Of a stretch of DNA of 64,000 nt, positions 1 through 64,000 are shown piece after piece. The stretch lies in NCBI GenBank assembly GCA_964252035.1, contig OZ176201.1. The stretch is one strand, 5' to 3'. The DNA comes from Podarcis erhardii (lineage: Eukaryota). The position numbers were made by a program, and so were the translations under genes. The notes below the pieces were generated by a model that worked only from the letters and a program-made list of their open reading frames with translations, ran no database searches and was not told the origin of the DNA. How positions within the stretch are numbered: the first letter of the stretch is position 1; every line of letters begins with the position of its first letter.

Positions 1-151
1 TGTGAGGCTTAAACATCTTGGAGGAAGGACAGAGCAGAATTCTAAGAAGCAAAGCAGCACAACCCTCACAGGCTCCAAACAAAGACCAGCCCTCTCCTCA
101 AAATATGTTTTAAGTGGAGTCCATCGCAACAGATGTGGCATATAATATGAA

Positions 152-290
152 AGGGAAGGGATGTGGTTCAGTAGCACAACATCTGTTTTGCGCACAGAAG
201 TTCCCATGTTCAAGATCTCAGAGAGCTGCTGCCTGTCAGTGTAGGCTGCCAGCGGCCAGCATGAGGCAGCTTTCCTATGAACCAAAGGAA
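152..290 (+). mobile_element. Squam3-like SINE (degraded, internally deleted)
   Basis: GGGAAGGGATGTGGTTCAGTAG head and GAGGCAGCTTTCCTATG tail. Confidence 0.55.
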
Positions 291-977
291 GCCATTCCTC
301 CTGCACTGCCTATAGGAAGTCAGATCTGGATGAAATGATTCTTTCCTGTCGTGACGGCTCTGAATGCGCTAACTGTCAACGGGCCTAACGGAGGAGACTC
401 TTTAAGGCTGCCTTCTGTCCATTCATGATCTGTGGCTCTCTGCTGCACAAAGACACATTGAGATGGCGCCTTGCCTATGCACAATTGTCCTTTTCTTCAG
501 AACAAGGCCCAGGATGTTGTGGAACCTCTTAGCCCCCTGCACTGTTGACCCTGCCTGACTGTTTTGGCCCTGGGCAAGGAGAAGGAGAGAGAGAGGAGGA
601 GGACAAGAAGCAGCCAGTCCTCTTCACAAGGAGCCCTTTGGGGCTAGTTAGCGGTTCATAGCAGGAAGTGCCCTGACCAGAGAGAACTTAGTGGGGTCAG
701 ACTGTCGCACAAAGGGATACTGTCCTGGACTAACTCACTGGCCAGCAGGGGAGGAGAAAAGCTGGCCTGGACGCTAGCATTCGCCTGGGTCTCCAAAGCA
801 AATCTGTCTTCTTGTCAAAAATGACAGAAAAATATATAGAGACACATGGACATATATACCACCCTAAATCTGGGGACAGAAGCAGCTGCCAGAGGTACCA
901 TCAGACCCCTGCCCAACACTCTCACAAGCCTATAAAAGTGAAAGAACACTTCCCTCTGTTCCTGCGCACAACACTGT

Positions 978-1312
978 GCCCCCAATTGCCCTATACATTT
1001 AAAGCAGTGTCATAGAACTTTAAATAGCCATGGCTTCCCCCAGGGAATCCTGGGAACTGTGTTTTGTTACAGGTACTGAGTGTCGTTAGGAGACCCGTGT
1101 TCTTCCTCACAGAGCTACATTTCCCCAAGTTCCCCAGAAAGAGGGATTGTTTGTTAACCCGCTCTGGGAATTGTAGCTGTATGAAGGGGTCAGGGCTCTC
1201 TTAACAACTCTCAGAACACTTAACAAACGTCAGCTCCCAGGATTCTTCGGGGAGGGGCATGACGGTTAAAAGTGGTATTATACTGCTTTAAATGAATAGT
1301 GCAAATGGGGCC
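978..1312. mobile_element. Palindromic non-autonomous DNA element (squamate hairpin repeat)
   Basis: Long imperfect TIRs GCCCCCAATTGCCCTATACATTTAAAGCAGT / ACTGCTTTAAATGAATAGTGCAAATGGGGC; interior also self-complementary (GAATCCTGGGAA / CTCCCAGGATTC). Confidence 0.75.
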
Positions 1313-1614
1313 CGTGCCCCAGAGCACTGCCTTCTGTTCTGCCTGCTTCTCAACAGGATGGAGACAGAGCTCCTCTGTCAGCCAGAGAAGGACAGGGCTA
1401 CTGTTCTTTCATGCTAGCTTCAGGGCACAGGCCTCCACACCACTAGGTCTCATCAACTCCAGTCGCAGCAGCAAAGCCATGGATTGTAGGAGGGAACTGC
1501 TTTTCTCCCAGAGATACTGTACTCACCTGGGACTCTGTACTTGGGGAGGCTGTACAGCCATGTCCTCTTCCACTAGTCTCCACCCCAAAGTATACTACTA
1601 ACCCCTTTTCAGAT

Positions 1615-1762
1615 TACAGGTAGGTAGCCGTGTTGGTCTGCTGTAGTCGAAACAAAATAAAAAAATCCTTCCAGTAGCACCTTAGAGACCAAATAAGTTT
1701 GTTATTGGTATATTCCTTCCAGTAGCAACTTAGAGACCAACTAAGGTGCTACTGGAAGGAAT
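1615..1762. mobile_element. Penelope-like retroelement terminal fragment with internal inversion
   Basis: GGTAGCCGTGTTGGTCTG...TTCCAGTAGCACCTTAGAGACCAA, then a direct and an inverted copy of that unit, flanked by a 12-bp direct repeat CCCTTTTCAGAT (1603-1614, 1763-1774). Family name is from memory of reptile Penelope termini. Confidence 0.6.
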
Positions 1763-1857
1763 CCCTTTTCAGATGTTCTGTCCACATGTAGACTGTGGAA
1801 TGAATGGGGGAATGGATTGCACTGTTTACCCCCCCCCCCCACGTACAGGCCCAGCAG

Positions 1858-1933
1858 GCTGAGATTCCTGCATTGCAAGGGGTTGGACTATAAGACTGTT
1901 GGTGTCCCTTCCAACTCTACAATTCTATGATTT
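1858..1933 (+). mobile_element. CR1 LINE 3' end
   Basis: GAGATTCCTGCATTGCAAGGGGTTGGACTA...CCCTTCCAACTCTACAATTCTATGATT. Confidence 0.8.
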
Positions 1934-4019
1934 CATCTCTGAAGGGGGTTTCTGTATGTGTACAGCTGCATGTACACACGTTCTCGCATGGGAGCAAGAA
2001 CCCTGATCAGATAGAGGAGCCAAACAGCTGTTTGCAAGAAGCCCTTTCAGTTCTTCTGCTGAATACAAGCAGATTGATAGGTCTGGGCGGGCTAGCAAGG
2101 CCAGCATGGTCGATCCCACACCCAGTCCATGCTTTCAGAGGGAAGGTCTGATCACAGCCACCCTTTGCTTGGGATCTGGGGTCTTGTCCTTTGCTCTGTT
2201 GAGATGCTGTTTCTAGTCAACTCAGCTGGAGGGCCAAACATTCTCTCCCAGCTTATTTCAAATTTACACTGAGGTTTTGTAGATTTCATGGAAAGGAGGG
2301 GTGGATGCAGAACAATGGAAAACAGGAGCACCATACAGTACTCACTCATGCTTCCTTAAAGCCCTGGGAAGTGCTGTTGGTATTCTGAAGAACGGAAAGC
2401 AAATTACAAAAAGGAACAGAACAGAAGCAGGAAGGAGGAACTCATGTTTTCAGCTGGCTGGTGCAGCAAGATGGACAAAAGCTCAGCTGTAGTGTGGTAG
2501 CAGCTATGTAGTGTGGTAGCAGCTATGCCCTTCCTATTGTTTTAGACACCGGCTGAAAACTTTTTATTTCAGCAAGACTATCCAAACACATCATTCAGTT
2601 ATGAATACTTCTTTTAAAAATGTTTTGCTGTTGCAATCTGTGCTTTATTGATAATTATCTTATTATGTACACCTGCTTGGAGAGATTATTCCATCTGAGT
2701 GGCCATTTTTTCTGAAAGCATTAATAAGAGCGTGCATGCAAAACCCAAACCCCTGTAAACGAGAGAGGATATGCTTTGGTTTGAAACATGCAAAGTCTCG
2801 CTCCTGACCATACCTTCTTTTTTTTTTTTTTTAAGAACATGAATGGGAGGAGGAAGGCTAGAGTTGGAAATTAAAGTTGCCTCCCCGCAAAAAAATCATG
2901 GCCATTTGGGACCATATGGTCCATCCCATTTGCTCTTCTATGTTGTTGCCAACCCAGAGGGCAGATTCCCATCCTTCCAAAAGAACCATATGGTTGGGCT
3001 TGGCCTTTCACACTGACAGGGGACTCATTAGCACCTTTTGCTCAGCTCTTCACCTTCCAGCACCTTAATGCTGCTTCCACAGCAAAGCAGAACCGAAGAT
3101 ATTCTGGGTGTCCCCCCTCCCCTGAAACCAGCCAGCTTCATGCCGGAAAGGACCAGCCTGCAGAGACTGGGGCAACAGGAGTTGGGTTCTGATCTAAGCA
3201 ATGCGTCCCCCAGCTGGCTGGATGTCCCAATGCAAAGAAAACCTCCCTTTGCCTGATTTTTTTCCTTTGCTCACGCCTGCCTTACAGTGCCCTGCAAACT
3301 TATTATTCTCACACCCACCCGACCCAAAAAATAATTTTAAAAATCGGCTCAGGCACTAAGGAGCAAAGGTCCAATGAATCTTATTCTGGGGGGGTTAGGC
3401 GTGAATCCTTTGGCGCCAGGGCAAGAGCTCCCTTCCCCCAGTCGCCAGCCCTTGCTAAGTAATGACTCCCATATGCTGCTTAATCAGTTCCACACGTTCC
3501 CGGACCCGGCACTGCTCTCGATTCCCTTTTGCAAATCAGCCCCGTTCCTCATCTGGAGCTGCTCCCTTCCTCCTGATGCTGCGCTCTATTCACTCCACCG
3601 GCTCCTCTCCTCTCCTGGTTCCCCACCCACCCAGCTCCGAGGGGAAGCAATTTCAGATTCGCTGCTTTCAGGAATGGATTCATGATTTCACTTGGGGGGG
3701 GGGGGGCAAACTCACTCCTGAAAGTGGAAGCAAACCGTCCTTTGCCCCAAGTGGTCCTACGACTGCAAACCCAACCACCGCTGTTCTGGTTTCTTTTTCC
3801 TTCCCCTTTTTTTTCCAACGGAGGTTCTATCTATAGCACCACCAGAATGCCCTCCATTCCCAGAGGGCTGACATGGGCAAACTGGGCACGGTGCCACTTC
3901 GCTGCAGCCAGGCCCTTTCCTCTTAAAGACTTTAGGGGGGAGAGAGCGAGCTCACACACTGCACAGCTGCTCCAAGATTCAAAAACTCACACACACACAC
4001 AAAAATCATTTCCCACCCC

Positions 4020-4350
4020 CGCGTCACAAGGGAAGCTTTGAAGTTCCTGCTTATATAGGGACCGTTCTGCGGAGCTGGGCTGTTAAGAAATCTGAGATGT
4101 CCTTTAAAAAAATATAATCACAGGACGTTTGGGGCCTGCGTGCGCGCTCAGCAAGCCCTCGGGCCGTGCAGCGTGATCTGAACTGGGAGCGATGGAGGGG
4201 GCGGGTGTGTGTGGAGGAACAGAGGCGCCGAGGAAATCAGTGGCGATAGAAGAGCCGGCCTCCCCCCCCCCCGTCTTTCCTGCCCGCCCCTCCACCCCGC
4301 TCCGGTCCCACCAATCTGGTTCCAATCTGCGCTTCCTGTGTAGCAGGAAG
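4020..4350 (-). promoter_or_regulatory. Orphan Pol II promoter oriented leftward (gene not identified)
   Basis: TATATAA at 4057-4051 (minus), CCAAT at 4311 and 4322, GC boxes at about 4196 and 4283, local CpG enrichment, and a GTGAGT donor at 3715. Confidence 0.5.
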
Positions 4351-7300
4351 CCCCAGCCTCGCACTCCATAAACTCAAGACAAAAAGGCTTCTATTCAAAC
4401 AGACGCTCTTAATTTAGCTTCTTGCTCTCCCGCCCTCCTCACCGATTCCACAGCCCCCCCCCCCATCCAAGCTCTGGTTTCTTTCTCCAGAAAAGGGAGG
4501 GTTTTTTTGCAAGGAAGCCAAGGCTGGCCCTAGCCCCAACAAATGGGAGGAATGTGAAGTCTTGGGGCTGCCACAAAAAGGGGGGGAAGCACCCCCAAAG
4601 CCTACGTCTGTGTACATGTGTGTGTTATGCATACATGTGTGCAGGCTCATGCGTGCACATGTACACACATATGCATCCACATGTATACAATGAATGGCAG
4701 AATGCCTTACAAAGAGGCAGCTAGCTAGAAGCCATCGTGTAGGACAGTTAATGGCACTACTGGTAAGGCAACCCTATGGAATAAGCGAGGGCTGGCTTAG
4801 GGCATCGCCCAATGTGCCGTAATTCCAACTCTGAGCTAAGTAGGTCTGGGGAGTGGATGGGAGGCTGCCCAGGAATCTTACAAATGCAACCCTGAGCTCA
4901 TTGGAGGAAGGGCAGGATACACAAGTAATAAACAAACATCCGCTTATGTCTTGCTATGTCCTTTCCTGGAAAAGGCTCACCACTGACAGTAGTAAAACAA
5001 GATACAGTGATCCAGTCAGCACAAAATAGCTCAGCACAAATGTATGGTCTCCTATAGATGAGATTGTGACCTCTGCTTCTCATCTGATCCTGCTACTGCT
5101 AAACCACGACTTAGCGTACTGTCCAAACCCTGGCTCATGTTTCATCGAGCTCCAGATAAAGCACGACCTATAACCAAGGTTTGTCCTTGGCTTAACAAAC
5201 CATGGTTTGTCTGGAGGAGATAAACCATGAATCCAGGTTTAGATTAAACCCTAAGCTGTTCACATCAGCATAGCAGCAGCAGCAGCAGGAGCAGAAGAGT
5301 AACAAAGCAGCTGCAATATCTAGGAGCCTACCACATTTACACTAAGCCATGGTTTGGCTTAATATTACATGGAAACTGAAGCCAGTGAACTGCATCCAAA
5401 GATATGTAAGATGTTACAAACGTGAACAGATAAACATGAATTGCAATTCCTAATTGTCAGCATGTATGTCTGCTCTCTATTTCCTTGGCTAGTCACCCTG
5501 TTGTCAGAAGATGCACCCCCCACCCCACCCCCCATATATATATATGAAATTTTATAAACCACTTAATAAAAAAACTTAGTGATGCATATTTAAACAGTAA
5601 AATAATTATCAATAATATGGTCAGAATTAAAAAAAAGATTAGGCATACCTTAATTGTATGTCAAAATAGGCTCGCTGAAATAATTTTTTAAAGCAAGTCT
5701 AAAAGTACAATGAAGGCGCCTGACTGAAGTTAAATGCTAAGGAGTTCCAAAACTTCACAGAAGCCGAACACGTATTAAATGGCACTTGTAAAAGTGCGTG
5801 TTCTGTTGATAGAAGCTGCCAAGTAGGTACATATGGGGCAAGGATGTCTCAATTAAATCGGTCCGAAGCTGCTAAGAGCTTTATATACTACCAGTAAAAC
5901 CATGACCTTGGCTCAGTAGCAAATTGGCAGCAAGTGAAGATCTTTAGGAAGAGGTATAATACGTTGGCACTCCTGTCAGCAATTGTGTTGCAGCACTGAC
6001 AACTGCACTTTATGGGCCAAGTACAGGGCAAGCCCCACAAAGAGTGCAGTGAAGCAAGCCAATCTTGAAGTTACCAGTGCCTAGACTACTGTGGCCACGT
6101 TACCCAGGTCTAGGAGCATATGCAGCTGCCACTCCAGACTGCATGCTTACTCCTTCAGAGGAAGTGCAGTCCCATCCTGGGAAACTCCAATTTCTTGGAC
6201 ACGTGAACCAGGGTCTTGCCAGGATTCCCTTGTCCAGCTCCCCACTACATCTTTGACAGTAATGCCAATCCTACCATAATTATTCATACACAACAACTTG
6301 TCTATCGGCTGAAGGTAATACGGCTGGGTAAATTCTATCGCCTTATGCTGCTCTCAAGATGTCCACCAAGTATCTACTGCATGCCTGCAAGGCACAAGGG
6401 GAACAAATGTTCACTGCCTTGCATGAGGGCCCATTCAAAGCGGTTCAGAACACCCAGTGGATGCACAGATGCCTGTGCGGAAAGGTCAAGAACCAGCATC
6501 TGGGGCTGAGGCTAAAGGAAAGGGGTGTTGAGTTAGGCCAGGGCAAGAAGAGCCAGAGATCCAGCTTGGCACCAGCTGTGTGTGTCAGCTGCAGGTTAAA
6601 GACCATTTCCTGTGTCTGACAGCTCACAGGCAGCCTCGTCTGTGCCTCTCCTTCCACACTGCTGCTAGCCTGATACACACGCCAGGCACCGGCTTCTGAA
6701 ACTAGATCTCCTTCGCCTTCTGCCTGCCAGAAGGGGCTCAGGAAAGGCAGGGTCAGCAGCTGAGTGGGAACAGCCGTCCTCCCCCACACATCGGCTCCTG
6801 GCAAGCTGCTCAGTACCCAGCACCCAGACAGGAGAGATGGAGTAGGAAGTCTCCCCCTCAACACAGTCTGGGAGTTGCTGACATCCCTACGGGGCAGCCA
6901 TTCTAGCACCAGCTCCAGCTGACGAGGCTTGCGCAAGTTCTGACTGCGTGGCCCACTTCCAGGGATAAGGTATGGCTGGGCACCCTGGGAACGGAAGGCA
7001 GTCAGGCCTGAAAGCATCACAGCACCATCATCACCGTGGTGCTCAAGGGCTACAGTGGTTGTCCCACAGCTGCTGTAATGTCTTAAGGGGAACTTGGTCA
7101 GGAGAGGTTCACAGGCTGGACATGCAAATCTTTCCATACCTGTTTGGCTTTGGGCATCACAGCAGCAGCGTAAGAACTAATGGCATGAGGTGCTCTACAT
7201 CTGTCTTGAAACGTCCAAAGCTGCTCTTAGGTGCACTCTGCAGCACAGGACAAGAGCAAACCATTGCAGTTTCATTTAGATTTTTAAGAGCTGGAGCGGG

Positions 7301-7956
7301 AGGGAATTAAGGAGGTACCTGTCTGAATCAATGCCTGTGCCCACACAGAAATGCTCCTAGGTACAGAGCCTCTAATCCAGCTATATGGGATACTGCACTA
7401 GCCTTGGGGAAGGCAGATTCTTGTTCCTGAATGACTTACTCTCCACACTGCAGCACTCCATGTTCTCTCTTCTAGAGACTTGGGAACCTCCAAGTCTGTC
7501 CCTTGCCAGCCACGGCCCTCTTCCCACGGCACGTCCTTCACCAACCCTGCCTCACTCTCTCCTCAAGCAATCTTGCTTAGCTAGGATGTGTCCTTGAACT
7601 CCAATAATGCTTTTTACTTGCCTGGATGGAGGATAGAGAGGTGTGTGTAGACTGGACAAAGTGAAAATGTACATCTGTTGGTCCTCCTCCTTTTGCCTCT
7701 GGTTCCACCCACCTCTGGCATGTGGCCCCCAGGTGATTGTCCAGAACAGAACACGGCCCTTGAGTTGAAAAAGGTCCCCTGCCTCTGATCTACAACCTCA
7801 ACAGAGTTAGCTCTGAGTGTAAAGAACAGCAGCCCATCTAAATGCGCATAGTGTCTCTTTCCTTCCTGCCTTCCCTGCCAGTCTGCTAGGAAAAGCAGGC
7901 CCTACTGAGCTTCTTTCTACCTTCAAAGCATGATGAGCCCAGAGCCCAGGCCTCAC

Positions 7957-10900
7957 CTTGTATATTGGTTGAGACGACAGAGGCTGGAAGCAATTGAGCA
8001 GGGGCTCCGAGAGCTGCAGGAAGCTGTTGCGATAGGAGCTCAGGCGTCTGTGTCGCCACACCAGCTTGTAAAGCTCCAAGCACACCAGACCAGCTACAGC
8101 TGTTGTGGTTGTGGCAATGGCAGGCACAATCCTCCCCACGATCTTCATCGCCTGTGGAAATCAAACTGGGCCTTCAGCATGAAGACAGTGAATGGGAAAG
8201 GGCACCAGAGGTTACTGGAGGGAGGGATGCTGCTAGGCCAGAGACAGACACATGAATGTGTCCCGCCCCACTTTATTTCCTGAAGCTGGCAGGCAACTGG
8301 GGAAAATGACTCCCAAAGTCCCGCCTCCTTTCCTCACCTGCAGCTTATCAGCCGGAGGGATGCCATAGTTCTCAGCTCGCAGATTGGCTGCTGTCATGAC
8401 GAAGTTCAAGTGAATGTCGTTCCCCTGAGGCCAGAGAAGGGTGGCAAAGACAGAGGGGAAAAGAGAAGGGATCTTAGTGGAATGAGGATGAGAACAAAGG
8501 GAGTGCAAGGTCTACATAGGGTGGCAAGGAAACTTAACAGAGGTTACAGCCAGGGTTTGTCTGCATGGTGTGATTTTTTTTAACGATAGAAGAGATGGGG
8601 TGGGGAATCTAGTTCTCCGATGTTGCTAGACCGCAGCTCTCATTGTGACCTGGAATTGGAGTCCAACAAAGTCTGAAGAGCCAAAGGCCTAGAGTCTAGG
8701 AGGCAGAGCTTCAGTTCCCTGCAAAGCTCCTTGCCTTTTCCCATGAATAGCAGGAGCAGAATAAAATGTGCTAATCACAAGCAATTATACACAAATTTGC
8801 ACCACGTGCACAGGCACAGAATCTGACTAAGTAATCATCTGAGTAGCCATGGTACAACATAAGCTTCCCCCAGTGTATGAGGGAGACCACACTACAGGGC
8901 AGAGGCCATCCTTAGCAGACAGAAGGCCCTTGGCATCTGCTGCTAAAATCAGATTGCAGGTGAGATGTTAGAGAGCTTCTACCAGTTTCGGAAAGCAGCA
9001 CTGGGTCAGCAAAACAAATAATCTGATGAGGCAACTTCCTAGTCCTTACGTACGATGATTGGAGAAAGCCTTGTTTATAGAAATAATATGAAAGTGACAA
9101 AAACACACAGTTCCTGGCTAAAGGACTCCATTGCCTGGCTTGATAACCATTTTGTACTCAAGGAACAGACTCTTCTGATCCTTCTTGGCTCGTTTGTTCT
9201 GCACTCAGAAAAGAACACAGCCTGTAGGAGGGTGGGTCATGCGCTGCAAACCACAAACAGGGTTGGGTATAAGGCTGTGTACGCATTAGCACTTTAAAAT
9301 ATGTCTAGGTTGTCCTTTTTCTCACTTTGGATTGATGTTGGTTGTGGAGGAAACACATCAAAACACATAAGAAATTACAAGATGCAGGATAGTTGCTTAT
9401 GTTGTGTGTACACCGCTTCCCAAAAGAGTGGTGGGAGTGTGCTGGATGTGGAGTGAACAGAAGTGTGTACACAGCCTAAGAGAGTAGTAGGCTAGGTACT
9501 ACACAGATTGCGGGAGGGATACTGACCCCAGGCTCATCCCAACCCATTCCTGGCACTCTGGCACCTCCAAAAGCTGGACACAAGCACTGCAGCTTACAGC
9601 AACTGTCAAATTCAGGGACATCTTTGGCTGTGCCGACACCCACCCTCCACCTCCGTTTACATCCAGTGTGCTCTCACCACTGGTTTGGGAAGTGCTGTAC
9701 ATACAACGTTCGCCACAATCTGTATCTATCCTGTCATTTCTTATGAAATACTGCATTTTGATGCATTTTTGTCCAGACCAGTTTCTATCCAGAGAAAAAA
9801 GTACAACCTAGCTGCTTTTTAAACTGGCAAAGTGTACACAACCTTAGGAGTTTTAAATATCCACTCAAACTCTTCCCACAGGAATCAGTGAGACTTGGGT
9901 ACTTAGTTCTACTGGACCAGTAAAGGCAGAAATGAAATTCATACATTCAAGAAACCTGTGGCAAGCAGTGCATATGTAAATCCTGAATATTAATCTACAC
10001 AAAATACAACTTTAAACTTCAGGCACAAACCTCCCCCACCCCTCAAAAACCCTTAAAAGGTCAAAGCAACAAAACATTCCATACAAACCGGGTTTTTTTT
10101 TATTAGGGCTGTTCGACAGCAGCTTTCAACTTAACCTCCAATATATGGAAAATATTCTACCTTAACTGAAATCTGGGCCCCAATCCTGGCAGCTGATGAT
10201 ATATTGGGATATAATCCCCACAAACTCCCCACATTACATCTGCAGTTGTGCAGACAAATGCTCACTGTATGAAGAAACTTCTGTAACAGCAGCTGTGGAG
10301 TAGAAATGGGCCAGCTCCCAACTCTACCAAACACATTAACAAAAAAACCCCCCACAATTCAGCTACTAGTGTCATTTTAGCTGAATAAAACAGTCTCTCA
10401 GCTACAATACAGAACTAAAAGATAGGGGATGGCAGAACACATGCTTTGCCTACAGAAAGCAGCTCCTCATTCAGTGTCCAAAAGGGGCTACAGAACAAGT
10501 AGTCTGGATTGTAACATATTAGCCTGGTTCAGACGTAATGACAAATCATGATTTCCTGTATCTTCCTTACTTAGGGTTGCCATATTTCAAAAAGTGGAAA
10601 TCCGCATACAAAGGTTGTTGAGCTCTTTTTGGCAAAATTGCAATAACATTGGTTATACAGGGCATTCACATTTTAAACATACAGTGGTACCTCGGGTTAA
10701 GTGCTTAATTTGTTCTGGAGGTCTGTTCTTAACCTGAAACTGTTCTTAACCTGAAGCACCACTTTAGCTAATGGGGCCTCCTGCTGCTGCTGTGCTGCCG
10801 GAGCACGATTTCTGTTCTCATCCTGAAGCAAAGTTCTTAACCCAAGGTACTATTTTTGGATTAGCAGAGTCTGTAACCTGAAGCGTATGTAACCTGAAGC

Positions 10901-13900
10901 GTATGTAACCCGAGGTACCACTGTAGTTTATTCCTTCAGAATACTTCTTATCTGTCTATCAGGGTTGTCGTATTTCAAAAAAAAAATTAAATTAAAAAAA
11001 ATAATTAAACAAAATCCGAACTTCCAACAACGGTTTCCATTCATCTGGTTTTCCCCGGACTTTTCAGCAATTTCCGCCCAGACACTGCTCCCCACTGTGG
11101 TATTCTGGCTGTGTCATGGAAATTCCGGATGTATGGCAACGCTACTGTCTATTCATCATTGCTTCTTGTAGTAATCCATATACGTATCCTGCAAGGTAGG
11201 CCAGTATTCTGACTCTTATTTTACAGTTAGAAGGCTGACCCAGAGACTGAGGCTTGTTGAGTATCAGCGAGTTCATGCCAGAGATGAGATTCAGAACAAG
11301 GCATCCTGATTTGTAGCTCAGCCTCTAAGCCTCTATACTCAAACTTTTAGCATATGATGAAATCAGATAGTAATTTTTTATTTGGGCATCTGAACCCTGA
11401 ACATAAAATATCTTGCCTGTGCCTGCCCTTTACAGATACTGGGGCACTGGGAAAATTTGTCTGTGAGTCATCTCAAGAAAGCACTGTTGATCTTAACCGA
11501 AATTAACCTGTTGAGGATTAAGAGGCATAAGCAGAGCTGCAGGAGGGGAAGTCATAGCTGGAACAGCAGAGTCACACACCACACCCTCTCTCCTCCAAGA
11601 AGGGTCATGCTCTTCCGCCTTTGGAAACCTGGAGCTCAGAGGGAAATGCAAAGAGAGGTGGAAACACGCAGGAACGTTTTTTACCTTCTCAAAGTGAATG
11701 GGCTCCATAGCATTAGACATGAGGGAATTTTGCTCTTCCAGCTCTTGCCTCAGTGCTGCCAGTTCCTTCCTCAGCTCTCCCACCTCCGTCTGATCTGAAA
11801 GACACAGTTAGGGGTAGTAGGCGGGGACACAGCCCAGCAGTGGCCTGAGATGTGAGCAATGCAGGCAGAAGCATGTTATCCACTTCTGGCTTGGGTCTAC
11901 TCTGTGGGAAGCCCAAGTCTCATCTTACCCTTAGAGATCCCATTGCATTTCCTGACACTCCATTCACAGATGTGACATGGTTGGCAGACTGCTCTAAAGA
12001 AGGATGGGAAACCTGCAGCCCTCCAGATGTTGCTGTACTACAGTTCCCATCATCCTTGACCACACTGGCCAGGCTGGCTGGGGCTGATGGGAGTTGGAGT
12101 CCAACAACATCTGGAAGGCCACAGGTTCCCTGCTAGGGCCTGGTTGGAACGGTTGGGATACCTGCCCTTCAGCAAACTTCTTACCAACAGAGTCTTGTGG
12201 ATTCTGCATTTCTTGGTCAGTGAGGGGGATATGCACTCCCTGAAGTGGCTGGAAAGGTGGCAGATGCGAGCCAAAGAGGACTTGGGAAGTGACAGAATCT
12301 TCCTCACTCACACACAGCTTGTGGGTACTGGCAAAGAGGTGACTGGCAGCCAAAATGAAGGTCTTGTGGGTGGTCTAGAAAAGCAAAGAAGGTGCATCAG
12401 AGACAGCAGCACCCTTCCACACTATGGACTGTTTCCTTCTCCTGACAACCAGTAACTTGCTCTACTGGCTGCTCTTCCAGAAATGTAGACCCCTTCCAAC
12501 CTCAGCTAAGCATCCTCTTCCCTCCTACACAGTCAAAACAGCATCACAACTCATGAAAGCCGCTGCCAGATTCAGACCCAGGGGCCATATCCAACCTTGC
12601 TCTTCCACTCTACTCAAACAGACTTCCGCTTGCACAACAGAACTTCCTCTTCCTCTCCTCCGTGCTACAGCCACCACCAAAATCTGTTCCAAAGGGTTGA
12701 GGGAGCCTCCAGAGCAGATTTTGGGAGTGTGCAGAAGAAAGGAAGCAGAAATCTCACAGTAGAAGTGTATCCATGCAACACTGGATACAAGCCCAAATTG
12801 GTGGGAACAATGGTATCGGGAATCTTACATGCCAAATGTGCTGGATCCTGGGTCATTTGCAACCCACACTTCTACAGAGGAATAAGATGGGCTTGGTTCA
12901 TGGTCAGTTCACCGTTTTAAACTAGGCAGATCAATCAAATGAGAAAAACAGAGCCAACCTCCTGCTCATCAATTAGGGTGTCATGGAACATGTTGGTGCT
13001 ATTTTACACAATAAATAAGGTGAAAAACAGATAAGGGGTTTCCACCTGCTCTAGACAGCAAGAATAAAAAAGGCACTAATTTCCATTTATTGCTTTTTAT
13101 TTTCTTTTTCCCGAAAAGTTACATTCGCCCCTTTCTTTGACCATGAGACTAGGAAGTGGTGAACCTAGCTGTGTAAATGTCCCAATCTCTCCTAGATGTT
13201 CCTCACTGAGGGTGCAACCTCCATTGCATCCCAAGTTCCCCCCACTTCTCAAGCTGAGCTCCCCACTCACATGACTGCTGTCAAATTTCAGCGGTTGTGG
13301 GCATCGCTTGGGCCCTGACCAGAAAGGAAGTCCAGAGCTTGTCTCCTGGGGACAAAGACAAATGGGATCAGTCAGGAAGCAGCATCAGAGGGGGCGGGAG
13401 GAGAAGTTGTTCAAGGAAGGAAACTCTACAGGCCAAGCAAGGGCTGGGAGAGGGCCAAAAGTTTCTGCAGCCTAAAATGATGGGAACTGGAGAGAGAGAG
13501 AGAGAGGGAGGGAGGGAGGGAGGGAGGGAGGGAGGGAGGGAGACTGTGCACAGCCAAGGAAGAGAGAACAAGTCAAGGGCCAAGGAAAAAATATGTAAAC
13601 GTGCATGTTGTTGATTTTCCAGAGTTCAGACAGCAGTACTAGGTTCCTTGTGAAAGCTAACATTGGCTCACTCATATGCCAAAACCATATAATTTCGCTC
13701 CACTAAGACACCTGGGACAAAACATAACCACCAACCACAAAATTATTTCAGCCAATCATTTGTGACTAGTGCTGTCCAGTCACTGGGACTGCAAGGAGGT
13801 CAAACATCAGCCTGTGTTGTGTGCCAGGTCCAAAGGAAGGAGCCTGATTCATAATGGAGGGAGGGGAGCAACTGACTCAGTGCCCAGAGGATGTACTCTA

Positions 13901-16900
13901 GAACCCATGGCACCATCATTAAGAAGGGCCCTGCTGACCTTATATAAGAACTGTCCTAGGTTTAACAACTTGTTGCTTGAGGTGTTACACAGACTGCTTA
14001 ATCCAGCCTGACCGTCAGGCTTTCCTGGACCAGATTGCTTGCCTTTGGCCTCTCGGTTGCTGTTTCAGGAACTGACCATGCAGTTTGCCTCCGACCCACA
14101 GCCAGCCCTACCATTAGGCAGAGTGAGTAACTGTGTCTGGGCCCCAGACGTTCCTCCTGAGCCGTGACTGGAGATCAAAGCTATGAGTACCACAGGCCTG
14201 TCACATACCCAGGAAACAATCCTGCTCTTCTCAGGTGCAGTGGCGACACTACCCCATTGGCTGTGTTGAACTAAGATTCAAGTGCAGTCTAGTCATCTTC
14301 TGGTCATGGAGTGTTTATGTGATCCTCAAGCAGCAAAACGTCTTGGGCCAGCCCTGCTGTGACCATCCTGTGCCTTGCTGTGGAGCCAAAAGCTATAAGC
14401 AGCTGGTTCTTTGTGCAATTAAAGCCATTGGAGATGCTGTATGTGAACCAGGTCATATAAATGGTGGTGTGGGTCCACCTAGAAAGAGCCCAGAGTGAGA
14501 ACTACAGGTGTTGAGGCTAAGGGTGAGTAGGAATCTCCCACAGGAGGCTTAATGTTACAAGTGGCTGGAAGGCAACACCAACCAACTGAAAGATGGGCTT
14601 TGCAAAGACTACCACTTGGTCTTAATATATCTCACATTAAGCAGCTGCCAACAGAAGTCTGCTGCATTTGGTTCCAGACACCTGGATTGCAACTCTCAGA
14701 GCCAGTGCTGAGTGATTGTAACAGAGAAAGGCAAAGGAGTGCTTAGAAAAGCGCCACACTAGGAGCCAGGAAATGGCCAGGGAAAGAGGCAGGGCCCTTA
14801 CATGTTCAGGTGGGAAGTTATGCAGCAGCTGTTGGATGTCATGGGAGAAAAGGCGCTCCCAAAGTCTCCGAGCCCAGACCACGCAGTCTCTCCAGTTGCA
14901 TGGCTTCTCCTGAAAGCTGATGCGCACTGACTCCAGCATCTTGACAGCCTCCATTTCTTGGGACTCTAGGAAGCTGGGATCCCTGTGGACAACAACAGAC
15001 CTCGTTTGTGGCAGAATTTGGAAATAACAAACTACCTACTAGGAAGACTAGGAAGAATTAACAGCAGTGTTATCAATTCCATGCTTAGAAATATCTATGA
15101 TGCCTCTCCAAATGCCCAGGGCAGCTAACAGACACCAATCTGTCTGTCTTATGTCTAGAATAGTTTAAGACATAAGAAGAGCCCAGCTGGATTAGACCAA
15201 AGCCCCATCTAGTCTAGCATCTTCTTCTCATACTTGCCAACTGGCGGTTGGCTCTAGAGTCTTGGGGCAGTGAAGGTCCTTCTTTGAGAGGTATCAGAAT
15301 TCCAGCCCAGGAACCTCACCCTTGTGGATTCCCAACACAAGCAATCAGGATGGGAATGAAGTGGCCAAGTGCCTTTTGACATCAAGTAAGTTAAAAGGCA
15401 AGAGCAGGGGGCAGAGGGAGGGAAACATTTCTGAATATGTTTGTCTCATGTATTATCCCAATCATCCCCCAAGGAGCAGTGTGAATGGGGGTTATTCCAT
15501 TAACACCAGCAGATTAGGCTGAGAGGCAGGGACTGGCCCACTATGGTCACCCAGTGAATTTCATAGGGCAGCTAGGATTTCCCCCATTCAAGTCTGATAC
15601 TTTAACCATTACACCACACTGGTATAGCACACCAAAATGGCACCACTAGGAACAAGGAAAATTCCACCTGTGCTCATCATGGGACTCAGATAATGATCAA
15701 TATGTCTTCAAGGCAGCTGCAGAGCCCCCTTTTTTGAACTGAATGTATAACTAGTAATTTTATGCATGTGGAGCTCTGAGTGGGTCCTGCCACTAGGCAG
15801 TTCCACCTTCCACCCCAGATGCAGCAGCTTCTACTACAGCTCAGATGTGGGATATGAATGTGTGGTAAACTTTCCTCTACCTCACCCAGAAGACTCCTTA
15901 ACAAAATCCACTCTATTCCCTACACAGCCCACTCTAAGCTTTCCCTCCTGCCATTTATCTACCACATCACCTCAGTCAAGATTGCTCCCCATACTCACTT
16001 CAGAAATGTGTTGACGTTTTCTGCTTTTGTCTTGAAAAGACCCTCAAACTGATCTCGGGCCCACTGCAAGAGAAAAAGATGGGGGCAGGGGAGTTTTTGT
16101 CAGCAGTTACTTGGGGTCCCTTAGAACAGGGGTTAGGGACATTTTTTTCAGGCAAAAGGCAGGGCTTACTCTCAGGCAAATGGGCACTGGACTGCAGCCT
16201 CAGAGCACCTTTTCCTTCCAGTTGTTCCTTGGTTCTAAGGCAGTATACACACTCTCCTTCGGCCTGAAAGCGAGATAAGTGCCACAACCCCATAGTCACC
16301 TTTGACTGGACTTAACTGTCCAGGGGTCCTTTCCCTTTTACCTTTTTTACCTTACACACGTAACATTAAAGCACATTGAAAGCGCATTCTTTCCCTCAAA
16401 GAATTCTGGGCACTGTAGTTTACCCCTCACAGAGTTACAATTCTCAGCAATCCTTAAAAAACCACAGTGCCCATAATTCTCTGAGGGGAGGAAATATACT
16501 TCAAATGTGCTTTAAAGATATAGGTTGGAATTCAATACCACACTGTGATGAATGTCTTGTCAGTGCAGGTACTGCAGTTCTCTTCCCATTATGCGAAGTT
16601 CTGGAGGTTCTCCTGACCCCCCCACCCCAGAGCCAATCATGGTGGGCACCAAGAGGAAAGGAAGGCCCTGTGGTGCAAGTGGAAGCCCTTGAGCAGGGCT
16701 TGTGCTGCAGGGCTACAGTGCAGTCTAGGAACTCTGGTGCCATTCCCTAAAACTGAACTCCTGCCCCTGTTGCTCCTCAGGGTCCTGATGCTACATAACA
16801 GGCCCAGCCAGACAGCCTCCCCATCAGGATCTCCTGCTCCATGGAGTGAAGGAAGCAGGGGCATGCAAAGGCACCAGGGCAGTGTGAGATAAAAAGAGAG

Positions 16901-19494
16901 AGAGGTCTGTCTGGCCCTGCCACAGAAAAAGGAGAAGCAGCTGAAGCTCTGCAAAGGGCGAAGGATTTTGGCCTGGCTTCTGGGCGAAACAGCTGGACCC
17001 CATATCCTGCCGTCAACGCTGTTAACAGCCCTGGCCCTCATGCAGCTGCCTGGAAAGAGTAAATGAAGCCAAGGGGCCAGGCAAGGAGTGAAGAGGAGCT
17101 TGGCAGCTGAGAGTTTTCCCTCTTTAGGCATGGACCAACTGGAGAGAAAGGCAGGAGAGGGGTCTCTTTGGCAGCAGCAGGCACTGCAGAGTGGATCTGC
17201 GGCTGAAAGAATAAGTAACAATATTTGAGGAGGCCAGGGAAAAGCCAGCCTCCTGCCCCCCCACCTGTAGTGTGTGCTGGATGGTGCTGGGGAAGTGGCG
17301 CAGGGTGCAGAGAGGATACTGCGTCTCTTCCTCCTCCTGAGCTTGGCCAAAGGACTCTGTCAGAAAGGGCACAAAGACCTGGACGTGCCCACGGGTGCCT
17401 TCCGTTCCGGAATCAAGCAGAGGCTTGAGGTACTGCACACACCTTTGGCACAAGTATTTTCCTGCAGGAGGTAAGGGGAAGAAAGAGAGGAGGTAGACGG
17501 GACACAAGATCCTTTGCAGTGCCCTACCTTCTTCATCTGACACACACACAAATAAGCAAACACCAGCAATTTCCTGTCAGAATTCTCTGACATCCCTACT
17601 CAGGGAGAAATGGCAGCTGACACACACACACAAATGGTGGAAAAGAGCTGGACAAATTTCTGCAAAGTGGACTTCTTTTTCTGATTGGGTGGAGAGAGGG
17701 AGGGAGGGAAAATAAAAGAGAAATCTCAATATATTATTTTCTTCAAAAAATGTATCCCAAGACATTTTGGTCCAGCTCTACAAAGAGCCTCTGTCACTCA
17801 AATACACTCTTCTGTCTGTATGGTCTGCTGGCTCCATTTTTGTAGATGCCAAGCCATTCCAGTCTCCTCAGCACATACAAAGCCTCCATTTTTTATAAAT
17901 GTGCAAAGCAGGAGATAATGGCTCAGTGTGTGTTTGGTGGTCTGTGGCTTGAACCCCAACAGGGTATTATGACCGTTAATTAATGACGGTGACACTTGCA
18001 AGTTCTTTAGCACATACCCTCCAACATTTCTCCGATGAAAATCGGGACACATCCTAAGGAAAAGCGGGACATTCCAGGATCAAATCAGAAAATGGGATGG
18101 CTTCTGTTAACCCAGCACTGTCCTTGGAAAATAGGGACACTTGGAGGGTCTGTTATCAGTGTTCGCATGCTATTAAAAGCACACAAAGCTATTTCAATCA
18201 TCCTTACAACGATCCTGTGTGGTAGGCCAGGATTATCACAGCACAGATGAAGGTGATGAAGCAGAGAGACTGTGGTTTGCCTAAGGCCAGCCAGGGATGT
18301 TCACAGCTGATTCAAGATCTGACTTGGGGACTTCCCTGCTCTACACAGCAAGAGAGCTTTCCTGTTTATCAGCACTGTGTATATTTTGTGGGCCTGCATT
18401 TGCAAGACACTTCAAAGACTCTGGACTTTGGATTTGGTCTGGGATGCCTCTGGCAGTTTCGGCAAGAAGTGAGAGCAGCTCTGTTTATTATGCAGGCCTT
18501 CTAGCTCCTTGACTTAGCCAGCCCTGCCTCACATACCCATAGGGGAACGGCCACAGCTACTTCGCATGCAGAAGGACCCAGGTTCAATTCCTGCCCTCTT
18601 CCAAGTCTTGCTGGACAAGAGCTGCTTCCTGAAACCATGGAGAGTTGCTGCTACATAGTCAGTAGAGAGGCAATGCTGATCTGGGTGGGCCAACAGCCTG
18701 ACTCTAGCTTCCTAGGTTCACCTCCCCTTTAATATCTATCAGCAAGATACACAATGCAGTCAACCACAAAGGAACATGGGATCTCTTCCCCCAGCAATGG
18801 ATCAACTTTCTGTGTAAGAAGCACCAGGTGGCTGGCCCACAGCAGCAGCAGGTCCATCTAGTCTGGATCCGGTTAGAGGGCAGCCCACAACGCTCACAGG
18901 TGTCAATCTCTCAACATCTGTTCCTTTTTTAAAAAAAAAAATGCTTGTTTTCTGTCTGCCAGTTCATAGGATAAAGCTTGAAAAATGTGTGCAGCAGGTT
19001 ATGTTAATGATTCATTAGCTGACGTGTCCATGAGCAAAGTGACCAGGAGACAAAAAGTTGAGAGTCTTCTGTGTCCACCTATACAACTCCCTGTCCTTGC
19101 CTTTATCATGATGACCTCCAGCTTATGTATGCCTGCCCTGCACACATACTGCCTTTGCCTGCAGCTTCCCGCCATCCCTTCTGCGCTACACTCTAGGCCA
19201 GCCTGCAAAAACTGTCAACATCCTGTGAGAAAACAACAGTACTAGAATTTTTATACATTATTTCCCTGTTCCCCCACCCACAAGGAAATCACAGTGTGGA
19301 ACAGAGGCTATGGCTACAACCCTATACCCACTTACTAGGCAATTCAAGGGGCTTACCTCCGAGTAAATGCACAAATGATTGCACTGTGAATCAAGGTTTC
19401 TGATTTAAATGTCATCTGAGCTCACTGCATGACCTTAAGCTAGTCTGCCTCAGTCTTCCATTTCCAATATGGGGGTAATAAAAAATTACTAACA

Positions 19495-19534
<40 letters not shown>

Positions 19535-22500
19535 TACAAAAACTGGCCTACTTTGCAGGGCTGTTGTAAGCAAACATAATGTCTGTGTGGTGCTTTCAAT
19601 ACTTGAAAGTAGTTAGGAAAATGCTAAGTCAGTGATTAATCATATAAAATAAGCACTTTCAAAGAAGCCTGCGTAACGTAATTCATTCTGAGCATGGAAT
19701 GCTTATTACAGGGAGCTGGTGGCTACAACACAGGCATTCTGTATGAAACACTCACTGGCTTGCAAACTGTCCAGGGCACTGGCAACGCCATCCAAGCCAA
19801 GGAAGAAGTCATCCCCATAGAAGTGCTCTGTGTCTGGTCCAACCTGGTTCTGCTGTGCTGATACATTGATGTGGCGGTTCATGAGTTTTACGGCAGCTGC
19901 TGCCACTTCTGACTTCTGCTTCTACAGGAACAAAGGGAATATTACTAGGGAGATCCAGGGTAGAAAGAAGTTGGTTATTGCCTGGGTTCATTGGCCAGGG
20001 GCACTTGTTAGAGAGTGAAGTCAGAACCCACCCTCTCCCCTGTAACATTACAAATAGGTTTGTGAATATTCTCGCGTCTGCTGAGATTTATTCCTTCGGC
20101 AAACTGTCCCCAGCACCGCCTCACCCAAACCTCTTTTCCACCATATTCGCTGCAAGACTTACTGACACATCCCCTGGTCGAAAGAGGAACTGCCTGTTGA
20201 GGTTGGAATATTCAATGGTATCCATGTCCGTCACAGTGATGCTCCCACCCTCGCTAGCAGCCAAGCCAATCATGGCAAAATTCTTCAGGAGCTCACAGCC
20301 AATGGCACCAGCTCCCACCTGAGGAAATTGTAATAAGATTGGTTGAAGGCCCATGGCACTCTGAGCCAAGATGACCTCAGTGACTCAAGTGACAGGGGAA
20401 AGGGGACACAAGGAGATACCTCTTCAAGTTACATGTGGCTGGTTCAGATACAGTGGTACCTCGGGTTAAGTACTTAATTCGTTCCGGAGGTCCATTCTTA
20501 ACCTGAAACTGTTCTTAACCTGAAGCACCACTTTAGCTAATGGGGCCTCCTGCTGCTGCCGTGCCGCCGGAGCAGGATTTCTGTTCTCATCCTGAAGCAA
20601 AGTTCTTAACCTGAAGCACTATTTCTGGGTTAGCGGAGTCTGTAACCTGAAGCGTATGTAACCTGAAGCATATGTAGCCCGAGGTACCACTGTATAACGT
20701 TTTGCTCCACATGGGTGCTGTTGGGCTGGTTGCCATGCAGGAAAAACACATAGGAATCAGGGCACTCCCTGATGACCCATTTATTTACCTGTTTATTGAG
20801 CATTCATCTTGGTTTGTTGGCCAGGGGATTGGCTGACATTGGCAATTTAACAAACATTCACTCTGATTTGTTTATAGGGAGGTTAGGTGTCAAGCATTAT
20901 TCCCAGGGCATTCCCCCATTGGTTTCCAAATTCAGATCTTTTGGGGAAGTGGGTTTGTTATGCAAGCCCTCCCAATCGACTCTCATTGCATCAACCTGAA
21001 TTTGCTGGTACGTGATTCAATCCCACCCCAAATTAGTCTGGAAGCCCCCTAAGTTATGCACAACTTCAAAATACACACATTATTATTTTTATTATTATTA
21101 TTATTTTTAGGGAAAGGCTAGACATGAAATTCCAATAGCCTTTCCCCCAAGGAATTCCTTGTTGGTTTTCAGTTCTGACAAAAAGTTTTCTATATGACTG
21201 TGTATTTGTCACATCGAAGGAAACCTTATGTTCAATGAGGCCTGAAAACAGATGGAACATTTGCACTTCTCTCAGAGAATGCATTATAATTACAGAGGCT
21301 GGAATAGGCATTTGCAACAGCACCCGAGAACTGTTGTAGAATCTGAAACAGTTTACTAACGCAGTTCCAAAGCATGGATGCTCACTTTATAAGAAATGAC
21401 AAACTGAACAATCTCCCTCAGGGTCCTTTCCAACTCTACAGGTCTATGATTCTATGAGTCTAAGTGAACCTCTGGCCACAATTTCTACAACAGATGTTCA
21501 TTAGCCAAAACATGTCAAGGCAAGGGAAAATATTTGACTTCGAAATACATTTTGACTCCATCTGGCATTCTGTACCAAGTCTTAATTTTGCTACAAAACA
21601 AGAACTAGAAAGAAAACCCACAATCTCATTAGATCCATGTGCCAATTCTTCCTATGTTTGTAACATAGAGAGAACAATACAAGGCCTTCAAACAAGAAAA
21701 AGGAGTAAAACAAGGATGTAACATCAACCCAACCCTCTTTTATCTTATAAATCAACTATCTACCAGCTCTTTTTGAAACTGTTGTGAAGTGCAGGATTAC
21801 CAGAACATGACTCAGCGGCACACTGCCTGATATTTACTGGTGACCTCACCATGCTCTTACCTTTATAAAAGTTAACTGCATGCTACAATGGTTCTATTTA
21901 TCTATCTCTATCTATCTATCTCACAAAATTGATACCCCACTTGATTGTAAAAAACCTCAAAGCAGTTTACAAAAAGATATACATGGGATGCACAGATGAG
22001 TTTGGCAGGGCAGGAGGACCAAATTCCACCTTTCACCAAAGGTAGCAATAAATCAATCATAATACAGAAATGCATTCTGCGGGTGTAAATCATACATGGC
22101 CTAATAGCAAACATATTATGAAACTTTAGGGATGGTTTTCTAAGAATTTTGGGTAAGAAAGAATACTGAGAATTTTAATCTAGTCAGAGTTTATGCACTA
22201 CAGTGGTACCTCGGGTTACAGACGCTTCAGGCTACAGATGCTTCAGGTTACAGACCCCGCTAACCCAGAAATAGTACCTCGGGTTAAGAACTTTGCTTCA
22301 GGATGAGAATAGAAATTGTGCTCCAGCAGCAGCGGGAGGCTCCATTAGCTAAAGTGGTACCTCAGCTTAAGAACAGTTTCAGATTAAGAACAGATCTCCA
22401 GAACGAATTAAGTTCTTAACCCGAGGTACCACTGTAATTACATATATTGAAGGGTGTTTTTATCTGCACCATAATTTCTGGATTCTGCACCCAGAAGACT

Positions 22501-25500
22501 CCAATTCTATGGTGAAAGCGTAATAAACAAATCAAGAATGGTTACGCAAAGTGGAGTATTTTATATATACAGAGAGAATGTGCATTCTTCATTCTTATTC
22601 TGATGGTTGAGTTGAGCTAGAAAGAGGCATGTGGGCTGGAGACGTTCCACCTCCTAAAAACACAGGAGCTTTCTTCAGATCCTACCTGCCTCTTTTTAAA
22701 TATTCCCTTCGAGCCACAGAAGTTTGAACCCATGTCCACCATTTTATTTTCCTTTCCTTTTTCCTTTCCTTTTTCCTTTCCTTTCCTTTCCTTTCCTTTC
22801 CTGGGTCAAGATTCTCAGGGATGCATGGCAGAGTTGCCCACTTTTTCCTAGACATTCAGGTCTACAGAAAGTGGCCTCTCGGAATACAGCTCTTAGTGAC
22901 CGTTGCTATAATTGTTCGCACTATAATCCAATGGTATAATAAACAACTGGGAATCCACCTTTAACAATTGACTCTGCTAACTGGGACAAAATCCCTGCAT
23001 TGGCTGTTATCTAGCAAATGTTATGTTTACAAAGAAACTTCAGTAACAGCTGCAGAACAAATCTAGGTCAGCTACTCATCATACAAAAATCGTTCTTCTA
23101 GCTAGTGTCATCGCTCAAACTAAAGGAGTCAACACTCCCTCTACTGGAAAACACTGGAAAAATAAGCACTACAGTTAAGTGAAAAAGTCAACCAACTCTC
23201 ATCAGTGGCTGGATTAAGGGGGGTGGCTTGCATGTGAGACCAGTGCCCCTCATGTGGGCAAGTATTTGGCAGTATCCACACAATGTTGTTGACATCAAAA
23301 GGCCAGCCTATATTTCCCTACCACCATCTCCTCCATTTAATTCAGATTTACCCTTTCTACAGAAAATCTGATACACTAAAAAAAACCTCTGTTGCCAACA
23401 ACCCATTTGCAATATTCAACAACGCGTTTTCAGTATTAAACCCTAGTCCAAAATACGTAATCCAAATGCAATCTTAAATGTCAGGGTCATTAGGAAGAAC
23501 TACATATGTCAAAACTTTATTATGTTTACACGTCACCTTTCCTCCAATTTTATCAAGGTGGCACATGTCTTTCTTCACCAATTTAACCCTTGCAACATCC
23601 CTGGGACGTAGGTTAGGCTGAGAGACCTTGTGGCGGAGAGTTACATACATTCATGATGCCTTGTGTGGGAAGAACCTGGCTTCACCCAGCCTGCCCCAAC
23701 TCACCACAAAGTATTTCAGCTTCCCAAGCCATTCCTGGAAGGTATTCCCAAAGACAGCAATCTGCCCATCATAGCGGCTGCCACGCTGTCAAAAGGGAGA
23801 GATGACAGACATTAGAGACCCAGCAGGTGACAGATGGAGAGCAACACAATCCCTGTAGGATGGCCCTATACCCATTCTAACAGATTTAGAATTTGGGCAC
23901 TGCGTGGGTGTTGAATCAAGTAGGAGAGAGGGCGGCCTATATGTCAGGAATGTAGAGCCTGCAGCTTCCCATCAGCCCTAGCCAGCTCCAGTAAAGAGAG
24001 ATCAGCATGAGAAAGGGCATGTAGATGCACTGCCAGAAGGTTTGTCCATGTTTGAGCATTACTGAGCTATTAATCTACTTTTTCCACACTTGAATTGGAT
24101 CAGAGTACCCCCACACGTCCACATATTTATTTGAATTTGGATATGAGGAGAAACTTCTGTCTTTTCCAGTCATTCCCTTTTCTATTTATTGCTGCCTTCT
24201 AATTTGTTGATTCAATTATGCCAATCAAGCAATACAAGGCATACACACAGGTAGCTGCACACACACCTTCCCCGCCCAAGAAATGTGCAAAAGCACCCTT
24301 TCAGGCAAGCATAAATTCTCAGTACACACTTCTGCCGTTTTCTGCTTTTGTGTAAATCTGAGGGCTCAAAAGGGCGGGAAATACCACTGTTCAGAAGCAT
24401 GCTGGAAATAGCACGGCCAGAAAAGAAATGAAAGCATGGAGGAGTTAGTGGGTTTTGAAAGAGGAGCAGCAAAGAGAACTGATCCATTCGTCCACAAACA
24501 CCAAAGCGAACAATCTGCAACCCTGATTGGAGAGGTCTGGAACACAATTTTCCTCAGTTTAATCAGATTATCTCCAAATCAAAAAAACTTGAATTTGTAG
24601 GGGAAAGCATTATGATTGGTGCTGTTTGAGGGTAACATCATGCGGACTACACAAATTAAATAGGAACAAAAACAGCTCTAAACACACAGTAAACTCCTTT
24701 GTGGAAAAGTCTGGAATGCCTTGGAAGAGGCAGAAAAAGAGCTGTGATTCCATCCTATCTCTAACGGAAAAGTACAAACTGCAGAATCTGTCACATACTG
24801 GAGCACAGTCTTCCTCAGTCAGCTGCACAATATTTTCCTCTTCAGGCAGACATTCATAAGCATCGAAGTACAGCCACTGGTCCAAAGGAGTGAACTTCCC
24901 TGAGGCAGCCTGCAGACAGTGAAAAAAAGGAGGAAACTGCTCAGCCCTTCCTATAACTGTAGGTTTGGGTTTGAGAAGCAGCCTCTCTTAATGAACACAG
25001 AAAACTCATGAAACATACTGTTCAAATTTTCCTGCTTTCCTCCTCTGGAGGGGGCTCCTGTGCTTTAACAGCTGCACGTCAGGCCAAAATTCAACAGGTA
25101 ATGCTTCTCATGATCTCATCTACGTGTCAGGAAAAGCTGCACATTTCTGTTTTCTATGTTTTGCACCACTGTTTAAGGCACAAGAGCATTGCTGTGGTAA
25201 GGAGATGGTAACTTGTCATTCTACACCACTCTAGTCATGTTGGCAGCTGCCCTGTTGGGCTCCCAGACGTCCTGGAAGCTGACAGAATGACCTATCTCTG
25301 CAGCAAAGACAAGCTGAAAAACATGTATGAAAACTACAACGGAAATTCTAAAAACAGGTATTGCTCCAATTATATCCGAGGCATTTCTTCTCCCCACCCC
25401 CATTATATTTTGGATCCATTCAATACAAAACACACATGCGCAGAACATAGTTGAAAGTATGGAACTCGCTCCCACTAGAAGCAATTGTGGCCACCAGTTT

Positions 25501-27518
25501 AGATGACTTTAAAGGAGGATTAGATAAATTCATGGAGGGAAAGGCTATCAGTGGCTACTAGCCACAACTGCTATGTGTCAGGGGCAGTATGTTGCTGTGA
25601 ATAGCAAGCATTACATCTCACCATGGTAGGGAAGAATATGACCAGGTGATCCTTTGCGCCCGCTCAGCCTGCTGCTCACTGCTGATGGCAAACAAGGCCT
25701 CTCCTGCTCTCCCTTCTTACAGTTCTCTGTATCTTGAAACCAGACATGGGCTGGACAGTTTTTCAAACAGAGGACACCTTCAGACAGAGGCCTGTTCCCT
25801 GCAAAGTAGGTCACATGGCCACCCTTCCTGGCAACCCATATACCCTTCAGCTTGTCTTGTCATTTAACACCTCAAGAGAATCAGATATTCCACTCTGGAA
25901 AACAGCATGTTAATATCTTGCCCAACCTGTGCTTCAAGATCTTCAGAAGTCAGTCACAAATTTGGCCCAGACCCCAAGATATTTGTCAACCAATAAACTT
26001 TGCTTTTCTATAAGTGTGGAAAGACCATTCAAAGCACTCAAATGAAAGAATTTCTCTCCCAATGCAAGTTGCAGGCGCACAATCCAGAATGCGACCACAG
26101 TGTGAGGAGCGGGAAATTATTAAAACCCACTCCCTCCCACCCACTCCCACCACATGCCAGTCTCCCAATCCTGATTAGGTGCTCTGCACTGGTAATTTGT
26201 GAAAGAAAAGGCAAACTCAAGGGAAAACTATATGATAAACATCACACTGAGTTCGGCCTCACTCGCTAATGTCTACAAAAACCATGTAAGGCACACATGG
26301 AAGGTCTGTGTGGCCTTCCAGATGTTGGGCTCCAGTCCCCAGCCAGCATGGTCAATGGTCAGGAACGATGGGAGCTGGGGTTTAGCAACATCCGGACTTT
26401 TACAGGTCCCAAATCCCTGGTCCAAAGTACTACCATCTCCTCACAGCTGCAGATGGAGCTTGCAATCTCGTGGTTTGCCTAAAGCCACCAGTGAGCTGAG
26501 AAAGCAGGTGTAATATTCGACCCAGGGATTTCCCAGCTGTCAACGTGCCCTTTAATCACATTTAATTGGATCTGCTCCTGAGAAAGCAGAAGGGATGGGA
26601 AGAAGGTGCCAAGATGAGGAAGCTCGGTGCCACAGATATGGAAATGAGCCAGTAATGAAGTAGTTATTGAAGTTGTGGCTGCCAAAAATCACTGACCGTA
26701 CAACCCATCTACTCTACTGACCGTGCACATCTACTCAGGAGTAAGTCCCATCATGGTCAATGGGACTGACTCCCTGGTGATTGTGTAAGGATTGCAGCCT
26801 AAATCTCGAGGTTTCTATCCGCTTTCCTCACACCAAACATAATCTTATACAGTGGTACCTCAGGTTAAGTACTTAATTCGTTCTGGAGGTCCGTTCTTAA
26901 CCTGAAACTGTTCTTAACCTGAAGCACCACTTTAGCTAATGGGGCCTCTTGCTGCTGCCGTGCCGCTGGAGCACGATTTCTGTTCTCATCCTGAAGCAAA
27001 GTTCTTAACTTGAGGTAATATTTCTGGGTTAGTGGAGCCTGTAACCTGAAGTGTATGTAACCTGAAGCGTATGTAACCCGGGGTACCACTGCATACTTCT
27101 ATCATGCCCCTACTTATTCCTAAACTAAAAAGTCCCAAGCATCATAGACATTCTTCATAGCCCAATGAACATTTTGATTGCCTTCTTTGCTACACCTCTG
27201 CCAGCTCTCCAATATAATTTTAGAGATGAGGTGGCCAGAAACTATACATGGCATTCCAAGTGATGACATCAGGATATGGGCAGTTTTATTTTCAAATTCT
27301 CTTTCCTAACCGTTCCCAAGATGGAATTCACTTTCTTCACAGCAGTTGCCGTTCACTAGGTCAACATCTTCATCAATTTCACCAAGACCCCAAGATCTCT
27401 TTCCAGGTCAGTCACCAACAGCTGACTGAACAGAGATAAGGGAACTAGCTGATAGAAATCTAACCTTCAAGAATCCTCAAAGCTTAAGATGGCATTTGGT
27501 GGACACTGTAAAACACAC

Positions 27519-27597
<79 letters not shown>

Positions 27598-28869
27598 AAC
27601 ACTACATTCACAAGTGAACAAAAATAAGGTCTCTGAATTATAATCCACTGCATATCCTTTCTCTGATTTACCCCCTAAACTGAAGTTATAGCAAAAACTA
27701 CCTATGCATGACAGATGAAAGACAAGTAGGTAATGGTGTAGGTAGGTTCCCATGCAGATTGGATCTTGCCAACCTTTCCTTTCCCCCTAATTCCCCATAA
27801 TTTCCTCTGAACTGGCATTGCTCTGGAGCATTGTGGGGAAGCAAAAAGTAGACCAGGCACAGGTGCCCACTGCTGGCTTAGAGAACTGTCACTGTAATCC
27901 AATGAGCCCCCGAGGGCCCTCTGAGAGAGGAGTGGGCCCACCAGGAGACACTTTGCAGAGAATCCCCTGAAACATGGAATCAGCCCTGAGCATAAGGCAT
28001 TTGGACAGTCACCATCTGGCACTTCTAATAACCTATAAAGGGACAGGTGTGCCCTGTCTGACGATTCCCAAGTTAACACTGAAACGAAACAGTTTTCTTT
28101 CCTTTGTATAAGATGATCCAAAGTAGTAGCTGTTGCAAAACTGCATGTCAGCTGCCTCATACCTGCTCTCATTTAAAACTGCCTAGCTGGGCCTGTGAGT
28201 TGATAATCCTAAACTGGCAAATCCAGAAGAAAACCAGCTAGATTGGTTTACAAAAGAGGGCAGGCAACAACCTGAACTCAGCAGTGACACAGAAGCAAAT
28301 GGGTCACAGGGGACAGGGCAAGTGCCTTTCTGAGCATGAAACTCAAGCACCTGCCACTTCTGGGCTCAATCAGGAAATGTTCAGGTGCTTCACTCATACC
28401 TGATGGGAAGCCTGTCTTTGGGTAGCTTCAGGATGCTCCTTGCTTCTTACTTAAACGTTATACCCCCCCACACACACACTCTCTCTCTCTCTCTATATAT
28501 ATATATGGGACGTGGGGGGCGCTGTGGGTTAAACCACAGAGCCTAGGGCTTGCCGGTCAGAAGGCCGGCGGCTCGAATCCCAGTGACGGGGTGAGCTCCC
28601 ATTGCTCAGTCCCTGCTCCTGCCAACCTAGCAGTTCAAAAGCACGTCAAAGTGCAAGTAGATAAAAAGGTACTGCTCCAGTGGTAAGGTAAACGGTGTTT
28701 CCGTGAGCTGCTCTGGTTTGCCAGAAGCGGCTTAGTCATGCTGGCCACATGACCCAGAAGCTGTCTGTGGACAAATGCTGGCTCCCTCGGCCACTAAAGC
28801 GAGATGAGCGCTGCAACCCCAGAGTCGGCCACGACTGGACCTAGTGGTCAGGGGTCCCTTTACCTTTAC

Positions 28870-28907
<38 letters not shown>

Positions 28908-29593
28908 TATCTATTTTTTAAAATCTTCCTTTTATTGGTAGTTTTATTGGTATTTCCTTATGAACACTTTATGTAAACTTCTGAAAAGGATTCTTTTATG
29001 AAGTGGGGTGTGTGTGCATATATTAAATAAATAACAGAAAAATAATAATCATTAACATTTGTGCTGTGATGCATTCAAAGAATTTCACATGTGTTATCTA
29101 ATGGAAATTCTTACAACAACCCTGTGAGGTAAATCAGTATTATTACTGCAGACGTTTGCTCATATTGGAAAACAGGCTGGGTGGTAGTGATTTGCCTAAG
29201 GCCACCAAATGAGTTCATTGCATAGGTGAGACTCAAAAGTGTGTTCACAAAAACACCTTAGACGGCAATGAAGTTCTTGGTTTTTCCCCTCAGGAGCATT
29301 TCATACCTCCCCCCCCCTTGGGCTGCTCACGCCATCACAGCTTCATTGTGTGAAAATTCATTTCTGTTTGTACACACCAGGGGGCGTGGACGGGCAGGGA
29401 TATCTTTACCCTATGCAAAGGTGTTCACACCCTGGCTAGAGATGGATTAGGAATGACTAAAGGGTGCCAGCAAGTGTGAAGTTGGATGTTGAAGCAGATT
29501 AAAAACCAGGCACCGGAAACACAGTGAGTGTATACTATATGGAAGTGTGAACACAGCCTCAGACTGGGGCCTCCCTCATTCTCTTAGCTACCA

Positions 29594-29630
<37 letters not shown>

Positions 29631-31854
29631 ATTTATATCCCGCCTTTCCTCCAAGGAGCTCAAGGTGGCATACACACTTTCCCCCATTTTATCCCCACAA
29701 CTATGTCACAACTTGTGAGATAGAATACACTGAGAGGCAGTGGCTGTCCAAAGGTCACTCAGTGAGCTTCATGGCTGAGTAGGGATTCGAACCCTTGTTC
29801 CACACTTGAGACGCAGATGCCTCATGGAAAGTGTCCTCCAAACAGCTCAAAAAACTGCCTTCCTTCCTCACAGGAGTCTGCCACTCACCTTCAGCACCTC
29901 TTGGGCAGCCAGGCCTCCGATGAAGGCATTGATAGGGCTCAGGTCACCAGAACATCCGTAGGAAAATGTCCGCACCAGGTCCTCTTGCAGTTCCTCCTCC
30001 TTGCTCACAGAGACGGTCTGTGCCAGTTTCACCATCTTGTCTGCATCTGCCTGTTGAGGAGTAAAGACGGATGAGGCTGGGGCTGGGGAAAGAGTCTTAT
30101 CTGAGGAAGCTTACAATGAGCTACTTGCAGGAAAAGTAACGACGTTCTCTGCAGAAGGAGACAATATCCTGCTCAGGGTTGGAAACATGAGGAAGCCTGG
30201 GAGGCTGGTTGGGATTGCTAAGAAGAATGAAGGCAGCTGGGGAGACTTGCCTGATTCCTGGGCCTAGGCAGCCGCTTCATCTCCCTCTGGAAGACATGCA
30301 GTGCCCAGAAGGCCGCATGGAGGGAGCGACAGCGAGGTAGTTTCCCCTTATCCGGGATCCTGATTTTAGGATTAGCCCTGGAGGTACGCAGGGATTCCTG
30401 GGAATACAGAGAGGTTAGTGGACAGGAGTAGAACTACCTAATGCACATCCTTCTCTTTGAGGTAGGAGGTAGAGAAACTCAGGCCCAGGAGCTGAGTATA
30501 GCTCCTTAGACATCACTGTCCATCCCTCAGGACTCTCTCAGGCTAGGCCTCCTCTCCAAGTCACCTCCCCGTACTCTCCTCAGGCTATGCTCTTCATGTG
30601 CCCTGCTCTGCATCCTCCTTGGGTGTGGAGACCTTTGTGTAGCCTGGGTGTACCCTACTGTACAAAGAAAACACCACACAATCCATTTCCCTACCCACTT
30701 TTTGAGTCTCAACCCACCCACCACTGACATGGGGGCCTCAGAAAGTTGTCCAGGAGGTAATGTGACCCGTGGGTTGCATTTTCCCATTCCTGCCTTAAGG
30801 CAACACACTTCAAGAAATGCCTCTCCTCACCATAGCTGAACATAGGAGCTATACCAACCATGTCAGACCACTGGCCCATCTAGCTCAATACTGTCTGTAC
30901 TGACTGGCAGTGGCTCTCCAGGGTTTCAAACAGGAGCCTTTCCCAGCTGTATCTGCAGCTGTTGTGGACTGGACCTAGGATCTTCGACATGCAGAGCACA
31001 GAGCTCGATCCTCTCCCTAGCTGCTTGGGCTGGCCTTCTGCACCCAGGCTCTAGAACAGCAGTTTTGATGTCTCTTCCCTGGTGAAGCAGTCCTCTTTAG
31101 AGTCCTCCAGCTAAAATGCTCAGCCCTGGCAATAAGCTCACCCAAGACTCTGCTCATCTTGGCCCCCTATGAACTAGTTGGAAAAGAATAACCACATTTT
31201 TTCACCACCGCCAGAGACGAGAACATACATAGGAGTGTTTTTGAGGTATCTTGGCTTGGGTGATGACCCCACCACATTTGTATGGAGAAAAAGAAGACGT
31301 ATCTCCAACTTCCAAGCTGCAGGTTCCTAAACAGACACAGATCACAAACATTAGGTCTGTTCTCTTAGTCGTTCAATGGGACTGAAGTCAAATAAAACGA
31401 TATAAACCCATTCTCTGCAAGGTAGACACCTGCATTTCTTCTGGAGGTTTCTTATCCTATCAGGTGCTTTAATACTCACTAGTGAAGTCCCACAAGGTTC
31501 CTAATAGGAGAGACATGATGCTTCTTTCCCCACAACGCCACCCCAGCCTTCTGTCAAACTCCACTCTCATAATCTTTGCCTGTCCATCTTCCTGATCCAC
31601 ATCTGTCCCCCTATTTTCCTCTGGACACTTTCTGTGTGCAGGCAGGCACTGTACCCAGAGACATGAGGAGAAGGAGGAAACAGAGGGCCTATTACCTTTC
31701 AGACGGATGAGGCAAGGCTCGGAGGTGTTGAGTTCTGTCATCCCCTCAACCCCGGAGAATTTCACCCAGTCACCATCCTCAAAGTGGTGGCCTTGTCTCT
31801 CCTCATTGTCACACGCCACAGTCACTATGCCAGGGTTACTCTGGGGGAAGAGTA

Positions 31855-31891
<37 letters not shown>

Positions 31892-34800
31892 GCTACTACT
31901 ACGGTTAAATACATCACTTAATACTAAAGCAAGCTGCTAGGCAGTTTACAAAGCAGAAAAAAACAGTTACATTAAAATATAAATACTCATAATTAAAATA
32001 TGCAATAAATCAATCCCATTAACACATTAAAATATAATTGCCCATAATTAAAATATGCAATAAAACAATCACAATAAAACAACACAGCAATGAAAACAGG
32101 AGACTCTGGTTGAGAGATCAAAGGATTGCCTGCATCTGATTAGATGGTTACTCCATCTTTTTAGGGAAGTTTTTAATGTTTGATGTTTTATAGTTTTTTT
32201 AATATTCTGTTGAGAGCCGCCCAGAGTGGCTGGAGAAACCCAGCCAGATGGGTGGGGTATAAATAATAATTGTTATTATTATTATCCAAGCTTGGAAAGA
32301 CATCTTGGGGCTCCTTTGGAAGGAGGCATGTTCAATCCAGGGTGTGAAGGACATGAGCTCAGAAAGGGTGACACAAGCAGGGCAATAAAGTGCAGGAGAC
32401 AGATGTTATCTGGGTGAAGAGACATTACCTGGGTGATGTGGTGAATGGCAGCAGAGACAGGTTCAGCCTCTGAAGGATTGTGCACTATGAAGTCTTCTCC
32501 AAAATCACAGAAAAGTTGCCTGGAGCCAAAAGACCAAAGCTCAAGAAGTCAGACTTCTACTTTGTTTTCCTCCCTACACTCAGCCACTGCTCCACCCTGA
32601 GAAACCCCCTTCACTTCCACCCATGGGGTCTACCTGCTCAGAGAACCTTCATCCTCCATTACGGAAGGATGAAGGCGTCAATTTCACTTTCTATCCATTT
32701 TCCAGTTTTAAGTTCAGTTCTCCACATTTTCACCTCTGTTTGCAAATATTTTTTTGAAAGCCCCCACAAAAATTAATTGGAATATTAGTGCAAATTCTAA
32801 TATACAGTTGAGAGTTTGGAGGGGGGTTAGTCTGCATGGTGCCTGAGTCCCTTCTAATGCCTGGGGTCCTAGATCCAGCAAAGGGTTAAAATCTAGTGGA
32901 GGATTCCATTGTTGAACTAGCCAGGCAAAAGCCAGGGGAGAATGAGCTGGACTAGAAACGGAGTGAGAGTCAGGCTTGATTTCTGTTGGAATGTAAGGCT
33001 ATAGTTATGGGAGAAGCAAGACTATATTGGGCTGCTAATGCTGTGAGTCCCTCCATCATAGTCAGGATGTATTAACCGTATTGAGGTGGGCATGCAGCGA
33101 GCTCAGAGCCAAGCGTCAACACTGGCTTGGGTTTAGCGCAGTAGTACCAGGAGGCAGGCCGCACCCACAAAGAAGCCTTAAATTTTAAAGGTGCAGCTTA
33201 TTTGCGGATGTGGCTTACAGTCGGGCTAATACAGTATGTGTAAATAAACCATATCTCATAAAGACACCACTGTTTCTGCTGTCTCTCATTCCAAGAAAAC
33301 TGAACCCTGGGTAAGCACGGGAACCCCTGGCATCACACAGCGCTTGGGGATTGGGGCAGTGTGCAACAATGCACACTTTTTTACGAAACAATTTCTTATA
33401 ATATAATGCCTTTTTGTCATTTAAGCTAACATATGCACAATTTACCCTAGGACAGTTGATGACCATTTTGTGCGCAGGTTCAATTCCAGGCCCCTATCCG
33501 TGTTGGGGGGAGTACATATAAGCTCCCCCCTGCCCCCTGTTCTGCCTTCTTCTGGGTCCAAAAGGACCCATGTGTAGGTATCACACATTAATTGGATGTG
33601 CCTAAAATGGTCACCACCAGTATATGCATTTTTATACTCAGTGCTTGGCTGGAAAACTTCATGGCAAAATTCAAAGACATGCCAATTTTGAAGGATGGCG
33701 GTGCTTGGGTTTATATCTTGTTTCAGAAAAAAATGAACTCAATTGAGTTCACCCTTAAATGCAAATTGAATCAAATCTCTCCCCCATCCCTACCCTGCAG
33801 AGCCCAACCAGCATGCTAGCAGCTTATACAAATTCTTAGTCCACCTCTTATTCCACCCGGAATCACTGCACCACTCCAACATCCCAGTTTTGGGACAAGG
33901 ACAGAAGCCCCCAACACCTACCCAGCCAGGCCCTTGGTGTCAACTAGGACAAAGCAAATGTTCTTGGTGTGGCAGAAATCACTGATTCGCAGCTGCTCCT
34001 CCAAGGGTGAGTTACTCAGGACCACAACCTGTAAAGTTTGGTGCAGAATAGTATCAGAATAGTGATCTGCATAACATAAGGGGTTAAGAAACAGCACAAC
34101 AGAGTGCACTTTCTGAGCAGATTCTCTGTTCCCCATCAATGACAGCAGGTCACGTAGTGGTAAATCCTGGAGTATGGGCCCTTTGCAACAACTTCCATAG
34201 TCATGCCTCTTCCGAGACTATACAATAAAAGTGATTTTTCATCAGTGCAGATATTATGGCTTCAATTATTGATGGATCTTAACTATAACTCTTGCTACCA
34301 GCTGCCAAATCAATGAATTCCAGGAAGACAAAAAGGAACAGAACTTGCTGACTAGTAACTTGATTTTTGTTTCATTTTATTATATATAGCAGAATAAAGC
34401 ACAGCTTTGTACAAGTTACTATATATACACAGACAAGATTCATACTCCTATTTCAAACTCAACACTCCAACAACAAACTGCTGTGTCATACTGCTTATAA
34501 GGGAGAACTTAGCCAATCACCACCTGTTGCTAGGCTTCCTTGTCTCCAAGCAGAATTTCTCAACATCAGTACTAAGCCAGCTTTCCCCCCACCCCATCTC
34601 TCCCATCTGTTTTGCTTCAACAACCAATCTGGTGAAGATCTCTGGTGGTCTCAAAAGCTTGCTCAGTTTATGACATTTTGGTTGGTTATTTCTGAGCACC
34701 ACTGCTTATGTAGATAATTGGCCCCATGAGATAACCCTGCTGTGAAACAAGCCGTGGTGCTTCTGTCCCTGCTTGTTCCTGATCCCTCACTCGCTGGATC

Positions 34801-37406
34801 ATCACCTGCACCATCGAATGACAGGCAGTTGTACACCACCCAACACACTGCAGTTATCCCAACCAACCACAGACATGAGAGCTGATCCCCACTTTGAGCT
34901 TCAGGTGCAGCCTCAGAACAAAACAGTTAGTGGCACTTGATGATCACTAGGCCATAAATTACCACTATGAGAAACAGCTGGGCATGGGCAACAGGCTTGT
35001 TGCTTTCATTGGGTTAAGAGCAAAAGCTCTCCCACTAATGTAGGTCAGAGCCTGCTGAAGCACTGGAAACAGTGGTCACATTCACAGCACCCCATGGCTC
35101 CCCCACCCAAAGAATCCTGGGAACTGTGGCTTCCCCTCAAGCACCCTTCACCAACTACAGTTCCCAGGAGTCTTTGGGGGAAGTCATGTGCTTTAAATGC
35201 ACTTTAAATGGATGGTGTTGATGTGACCAGAGTTTGATTTTTTTATCATCACTAGAGTCACTCCCATGACATGAGACACACAGCTCTGTCCTTACCTGGA
35301 AAGTAGACAAGAAGCTCTCAGACAGCCCATTGGTATAGGCATGCACAGGGACATGTGTGTTCAGTTCTGCAAGGCGGCACTGGGAGACCAGAGCTCGGTT
35401 TTGCCCCACGTCATTCTCCGACAGATAGAACTGCAGAGACACAGCAATGCTAAGAGTGAGGATGGTGGGGGAGGATCGCATTGTGGAGCTGAGTGGATGA
35501 CAATGGATTTCACCAGTGCTTTTTTTTTCTGGAGGGTACGCATACCCCTAAATGTTTTGTGAATCTTTGTACTTTTGTCCATTTACTGTATTTATTTCCC
35601 CCCGATTTGAACTATAAATCGGTTATTTTCTTGAGTCAAAATGAGAGTACCCCTAAATATATTTTTTTAGGGAAAAAGCACTGGATTTTACTCTTTTACC
35701 CACTGCTCTACCACCAAATTCAGGACTCAGCTACATAGAATATTAGCAATGCCATTAGGAATCATGTTGCATGTTTAAAAAATATTCAATCCTGAGCACA
35801 GGTTTCGGAAATGGCAGCATGCAGGGAAGGCAGGTTTAAGTACACGTTGGAGGGGGGGGGGAGTCACTCTTTAGTATCAATGGGAGCTTTTTTCCCTAAT
35901 GGTAATTGACACAATCAGGGAGGCGGGTTTCAGAGAGATTATGGCTGGAGAGAAGGCTTAAACCTCCCCTTTCCATATTCTGTGATCTATGAAAAAAATG
36001 CCCCTCCCCACACATTGTGTGTTGCTGTTGTTTTAAAAAAATGCCACCACAAACCGCATTATCAATGTCACACGCAGTTAGGCCCTCAGTACTACATTGG
36101 CTTAGAGCAGACTCCGAATTTGGCTTCCAGCTCCATTCACAGACTCCATCCATCATCAGATATATGCTTTAAAAAGGGAGTGTGCCTATTTCTTCATCAG
36201 CATAGGGCGGGTTGCAATTCATTATGTGATTGCACCAGAAAACAGGGTGCAGAAAAGAGCATTGTGAGAATATCAGCTTTTATTGACAGTTTGCTATTAA
36301 AAAAAACCCAAGCATCTTGTCCTAATTGTTGCAAGCATAGGCTTAAAACTGTGAGAGCAATGCTTAGTGAAATCTCAGGAGTTCCGAGAGAAACTTGTCA
36401 GGGATTCCAGTGGCCAAGGGGCAGGACTTCAGCACCTTGCACTGCTGCTAGCTTTTCCCATATCTTCAATGAATTATGCAAAAATGTGCCTATTTATTCA
36501 GATCATTAATTCCAGTATGTTCGGGCTCAATATTTCAATACTTTTAGCTTAGGATATAGGTATGTTGTTAAACCAACATTGCAAACATACTGCTCCAGTC
36601 TTTGAAGCCAAATATACTGAAGGAGACGTTGAGAACATTGGGGGAGGGCTGTAGCTCATTGGTAGGGCATCTGCCTTGCATGCAGAAGGTCCCAGGTTCA
36701 AACCCCGGTGTCTCCAGTTAGTACTAGGAAAGACTTCAGTACAGAAACCCTGCAGAGCAGCTGCAGGTCAGTGTGGCCAATAATAAACTAGATGGGCCAA
36801 TGGTCTGAGTCAGTATAAGGCAGCTTCTTGTGTTGCTTGTGAGAACCAGGGTACCACAAGGTGGAGTTTTAAAATTAATTTCAAAACAAGCTGTTGTGAA
36901 ATTCATAGCCTAATGTAGCAGCATTTCCAGTTCTGACTACTTTTAATAATAGCAGCAACTGACTCACCAGACTTCCCAAATTATGCAACCTTGTTTGAAT
37001 CTCATGACTAGATTATGCTGGAAGCCAAGAAACTACCAATAATTGTTTTTTTTTTTGTGGGGGGCATCTAATTGTAGTTATTATTACAGTGGGCTATAGA
37101 CTGGGATCAGTCAAGAGTTCAGGTGACTTATGATTTAATATAGTGTTGGGACATAAAGGGCAAATGAAGCAAAATTTGCTGTATGTGATAGATTTTAGCC
37201 TTTGTCACGACAGGATATGGATTAATTTATTTCGACTAATAGTATGCTCTGCCTAGAGTTCTCACAGGGTTCTGGGTTTCAGAATAAAATTATATGAAAA
37301 CAATATAGGATTGACAAATACATGCGAATAGCTTGGCACAAAATCACTAGTGTCAACAACAAGGTCACCACAGATACACAGTGTGAGCTGTTAACAAGAC
37401 TTGTTA

Positions 37407-37477
<71 letters not shown>

Positions 37478-39965
37478 ACCTTGGTATAGAATCCTGGGCT
37501 CCTTTTACTAGGTCCTAATTTGGAAATTAGTGTTGCAATCCTATACACTTACGGAGGAAGATGGGGAGCTTGCTTCTGACTTGGCACGTATAGGATGTTG
37601 CCTCAGAGAGGCACTGCTGCAAATATATATTAAGGAAGTGGGAGGGATGGCCCAGAGGAATGCAACAATGATAGAAAAAAGCCATAGGGTATGTTAACAG
37701 TGCCAACGAGGGAAGAGGACTTTGTGCCACGTTTCCTTGTTTGCTAGACAAAGCCTCTAACATGTGCAATCCTACGCATGTAAACTCAGAACACCATTGA
37801 GCAGGTATAGGATTTCACCCTAGGCAGCATACCTGTGAAGAAAGGTCACCCCACTGAGTCTCACTCTGGTCATGGACAGTGACAGATTTCACTCCTGCAA
37901 GGATGACGTTCTTGGCAATCTCCACCCCCAGGCCCTTCATTCCAGAGACCAGCACAGCTGCTCCCACCATCTTCTGCATGGCCTCATAGCCCAGAACATA
38001 GCTAGGGGAGGAAAGCACAGCTCTGTGTTTGAAATATGGTGAGTTATGAAGCCCTGGACAGTAGCATTCTCTCACCAGCTTCCCTTAAACTCCACCTCTA
38101 CTTTCTCCTTGCCAGCCACTTGTACCTGCCCCCATCTCAGCTATGGTAGTCACTAACACATTGCCCCCAAAGAGGAAATGGGTCACAAACAAGAGGACAC
38201 AGATTTGCATAAAATGTACACATGCTAATTTATATGTGCAGATTCAATTTTAGGATGGGAGTAGCAGCAGAATCTTGCTGCTCCAGCCCCAGATTCTTTA
38301 AAAGGCATCTTCCAGCTGCCCTAATCACCAATAAACAGTGGAATACTAGAAGGGGGCATGTTCTGGAAAACACTCTTAAAACTATAAACACACCTATGGT
38401 TCAGAGTCCCAGTACAGCCTTCTCATATGATTGTGGGAACATCCGAGAACTACTGGAGGCATTATGGGAGTAAGGGCACATACATGCGTATGTGATGGCA
38501 ATGTCCAACAGTGGTACATTTTTGGTCTGCAGCAATGCAAAAAATGTCAATCATTTTGAATGAGCAGGTGGATTTCTCATAGTTTGTTTGAACATGTTTG
38601 AAAATTACAATTTACACATGCATCCAAGGATCTGCTACTGTACCTGGGTATTGCAGTGCAGTTAGCCATTGTACAAAGCTGGAAGACAGTGGAGGGTTTG
38701 GACCTGGACTTATGGTATTAGAATGTATGGAATACAGCAGTGCCTGAATGACTAACACATCACCACCAGAGGGTATTAAGAAGTAAGGAAGCATACAATT
38801 ATTATTTTTTGCCATTTGACACTGCTTGATTGAATCCTTTCACAGTCTGAAACAAAGCTATCCTCCCTTAGAAATGCAAATATGTGTTTGGCTCATGGGC
38901 TGACTGTTCTTGTTAAACTATTGCTCTGGGACTTCATGCCTGGACCCAGGGTACCCTGATCTTGAAGACTGAGAATCTTCCATGTTAGTCTGGTGATGGA
39001 CTGGGATGACATTGACTGTATCCACTACTGGAAGGGATTGTTCTAACTTGCACACTTTCATGCTGATGTTTAATTGATTTTATTTCAGACTTTTGTTTGT
39101 TGTCATCTATTCTAATTAAAAAAACCTGGGGCACTGGCAGCAGAATTAGAGATAATCATTGTAATTTAGCTATAAACAAGTTAATTTAACTAGACCATGG
39201 TGACTTGTGTGCTTGCTTGGTCTGCTAGGCAGGTACTAACTGATGATAGGTAACTTCAGGTCTTTACCATTAGCCTGGACGGCTCTTCAAACAGCAACAC
39301 AATCAACCAGAGGACTCTTCTCTGCCAAGTAGGATATGTGGCCCCCATCACACATACCTTAGTTCAGCTTAGTCTGCCATTTCCCCCCAACAAAATACAT
39401 TCATATCACTGCTCACTCTGTAACATCTTGCCCCAGTCATAGCACTGTGATCATTTTCAGCCACCCAGGCCTCCTCCTGACAATCTGTTTATTGAGCATG
39501 CATCCCGATCTCCATGCACAAGGATGGCATGCAGGTTATACAATGCCTGCTCTCTGCTTATAATTAATTCTGATTTTTTTCTGGGGAGGTTATATGTGAA
39601 TGAGCATTCATCCTGATTTGGTTGTGGTGGTGACTGTGGTGTATTTTGCTCCCTCCCATCAGGCAATCATTATTCCACACTTTTTAGTGTATTTCCCCAT
39701 CACGTTCCTAACTGCAAAAAGTTTGATTGTTGTTACAGTGGATGTCTTGGGCCTGGGTGTTTTAATCCACTTTAATTGGACAAACCTAAGTTCCCAGTAT
39801 GCTGTGGAATCCCTTCTCAAAAAAACAGTAGAGGTGTGGAGGTGATCCTGGTCGATATCCCTTTTCAGCTCTGCTAGAATGCTTTTATGTAATGTGTCGC
39901 AAGACTTACAATTGGCGAGAGTACAGGTCCTCGTCGATCTCAGGAAGGCTCTTTGAGGCACTCAT
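7957..39965 (-). CDS. UBA7: Ubiquitin-like modifier-activating enzyme 7 (UBE1L, ISG15 E1); 21 coding exons mapped, canonical C-terminal UFD exons not found
   Basis: Exons (minus): 39965-39910, 38001-37833, 35430-35296, 34028-33922, 32519-32429, 31840-31696, 31326-31229, 30397-30251, 30050-29889, 24909-24799, 23785-23705, 20318-20163, 19921-19756, 17461-17265, 16063-15999, 14982-14802, 13345-13271, 12374-12185, 11794-11685, 8424-8338, 8151-7957. They join in one open frame of 2724 nt (908 aa) with E1 motifs [21 protein letters not shown], catalytic YPLCT (Cys codon 17309-17307) and IVPAIATTT. Exon sizes and phases match the human UBA7 structure as I recall it. Assignment to UBA7 rather than UBA1 rests on divergence, the ISRE promoter and 3p21-type neighbours. 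Confidence 0.92.
10682..10923 (+). mobile_element. Tc1/mariner-type MITE, copy 1 (242 bp)
   Basis: TIR CAGTGGTACCTCGGGTTA...TAACCCGAGGTACCACTG with TA duplication on both sides; UBA7 intron 19. Confidence 0.9.
12020..12130 (+). repeat. Short dispersed squamate repeat (ACTACA-CCCATCA hairpin family); other copies about 26300-26375, 52585-52700, 61085-61200
   Basis: CTCCAGATGTTG...ACTACAGTTCCCATCATCC...GATGGGAGTTGGAGTCCAACAACATCTGGA recurs four times in the window. Confidence 0.65.
13490..13541 (+). repeat. (GA)n plus (GGGA)9 purine tract
   Basis: Read directly; G-quadruplex-competent on the plus strand. Confidence 0.95.
16365..16520. mobile_element. Shorter copy of the palindromic squamate element
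   Basis: TTAAAGCACATT...CAAAGAATTCTGGG...AATGTGCTTTAAA. Confidence 0.6.
18013..18152. mobile_element. Short TIR element (hAT-like)
   Basis: CATACCCTCCAAC...TTGGAGGGTCTG termini; no convincing TSD. Confidence 0.55.
18540..18715 (+). mobile_element. Squam3-like SINE (degraded)
   Basis: GCATGCAGAAGGACCCAGGTTCAATTCC...GAAACCATGGAGAG. Confidence 0.6.
19495..19533 (+). repeat. (TTA)n microsatellite; others at about 29596-29627, 31856-31890, 62365-62403
   Basis: Read directly; several are probably LINE/SINE tails. Confidence 0.9.
20451..20692 (+). mobile_element. Tc1/mariner-type MITE, copy 2 (242 bp)
   Basis: Same TIRs and internal sequence as copy 1, TA TSD; UBA7 intron 11. Confidence 0.9.
21405..21455 (+). 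mobile_element. CR1 LINE 3' end
   Basis: GGTCCTTTCCAACTCTACAGGTCTATGATTCTATGA. Confidence 0.7.
22201..22434 (-). mobile_element. Tc1/mariner-type MITE, copy 3 (opposite orientation)
   Basis: Same TIRs and TA TSD; internal sequence is the reverse complement of copies 1, 2 and 4; UBA7 intron 11. Confidence 0.9.
22746..22801 (+). repeat. (TTTCC)n / (TTTTCC)n pyrimidine tract
   Basis: Read directly. Confidence 0.9.
25485..25610 (+). mobile_element. CR1-group LINE 3' fragment
   Basis: GTGGCCACCAGTTTAGATGACTTTAAAGGAGGATTAGATAAATTCATGGAG resembles a CR1 ORF2 end / 3' UTR. Confidence 0.6.
26850..27091 (+). mobile_element. Tc1/mariner-type MITE, copy 4 (242 bp)
   Basis: Same family; left TSD TA, right TSD mutated to CA; UBA7 intron 9. 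Confidence 0.9.
27513..27594 (+). repeat. (CA)n followed by (CAG)21 microsatellite
   Basis: 21 uninterrupted CAG units at 27532-27594. Confidence 0.97.
28507..28870 (+). mobile_element. Sauria SINE (Squam1-type), near full length
   Basis: tRNA-like head GGGACGTGG...GGTTAAACCACAGAGCC...GCTCGAATCCC, typical body and (ACCTTT)n tail; flanked by microsatellites. Confidence 0.88.
29100..29240. mobile_element. MIR/CORE-like old SINE fragment; similar pieces at about 11170-11340, 15530-15625, 18210-18330, 19385-19560, 53350-53460
   Basis: ACAACAACCCTGTGAGGTA...TTGCCTAAGGCCACC type core segments. Confidence 0.5.
30838..31018 (-). mobile_element. Squam3-like SINE
   Basis: Reverse complement of the same SINE body and tail. 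Confidence 0.65.
32130..32285 (+). mobile_element. L2/CR1-group LINE 3' tail
   Basis: GAGCCGCCCAGAGTGGCTGG...AAACCCAGCCAGATGGGTGGGGTATAAATAATAA(TTA)n. Confidence 0.65.
35075..35225. mobile_element. Shorter copy of the palindromic squamate element
   Basis: CCAAAGAATCCTGGGAACTGTG...ACTACAGTTCCCAGGAGTCTTTGG. Confidence 0.6.
36641..36832 (+). mobile_element. tRNA-derived short squamate SINE (Squam3-like)
   Basis: A-box GTAGCTCATTGGTAG, B-box GGTTCAAACCCC, then body AAACCCTG...TAAGGCAGCTTC. Confidence 0.75.
37407..37474. repeat. Compound (GT)12(AT)6(AC)16 microsatellite
   Basis: Read directly from the sequence. Confidence 0.97.
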
Positions 39966-41084
39966 TCTGCTCCTGCCCATCGGAAAGAAAAAGCTGAGTA
40001 AATTCCTTTCTGCTTCCACAGCCAGATGTATTGTGCCTCTGAATACCAGTTGTTGGGAATTGCAAGACAAGCCATTGGCCCATCTATTCCAGCATCCTGT
40101 TCTCAGACTAGCCAAACAGATTTTCGTGGGTAGCCTGCATGCAGGACCCAAACACAACAATACTCTCCCACCTGCAATTCCCAACCAATGGCACTCAGAG
40201 GCATACAGTGGAACTAAAACGTTGCCCTCATGTGTGTGAGTGGGTGTACAGTATGTGTGTGCAATGGACAGTGCAATGTTATGCATGTCTACTCAAAAGG
40301 AATAATATCAAGGTAAATGGGACTGATCTTTTATGCTGTGAACTGCCTTGACATCTTCGGATGAAGGGAGGTATACAAATTTAATAAATAAAATAAATAA
40401 ATAACCATAGCAGCCTGAACATAGCCGTAAAATTGATGTGTGAAATCCACCTTTCTGTCTGCCGCTGCGACATCTTAGCTTAGCCCAAACCTGACCAGGT
40501 AACACGAAGTTAGCCCAGAGAAACCAAACAGAGAAGGGAGGCATCCTAGTGTGTAAGTGCAGCACCAAGCAATGCAAAGCATGAGAAAGGCTGCTTTTTG
40601 TGGGTTCTTCCAGATCTGCAATCCCCCAGTGCCCACAAGAGGCACTGCAGCAGATCGCCACAGAATTCATATTTCTTTTTCATCTTAAAATAAATGCTCA
40701 TTAACTTGGTTCTTAGTAGCAGCCATGGGCATAGCCAAAATCCTGGCTACGCCCATGGTAGCCACTAGATTGTCTATAGCTCAAAAGTGGGAGCATCTTC
40801 ATGGTTTATACCTTCAACCATGATATGAAAACTTATGGAATACCGTAATCACCAAGAAGATAACTCATAAACTTTGCCTTATGAAAAGTGAAGAACCTGT
40901 GGAACATTTCTATGCTACATCATTTCTTATGTTTCAGGTAACAACCTACTCCTTTCCCATACCATGGAGAGAAATATGATCTTCCTGATTAAATACAGAA
41001 ATGCAATTATACTTACCTGCATAACATAGACATCTCAGTACTGGCTTTCCACATTGACATGTGTCATTCTTTTCCTTTCATTGA

Positions 41085-41165
41085 TTCACAGAACTGCAGA
41101 GTTGAAAGGGATCCCAAAAGTTATCTAGTCCAACCCCCCCCCCCCCGTGATGCAGGAATCTCAAC
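41085..41165 (-). mobile_element. CR1 LINE 3' end
   Basis: Reverse complement of the CR1 tail (GAGTTGAAAGGGATCCC...CTAGTCCAACCCC...TGCAGGAATCTC). Confidence 0.75.
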
Positions 41166-41286
41166 AGTTTACCTTTTATTCCACGTTGTATTATTGCTTG
41201 TAAGGATAAAATGCGATATTGTTCACTTGCAGCACCACCCCGAAAGAAAATTAATGTTCTTTTCCAAGGGGAAATCAAAGCCTCAC

Positions 41287-41390
41287 CTGAACTTGGGTCT
41301 CTAACGCAAAGACACAAGCGCCTCAAGGGTTACGACAACCCCACTGAGGATCCTCTTCAACTCATCAAAGCCTGGCTTCTCCCTCCCTAA
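41287..41390 (-). other. UBA7: Putative non-coding first exon of UBA7
   Basis: Strong donor CAG|GTGAGG (exon end 41287) just downstream of the ISRE; would join the acceptor before 39972 (GGCAG|GAGCAGAATG). The 5' end is estimated. Confidence 0.55.
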
Positions 41391-41397
41391 CCGAGAC

Positions 41398-41415
41398 AAA
41401 CGAAAGTGAAAGTGA
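41398..41415 (-). promoter_or_regulatory. ISRE / IRF-binding element of the UBA7 promoter
   Basis: AAACGAAAGTGAAAGTGA (minus strand ACTTTCACTTTCGTTT) is a near-consensus tandem GAAA IRF site just upstream of the putative UBA7 first exon. UBA7 is an established interferon-stimulated gene in mammals. Confidence 0.8.
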
Positions 41416-41870
41416 CAAACAAGGTCTTTTCCCGGCAGCCAGGGGATGGCGCAGCGGTGGCTCAGTTTCTTTGCAGCAACTCGGAGCAGGAATTGAAGGC
41501 AGACAGTACTGTATTTAGAATGGTCATTGCCCACGTTCATTATTGTTTTATTTCCTTCCTAGTCCTACTCTGAAACCGAAGCAGTATGAGTAGATTTCTA
41601 CAGCCCTTGAATCAAGGGGCTGGCGGGGAGGAAAGAGAGTCAAAACCAGACGCAGCCGATGTAGTCAGGCCGCGGGGAGGGTCTCCCGGTAGCGGCTTTG
41701 TACTTTCATTAAACTGGTTGTCCAGGTCTGCTTGATTTTCAGTTACTGGGGCGGCGGGAGGCTGACCTCCTGGTTCATGAACCGGGCGCGCTCCCACCCT
41801 ATGTAGGTCCACATAGTTCAGTGCGACTCTCTACACTGACTGGCAGCAGATCTCCAAAAACAGCGACGAA

Positions 41871-42063
41871 CATAGGAGCCAATTCCTTAGGGCCGTGGGG
41901 ACTTTGGCCCCTACAATAAAATATTTGAGGGGGCCGCGCCCCACCAAAATTGATGGGCATTCCAATTCAAATAGTGTGTGCGCGCTGCGTCATGTGATCG
42001 ATTATGCGGAGCGGGGTTTATCTTGGGCCGCCCCACAATATTTTATTCAAGTTGTCCCCCCTG
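41871..42063. mobile_element. hAT-family MITE between the UBA7 and TCTA promoters
   Basis: Imperfect TIRs CATAGGAGCCAATT / AGTTGTCCCCCCTG; 8-bp TSD GCGACGAA vs GCTACGAA (7/8 match). Confidence 0.75.
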
Positions 42064-42299
42064 GCTACGAAGAATAGCGAAGTCATTTCAGGAAAAGTTG
42101 CAAAAGGTTCTCATGGAAGGGCGGGGGCGTTGCTTCACGGTAGTGTGGTGCCTTCTTTCGAGCAGTTTCCTAAGATTATACAGCACCTGCCTTCCCTCGT
42201 CGCGGCCCCCCGCCTTCTAGCTCACGCCGGGCCTGGAAGGTGATGCCTTGCAAATGCCGCAAGCAAGCAAAAGTAAATAACAATATATCGGGAAAGTTG

Positions 42300-43150
42300 T
42301 GCAACTCAGCCCTGCGCCCATTTCACCTGCACCTCTTTGAAAGCCGGGGGGGGGGGGGGAAGGAGAAGAAACTACTCGCGGGCAAAATAGGACAGGATCG
42401 GGTTATAAGGGTGAGATCCTAACCAGACCCGCTCCAGGAAGAAAGTCTCATTGAACATAACGGGGACTTGCACCCGGGTAAACGCGCCCTGTGGAAAAAG
42501 CGGTGCAGGCGGGGTGGGAGGGAGGGAGAACTGGGGGCGGGAAGAGAGCCTCGCGGGGCGGGGCCTGGATCTTTCCCTGGGGCGCACGCGCGGCGCCGCT
42601 GACAGTTTCCCCGGGGCTTGTGGCGCAGAGCCTCTCCCGCCGCCTTTGCGAGTGGGATGGCGGCGGCCACGGCGGAGGAGGCGGTGGCGGCTGCGGCGGC
42701 TGCTGCTGCTTCTGGGCCGGCGGAGTGGGAGGTGCCGACGAAGGCGCTGCGGGCTTTCACTTGGCTTTGGCAGGAGTTCATGTCGGACTGGGAGGCCCAG
42801 GACTTGCGCGCCGCCCTCTTCCAGCTGCTCCTGCTCTGGCTGCTGGTGAGCTTGCTCGGCATCCAGGTGGCCTGGCGGGTCTACGGCAACACCGTCACGG
42901 GCCTCTACTACCGGCAAGGTAGGGCTCCCTTCCGAGGCGGGCGCTGCAGCAGCTGCCGCCGCCGCCGTCGCCGCCTTCTTTGTTTACCTCGCGTGACCCA
43001 CCCAGCGCAGCGCTTCCTCTCGCTTCGGCGTAATCCCCACCCCGGGGTAGCTGCCTCTGGGTTGCTGCTCCGCTTTCGCTTCCTACCCCGTGGCTACGCC
43101 TCGCGCTTCTTCTCCTGGCTCTCTTGGGTCCCTCGAAGCCTCGACCTTGC
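42300..43150 (+). promoter_or_regulatory. CpG island / GC-box promoter of TCTA
   Basis: CpG-dense, with several GGGCGG/GGCGGG boxes at about 42507-42565, spanning TCTA exon 1. Confidence 0.8.
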
Positions 43151-45040
43151 AGGTTGCTAAGGGTCAGTTTCCGAGTCCCCAAACCAAATGCAACCCTTAT
43201 GGACGAACAGTGGCTGCCCCGGTTGTGATGCAGGCGCATATTTGCTGAACCGTGGGAACTGGACTTGGAGGCAGACCACTTTTAAGACTAAAAAAAGAAA
43301 AAGAAAGAAAGGATGGGCTTTGGAGATGGCTGCCAAGCTCTGTTGCAACAGCCAACTATTCTACTTGGTGGAGGCTCCATCTGGATTAAGGGCCCATCCT
43401 CTCTTCGAAGTGGTCCTTTCTAAAACTAGTTGCTGGCCAATTCTGTTACCGTCCAAGTCTGTTAGATGGCCCTTTTTGTCCTGTCATGTTGGGCCACAAC
43501 AGCAGCCGTTCTGGGCACTGTTCCTAGTGCCACACTGAATACCAATTCTACCTATCCTGCTGCTGACTGACTCCAGAATTGTACAGTAATTGGATACCAT
43601 CCAGGTCCTAAACTGACCCTGGTGAGATAGTAGATAGGGAGCATGTTTTGAAAGGTACTTTGCTATGTGCATGGCACCCAGATGCAATTGTTTACCTGGG
43701 TTTCTCTCTGCTGACATCAGGGACCCCATGGGCATAGCCCGGGGGGGGGGGAGCTCCCCCCCATGCACAAAAGGAGAAGCCTGCCCCATAAAAAGCCCAA
43801 CAAGCAGATCCCCTAAATACACCTCCAGAAAGATTCTCCTTCCTTTTGTAATACATGACTGAGACTGCTGGGTGTTTGAATAATAGTATTTCTTCTGTCC
43901 TCCTCCTCAACTGCTGAGATGCATAATCACGACACAAAGAGCTGCTTAACCATTTTTCTTGCGTGAAATAATGGTGTGTGATTTGTATGCTGCTGTGATT
44001 TGTCTTTGGAACCTGCAGTATAAAGTGGCTCCCAAACAAGTAACAGTAGCTATATTGCACCCTCATTTTTTGGCATATGTCTTGAGCAAGAGGTAGAAAA
44101 CTTACTACACCATATTTGCAACGTATGTTTGCAATATTTGCAGTATGTTGCAAATATTGTGTAGTATGTTTTCCACCTCTTTCAACATCTGTTTTGCTCC
44201 TCGCACCCAAGTTAAGAGTCATGTGTCGAAGACAAATGTCACAGAAGCTTATGACTGCAATCCACTAACTGGTTTAACCAGTGCCTGGATTTAAGCCAAT
44301 TTAGTTCTACTGCCTTCAGTGGGACATTCACCTTAAATCTATTTGCTTTAATTTAATAGGGTTTGTGTGAACTGGACTAAAAAAAAATCATATTAAAAAA
44401 GACCTTTACTATCCAACCTTTCTCTTGTCAAAAACTGAGATCATGTTAATTTGGGAAGAGTTTTGGAATAACTGACTGGCATTAATTTTTATTTTCATCC
44501 ATTACATACTTTTCTTGTTAATATTTTTGGTCAAAACTTTTCAAACTAATGATCCGTTAATTGTCGGGATTAAACTATATATCCTCTCATGTGTCTAGGA
44601 ATATAGGAAGGGGTCTTAGAGCAGGCCACCCCATTGCTTCACCTGACTCAGTATTGCTTACATCAGCAGCATTTCCTTTGATTTTGAATTGTGTTTGCAA
44701 AGGAAGCGGGATTTGCAGCCGCCACTGATCATCAGCTGATCTACTTGGAGTCAAAGAACTGCCAGGTGAGAAGTCTAGCTGACTAACAATATTCTCTTCT
44801 CCTTCCCAGGTCCGGGAGGGCAGAATGGAGGGACGCCAGATGGATCCTCACACTTCTCAATGTGGTGAGTTGATTTATCCGTTGCCTTCCAGATGATGGA
44901 ATCGGTGCTCATGGGGATCTGATGTTGGAGGAATACAGGATGTGTAATCCCTGTTAATTCATCATTTAAAGTTTCGGTCTGTTTTGTTTTCATTTAGGGA
45001 GAGTTCAAGTAATGAGAGTATGAAAACGCATCGGGAGTGA
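42657..45040 (+). CDS. TCTA: T-cell leukemia translocation-altered gene protein homolog (119 aa, small membrane protein)
   Basis: Exons 42657-42918, 44810-44864, 44998-45040, all GT-AG. Protein contains [54 protein letters not shown] and KTHRE*, matching TCTA. Confidence 0.95.
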
Positions 45041-45490
45041 TGGCAGAGGTTACTAAGCCAAGCTCCTGCTGCTCTAGGAGCATAGAGGACGCTGACGCCC
45101 GCCTGCCTGCCCAGAGGCCTCGCTCTTTCAGTGCTGAGGAGACAGCAGCTATAGTCGCCCTTTCTCTCATCCTGTGGCCTGAGCTGCTGGTCAACGCTGG
45201 TGCTGTGAAAACTGTTCCTGTCCATCCATTTAACCAAGCACTGAGTCTCAGGATTGCTCTACTCAGGTTGGGAAGCTGCAGTTTCCCCTCTTCATTAAGC
45301 TGTCTGCATTTCTTCTTCTTCTTCTTCTGCCACAAGTTATTTTGCAGACTGACCTTGAGCCTGCCTCTCTTCAATGTAAATATCAAACCCATTGCTGGCC
45401 TGGAACTTGTTTCTTTCTGCAGTGGTGCTTGGATTTCCCTTGCCTTGAACTGGCCTCAACTCGTAAGAGAAGCAGATGCCAGGGCTGATG

Positions 45491-45496
45491 AATAAA
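45491..45496 (+). terminator. Candidate poly(A) signal of TCTA (AATAAA)
   Basis: First AATAAA after the TCTA stop; followed by a T-rich stretch. Confidence 0.5.
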
Positions 45497-46751
45497 TTAT
45501 TTCTCCAGCTGAGCTTAAATTGCTCTTTGCTAAGTATCCCCAATCTTGTGTTGGAAAGCTACAGAGACTTGCTTAGTCTGACAGATTCAAACCCTTGCTG
45601 GTTCCTTGCCCCTGGTCAGATTTTGCAGTCCGTGCCAATCTTAGAGCTCACTAGTTCTAAAATAGTTCTGCTCCGAAATCATACTACTTGGTGCTCAATC
45701 CCTGGAAGAGTCAGGTGATTGTGTGTGTTCTGTAGCTATGTAATGCTGGAGCTGCTGATGTGATATTGAGCATCCCTCTATTTTACCATCCACTGCCCTC
45801 TTATTCCCCGGTTGTGTGTAATGTATGGGTTTAATGTATGGGTTATAAAAGAGTGATGGAAAAATTGAATATAGTCTTGACTCTTATTGCAATAGCTATT
45901 GAGTACTTGTGTACATATGCAGAAGATTAGGGGGTTTTTTGTATTTACTTTAAACCAAAATACTTTAGAGTTCCAAAATATTAGAGTTTGCTCTGAAGTA
46001 ACTCAGAGCAAAACTGTTGAACAGCATTCCTGCTCAATTATGATAGGTGCCCGCTATCTGTACTTTCCATAAACAACTGAAGATCTTTTTGTTTTGACAT
46101 GCTTTTTCAGTTGGATGAAAATGTCTTCACTCAAGGTTTTAAAACAATGCAAAAGGAACATCCCTCCTAAGTTGTTGTTTTTTGTACTGTTTGAAAATTT
46201 CCTTGAGATGCATATAAATACATACTATTTCCCCAAAATAGCTGCTGCACAAAAAGTATTTTATCTCCATTTATATGGAGCAGTTCATAGCAGCTCTCAA
46301 TATTAGTGTCTTCAGCATCCAAAGTAAAAAATGGTTCCTTCAAATGTAGTTCTGAATCTTCTAGGCTAGATGGCAGTAAGAAAACAAAGGGGTTTGCTCA
46401 AGCTGAAACACTATTTAAATATGCCCCCTCCAGAAAAATAGTAAGAAGAGCAGGCCTTGGGCTAAGTATTAATTGGTGTAAACATTATTTGGAAGAAGAA
46501 GCCCACATCAGGGCATGATTTCTCTTTTTTGAGAAGTAGCAAGTACATCTTTCTTCCCCTACACTACAGGGAGAATATTTACCAAACTGGTAAAATGAAT
46601 GTGCTGAGCCTACGTATGGGAAATAGAAGGAAGCTTGTTCTTTACTTTTGTTGCAATATAAGGGTCTTCTTTCTGCTTCTAGCTGAGCATGCATCAGACC
46701 ATTTCAAGAAAAGGAGCAGATTGAAAAGGGCAGGAGAAAATTCATTGACTT

Positions 46752-46757
46752 TTTAAT
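46752..46757 (-). terminator. Candidate poly(A) signal of AMT (ATTAAA)
   Basis: First ATTAAA/AATAAA I found on the minus strand after the AMT stop, about 300 nt downstream. Confidence 0.35.
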
Positions 46758-47052
46758 ATTTGGGGATAAATGCAAAAGAGGGGTGGGTGGAGTTCTGGAG
46801 ATCAAGTCATTGGGATCTTTCTGCTTTTAGCAATAGGCCAGGAGGCAGATGAAACTGGAGCATGTCGTCAAGTCTTGCTCATTTGCCTGCCTCTTCAGTT
46901 GTTAACGTCCCCAACATCCCCTGAAATAGTTTATCTCTTTTTAGGGCTGTTTTCTTTTCAGTAACCACCTTTGTGGCAGAGCCCTAATGGAATTGAGGGG
47001 CCCTTTATAGGCAGGCCAGAATACAAAACTGAAAGCCAGTGCCAGCAGCAGC

Positions 47053-50000
47053 CTATTTCACTGTATAGTAATTGGTGGCTACAAAGGGCATCTTGGTCAC
47101 TAGAGCAGGGCAGCTCTTCTTCCTCACTTCTACAGTGAGGGCTGTGCTCAGTTTGCTGTAGTCACTCTCCACGTATCCCATGGCGATGTTCTTCTGCAGA
47201 CAGGGGGAAGGGCAGCCACTGGTAACCTCACCTAGCGCATGGGGGAACAGACAGAGCACTTATCAAAAGCAAACATACAATTTCTGCATTCAATGATCAA
47301 TAAAAATTGCTGCCAAAAATGCGACTTCTTCCCAATTTCTATAAGTAGGGTGGAGAGCCTAGTTTTCTACTCACACCAATGGCCCTAAGAGCAATTAACA
47401 TGCATGGCCCTTTAATGATCCACTAAAGACAAGAAAAATGCAAACAAGCTATGGAGCGTGTATACCTCCAGAAGGTTTGTTGCTGCTTTCTGTATGCAGT
47501 TCCAATAGAACACCTCTAAAAGGCTGCATTTTGCAATAATCTTCAATGAGGCTCACTTACTAGAATGTACTACTCTGCCGCCTGAAAGGGGCAGGGAGTT
47601 AATAGAAGAAATACACCTTCTCAATACACCTTACCCAAATTTTGCATGGTGGTTTGAGAGATTAAGGAGCAGGTTTTCATCCATGTTCATATATAAATGG
47701 ACACGATTTTGAAGCAAAATGATGGGCAGCCTTTCAAAACTGCACTGGTTTTGTCTCCAATAATTTATGAGCAACACTGGGTACAAGGCTGCTAGTTCTA
47801 AACAAAGTTGTGCACCGAACACCATTGCCTGCAGTATGACCAAGCACAGCAAGTATTACATGCTTATTGGGGTGCTTGTTGTATCAGAGGGCTGATATGT
47901 CATCTTCCTAGACAGTACTCAGAGAAGCTTGGAGAACCTACCAATGGCCTTGTCCTCTGGGCTGAGAATGGGCATGTGCTGCCGGATGGGAGGCCCTGAA
48001 GAAGTCAGCCCCACGCGTTTCCTTTTGGGTTTCTCTTTGATTTGGGCCAGTATGATTGATGCACCGGGGAAATCCATGGCAGCACGGCGGCGTTTCCCTG
48101 AGAAGCAATTGGAAATAAGGTGTCCTGTTAAGGCCAAGAGATCAAGAATTCCCATGCTTGTGGTCCAAATTACCCTCACCACATAGTGTCCCATCACCAC
48201 TGAAGGCCTAGTGCAGCTTCTCTCCCATTCAAAAAAAAAAACACCCTTGTTCCATGTCCAGTCTACTCTGGTCTGGGGTGCAGGAATGGGTGACTTTTTG
48301 CCTATTTGATATTGGCCAGGAATGTCAATGGGTAGGCAGGCAGGGAGAGAAATCCAGAATTGCAGCTGGCACCTACCAAGGGTCCATATCAGACTGGCTT
48401 CCACAGGGGTTGTGCTCTCATCAATGTCGTTCCCATACAGACACAGACCTGCCTCCAAGCGCAAACTGTCCCGGGCTGCGAGTCCTGCCAGCCACACAGT
48501 GGAGTCCTTAAGCAGCAGCTCAGCCAGCTCCACAGCTTGGCTTGCAGGCACAGAGATCTGGGTACAGAGGAGCACAGTGATTTGGTCAGTGTGATTTTTG
48601 CTACCGTTCCCCCCCCCCACTCCCAACTTCAGGTCACCTGGCCCGATCCTGCACGCTAGCTCTATCTGAGGCTATGTCCAGGCTTGACTGACACCCTTCT
48701 CGCCCAAGCCAACCTGATTCAATAATCCCCTTTATTAATACGCTGCCCTCCTAGCCTGAAATAGCTTCTTGCTTCTCAGTGCACAACATCAGTGCTCCTG
48801 CTCCTCCCACCTCTTTTTGGTTAGCTGAGCTGAGCCCTGACCGTGTAAAGGTAAAGGTAAAGGACCCCTGGACAGTTAAATCCAGTCAAAGGTAACTATG
48901 GGGTTGTGGCGAGGGAGATGGTATTTGTCCACAAACAACTTTCTGGATCATGTGGCCAGCATGACTAAACCGCTTCTGGCACAACGGGACACTGTGACGG
49001 AAACCAGAGCACACAGAAACACTGTTTATCTTCCCGCCACAGCAGTACCTATTTATCTACTTGCACTGGTGTGCTTTTAAACTGCTAGGTTGGCAGGAGC
49101 TGGGACAGCAACGGGAGCTCACCCCGTTGTGAGGATTCAAACTGCCAACTTTCTGATCGGCAAGCCCAAGAGGCTCAGTGGTTTAGACCACAGCACCACC
49201 CCCGTCCCATTCCCTGACCGTGTACCTCTACGCCATCCTCGCCTGTGTAGCCACAGCGGGTGACCCTGCAGCCTGGCACTCCAAAGACACTCATCACTGC
49301 ACTGGTCATGAAGGGCAGCTTAGCCAGGTTGTCTGACACCCCAGCCTGTAGCACCCGGGCCATGGCAGGACCTGGTAGAAGGAAGAAGGGAATTGGCTAT
49401 GAGCTTGAAGAGGTGTTAGTTATCATGCCCCCCCCCCGCAAAAGGAGGTGCAATAAGTCCCAGTTAAATGATGGAGGAAGGAATTGGGCATTTCAAGCTG
49501 AATGAAGTGGGCTCAGCCACATAGAGGGTGTTGCCCTTGCTGATCTCAGCCAAGGCACATCATTGCCACCGCGGCAGTAGGATAGAATTCACTGCCACAT
49601 GATGTGGCACAAGCTTAGTCTCTCAAAAGGCTAGGGCAAACTCATGGACGAGTGATCTACCATTAACAGCCACAACAGGTAAATGTAACAGTCTACACTC
49701 CTTCCAGGACCAGCCCAAGACATTTTGCTGCCTGAGGACAAGGTAACACCCCACTCCCTAAAGACCTTAGTGAGTGGACAGAGATACAAGGAACCAGGTG
49801 GTCCCTGATTCCACCCCCACATAGAATGGCAGAAGGGCTCTATCTTGTCCTGGCGTACCTATACATCTCTGCTATTTAACCCCTTGCTGTTGCTCCTTGC
49901 CCTCACAGGATCTGCTTGCTGGGAAAGCTGCCTCACTCTGCCTAATGATAGGACCAGTCCTCTCCCCTCTGAGTATCAGATACTGGGGACAAAGAAAAGG

Positions 50001-53000
50001 GCTATTGCCATCCTAACCTGTTGGGCTGGGCCACTGGTAAGAACAGGGTGTTGGATGAGATGGACGATCAGATGTAGCAGGGCCCTTGGGTTCTTATGGG
50101 TGCAGAGCAGCACAGGGGAAAGTGGGTTTGTCATATTCAAAGGCCCTAGGCGAGTCAGTACCACACCAGCTAGCAACAAGCTGGCCTTGCAATGCCCCAA
50201 AGAGCCTAAAGATGCAAAAAAATAAAAAGTGGGGTGGAAGTGGGGAAGGCTTTGGACCAGGGGTAGGCAACCTAAGGCCCAGGGCCCAATCGCCTTCTCA
50301 ACCCGACCCACGAACCATCTGGAAATCAGTATGTATTTACATGAGTAGAATGTGTCCTTTTATTTAAAATGCATCTCTGGGTTATTTGTGGGGCTGCCTG
50401 GTGTTTTTCACATGAGTAGAATGTGTTATTTTCTTTAAAATGCATCTCTGGGTTATTTGTGGGGCATAGGAATTCGTTCATATCCCCCCCCCAAAAAAAA
50501 TATAGTCCGGCCCACCAAATGGTCTGAAGGACCGTGGACTGGCCCACGACTGAAAAAGGTTGCTGACCTCTGCTTTGGACAATGGGATTAGCTGTCCCAG
50601 GAAGATCAGCAGTAAGGCTATTGATTGGTCTGGGAGATGCTACTATATTAAAGCAATTAAGCAGCAGTTCTGTGCATTCCCTTAAGGCAAATGCCTGGGT
50701 ATTTTGTCTGCTGCTTCCCACAGTAGGGGCAGTTATTTACATAATATTTACCTTGCAGAGCAAGCAAAGCATTGTCTGACACTTCCAAGTCCACATCGCA
50801 GCCAGCTGCTTTCATTTCCTTCACCTTGTTCTGCAAGCAGAAACAGAGAGCAGCAAGGTCATGACCCACTTGGGGGTGGGGGAAAGCATCTTCCTCTCTT
50901 CCATCCCCTTCTCTCTCTCATTGAGTCCAGCATCAGCTGCAGCAAGGGACAAAGATCAAGTTTCCCAAAGGATTGGAACTACCTAACTATCGTCTGTGTT
51001 TCTGCTGCTGCCTTCCATCTAGGAACAATTCCCTATAGGATTGGATGGTGAGAAACACATACCTTCATGAGGGCAAAATCCTTGTCCCTGCAACCTGCAT
51101 TGGAGACCACGTAGAGGTGCTGATCTGAGGTGCTGGTCACAATCAAGTCGTCCATGATGCCTCCTCTTTCATTTGTGAACAGAGACAGAGTGCCCTGAAA
51201 GTAAAGCGCAGTTCAGTTACTGGTCGCCAAGAGTGGCTACCGTTTAACAGAAGCCAGGTTTTGGCAGACATGCAGTAATAATAATAAAGAGTAATAATGA
51301 TTTCCCTCTGCATGTTACATCCCTTGTTTTGTGACGGCAATGTGGAATACAGTTGTATTAAGACATGCAAACCCATATTGGCCAGTGTCTGTGGCCTTGT
51401 GAGGAGCAAGCAACTAAACATCAAGAAGAACTTTCTGCCAGTAAGAGCTGTTAGACAGTGGAATAGACTCCCTGGAGGTTTTTAAGCAGAGGTTGGATGG
51501 CCATCTGTCATGGATGATTTAGCTGAGATTCCTGCATTGCAGGGGGTTGGATGAGATAACTCTTGGGGTCCCTTCCGACTCAATGATTATATGATTCTCT
51601 CCCTCATGTCTACATAATTGTGCATCACTACAAAAAGTGATTTCTGCAGTGATCCCTTCACTCTTCTCTTTCACAAAGCCACCACCTCTATTATTTTCAA
51701 ACAAGAGCAGCTAGACAATTTAAATGTCTTGCCATTTTGTGAACCTTTAATAATTTAGTTTTGAATGCTGAGTGTTTGGCTCCTGCTATTCATCCTCTCC
51801 CCCCCCCCTTTTTCTATTTTAAAGGGAAGTACAATAGGTTACATGGGACATGGGTGGCGCTGTGGGTTAAACCACAGAGCCTAGGACTTGCCAATCAGAA
51901 GGTCGGCGGTTTGAATCCCCGTGACGGGGTGAGCTCCCGTTGCTCGGTCCCAGCTCCTGCCCGCCTTGCAGTTTGAAAGCACGAAGTGCAAGTAGATAAA
52001 TAGGTACCACTCCAGCAGGAAGGTAAATGGTGTTTCCGTGCGCTGCTCTGGTTCGCCAGAAGCAGCTTAGTCATGCTGGCCACATGACCCGGAAGCTGTC
52101 TGTGGACAAATGCCAGCTCCCTCGGCCAATAAAGCGAGATGAGCACTGCAACCCCAGAGTCGTCTGCGACTGGACCTAATTGTCAGGGGTCCCTTTACCT
52201 TTTTACAATGGTTATATAGCTATCCCTCCATCTCACCCCCTCATCGATTAAACGGAAATAGTGTTTTACTGGTGCTAGATTACAGTTTGCAGGGGTAGCA
52301 TGCAACAAATCACATGCATTTAAGAAACACTTCAATCTTATAGAAAAGCCCTGTAAAAGTATTACTTTTACTTAGATCTGTGTCCTGTCATTGCTCAATG
52401 GTGCTTGAAAAGTGGCAATATTTCTTTACATCATTTCCCCCTCCCATCCATTCTATAAGGTGGCCCACTGAGCAACAGTGATTTGTCCAAGATCACGCAG
52501 TTGATGGATTTGAAGTGGGATGTTCCACATCCAAATTCAGCATGCCATCCATTGTGTTACACTTGTGTGCAACCTAATGGATGGGAATCCTGTGGTGCTG
52601 GACTGGACTACAACTCCCGTCATCCCTGACTCTTAGCTATGCTGACTGGGGCTGATGAGAGTTCAACAAGATCCAGAGGGCCGAAGGTTTCCCACCAAGG
52701 GTGTAACCCACTGGGTTCCAACATACCTGATTAGGCTTCAGCTCTGCTATGTCCCCAACTACTAGGCTCTCCATGAATTTAATCCGATCTCTGCCAAACA
52801 CTTTAGTCTGTAAAAGAGAGTCACCTCACATCACCAGGGTGCTATGCAGGACCAAGGACAGCACACTTGAACAAAACATCTGAGCCTGGTGCTCCCATGC
52901 AGCTAAACTGCTGCTTTGGTGCGATACAGTTGGGCTTTATTATTTTTCCATTTATTAGGCACATTTCTAGATTGCCCTTCCTCCCCAGGGGACCTAAGGT

Positions 53001-55486
53001 GATGTATAGTAGGATATAAACACACAAAATATGTATCGTAAATAAAACACAATCCTAACCAACATACTACAGGCCACCCCCTATTTATGCAGGGCATTGC
53101 ATTCTGGGCCATTGCGTGCTTGTGTGAAATTGTGTGAAATCAGAAACCCATTGAAAAAGCCTGCAAACACCCCATTCTGCCCTTTTAGTGACGTTTCAGT
53201 GACGTCTTTATGACACTTCTGGGTCACTTCTGGGTTTGGCACTGTGTGCATGTGTGCGATTCCACACATATTGGTCATGCCTAAAACGGGAGTTGCCTTA
53301 TGAAAGGACAGACTGAGCATGGGGAATAATTCCTTTCTTCAGTAGGCTTAACTCACTGATTGGTCCGAGGCCACCCAGTGAACCTCATGGCTGATCAGGG
53401 GTGTGAACCTAGGTCTCCCCAGCCAAAGTCCAGCATGTTTCTTACCACACCACCCTTTGCCAGTTCACGAATCTTAGATTGTCAGCTGATACTTATAAAA
53501 CTGAGTTTTATGCTATGTAGTGATGCTCTTTGGGACCAACACAACTGCCCACATTTGTGGACTATCATTGGGGATCTAGCTGCAGACTCTCTTGGTGTGT
53601 TATGGTGGTGGTGGTGGGGGGCTAGGAGGGCTGTCACGGTGAGCTCCTGCGCTTCAAAACTGACACTGCCCCACTGCTGAATATGACCCCACAGTGGAAA
53701 GACTGGGACTTCAATGACCTCTGGCTTCCTCCAGCATTACCTGCAGCATATGAGACACATCGAAGAGAGAACAGTGTTGGCGGGTGTGCAGGTGAGACTC
53801 CAGGTGGCTGTGCGTATACTGCACTGGGAGGCTCCAGCCGGCAAAGGCCACCATCTTCCCACCATGGTGCCGGTGAAAGTCATAGAGGGGCGTCTGCTTT
53901 AGGCTCTCCTGCAGAGGAAGGCAAGGCATGTTTTGACTGGCAGGTGCCAGCAACCCATCTGAGATCATCGCAAGGTCAGCAGTCTTGAGATGGGCAACCA
54001 GGACTCATTATCAGTCGCACCACTGCCATTCCCAACCCTGGCCGCATCAGAAGCAAGAACATCCTGCCCTCCCCCGACTTATACCTGTTCTGCTTAAATT
54101 AAGCACTGATGTGTGCAGCTCTGGGTGGCCTCAAAGGCTAGACACTGACCTCCAGCTGTCTTGGAGAGTGGACCCATCACCTCCTAGCTGAGAGCCAGCC
54201 CCAGGGACCAGACTTTTCCTGTTGGAACAAGGGGTAGCTCTGGTCTCTAAGCTCCCTTTGACCTTTGTGATTAGTGCTTGTTTGCTTAGTGCTTTATCAG
54301 AAGTCCAATGTCAAGAGGAAAATAAAGCTGCTTGCCCTTTGTACCCAACCCCCTCTTGCAGGTCTGCAAAGCCTTTCCTGTCTCACTTTCCCACCTGCAT
54401 AAGCTCTGGCCTGCATAGTTGGGAGACAGTCACCATACTCTCCAAAGGAATCACATTTGCTTTTTAACACCCTCCCCGTGACCGTGGCTGTGGTGAGCAC
54501 CTATTATGGGGCAAAATGTTGCTGTTTCTTGCTCACCACCGGTACTGATCAAGGGGTTCAGTAGGGGAGACTCTACCAACTTCCACTCCAACCCCCACAT
54601 ATGGAAGCTTTCTTCCTCCATTCACCCCCCCCCGCATCCCCCCACTTCATAGCAGGAAATTCTTGGGTCACCACCAGGGAAGAACTTTGGTGGAGAAGCC
54701 ACTACTACTACAGCCCAAGTGCTTAATGCTGAGAATAGCATATTACTGTATAAACTCTTTCTTTCGAAGCATCCGCTGTGAAATTGCCCTGCCCTTCGCC
54801 ATTAGAATGTCCAGGGAACTGCGCCTGCCTCTGTCTCAACCAAAAGGAGGCGAGGGGTGCGCGGGCGGGCGGGCGGGCGAGGGCTCTGCCGAGACTCCTC
54901 AGCCTTTTCCACCCCCAAGGAGATCCCTTGATTTCACCCGGTCTCCCCTCAAAAACCAGGCCAAGATCAGCGCTCCCTTTCTAAAGCGGGGAAATGCTGG
55001 GAATGAAGCCTGCCTGGGAAAGGCAGCCTCCTCGGACCCCTCGCTAGTCCTGTAATCTCCGATGCGCGAGAGCTAGTGCGAAAGCAATGCACTCTGCACA
55101 TGCTCTGGGACTGCGCAATTCATATATCCCCCGGACTTTAAAACAGTGACAATAAGCAGGTTGTGCGCTTGACCCGTTTCAGTCATGAACTTTTGAAAAA
55201 CAGAGCGCATCTCTTCCAACCCAAGGTCCCCCGCCTGGCCCCCTTCCCTCCTGCTTCCCTGGCTGCCCGGAGCGAGCCAGCCGCGCTCCGCCACTTCCAA
55301 CTCCGCGCAAGGCTCGCCTGTTGCCGGGCTTCCGAGCGCACACCTGCAGCCGAGTGGGAGGAGAGGCGGGTGTCCCCAGCTCACCTGCCCGGAAGCGTAG
55401 CCCCGCTTCCCGCGCGCGCCAGCTCCGGGGGACCCCCAGCCCGGAGCCGAGAGCCGAAGAGCAGCTCCGACGCCGGCCCGAAGCAT
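47053..55486 (-). CDS. AMT: Aminomethyltransferase, mitochondrial (glycine cleavage system T protein), 407 aa
   Basis: Nine exons: 55486-55385, 53908-53741, 52807-52727, 51194-51063, 50830-50752, 49371-49226, 48557-48377, 48097-47942, 47231-47053 (1224 nt). Motifs [54 protein letters not shown]. The N-terminus is Arg/Ala/Gly-rich like a mitochondrial presequence. Confidence 0.98.
48845..49207 (-). mobile_element. Sauria SINE (Squam1-type) in AMT intron 6
   Basis: Reverse complement of the same family with a (GTAAAG)n tail; its head begins 19 nt into the intron after AMT exon 6. Confidence 0.85.
50258..50572. mobile_element. hAT-family non-autonomous transposon
   Basis: TIRs CAGGGGTAGGCAACCT / AGGTTGCTGACCTCTG with a perfect 8-bp TSD CTTTGGAC (50250-50257 and 50573-50580); internal ~55-nt tandem duplication at about 50340-50465. 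Confidence 0.9.
51418..51600 (+). mobile_element. CR1 LINE 3' fragment
   Basis: AAGAACTTTCTG...GAGATTCCTGCATTGCAGGGGGTTGGA...(ATTCTATG)-like tail. Confidence 0.8.
51845..52205 (+). mobile_element. Sauria SINE (Squam1-type) in AMT intron 3
   Basis: Same head, body and tail as 28507-28870. Confidence 0.88.
53070..53299. mobile_element. Degraded TIR element (Tigger-like MITE)
   Basis: TA-CAGGCCACCCCCTATTTATGC on the left and imperfect reverse complement GCCTAAAACGGGAGTTGCCTT on the right. Confidence 0.45.
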
Positions 55487-55760
55487 TTTCCCGGGCGCCC
55501 CTACGACATGGCTGGAGAGGACAGCCCCTCCTCCCCTCCCCTGGGCCCTGAGCTCAAGCCCCGGGGAGGAGCCTGGGAAATGTAGTCCCGTTCCGGCGGC
55601 AAGTGACCAGAGGACTCGTCCTCCCCAGCCGAAGATGAAAAGGAGAGGAAGCATCCAGGCAGACCGGACTCGCTGTTGACCCCAAGATGAACCGCCATCG
55701 TCACCGAAGCCCGTGCGGTCCAGGCGAGACGCGCACGCCGCTTCCTTTCTGAAGCCAGTC
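55300..55760 (-). promoter_or_regulatory. CpG island promoter of AMT with a ZNF143 (SBS) site
   Basis: CpG-rich; ACTACATTTCCCA on the minus strand at 55586-55574, about 90 nt upstream of the AMT ATG. Confidence 0.75.
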
Positions 55761-56702
55761 TTTTCAGTTGGAAGATTGAGGAGTATGCAAAATGGACAAG
55801 GGTCTTGAAAGGGTGCAAGGTAAGGGCTTCTCAGCAGAAAACGTAGGGATCTCTCTCTCTCCCCCTTAATTTTTACGCGCACAGAAGATGCCCAGATCAC
55901 ACAACTGGAGCAGGGAATTACCCTTTAGTGCTGCTTAAGGTTCATTCTAGATAGTAACTCTAACCAAGTGAATCAATATGTAAATAGCAGACTACAAGAC
56001 AGAAAGGATAGCAATATTAGCTTAGGGAACAGTGGTGTTAACAAACATGAGTGCATGAGATGTACTGTGATTAGCTGCTTAAAAATCCAAAGGATACCAT
56101 AGCCAGTTACAGGTCTTTCAGAATACTTACTTTTACTTTAAAGACAAGGGAATATAGAAGCAGAGCAATGGTTACTAAATCAGGAAGGGCATTTTTTTCT
56201 TTCCAATTAAGCAGGCATGCATGAATCAGTTGGATTGAATAAAAAACAGACTACATAAGATCAAAGTAGCCTGGAACACCAGAAGGTGTGTTGGTATTTC
56301 CCTCCCTTATTTTGCAGGTTATCTGGGATGTTTGCTAAAACAGGGAAGGTTTTGGAAGCAATTGGCTTTTCTTTTCTTTTTTTAAAAAATATCAATATTC
56401 AGCTGTCATATTCAATTCAGAATTAGACAGTGGCCTTTGCTTCTATTCTCCTTCCCACTCCCCCTTTTGGTTGCTCGGCATCTAGCATGGGAAAAGAGCA
56501 TTGGCCCATGTACTGCTAATTTTAGATGCTATTACAGGTTCATAAATAAACTTAACAGAGGTTTGACAAGTACAATCCACCAAGCACATACAATCAATAC
56601 AACACATCAATCTTTTATTTGTGATGCATTTGGGCTGGATAATCATCCACTGAAAAAATACTTCAAATACAATAATCCTGATTTAATGCAATGGATTGCA
56701 AT

Positions 56703-56865
56703 GGGTAAGGGTTGCAGCTCAGTAGCAGAGCACATTATTTACAAGCAGAAGCTCCCAAGTTGGGCATCTCCAAGTTAGGCTAGGAAAGATCCTTGTCTGA
56801 AACCCTGAAGAGACATTGGTGCTCAGACAATACTGAGCTAGAGGTACCAATAAGGCAGCTTCCTG
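56703..56865 (+). mobile_element. Squam3-like SINE
   Basis: GCAGCTCAGTAGCAGAGCAC head and AAACCCTGAAGAG...TAAGGCAGCTTCC tail. Confidence 0.65.
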
Positions 56866-58404
56866 ACATCATTTGCAAAGGTCTTTCACTGTATTCAGTA
56901 AAAGTTTATTATACTTGCAATGGGTTAGAAGATCACTGTGGCTCTTTCCAGCTATAAATAAAGTAGCACACATAATTCATAATAAATAACAGAAAGGAAG
57001 TTACACAGCTATGGAAAAGAGGTTGTTCCCAAGATTTAAAGTCCAGCATTAAAAAAAAAGAAGTCAGCTACACATCCTACTGCACTAATTCATTTTGTTC
57101 TGCAGCTTGGTCCACCAGACTATTACATATCATGGACATTACTGCAGGAAGTGCCCCATACCACAAGAAGATACCCTTGCTAAGAAGCAACGTAGTGCTG
57201 TTCTGTTCAAAAAATATCTCTGAAAGGCAGTTTAAGATGTACTGTTGAGAGAAAGTGATTGTTCAAAGGCAGTCTAGTAGCTCCTTGACAGAGCAGGGAT
57301 CTGAATCCAGACTTTTACCATAATCATTTATTCACCTCAGCTTTCAACACTCATTCTTGAGCATAGTAATTCATGGACTGGAAATGAGCATCTACAACCA
57401 TGCAAGGGTTATCTAATGAGTTGGAAAGATTAATATGGTAATATTTAAGAATACAAAGGTGACAGCTGGTAATTCAGGTTGCAACTCAGCTTAAATAAGG
57501 GAGCTCTCAAGGACATGGCTTTTCAGGCTTTCCACCAGGATGCGATTTTCGCTACTTGAAATATCTACAGCTGTGGCTGTAAAAAATGACAAGGTGCTCC
57601 AGGACTCAGCTAAAAACCAACACAGCACAATCTGGTACTGCCATTTCACTAGGGTAAACTATTTCTCTAATGTGGCCCTTACAATATTGTAGCCAAAGCT
57701 AGTGACAGGTTGTTGAGGGCTAGCTCTGTACAATTCACAACTAAACTACTCACATCCCTCCAGGAAAAAAGAGGTGGGGGTTAACTCTTCAGGAAGCATT
57801 TCTTATTGCCACCCACTTATTAAAAACCCTACACAATTACATAGTGTAGGTTGCAAATGAGGTAGCCATAGCAGAGGAAGCAACAAGGGAGTTCTCATTC
57901 TCTCTGGAACACCAGCACATGAATTTGAGAAAGTAAAACCTCCAGTCTTGTCAGCTTCAAGACATTTCAAGTCATTTCTCTTGCCAAAATGAAGGATTCT
58001 TCTCTCCACCCTGCCCTGCCCCCATCATAGTACCAGATTCTTGAAAGATTGCTTGATTTTGCCCCCAAAAGAAACATGCACCAAACAACAGGGCTTCCAA
58101 AAAACAGACCAGGAGATGAAGAGCCCAAATAAGGCACCTTCAAGTTCAAGGGAAAGCAGCCTTCCAGGGCCCAGTGCAAAAGGGAGAACAATCTCCACAT
58201 AAGACCTGGCAGGAAGAACAGAGTAGAGCTGGAGAGTTCCCAGAAAGGCCACCTCCATGCAGTGGAAAAGGGAAGGACTGGAACATGAAGGCAACAGACT
58301 TTGTCCATCATTTCTTCCTGCCTCAAGCCAATCCAACACTGTGGGGGTGCAGCTCAGTGAGTCCAGCTCTTAGGAACCTAGTCAGCTTTGAGTCCTGGGA
58401 AAAC

Positions 58405-61400
58405 TCAAGTGTAGGAAAGGAGGTTAAGGTCATACGAGCCATTCACCTGAAACAAGAAAGATACAGAGAACTGTTTTTAGCAAAGAGTCAACATACTGGG
58501 AATGTTACAGGGTGTATGTTTCTCCCACACAGCCTTTATTCCCTCCAGTGGACAGAATACTGGACTTGAGCTCAGGGGGAGCTGAATTCAAATTTCCACT
58601 CATCCAACAGGGTAACCTTGGGGGGAGTCACTATGCTGTAGCCCAAACTGCCCCAGGTTAAAATACAAACACTTCATGCAAGCCATCCTTAAGTTCCTTA
58701 GAGGAAGAAGGATACACGATAAACAGAAATTTCATACTGACTGCCAAATTCTTTCATTGCAGCTTTCCTGATTTGCTGCTGGAAACAGGGAAACCAAAGT
58801 GGGCCTTTGGCCTGATCCAGCAGGGCTCTTCTAAGGTTAATGGGTATGCTCTGTGGGCTGCAAAGGCTGAGCCTTTGAAGTAAGTCTTCAAGAGTTCTAA
58901 CTGGACTGCAATGAAGGACACACTCCCCAAACAAGAAGCAAAAGTAATATGAAACTAACATCAAAGCGGCCAATTCGTGCTGCTGGCTGGTTGGCTTGGA
59001 GCATCTCGGTCAAAACCCACATTTGCTGCAGTTCAGAAGACACTTTGTCAGCATCAGGGAGTCCCTGAAAGTGAAGGATAGTTATATATTCATATAAGCA
59101 GTTTCTTTACTGCTTTTGAGGATAAAACATCACATCTCCCCAGAGCCATTCCCTGCCAGGAGCCTGTCAGCAAATCAGAAGCCCCCAGGGTCACCAACAA
59201 TACTTACATCACGCAGGTTTGTTGGCCGCTCCTGAGGAGATGGGTGAGAAAGCCAAGCTGGGAAGCCTTTTTGTGGACTCTGGAAGATAAAAACAGCCCC
59301 AGAGCAAAACACTGCTGATTCTCTACCAACTGGAATGTTGCACTTACACACATTACCCTTTTTACCTTCACCAATTTACTCTCTCAGAGCAGGCTGCCTA
59401 AAGACATAAATACTTGTCTCTACTGCCCACAGGAAAGAATTCACTCTTATGAACTATTACAATCTATTTACCTTAAGCTCTCATAGGAGCATTATTTACC
59501 AGGGGACGGGGGGGGGGCGCAATTCTCACTGTAGAGGTACAGTGTCCAGGATAATGTTTTCCCCCATCTGGATTTCACAGGTGAAAGCTTACTCTAAAAT
59601 CAGCTTTAGAATTGAACCTGGCAACTACAGAGTTAATAACATGGATTATGTACATGAGGGGCTCTGGTAGTTTCATTGGTGAGGATGTGAAATTCATAGC
59701 ATGGAAATTAGAATGAATTGGCAGGGGGAGCCATTAATAAACTTGCTCCATGGGTAGCAGAGATCTTAACCTAAGAGAGTGAAGAAGAACAAGCTCAGTG
59801 AACAGTAGTTGAATTACACAGGAAACAATGATAAAACTCAGGCCAAGCAGCAGAAGAGAACAGGAGACTTGGCTCCACAGAAGCTGAAGGCTAGAAAAGG
59901 AGGACAGAATCAAAGAGATCTAGGTGCAGCATCTTCTCCAGTTCAGATGTGTGACATAGCATTTTGGGGGGGAATAAAGCACAGAGAGCCTGAGTTCAGC
60001 CAGTTATCAGACCCTAGACTGTGTTCTGAAGAAGGCTTCATTTAATGCTGAGCAAGCCATTACAACCATAGAACAATGGTTACAGGTGCTTTGGGGATGA
60101 GTTGAGTATGTACCTTCTGACCCCCAGGGAAAAGCTGCAGCTCCTCAATGGTGAAATGCAGCCATACTGGAGATGGTTGACGCAGGATGAGACGCATGGC
60201 AGCCACTCGGTCCACATCACAGAGCATCTGGCAAAGTAAGGGAGACAATGCATCACTGAAACTGCGCCAAGGCCCTATATCCCTTCAAAACAAAGTAAAC
60301 AATGATTTGCTGTAACATTGTAAGAGCTTCTAATAACTTAGACCTTGATACAAACAACAGGGAATCATTCCAAACTAGCTAGAATACAGTATCAGTAGTG
60401 CCAGGAATTAAGGCCAAGTCGAGGTATTATCATGGTCTGGTACATATAGTAGTAGTTCAGTTCTGAGCATTGGACCTTGTAGATCTAGTTAAATCTCGGC
60501 TCAGCTATAGTTTTCCTGGGTGGATTCAGGCATACCGGCATTTCTGTGTCTCAGATTGTTAAAATCTTAGTTAAAATCCAAACTGTAAGGATCTACCTTG
60601 TTGCAAGAATGGCAAAAGTTAGACCTGTAAAGACCTTTGCATAGTAAAAAAACCTATAGAAAAAATAATAAAAACAGGCATTCATTTTGCCTTTTACTTT
60701 GGGACTGCAAAACCATTACAACTGTCAATCCTTTCCCCTCAGTGTACCTAAACCTTCACTAAGTACTCTTGAAGTTTTGGTGGGCTAGGTTGTAACTCAC
60801 ACTATTAAAAATGAAGTTTGGCTGGGATCCCTATCATTAATAATCTGTTTTCCTGAAAGTTACCAAGCATTACCTTGGTTCTGCATTTCTCCAATACAAA
60901 ACACTCAATGTAGCGGAAGCATTTTAATAAGACTAGCCCAAATGGCGCCTGTAATAGGCAGAGCTGAAAGGTACCCTATGGGCAGTAAGAGCATGCAGAC
61001 TTTTATAATTTTTTAGAAATTCTATTACAGAAACACACAGTCCATACTGTTCCCCCAATTATCATCTGGCACACTAAAGAATGGGTGGGGAACTTCTTGT
61101 TCACCAGGCATTGCAAGACTACTGCTCCCACAATCTCTGACCATTGGCCATGCTGGCTGGCGTCGATGGGAGTCCAATAACATATGCAACCCACAGGTTC
61201 CCTATCCCAGCTCTATTCAAGATTTATTCAGTGGTGGCTAAAGTGTGATGGCGCAACAAAATAAACCAGGAATGTTGTGCGGAGCACAGGTTGCCATTTC
61301 AGACAAGAAACAATATGAATTAGCAGAATAATTGAATCATCTCATAACTGAGATTCCTGCATTGCAGGGGGTTGGACTGGATAACTCTTGCATCCCTTCC

Positions 61401-62265
61401 AATTCTATGATTTATGTGCAATACAAACAGAAATACAGTGGATGCTCGGGTTGTGAACGTGATCCGTGCGGGAGGCACGTTTGCAACCCGCAGCGCTGTG
61501 TCCGCGCATGCGCAGGTTGCAATTTGGCACTTCTGCGCATGCGCCAAAACCCGGAAGTAACCTGTTCTGGTACTTCCAGGTTCGGTGCAGTGCGCAACCC
61601 GAAAACACACAACCGGAAGTGTCTGTAACCCGAGGTATGACTGCACTTACCTGATGTCTGGAGAGAGAGAAGTAATCCTGAGAGCCTTCTTCTGTGTGAG
61701 GGTTGGGCATCAAGCAGTAATTCTGTAGACAAGTAACCCACTTGGGAGGACTTTCGTTCCCACCATCTGCAGGGTTTCGGCGCTGCACCCGTAGAGTCAG
61801 AAAAGCTGTGTAATAGTTCTTGAATACTATTTCCTGCAACTGAGGATAGCAATATGAGGGGAGAACTGTCAAGGATTCCTCCTTTTCTTGCTCAGAAACA
61901 TTACTGGAACCCTTGGAGCAGGTCACTGCTGGAATATCTAAATTACAGCTTGGAGCAAAGTAGAGACACTTGCCTAGGGTAACCAAGTGAGTTAACAAAG
62001 GTGAGTTTTGAAGCAGGTACTTCCTGGTTCACCATCATAGTTTCTTTATCAGCTTTACAGCTAAAATGAGAGATTTCAAACATAAGATCTGACAATTCCA
62101 AGCCCCACACACTTGGTTTTCTCCCATACTTACATCAATGGTCTGTGAGTGTGGAAGCACAACATCAATCACCAGAACACCAGGACGGCCTTGCTCAGTC
62201 CTCATGTCTCCCACTTGCAGTGAGACTGGGCTCTTTAAAATGCAGGGAACAGGCTCATGAGCCAT
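58405..62265 (-). CDS. NICN1: Nicolin-1 (tubulin polyglutamylase complex subunit 5), 217 aa from the human-equivalent ATG
   Basis: Coding exons 62265-62134 (exon starts 62275), 61839-61651, 60227-60114, 59279-59208, 59064-58960, 58446-58405. Motifs GRPGVLVIDV, FKNYYTAFL, LILRQPSPVWL, RIGRFD, YDLNLLSYT*. An in-frame ATG also lies at 62274. Confidence 0.96.
61348..61412 (+). mobile_element. CR1 LINE 3' end
   Basis: CTGAGATTCCTGCATTGCAGGGGGTTGGACT...AATTCTATGATT. Confidence 0.8.
61436..61643. mobile_element. Related Tc1/mariner (pogo/Tigger-like) MITE in NICN1 intron
   Basis: Imperfect TIRs CAGTGGATGCTCGGGTT / AACCCGAGGTATGACTG; TA on the left, CA on the right; CpG-rich interior. Confidence 0.75.
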
Positions 62266-63199
62266 GGTCCCCATGCTGGAAGAGAGCAGTGGACTCCATT
62301 AAGCAGCACATAAATATTACAACCTCCACCTCCCTACACTGAAACCCGGGAACCTGCCCCGTTTATTATTATTATTATTATTAGTAGTAGTAGTAGTAGT
62401 AGTAAATTGAATAGTAAAGCGCAGGGCAGCACACACACCAGCAACAAAGCATCCATTCAGAATTCCAATACAAATGCAGACTACTAATGACTATAACATG
62501 TATATTTGAGGGATCATATTCCACCAACAAAGCAAGTTCTGCAGATCACCCTGTAGCATGATAGCTTTGTTTCACGTATCTGATACTGCCTGCTATGAAA
62601 GGCCATGGTCCAATAAAACCAAGAAGGTACAATCCTATGTATGCTTACTTGGAAGTAAGCCACATCACATTCGGGGGTGAGGGGCACACTTCCAATTAAA
62701 GACATATGGGATCAAGCTCCTCCAAGCTTATACATACTATTTTTTTTTTTAAATAAACCAAACATTTTAGCAATAAAAACGTAGCAATAATATAATGATG
62801 GCCACACAGGCTTCCTTACTGTCAATTAAGCAGCTCGGTTTTTTACTTAGCAAAGCTGGAGCGTCCCTTAAGAAGAGAAACACGGACGCACTCACCCCAC
62901 TCCCGGTTAAGCCCAAGACAAGCAACGCTAAGCCCCCTCCCCGAGAGTAACGGACCCGTCGTCACCCGCGGAGGGCGGCGGGGACGCGCCCAGGTCCAGG
63001 CCCTTCCTTTGCCCACCCAGCGCATCTCTGGGACTCGCCTGCAGCCGCTCCCTGCTCGCTCTCGCGCCTCCTCCCTCTTCCTCCTGTCAACCTCCTGCTT
63101 TAAAGCGGGTAGAGGAGCCGACAGAGAAGAGCGAAGCAGTCCCCCCCCCCCACGGCTTCCCCTCACCCGCTTAGCAAGCGCAAAGCCACTACAAACATG

Positions 63200-63634
63200 G
63201 CAGCGCCGCACGTCACGAACGTTGCCACTACTACGGAGAACGAGGAGGCGGAAGCCTTTGTTGCTAGGGCTCGCTTGGCGTCGCGCACGCGTGACGACAC
63301 CGCGCCCCGCCCGCCTAAAGGCGGTGCTAACGGGAAAGAGGGGCGGGGCTTTAACTTGAAGCCGCCTTCCTAGAGACGTGTCTGCTGCGGCGCCTTGGCA
63401 ATGACGCAAAGCGGTCGCATTTCTAACCTGTCCGCGTTGCTGCGGCAACGCGATAGCTAGCGTTCTGATTGGCCGACAAGCACCGCCGCTCTCGGCCGCC
63501 ATTGGATGCTTAGGATGCTTGGACACGTCCGGCGCACTGATTGGTCGACCGGTTCGGAAGGGAGTTTTTACGGAGATGTCGTGGTGGCTGGTTCTGTCGG
63601 CTGTAGGCGGAGTGGCACCTCCGGGCCGGGTCAG
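63200..63634. promoter_or_regulatory. Bidirectional CpG-island promoter NICN1 / GMPPB
   Basis: Three ATTGG (inverted CCAAT) boxes at 63468, 63501 and 63540; GC box at about 63341-63349; X-box-like palindrome 63436-63449; YY1-like AAACATGGC at 63193-63201; outward-facing donors at 63166 (minus) and 63635 (plus). Confidence 0.85.
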
Positions 63635-63870
63635 GTGAGTTACGCGGTGCTGAGTGCGGAGGGGTGACGTTGGCTACGACTACGGGCTTCTGGGTCCGGT
63701 CCTGAAGAGCACCGAGGGCTCCAGGGGCGGCGGCGGCGGCGGCCGGGCTCTGAGCTCGAGGGGCTGCCGGCAAGTCCTGCTTGGTGGACGCGGGGAGGTT
63801 GGGACACCATCGAGGGGGACCTGGCAGGCAGCGGGGCCGGTAGAGGCCTTGGGGGCGGCGTGGGGTCTGA

Positions 63871-64000
<130 letters not shown>

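Follow-up and report, generated by a model that had tools for sequence, protein, structure and literature searches.

The closest described systems are the small-class TURBS of caliciviruses, influenza B segment 7 and hapaviruses (PMC11921876), in which a purine-UGGGA motif flanked by stem P1 pairs with helix 26 of 18S rRNA. The rules set out by Sherlock et al. (2025, PMC11921876) comprise a purine followed by UGGGA, with 6–10 nt complementary to the apex of 18S helix 26 (ES7); a C–G pair at the fourth position of P1; a linker of 12–24 nt, with P1 ending 12–23 nt from the AUG and 12–24 nt from the stop and the AUG lying at −8 to +6 of the stop; and a +2 stop/start overlap. Synthetic viral TURBS reduced to minimal motif sets give 30–73% of wild-type reinitiation (PMC6393290). 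Among cellular mRNAs, putative TURBS with a UGAUG and a UGGGA-like motif were proposed from sequence for two messages, an embryonic splice variant of mouse GAD and the leader of human SLAMF1 (reviewed in section 16 of PMC5972666; see also PMC2793014 and PMC10976276). The available sections of reviews name these two as the only sequence-based proposals and treat cellular TURBS-type reinitiation as an open question, and the literature searched contained no demonstrated cellular TURBS. Two further systems place a second ORF at or behind the end of a cellular ORF: the human mRNAs of CASQ2 type (Gould et al. 2014, PMC3923131), which lack a TURBS and whose coupled termination–reinitiation requires an Asp-rich ORF1 C terminus with GAUGAU repeats, and the vertebrate downstream ORFs (dORFs; Wu et al. 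2020, PMC7459409; Yang et al. 2024, PMC10908861), 3′ UTR ORFs without sequence conservation that span 10–100 codons by definition, lie mostly apart from the stop and are proposed to recruit new ribosomes.

The TCTA gene of the lizard Podarcis erhardii lies within the window analysed here, a 64,000-nucleotide stretch of contig OZ176201.1 (assembly GCA_964252035.1), and resembles the viral small-class elements in its purine-UGGGA motif able to pair with helix 26, its flanking P1-like stem, a C–G pair four bases before the motif, a 20–22 nt linker and a UGAUG overlap (Table 1). As opposed to the viral elements, it sits in a cellular mRNA, its motif spans a splice junction and its downstream ORF is an orphan. 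With the GAD and SLAMF1 candidates it shares a cellular mRNA, UGAUG and a sequence-proposed motif, but the downstream ORF there is a known protein, whereas here a full-length gene carries an orphan ORF in its 3′ UTR. The TCTA protein, whose last residues are KTHRE, has no Asp run of the kind seen in the CASQ2-type mRNAs, and the TCTA downstream ORF, unlike most dORFs, overlaps the stop.

Table 1 Features of the TCTA locus, in window coordinates
Feature	Position	Strand	Evidence or remark
TCTA coding exon 1, from the ATG to the donor of intron 1	42657..42918	+	Pfam PF15128, E 4e-22; 98% identity to Podarcis muralis TCTA; donor GT 42919
TCTA coding exon 2, 55 nt	44810..44864	+	AG/GT boundaries; orthologues match spliced translation
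P1-like stem, 5′ arm, UUCUCA	44854..44859	+	Phe-Ser codons; includes C44858 of the C–G pair
5′ half of GUGGGA, GUG	44862..44864	+	
TCTA intron 2, 133 nt	44865..44997	+	Removal assembles GUGGGA
3′ half of GUGGGA, GGA; exon 3 begins here	44998..45000	+	Pairs with the genome's own 18S helix-26 apex
P1-like stem, 3′ arm, UGAGAG	45013..45018	+	Asn-Glu-Ser codons
UGAUG, TCTA stop overlapping downstream ATG	45038..45042	+	
151-codon downstream ORF, no homologue found, moderately hydrophobic	45040..45495	+	GRAVY 0.46; a single 19-residue window with a peak of 1.86
AATAAA, probable main poly(A) signal	45491..45496	+	UGUA at 45375; U-rich stretch downstream
AMT last coding exon, convergent with TCTA	47053..47229	−	Pfam GCV_T_C, E 4e-16; translation

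Exons 1 and 2 joined to 44998–45040 encode a 119-residue TCTA protein (Pfam PF15128). Its C terminus agrees with annotated lacertid proteins over the exon 2/3 junction, so that orthologue annotation supports the predicted junction. No canonical hexamer (AATAAA or ATTAAA) other than the AATAAA at 45491–45496 lies on the + strand from the TCTA stop to 47060, a point past the stop (~47053) of the convergent AMT gene, whose last exon limits the TCTA 3′ UTR to about 2 kb; variant poly(A) hexamers are present beyond the AATAAA. Neither another copy of the TCTA region nor a retrocopy of it was found in the genome. Old repeats lie at about 46014–46190 and 47613–47800 among the repeats identified, none of which overlaps the 151-codon ORF. 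An Rfam scan of unspliced genomic 42000–48000 gave five matches, each of them to an intronic hairpin and with a score below the gathering threshold, and 52 pattern matches in metagenome contigs included no TCTA relative.

The joined exons reproduce the arrangement described in the original prediction: splicing makes GUGGGA, ending 37 nt 5′ of the stop, the flanking arms can pair through five Watson–Crick pairs and one G–U, and the TGA of TCTA at 45038–45040 overlaps an ATG in the context GTG-ATG-G. Without splicing, exon 2 ends in GUGGUG, and UGGGA is absent from genomic 44940–45037. The Kozak context of this ATG is good, as originally noted; such context is no evidence for a TURBS, human norovirus TURBS reinitiation being independent of it according to a review (PMC10275272). 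Among 30 real GPCR stops in the Podarcis erhardii genome, one has the same UGAUGG overlap.

Set against the published rules, GUGGGA(G) forms with the genome's own 18S apex a predicted duplex of seven pairs at −9.2 kcal/mol, a value that excludes the cost of opening helix 26. The C–G pair, C44858–G45014, is the fourth of the five Watson–Crick pairs of P1 (fifth counting the G–U), Ser and Glu codons dictate both of its bases, and C44858 sits 4 nt 5′ of the purine, a position shared with several viral elements (by eye). P1 ends 22 nt before the AUG and 20 nt before the stop (21 and 19 counting the G–U), UGAUG is the +2 arrangement and the 5′ arm has the feline calicivirus type of layout (by eye). 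In silico, the P1 core has a predicted probability of 0.66–0.99 in seven of ten folding windows ending before the ribosome footprint, 0.005–0.17 in the remaining three, and 0.04–0.08 once the stop region is included; the stem is thus predicted to form once a ribosome covers the stop. With P1 formed, fully open GUGGGA makes up <1% of the predicted ensemble, and opening it would cost 2.9–6.1 kcal/mol, compared with the −9.2 kcal/mol of the duplex. The lizard P1 contains two G–C pairs, as opposed to three to five in small viral elements (by eye). The loop that follows GUGGGA measures 12 nt, with no stable P2, which is the architecture of neither the small nor the large class; loops in five small viral elements measure 5–8 nt (by eye, a range that is our reading and not a rule stated by the authors), and a structure descriptor with the loop limited to 8 does not match the lizard element. 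The geometry therefore follows most of the published TURBS rules, with loop and stem strength outside the small viral examples. What had been called a TURBS-like element is a real geometry and a better fit than was recognized, qualified by its long loop and weak stem.

The original prediction cautioned that UGGGA follows from the Trp-Glu codons, rightly so: the conserved Met-Trp-Glu codons force RUGGGA, which every synonymous encoding (100%) of the lacertid C terminus contains and which 16 of 27 reptile orthologues cannot avoid. Stems with at least four Watson–Crick pairs and the C–G pair arise in 13–18% of lacertid encodings and in 31–34% of most N-E-T-type encodings. Judged from reptile protein sequences, the element would be possible in the four lacertid orthologues and practically impossible (0–2% of encodings) in six of the 27, namely Rhineura, Hemicordylus, Anolis carolinensis, two snakes and tuatara, and is therefore not squamate-wide. 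Trp-to-stop spacing is equal in all 27 reptile TCTA proteins. Among 3,000 synonymous variants, 64 better the actual codons in P1 folding, placing these in about the top 2%, and three do so for P1 combined with an open motif, although the register was fixed after seeing the case and the ranks are therefore anti-conservative. The TURBS-like layout is likely to be mostly a by-product of TCTA's own codons.

The downstream ORF runs for 151 codons, as predicted, to a TAA inside the AATAAA; since AATAAA contains TAA, an end at this point needs just a one-in-three frame match. Chance ORFs of similar length, a caveat raised at the outset, are indeed present in the window, where 8 of 30 ATG ORFs of at least 100 residues reach 151. 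An ORF this long follows 0.09–0.4% of ATGs, and 18 of 20,000 dinucleotide shuffles leave the frame open. The codon score of the ORF, −0.004, lies below that of TCTA (0.241) and below the 0.126 of real coding chunks, of which 9 of 60 score as low; its synonymous codon score exceeds the median for other long ORFs and is equalled or surpassed by 13 of 64 GC-matched ones, and GC is flat over codon positions. Homologues of the product were found neither among 214 near-length and five shorter candidates nor in 1.84 billion representatives, and there is no Pfam match and no paralogue in the genome; the best ESM Atlas score was 0.78 (recognition 929), and AlphaFold2 run without an alignment was uninformative, with a pLDDT of 55.8 and a pTM of 0.33. 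Standard annotation generally leaves 3′ UTR ORFs uncalled, and the libraries rarely contain them, so that missing homologues are weak evidence. A run of Phe codons stems from a TTC microsatellite. On the opposite strand, an ORF of 132 codons (44994–45392) has no Pfam match and is in part a consequence of the open sense frame.

TCTA is among the orthologue pairs with translated dORFs in human and zebrafish (Dataset EV3; Wu et al. 2020, PMC7459409). The same human stop was called anew in a second Ribo-seq study, the TCTA entry in a third is a uORF only, and a fourth has no TCTA row. In zebrafish tcta, UGAUG is followed by 49 codons in frame with the called dORF, the call consisting of 36 reads over two codons and the overlapping AUG lying 33 codons before the called dORF; human TCTA lacks the AUG overlap, and its dORF, preceded by roughly 45 open codons, starts 136–160 nt downstream, outside the TURBS range. 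The two downstream peptides look unrelated (by eye), the dORF being shared by the orthologues in presence and not in sequence, and dORFs of this kind are seldom conserved in sequence (6 of 1,406). Shared dORF orthologues number 123, about 80 being expected by chance, and 3′ UTRs are translated in 19.6% of human genes. Called dORFs are short (median 20 codons) and start within the 3′ UTR, apart from the stop (Wu et al. 2020), whereas the lizard ORF has 151 codons and an AUG overlapping the stop.

By chance, 1.3–5 cases of a stop/start overlap with an ORF of at least 151 codons, and about seven of a TURBS-like fold with a nearby AUG, are expected per genome. The whole feature set is expected 0.0001–0.36 times, and the full conjunction at the observed ORF length 0.0001–0.07 times, per genome, depending on criteria chosen after seeing the case. 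The set is thus unlikely in any single gene, and its separate parts are common. In zebrafish tmub1, UGAUGG is followed by about 98 open codons (by eye), with the called dORF in a different frame.

The reading that we favour, tentatively and at somewhat under an even chance, is an ordinary monocistronic TCTA gene with a coincidental TURBS-like fold. Conserved TCTA codons would spell GUGGGA and most of the flanking stem, ribosomes would terminate at UGA 45038 and be recycled normally, and the mRNA would end near 45510; the 151-codon frame would probably be unselected and entered rarely or never, its length and the UGAUG overlap being rare extremes of ordinary variation among 3′ UTRs. The forcing of RUGGGA, the six orthologues unable to encode the element, the missing homologues, the long loop, weak stem and rarely open motif, the per-genome expectations for separate parts and the tmub1 case all argue for this coincidence; the rare conjunction, the shuffles, the synonymous-variant ranks, the activity of minimal viral motifs and the TCTA dORFs of human and zebrafish count against it. 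A TURBS-aided, low-level restart on a non-conserved ORF, the 3′ UTR translation being accidental or regulatory, is a reading that we regard as possible but unlikely. By viral precedent, on which every step would depend, refolded P1 would present GUGGGA to 18S helix 26 and hold the 40S subunit after termination, a few percent of ribosomes would restart at the overlapping AUG, and retention of intron 2 would switch restart off. The geometry of the motif, C–G pair, linker and overlap, the calicivirus-type arm, P1 formation in most folding windows, an opening cost starting at about 3 kcal/mol against a stronger duplex (helix 26 opening excluded), the high rank of the fold among synonymous variants, the constant Trp-to-stop spacing and the in-frame zebrafish dORF are consistent with such a restart; the weak stem, the 12-nt loop, the partly paired motif, the three windows in which P1 hardly forms, the orthologues in which the element could not be maintained, the distant human dORF and the thin zebrafish call weigh against it. 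We consider it rather doubtful that a cellular TURBS lies hidden in TCTA's conserved last codons, is spliced together by removal of intron 2 and drives 3′ UTR restart at UGAUG in lacertids and zebrafish alike, with lineage-specific peptides.

Ordinary low-level dORF translation, through internal recruitment or leaky recycling and with no need for UGGGA, seems improbable. It would make the lizard ORF a counterpart of the human and zebrafish TCTA dORFs, shared in position and unrelated in sequence, possibly raising TCTA translation, and would agree with the twice-called human stop, the rarity of sequence conservation among dORFs and the strong AUG context; the large chance share of orthologue pairs, the frequency of human 3′ UTR translation, the third and fourth studies and the short, separate nature of known dORFs tell against it. 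Leaky scanning to the ORF was rejected, as seven AUGs lie upstream, at least two of them in strong context. A truly bicistronic lacertid TCTA mRNA, with the 151-residue hydrophobic product a selected young membrane protein, was the original idea and is very improbable. The exact span from stop to poly(A) signal, the unusual length, one transmembrane-like window and the above-median codon score speak for it, but the product has no relatives in the libraries searched and no clear coding signature, its Phe run and TAA have simple sources, and the human and zebrafish peptides appear unrelated, so that a functional second protein is unsupported. Fusion of TCTA to the ORF by alternative splicing or frameshifting is unlikely: TAA 45010 and TGA 45013 close the downstream frame, skipping of exon 2 leads to a stop at TGA 45021, neither a slippery heptamer nor a polypyrimidine acceptor is visible by eye in 45016–45040, and KTHRE is not exceeded by any of the 27 orthologues aligned.

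The element spans about 100 nt and follows most published geometric rules. If it works, TCTA would provide the first demonstration of a cellular mRNA that relies on tethering to 18S helix 26, with intron retention as an off switch; conserved coding sequence could then carry a ribosome-tethering signal as a by-product, splicing could gate that signal, and the signal could feed ribosomes to a 3′ UTR ORF. Since the looser geometry is expected in about seven genes of each genome, failure would mark the TURBS features, such as loop length and stem strength, that bar restart on ordinary mRNAs.

This locus carries the TCTA gene from a Podarcis wall lizard; its exon 1 matches Pfam PF15128, with 98% identity to the P. 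muralis protein, and its C-terminus ([19 protein letters not shown]) is shared by annotated proteins of P. muralis, P. raffonei and Lacerta agilis. The exon 2/3 junction, stem arms, stop/start overlap, downstream ORF, AATAAA and GUGGGA all lie where the original prediction had placed them, and the GUGGGA is made by splicing, being absent from unspliced RNA. Because the hexamer at 45491 is the sole canonical plus-strand poly(A) hexamer between the TCTA stop and AMT, the 3′ UTR plausibly measures about 470 nt. With a TCTA end near 45510, the AMT and TCTA 3′ ends would be near each other without overlap, whichever ATTAAA ends AMT. The inverted repeat in intron 1 has microRNA-family matches that are all sub-threshold and is possibly a miniature transposon relic. 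The 400 kb downstream (chromosome 71116001–71516000) contain no long open frame recognised as DAG1 or BSN, which adjoin AMT in human; by eye they seem to hold LRR, NACHT-like and crystallin-domain frames, and many LINE copies.

Features at and around the TCTA 3′ end
Feature	Coordinates	Strand	Remark
TCTA coding exons	42657-42918, 44810-44864, 44998-45040	+	joined, 119-aa protein
TCTA intron 1 inverted repeat	44088-44181		38 bp, 89% complementary
Out-of-frame AUGs	44825, 44840, 45012		strong context at 44825; spliced, +1 frame; 21-codon internal ORF closed by TGA 45021
P1-like stem	44854-44859, 45013-45018	+	UUCUCA with UGAGAG
TCTA stop TGA / ATG overlap	45038-45040 / 45040-45042	+	from sequence
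Downstream ORF	ATG 45040-45042 to TAA in AATAAA 45491-45496	+	151 codons; from sequence
Antisense ORF	44994-45392	-	132 codons; overlaps downstream ORF; no Pfam match
AMT ATTAAA	45830-45835, 46752-46757	-	candidate ends of AMT mRNA
AMT last coding exon	ends near 47053		convergent with TCTA

In viral termination-reinitiation elements (TURBS), a purine-UGGGA motif pairs with the 18S helix-26 apex and is flanked by a stem, P1, whose fourth pair is C-G; spacers of 12–23 nt and 12–24 nt lead to the AUG and to the stop respectively, and the AUG falls between −8 and +6 (Sherlock et al. 2025, PMC11921876). The lizard element agrees with all these rules: C44858-G45014 is pair four of a 5-pair Watson–Crick P1, from which linkers of 22 nt and 20 nt lead to the AUG and the stop. 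The genome's own 18S carries the matching apex, for which a 7-pair duplex with the motif is predicted at −9.2 kcal/mol. P1 is rare when the stop region is included (predicted probability 0.04–0.08); after deletion of the bases under the terminating ribosome it is predicted at 0.66–0.99 in 7/10 windows and 0.005–0.17 in the other 3. The GUGGGA is fully open in <1% of the predicted ensemble, at a cost of ~3 kcal/mol in most windows. Compared with five small viral TURBS (values read by eye), the motif is followed on its 3′ side by a loop of 12 nt rather than 5–8 nt, and P1 has 2 G-C pairs rather than 3–5. The TURBS interpretation originally proposed is partly supported: it stands for most of the published geometry, but not for the loop or for a conserved downstream protein. 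On these two grounds, and because its function is putative, we do not class the element as a TURBS, although it may work like one. Since minimal motif sets give 30–73% of wild-type restart (Wennesz et al., PMC6393290), the element, even if accidental in origin, may function as a restart signal.

Much of the element follows from the TCTA protein. In an alignment of 27 of 34 TCTA proteins (five isoforms or predictions excluded as aberrant and two Anolis entries as duplicates), at least 90% of the sequences carry Trp-Glu and all 27 carry KTHRE, gap-free between them. Synonymous codon resampling, with usage from 30 GPCR genes of the same genome, makes RUGGGA unavoidable in 16/27 orthologues, all 4 lacertids among them, which bears out the earlier caveat that UGGGA is a consequence of the conserved Trp-Glu codons. 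Lacertid encodings have at least 4 Watson–Crick pairs including the C-G pair in 13–18% of cases, and at least 5 in 2–3%; motif and stem core are thus, as judged from codon resampling, by-products of the protein. The element is practically impossible (0–2% of encodings) in 6/27 orthologues (Rhineura, Hemicordylus, Anolis carolinensis, Vipera, Erythrolamprus and Sphenodon), which argues that it is not maintained across squamates. Fold quality is not imposed by the protein: P1 is equalled in 64/3000 synonymous variants, and P1 with an open motif in only 3/3000, a test that exaggerates the surprise because the register was fixed as seen in this case.

Modelling puts exact stop/AUG overlaps at 6.5%, and for 3 of 30 real GPCR stops in the genome an AUG falls between −8 and +6, one being the same UGAUGG. 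In other frames, a UAAUG at 45010-45014, 28 nt 5′ of the real stop, opens a 3-codon ORF and shows how common such overlaps are. ATGs opening 151–219 codons number 70/17041 in 464 kb of the same chromosome (window included; 128 ATGs opening at least 220 codons excluded as likely genes or transposons); for this length class the counts are 12/3952 in GC-matched DNA and 1/473 in GPCR 3′ flanks. The downstream frame stays open in 18/20000 dinucleotide shuffles, and TURBS-like structure arises 5′ of simulated coding ends at 0.00008 (tight) to 0.011 (loose). If the features are taken as independent and the gene number as 20000, the complete set should turn up 0.0001–0.0004 times per genome under tight criteria, 0.007–0.07 under middle ones and 0.27–0.36 under those of the original prediction with ORFs of at least 100 codons. 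The set at lizard TCTA is a real tail event, found with criteria fitted post hoc and many genomes scanned.

We lean, at somewhat under even odds, towards ribosomes that would end at the TCTA stop and be recycled, leaving the ORF without selection. That the ORF encodes a selected second protein is very improbable. Comparison of its 151-aa product with 214 candidates of near length, 5 shorter ones, 1.84 billion representatives of any length and Pfam gave no relative; the genome gives the self-match and one at E 0.86, no relative, and the best ESM Atlas score is 0.78. These negatives are weak because ORFs in 3′ UTRs are normally not called by annotation pipelines. With a synonymous codon score of −0.004, the ORF lies between real coding chunks (median 0.126; 9/60 equally low) and other long ORFs with a median of −0.062 (13/64 GC-matched reach −0.004), a set that may contain some exons and includes this ORF. 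GC is flat over codon positions, and the product has one hydrophobic window (peak 1.86). The antisense ORF is explained in part by the open, Tyr-free sense frame. Leaky scanning to the downstream AUG and, by eye, fusion of the ORF to TCTA were rejected.

Translation of the ORF as a dORF with no need for a TURBS is rather improbable here. Gould et al. (PMC3923131) report 2214 human genes that carry overlapping second ORFs of at least 50 codons, and describe an Asp-dependent route that uses no TURBS. TCTA 3′ UTR ORFs called as translated (dORFs) are reported in human and zebrafish, a pair in a shared-orthologue table for which chance alone predicts ~80 of 123 (Wu et al. 2020, PMC7459409). In the zebrafish entry, the terminal TGA and UTR TG form the same UGAUG; by eye the frame runs 49 codons from the overlap AUG, and the called dORF (GTG start) begins 99 nt past that AUG, in frame without intervening stop. 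The call is labelled High, yet has 36 reads on 2 codons. Human TCTA ends in TAA without AUG overlap, and its CTG dORF starts 136 nt downstream, beyond TURBS range (PMC7459409); a second call shares the dORF stop (Yang et al. 2024, PMC10908861, with 3′ UTR translation in 19.6% of human genes). The human frame, open back to the stop (~100 codons by eye), differs from that of the lizard ORF and is the same +1 frame as the lizard internal ORF 44825-45023, so the human Ribo-seq signal could come from the end of an ORF that overlaps TCTA internally. The Ji et al. 2015 supplement (PMC4739776), as searched, gives TCTA a uORF only, and that of Sandmann et al. 2023 (PMC10032668) has no TCTA row. Among 6 rows inspected in PMC7459409 Dataset EV2, zebrafish tmub1 is a second gene with such an overlap, UGAUGG, followed by ~98 open codons by eye; its called dORF lies in another frame. 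The published calls raise the odds of some TCTA 3′ UTR translation without demonstrating a TURBS.

TURBS-aided restart, unlikely though more probable than TURBS-independent translation or a selected second protein, would have refolded P1 tether the 40S subunit through helix 26, so that a few percent of ribosomes reinitiate at the overlapping AUG and make a non-conserved peptide, the signal being lost upon intron 2 retention. The translation steps in all readings are proposals, and the element is more probably a coincidence than a working signal. UGAUG, the overlap also seen here, is part of putative cellular TURBS suggested earlier in mouse embryonic GAD and in human SLAMF1 (PMC5972666, PMC2793014, PMC10976276); PMC10275272, PMC3035654 and bioRxiv 10.64898/2026.05.26.727855 were also considered. 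The literature searched, with most subscription journals outside its coverage, yielded no publication on a TCTA TURBS or a demonstrated cellular TURBS. The TCTA element joins the putative cellular TURBS and dORFs as a new candidate, cheap to test and with one independent hint, from zebrafish.
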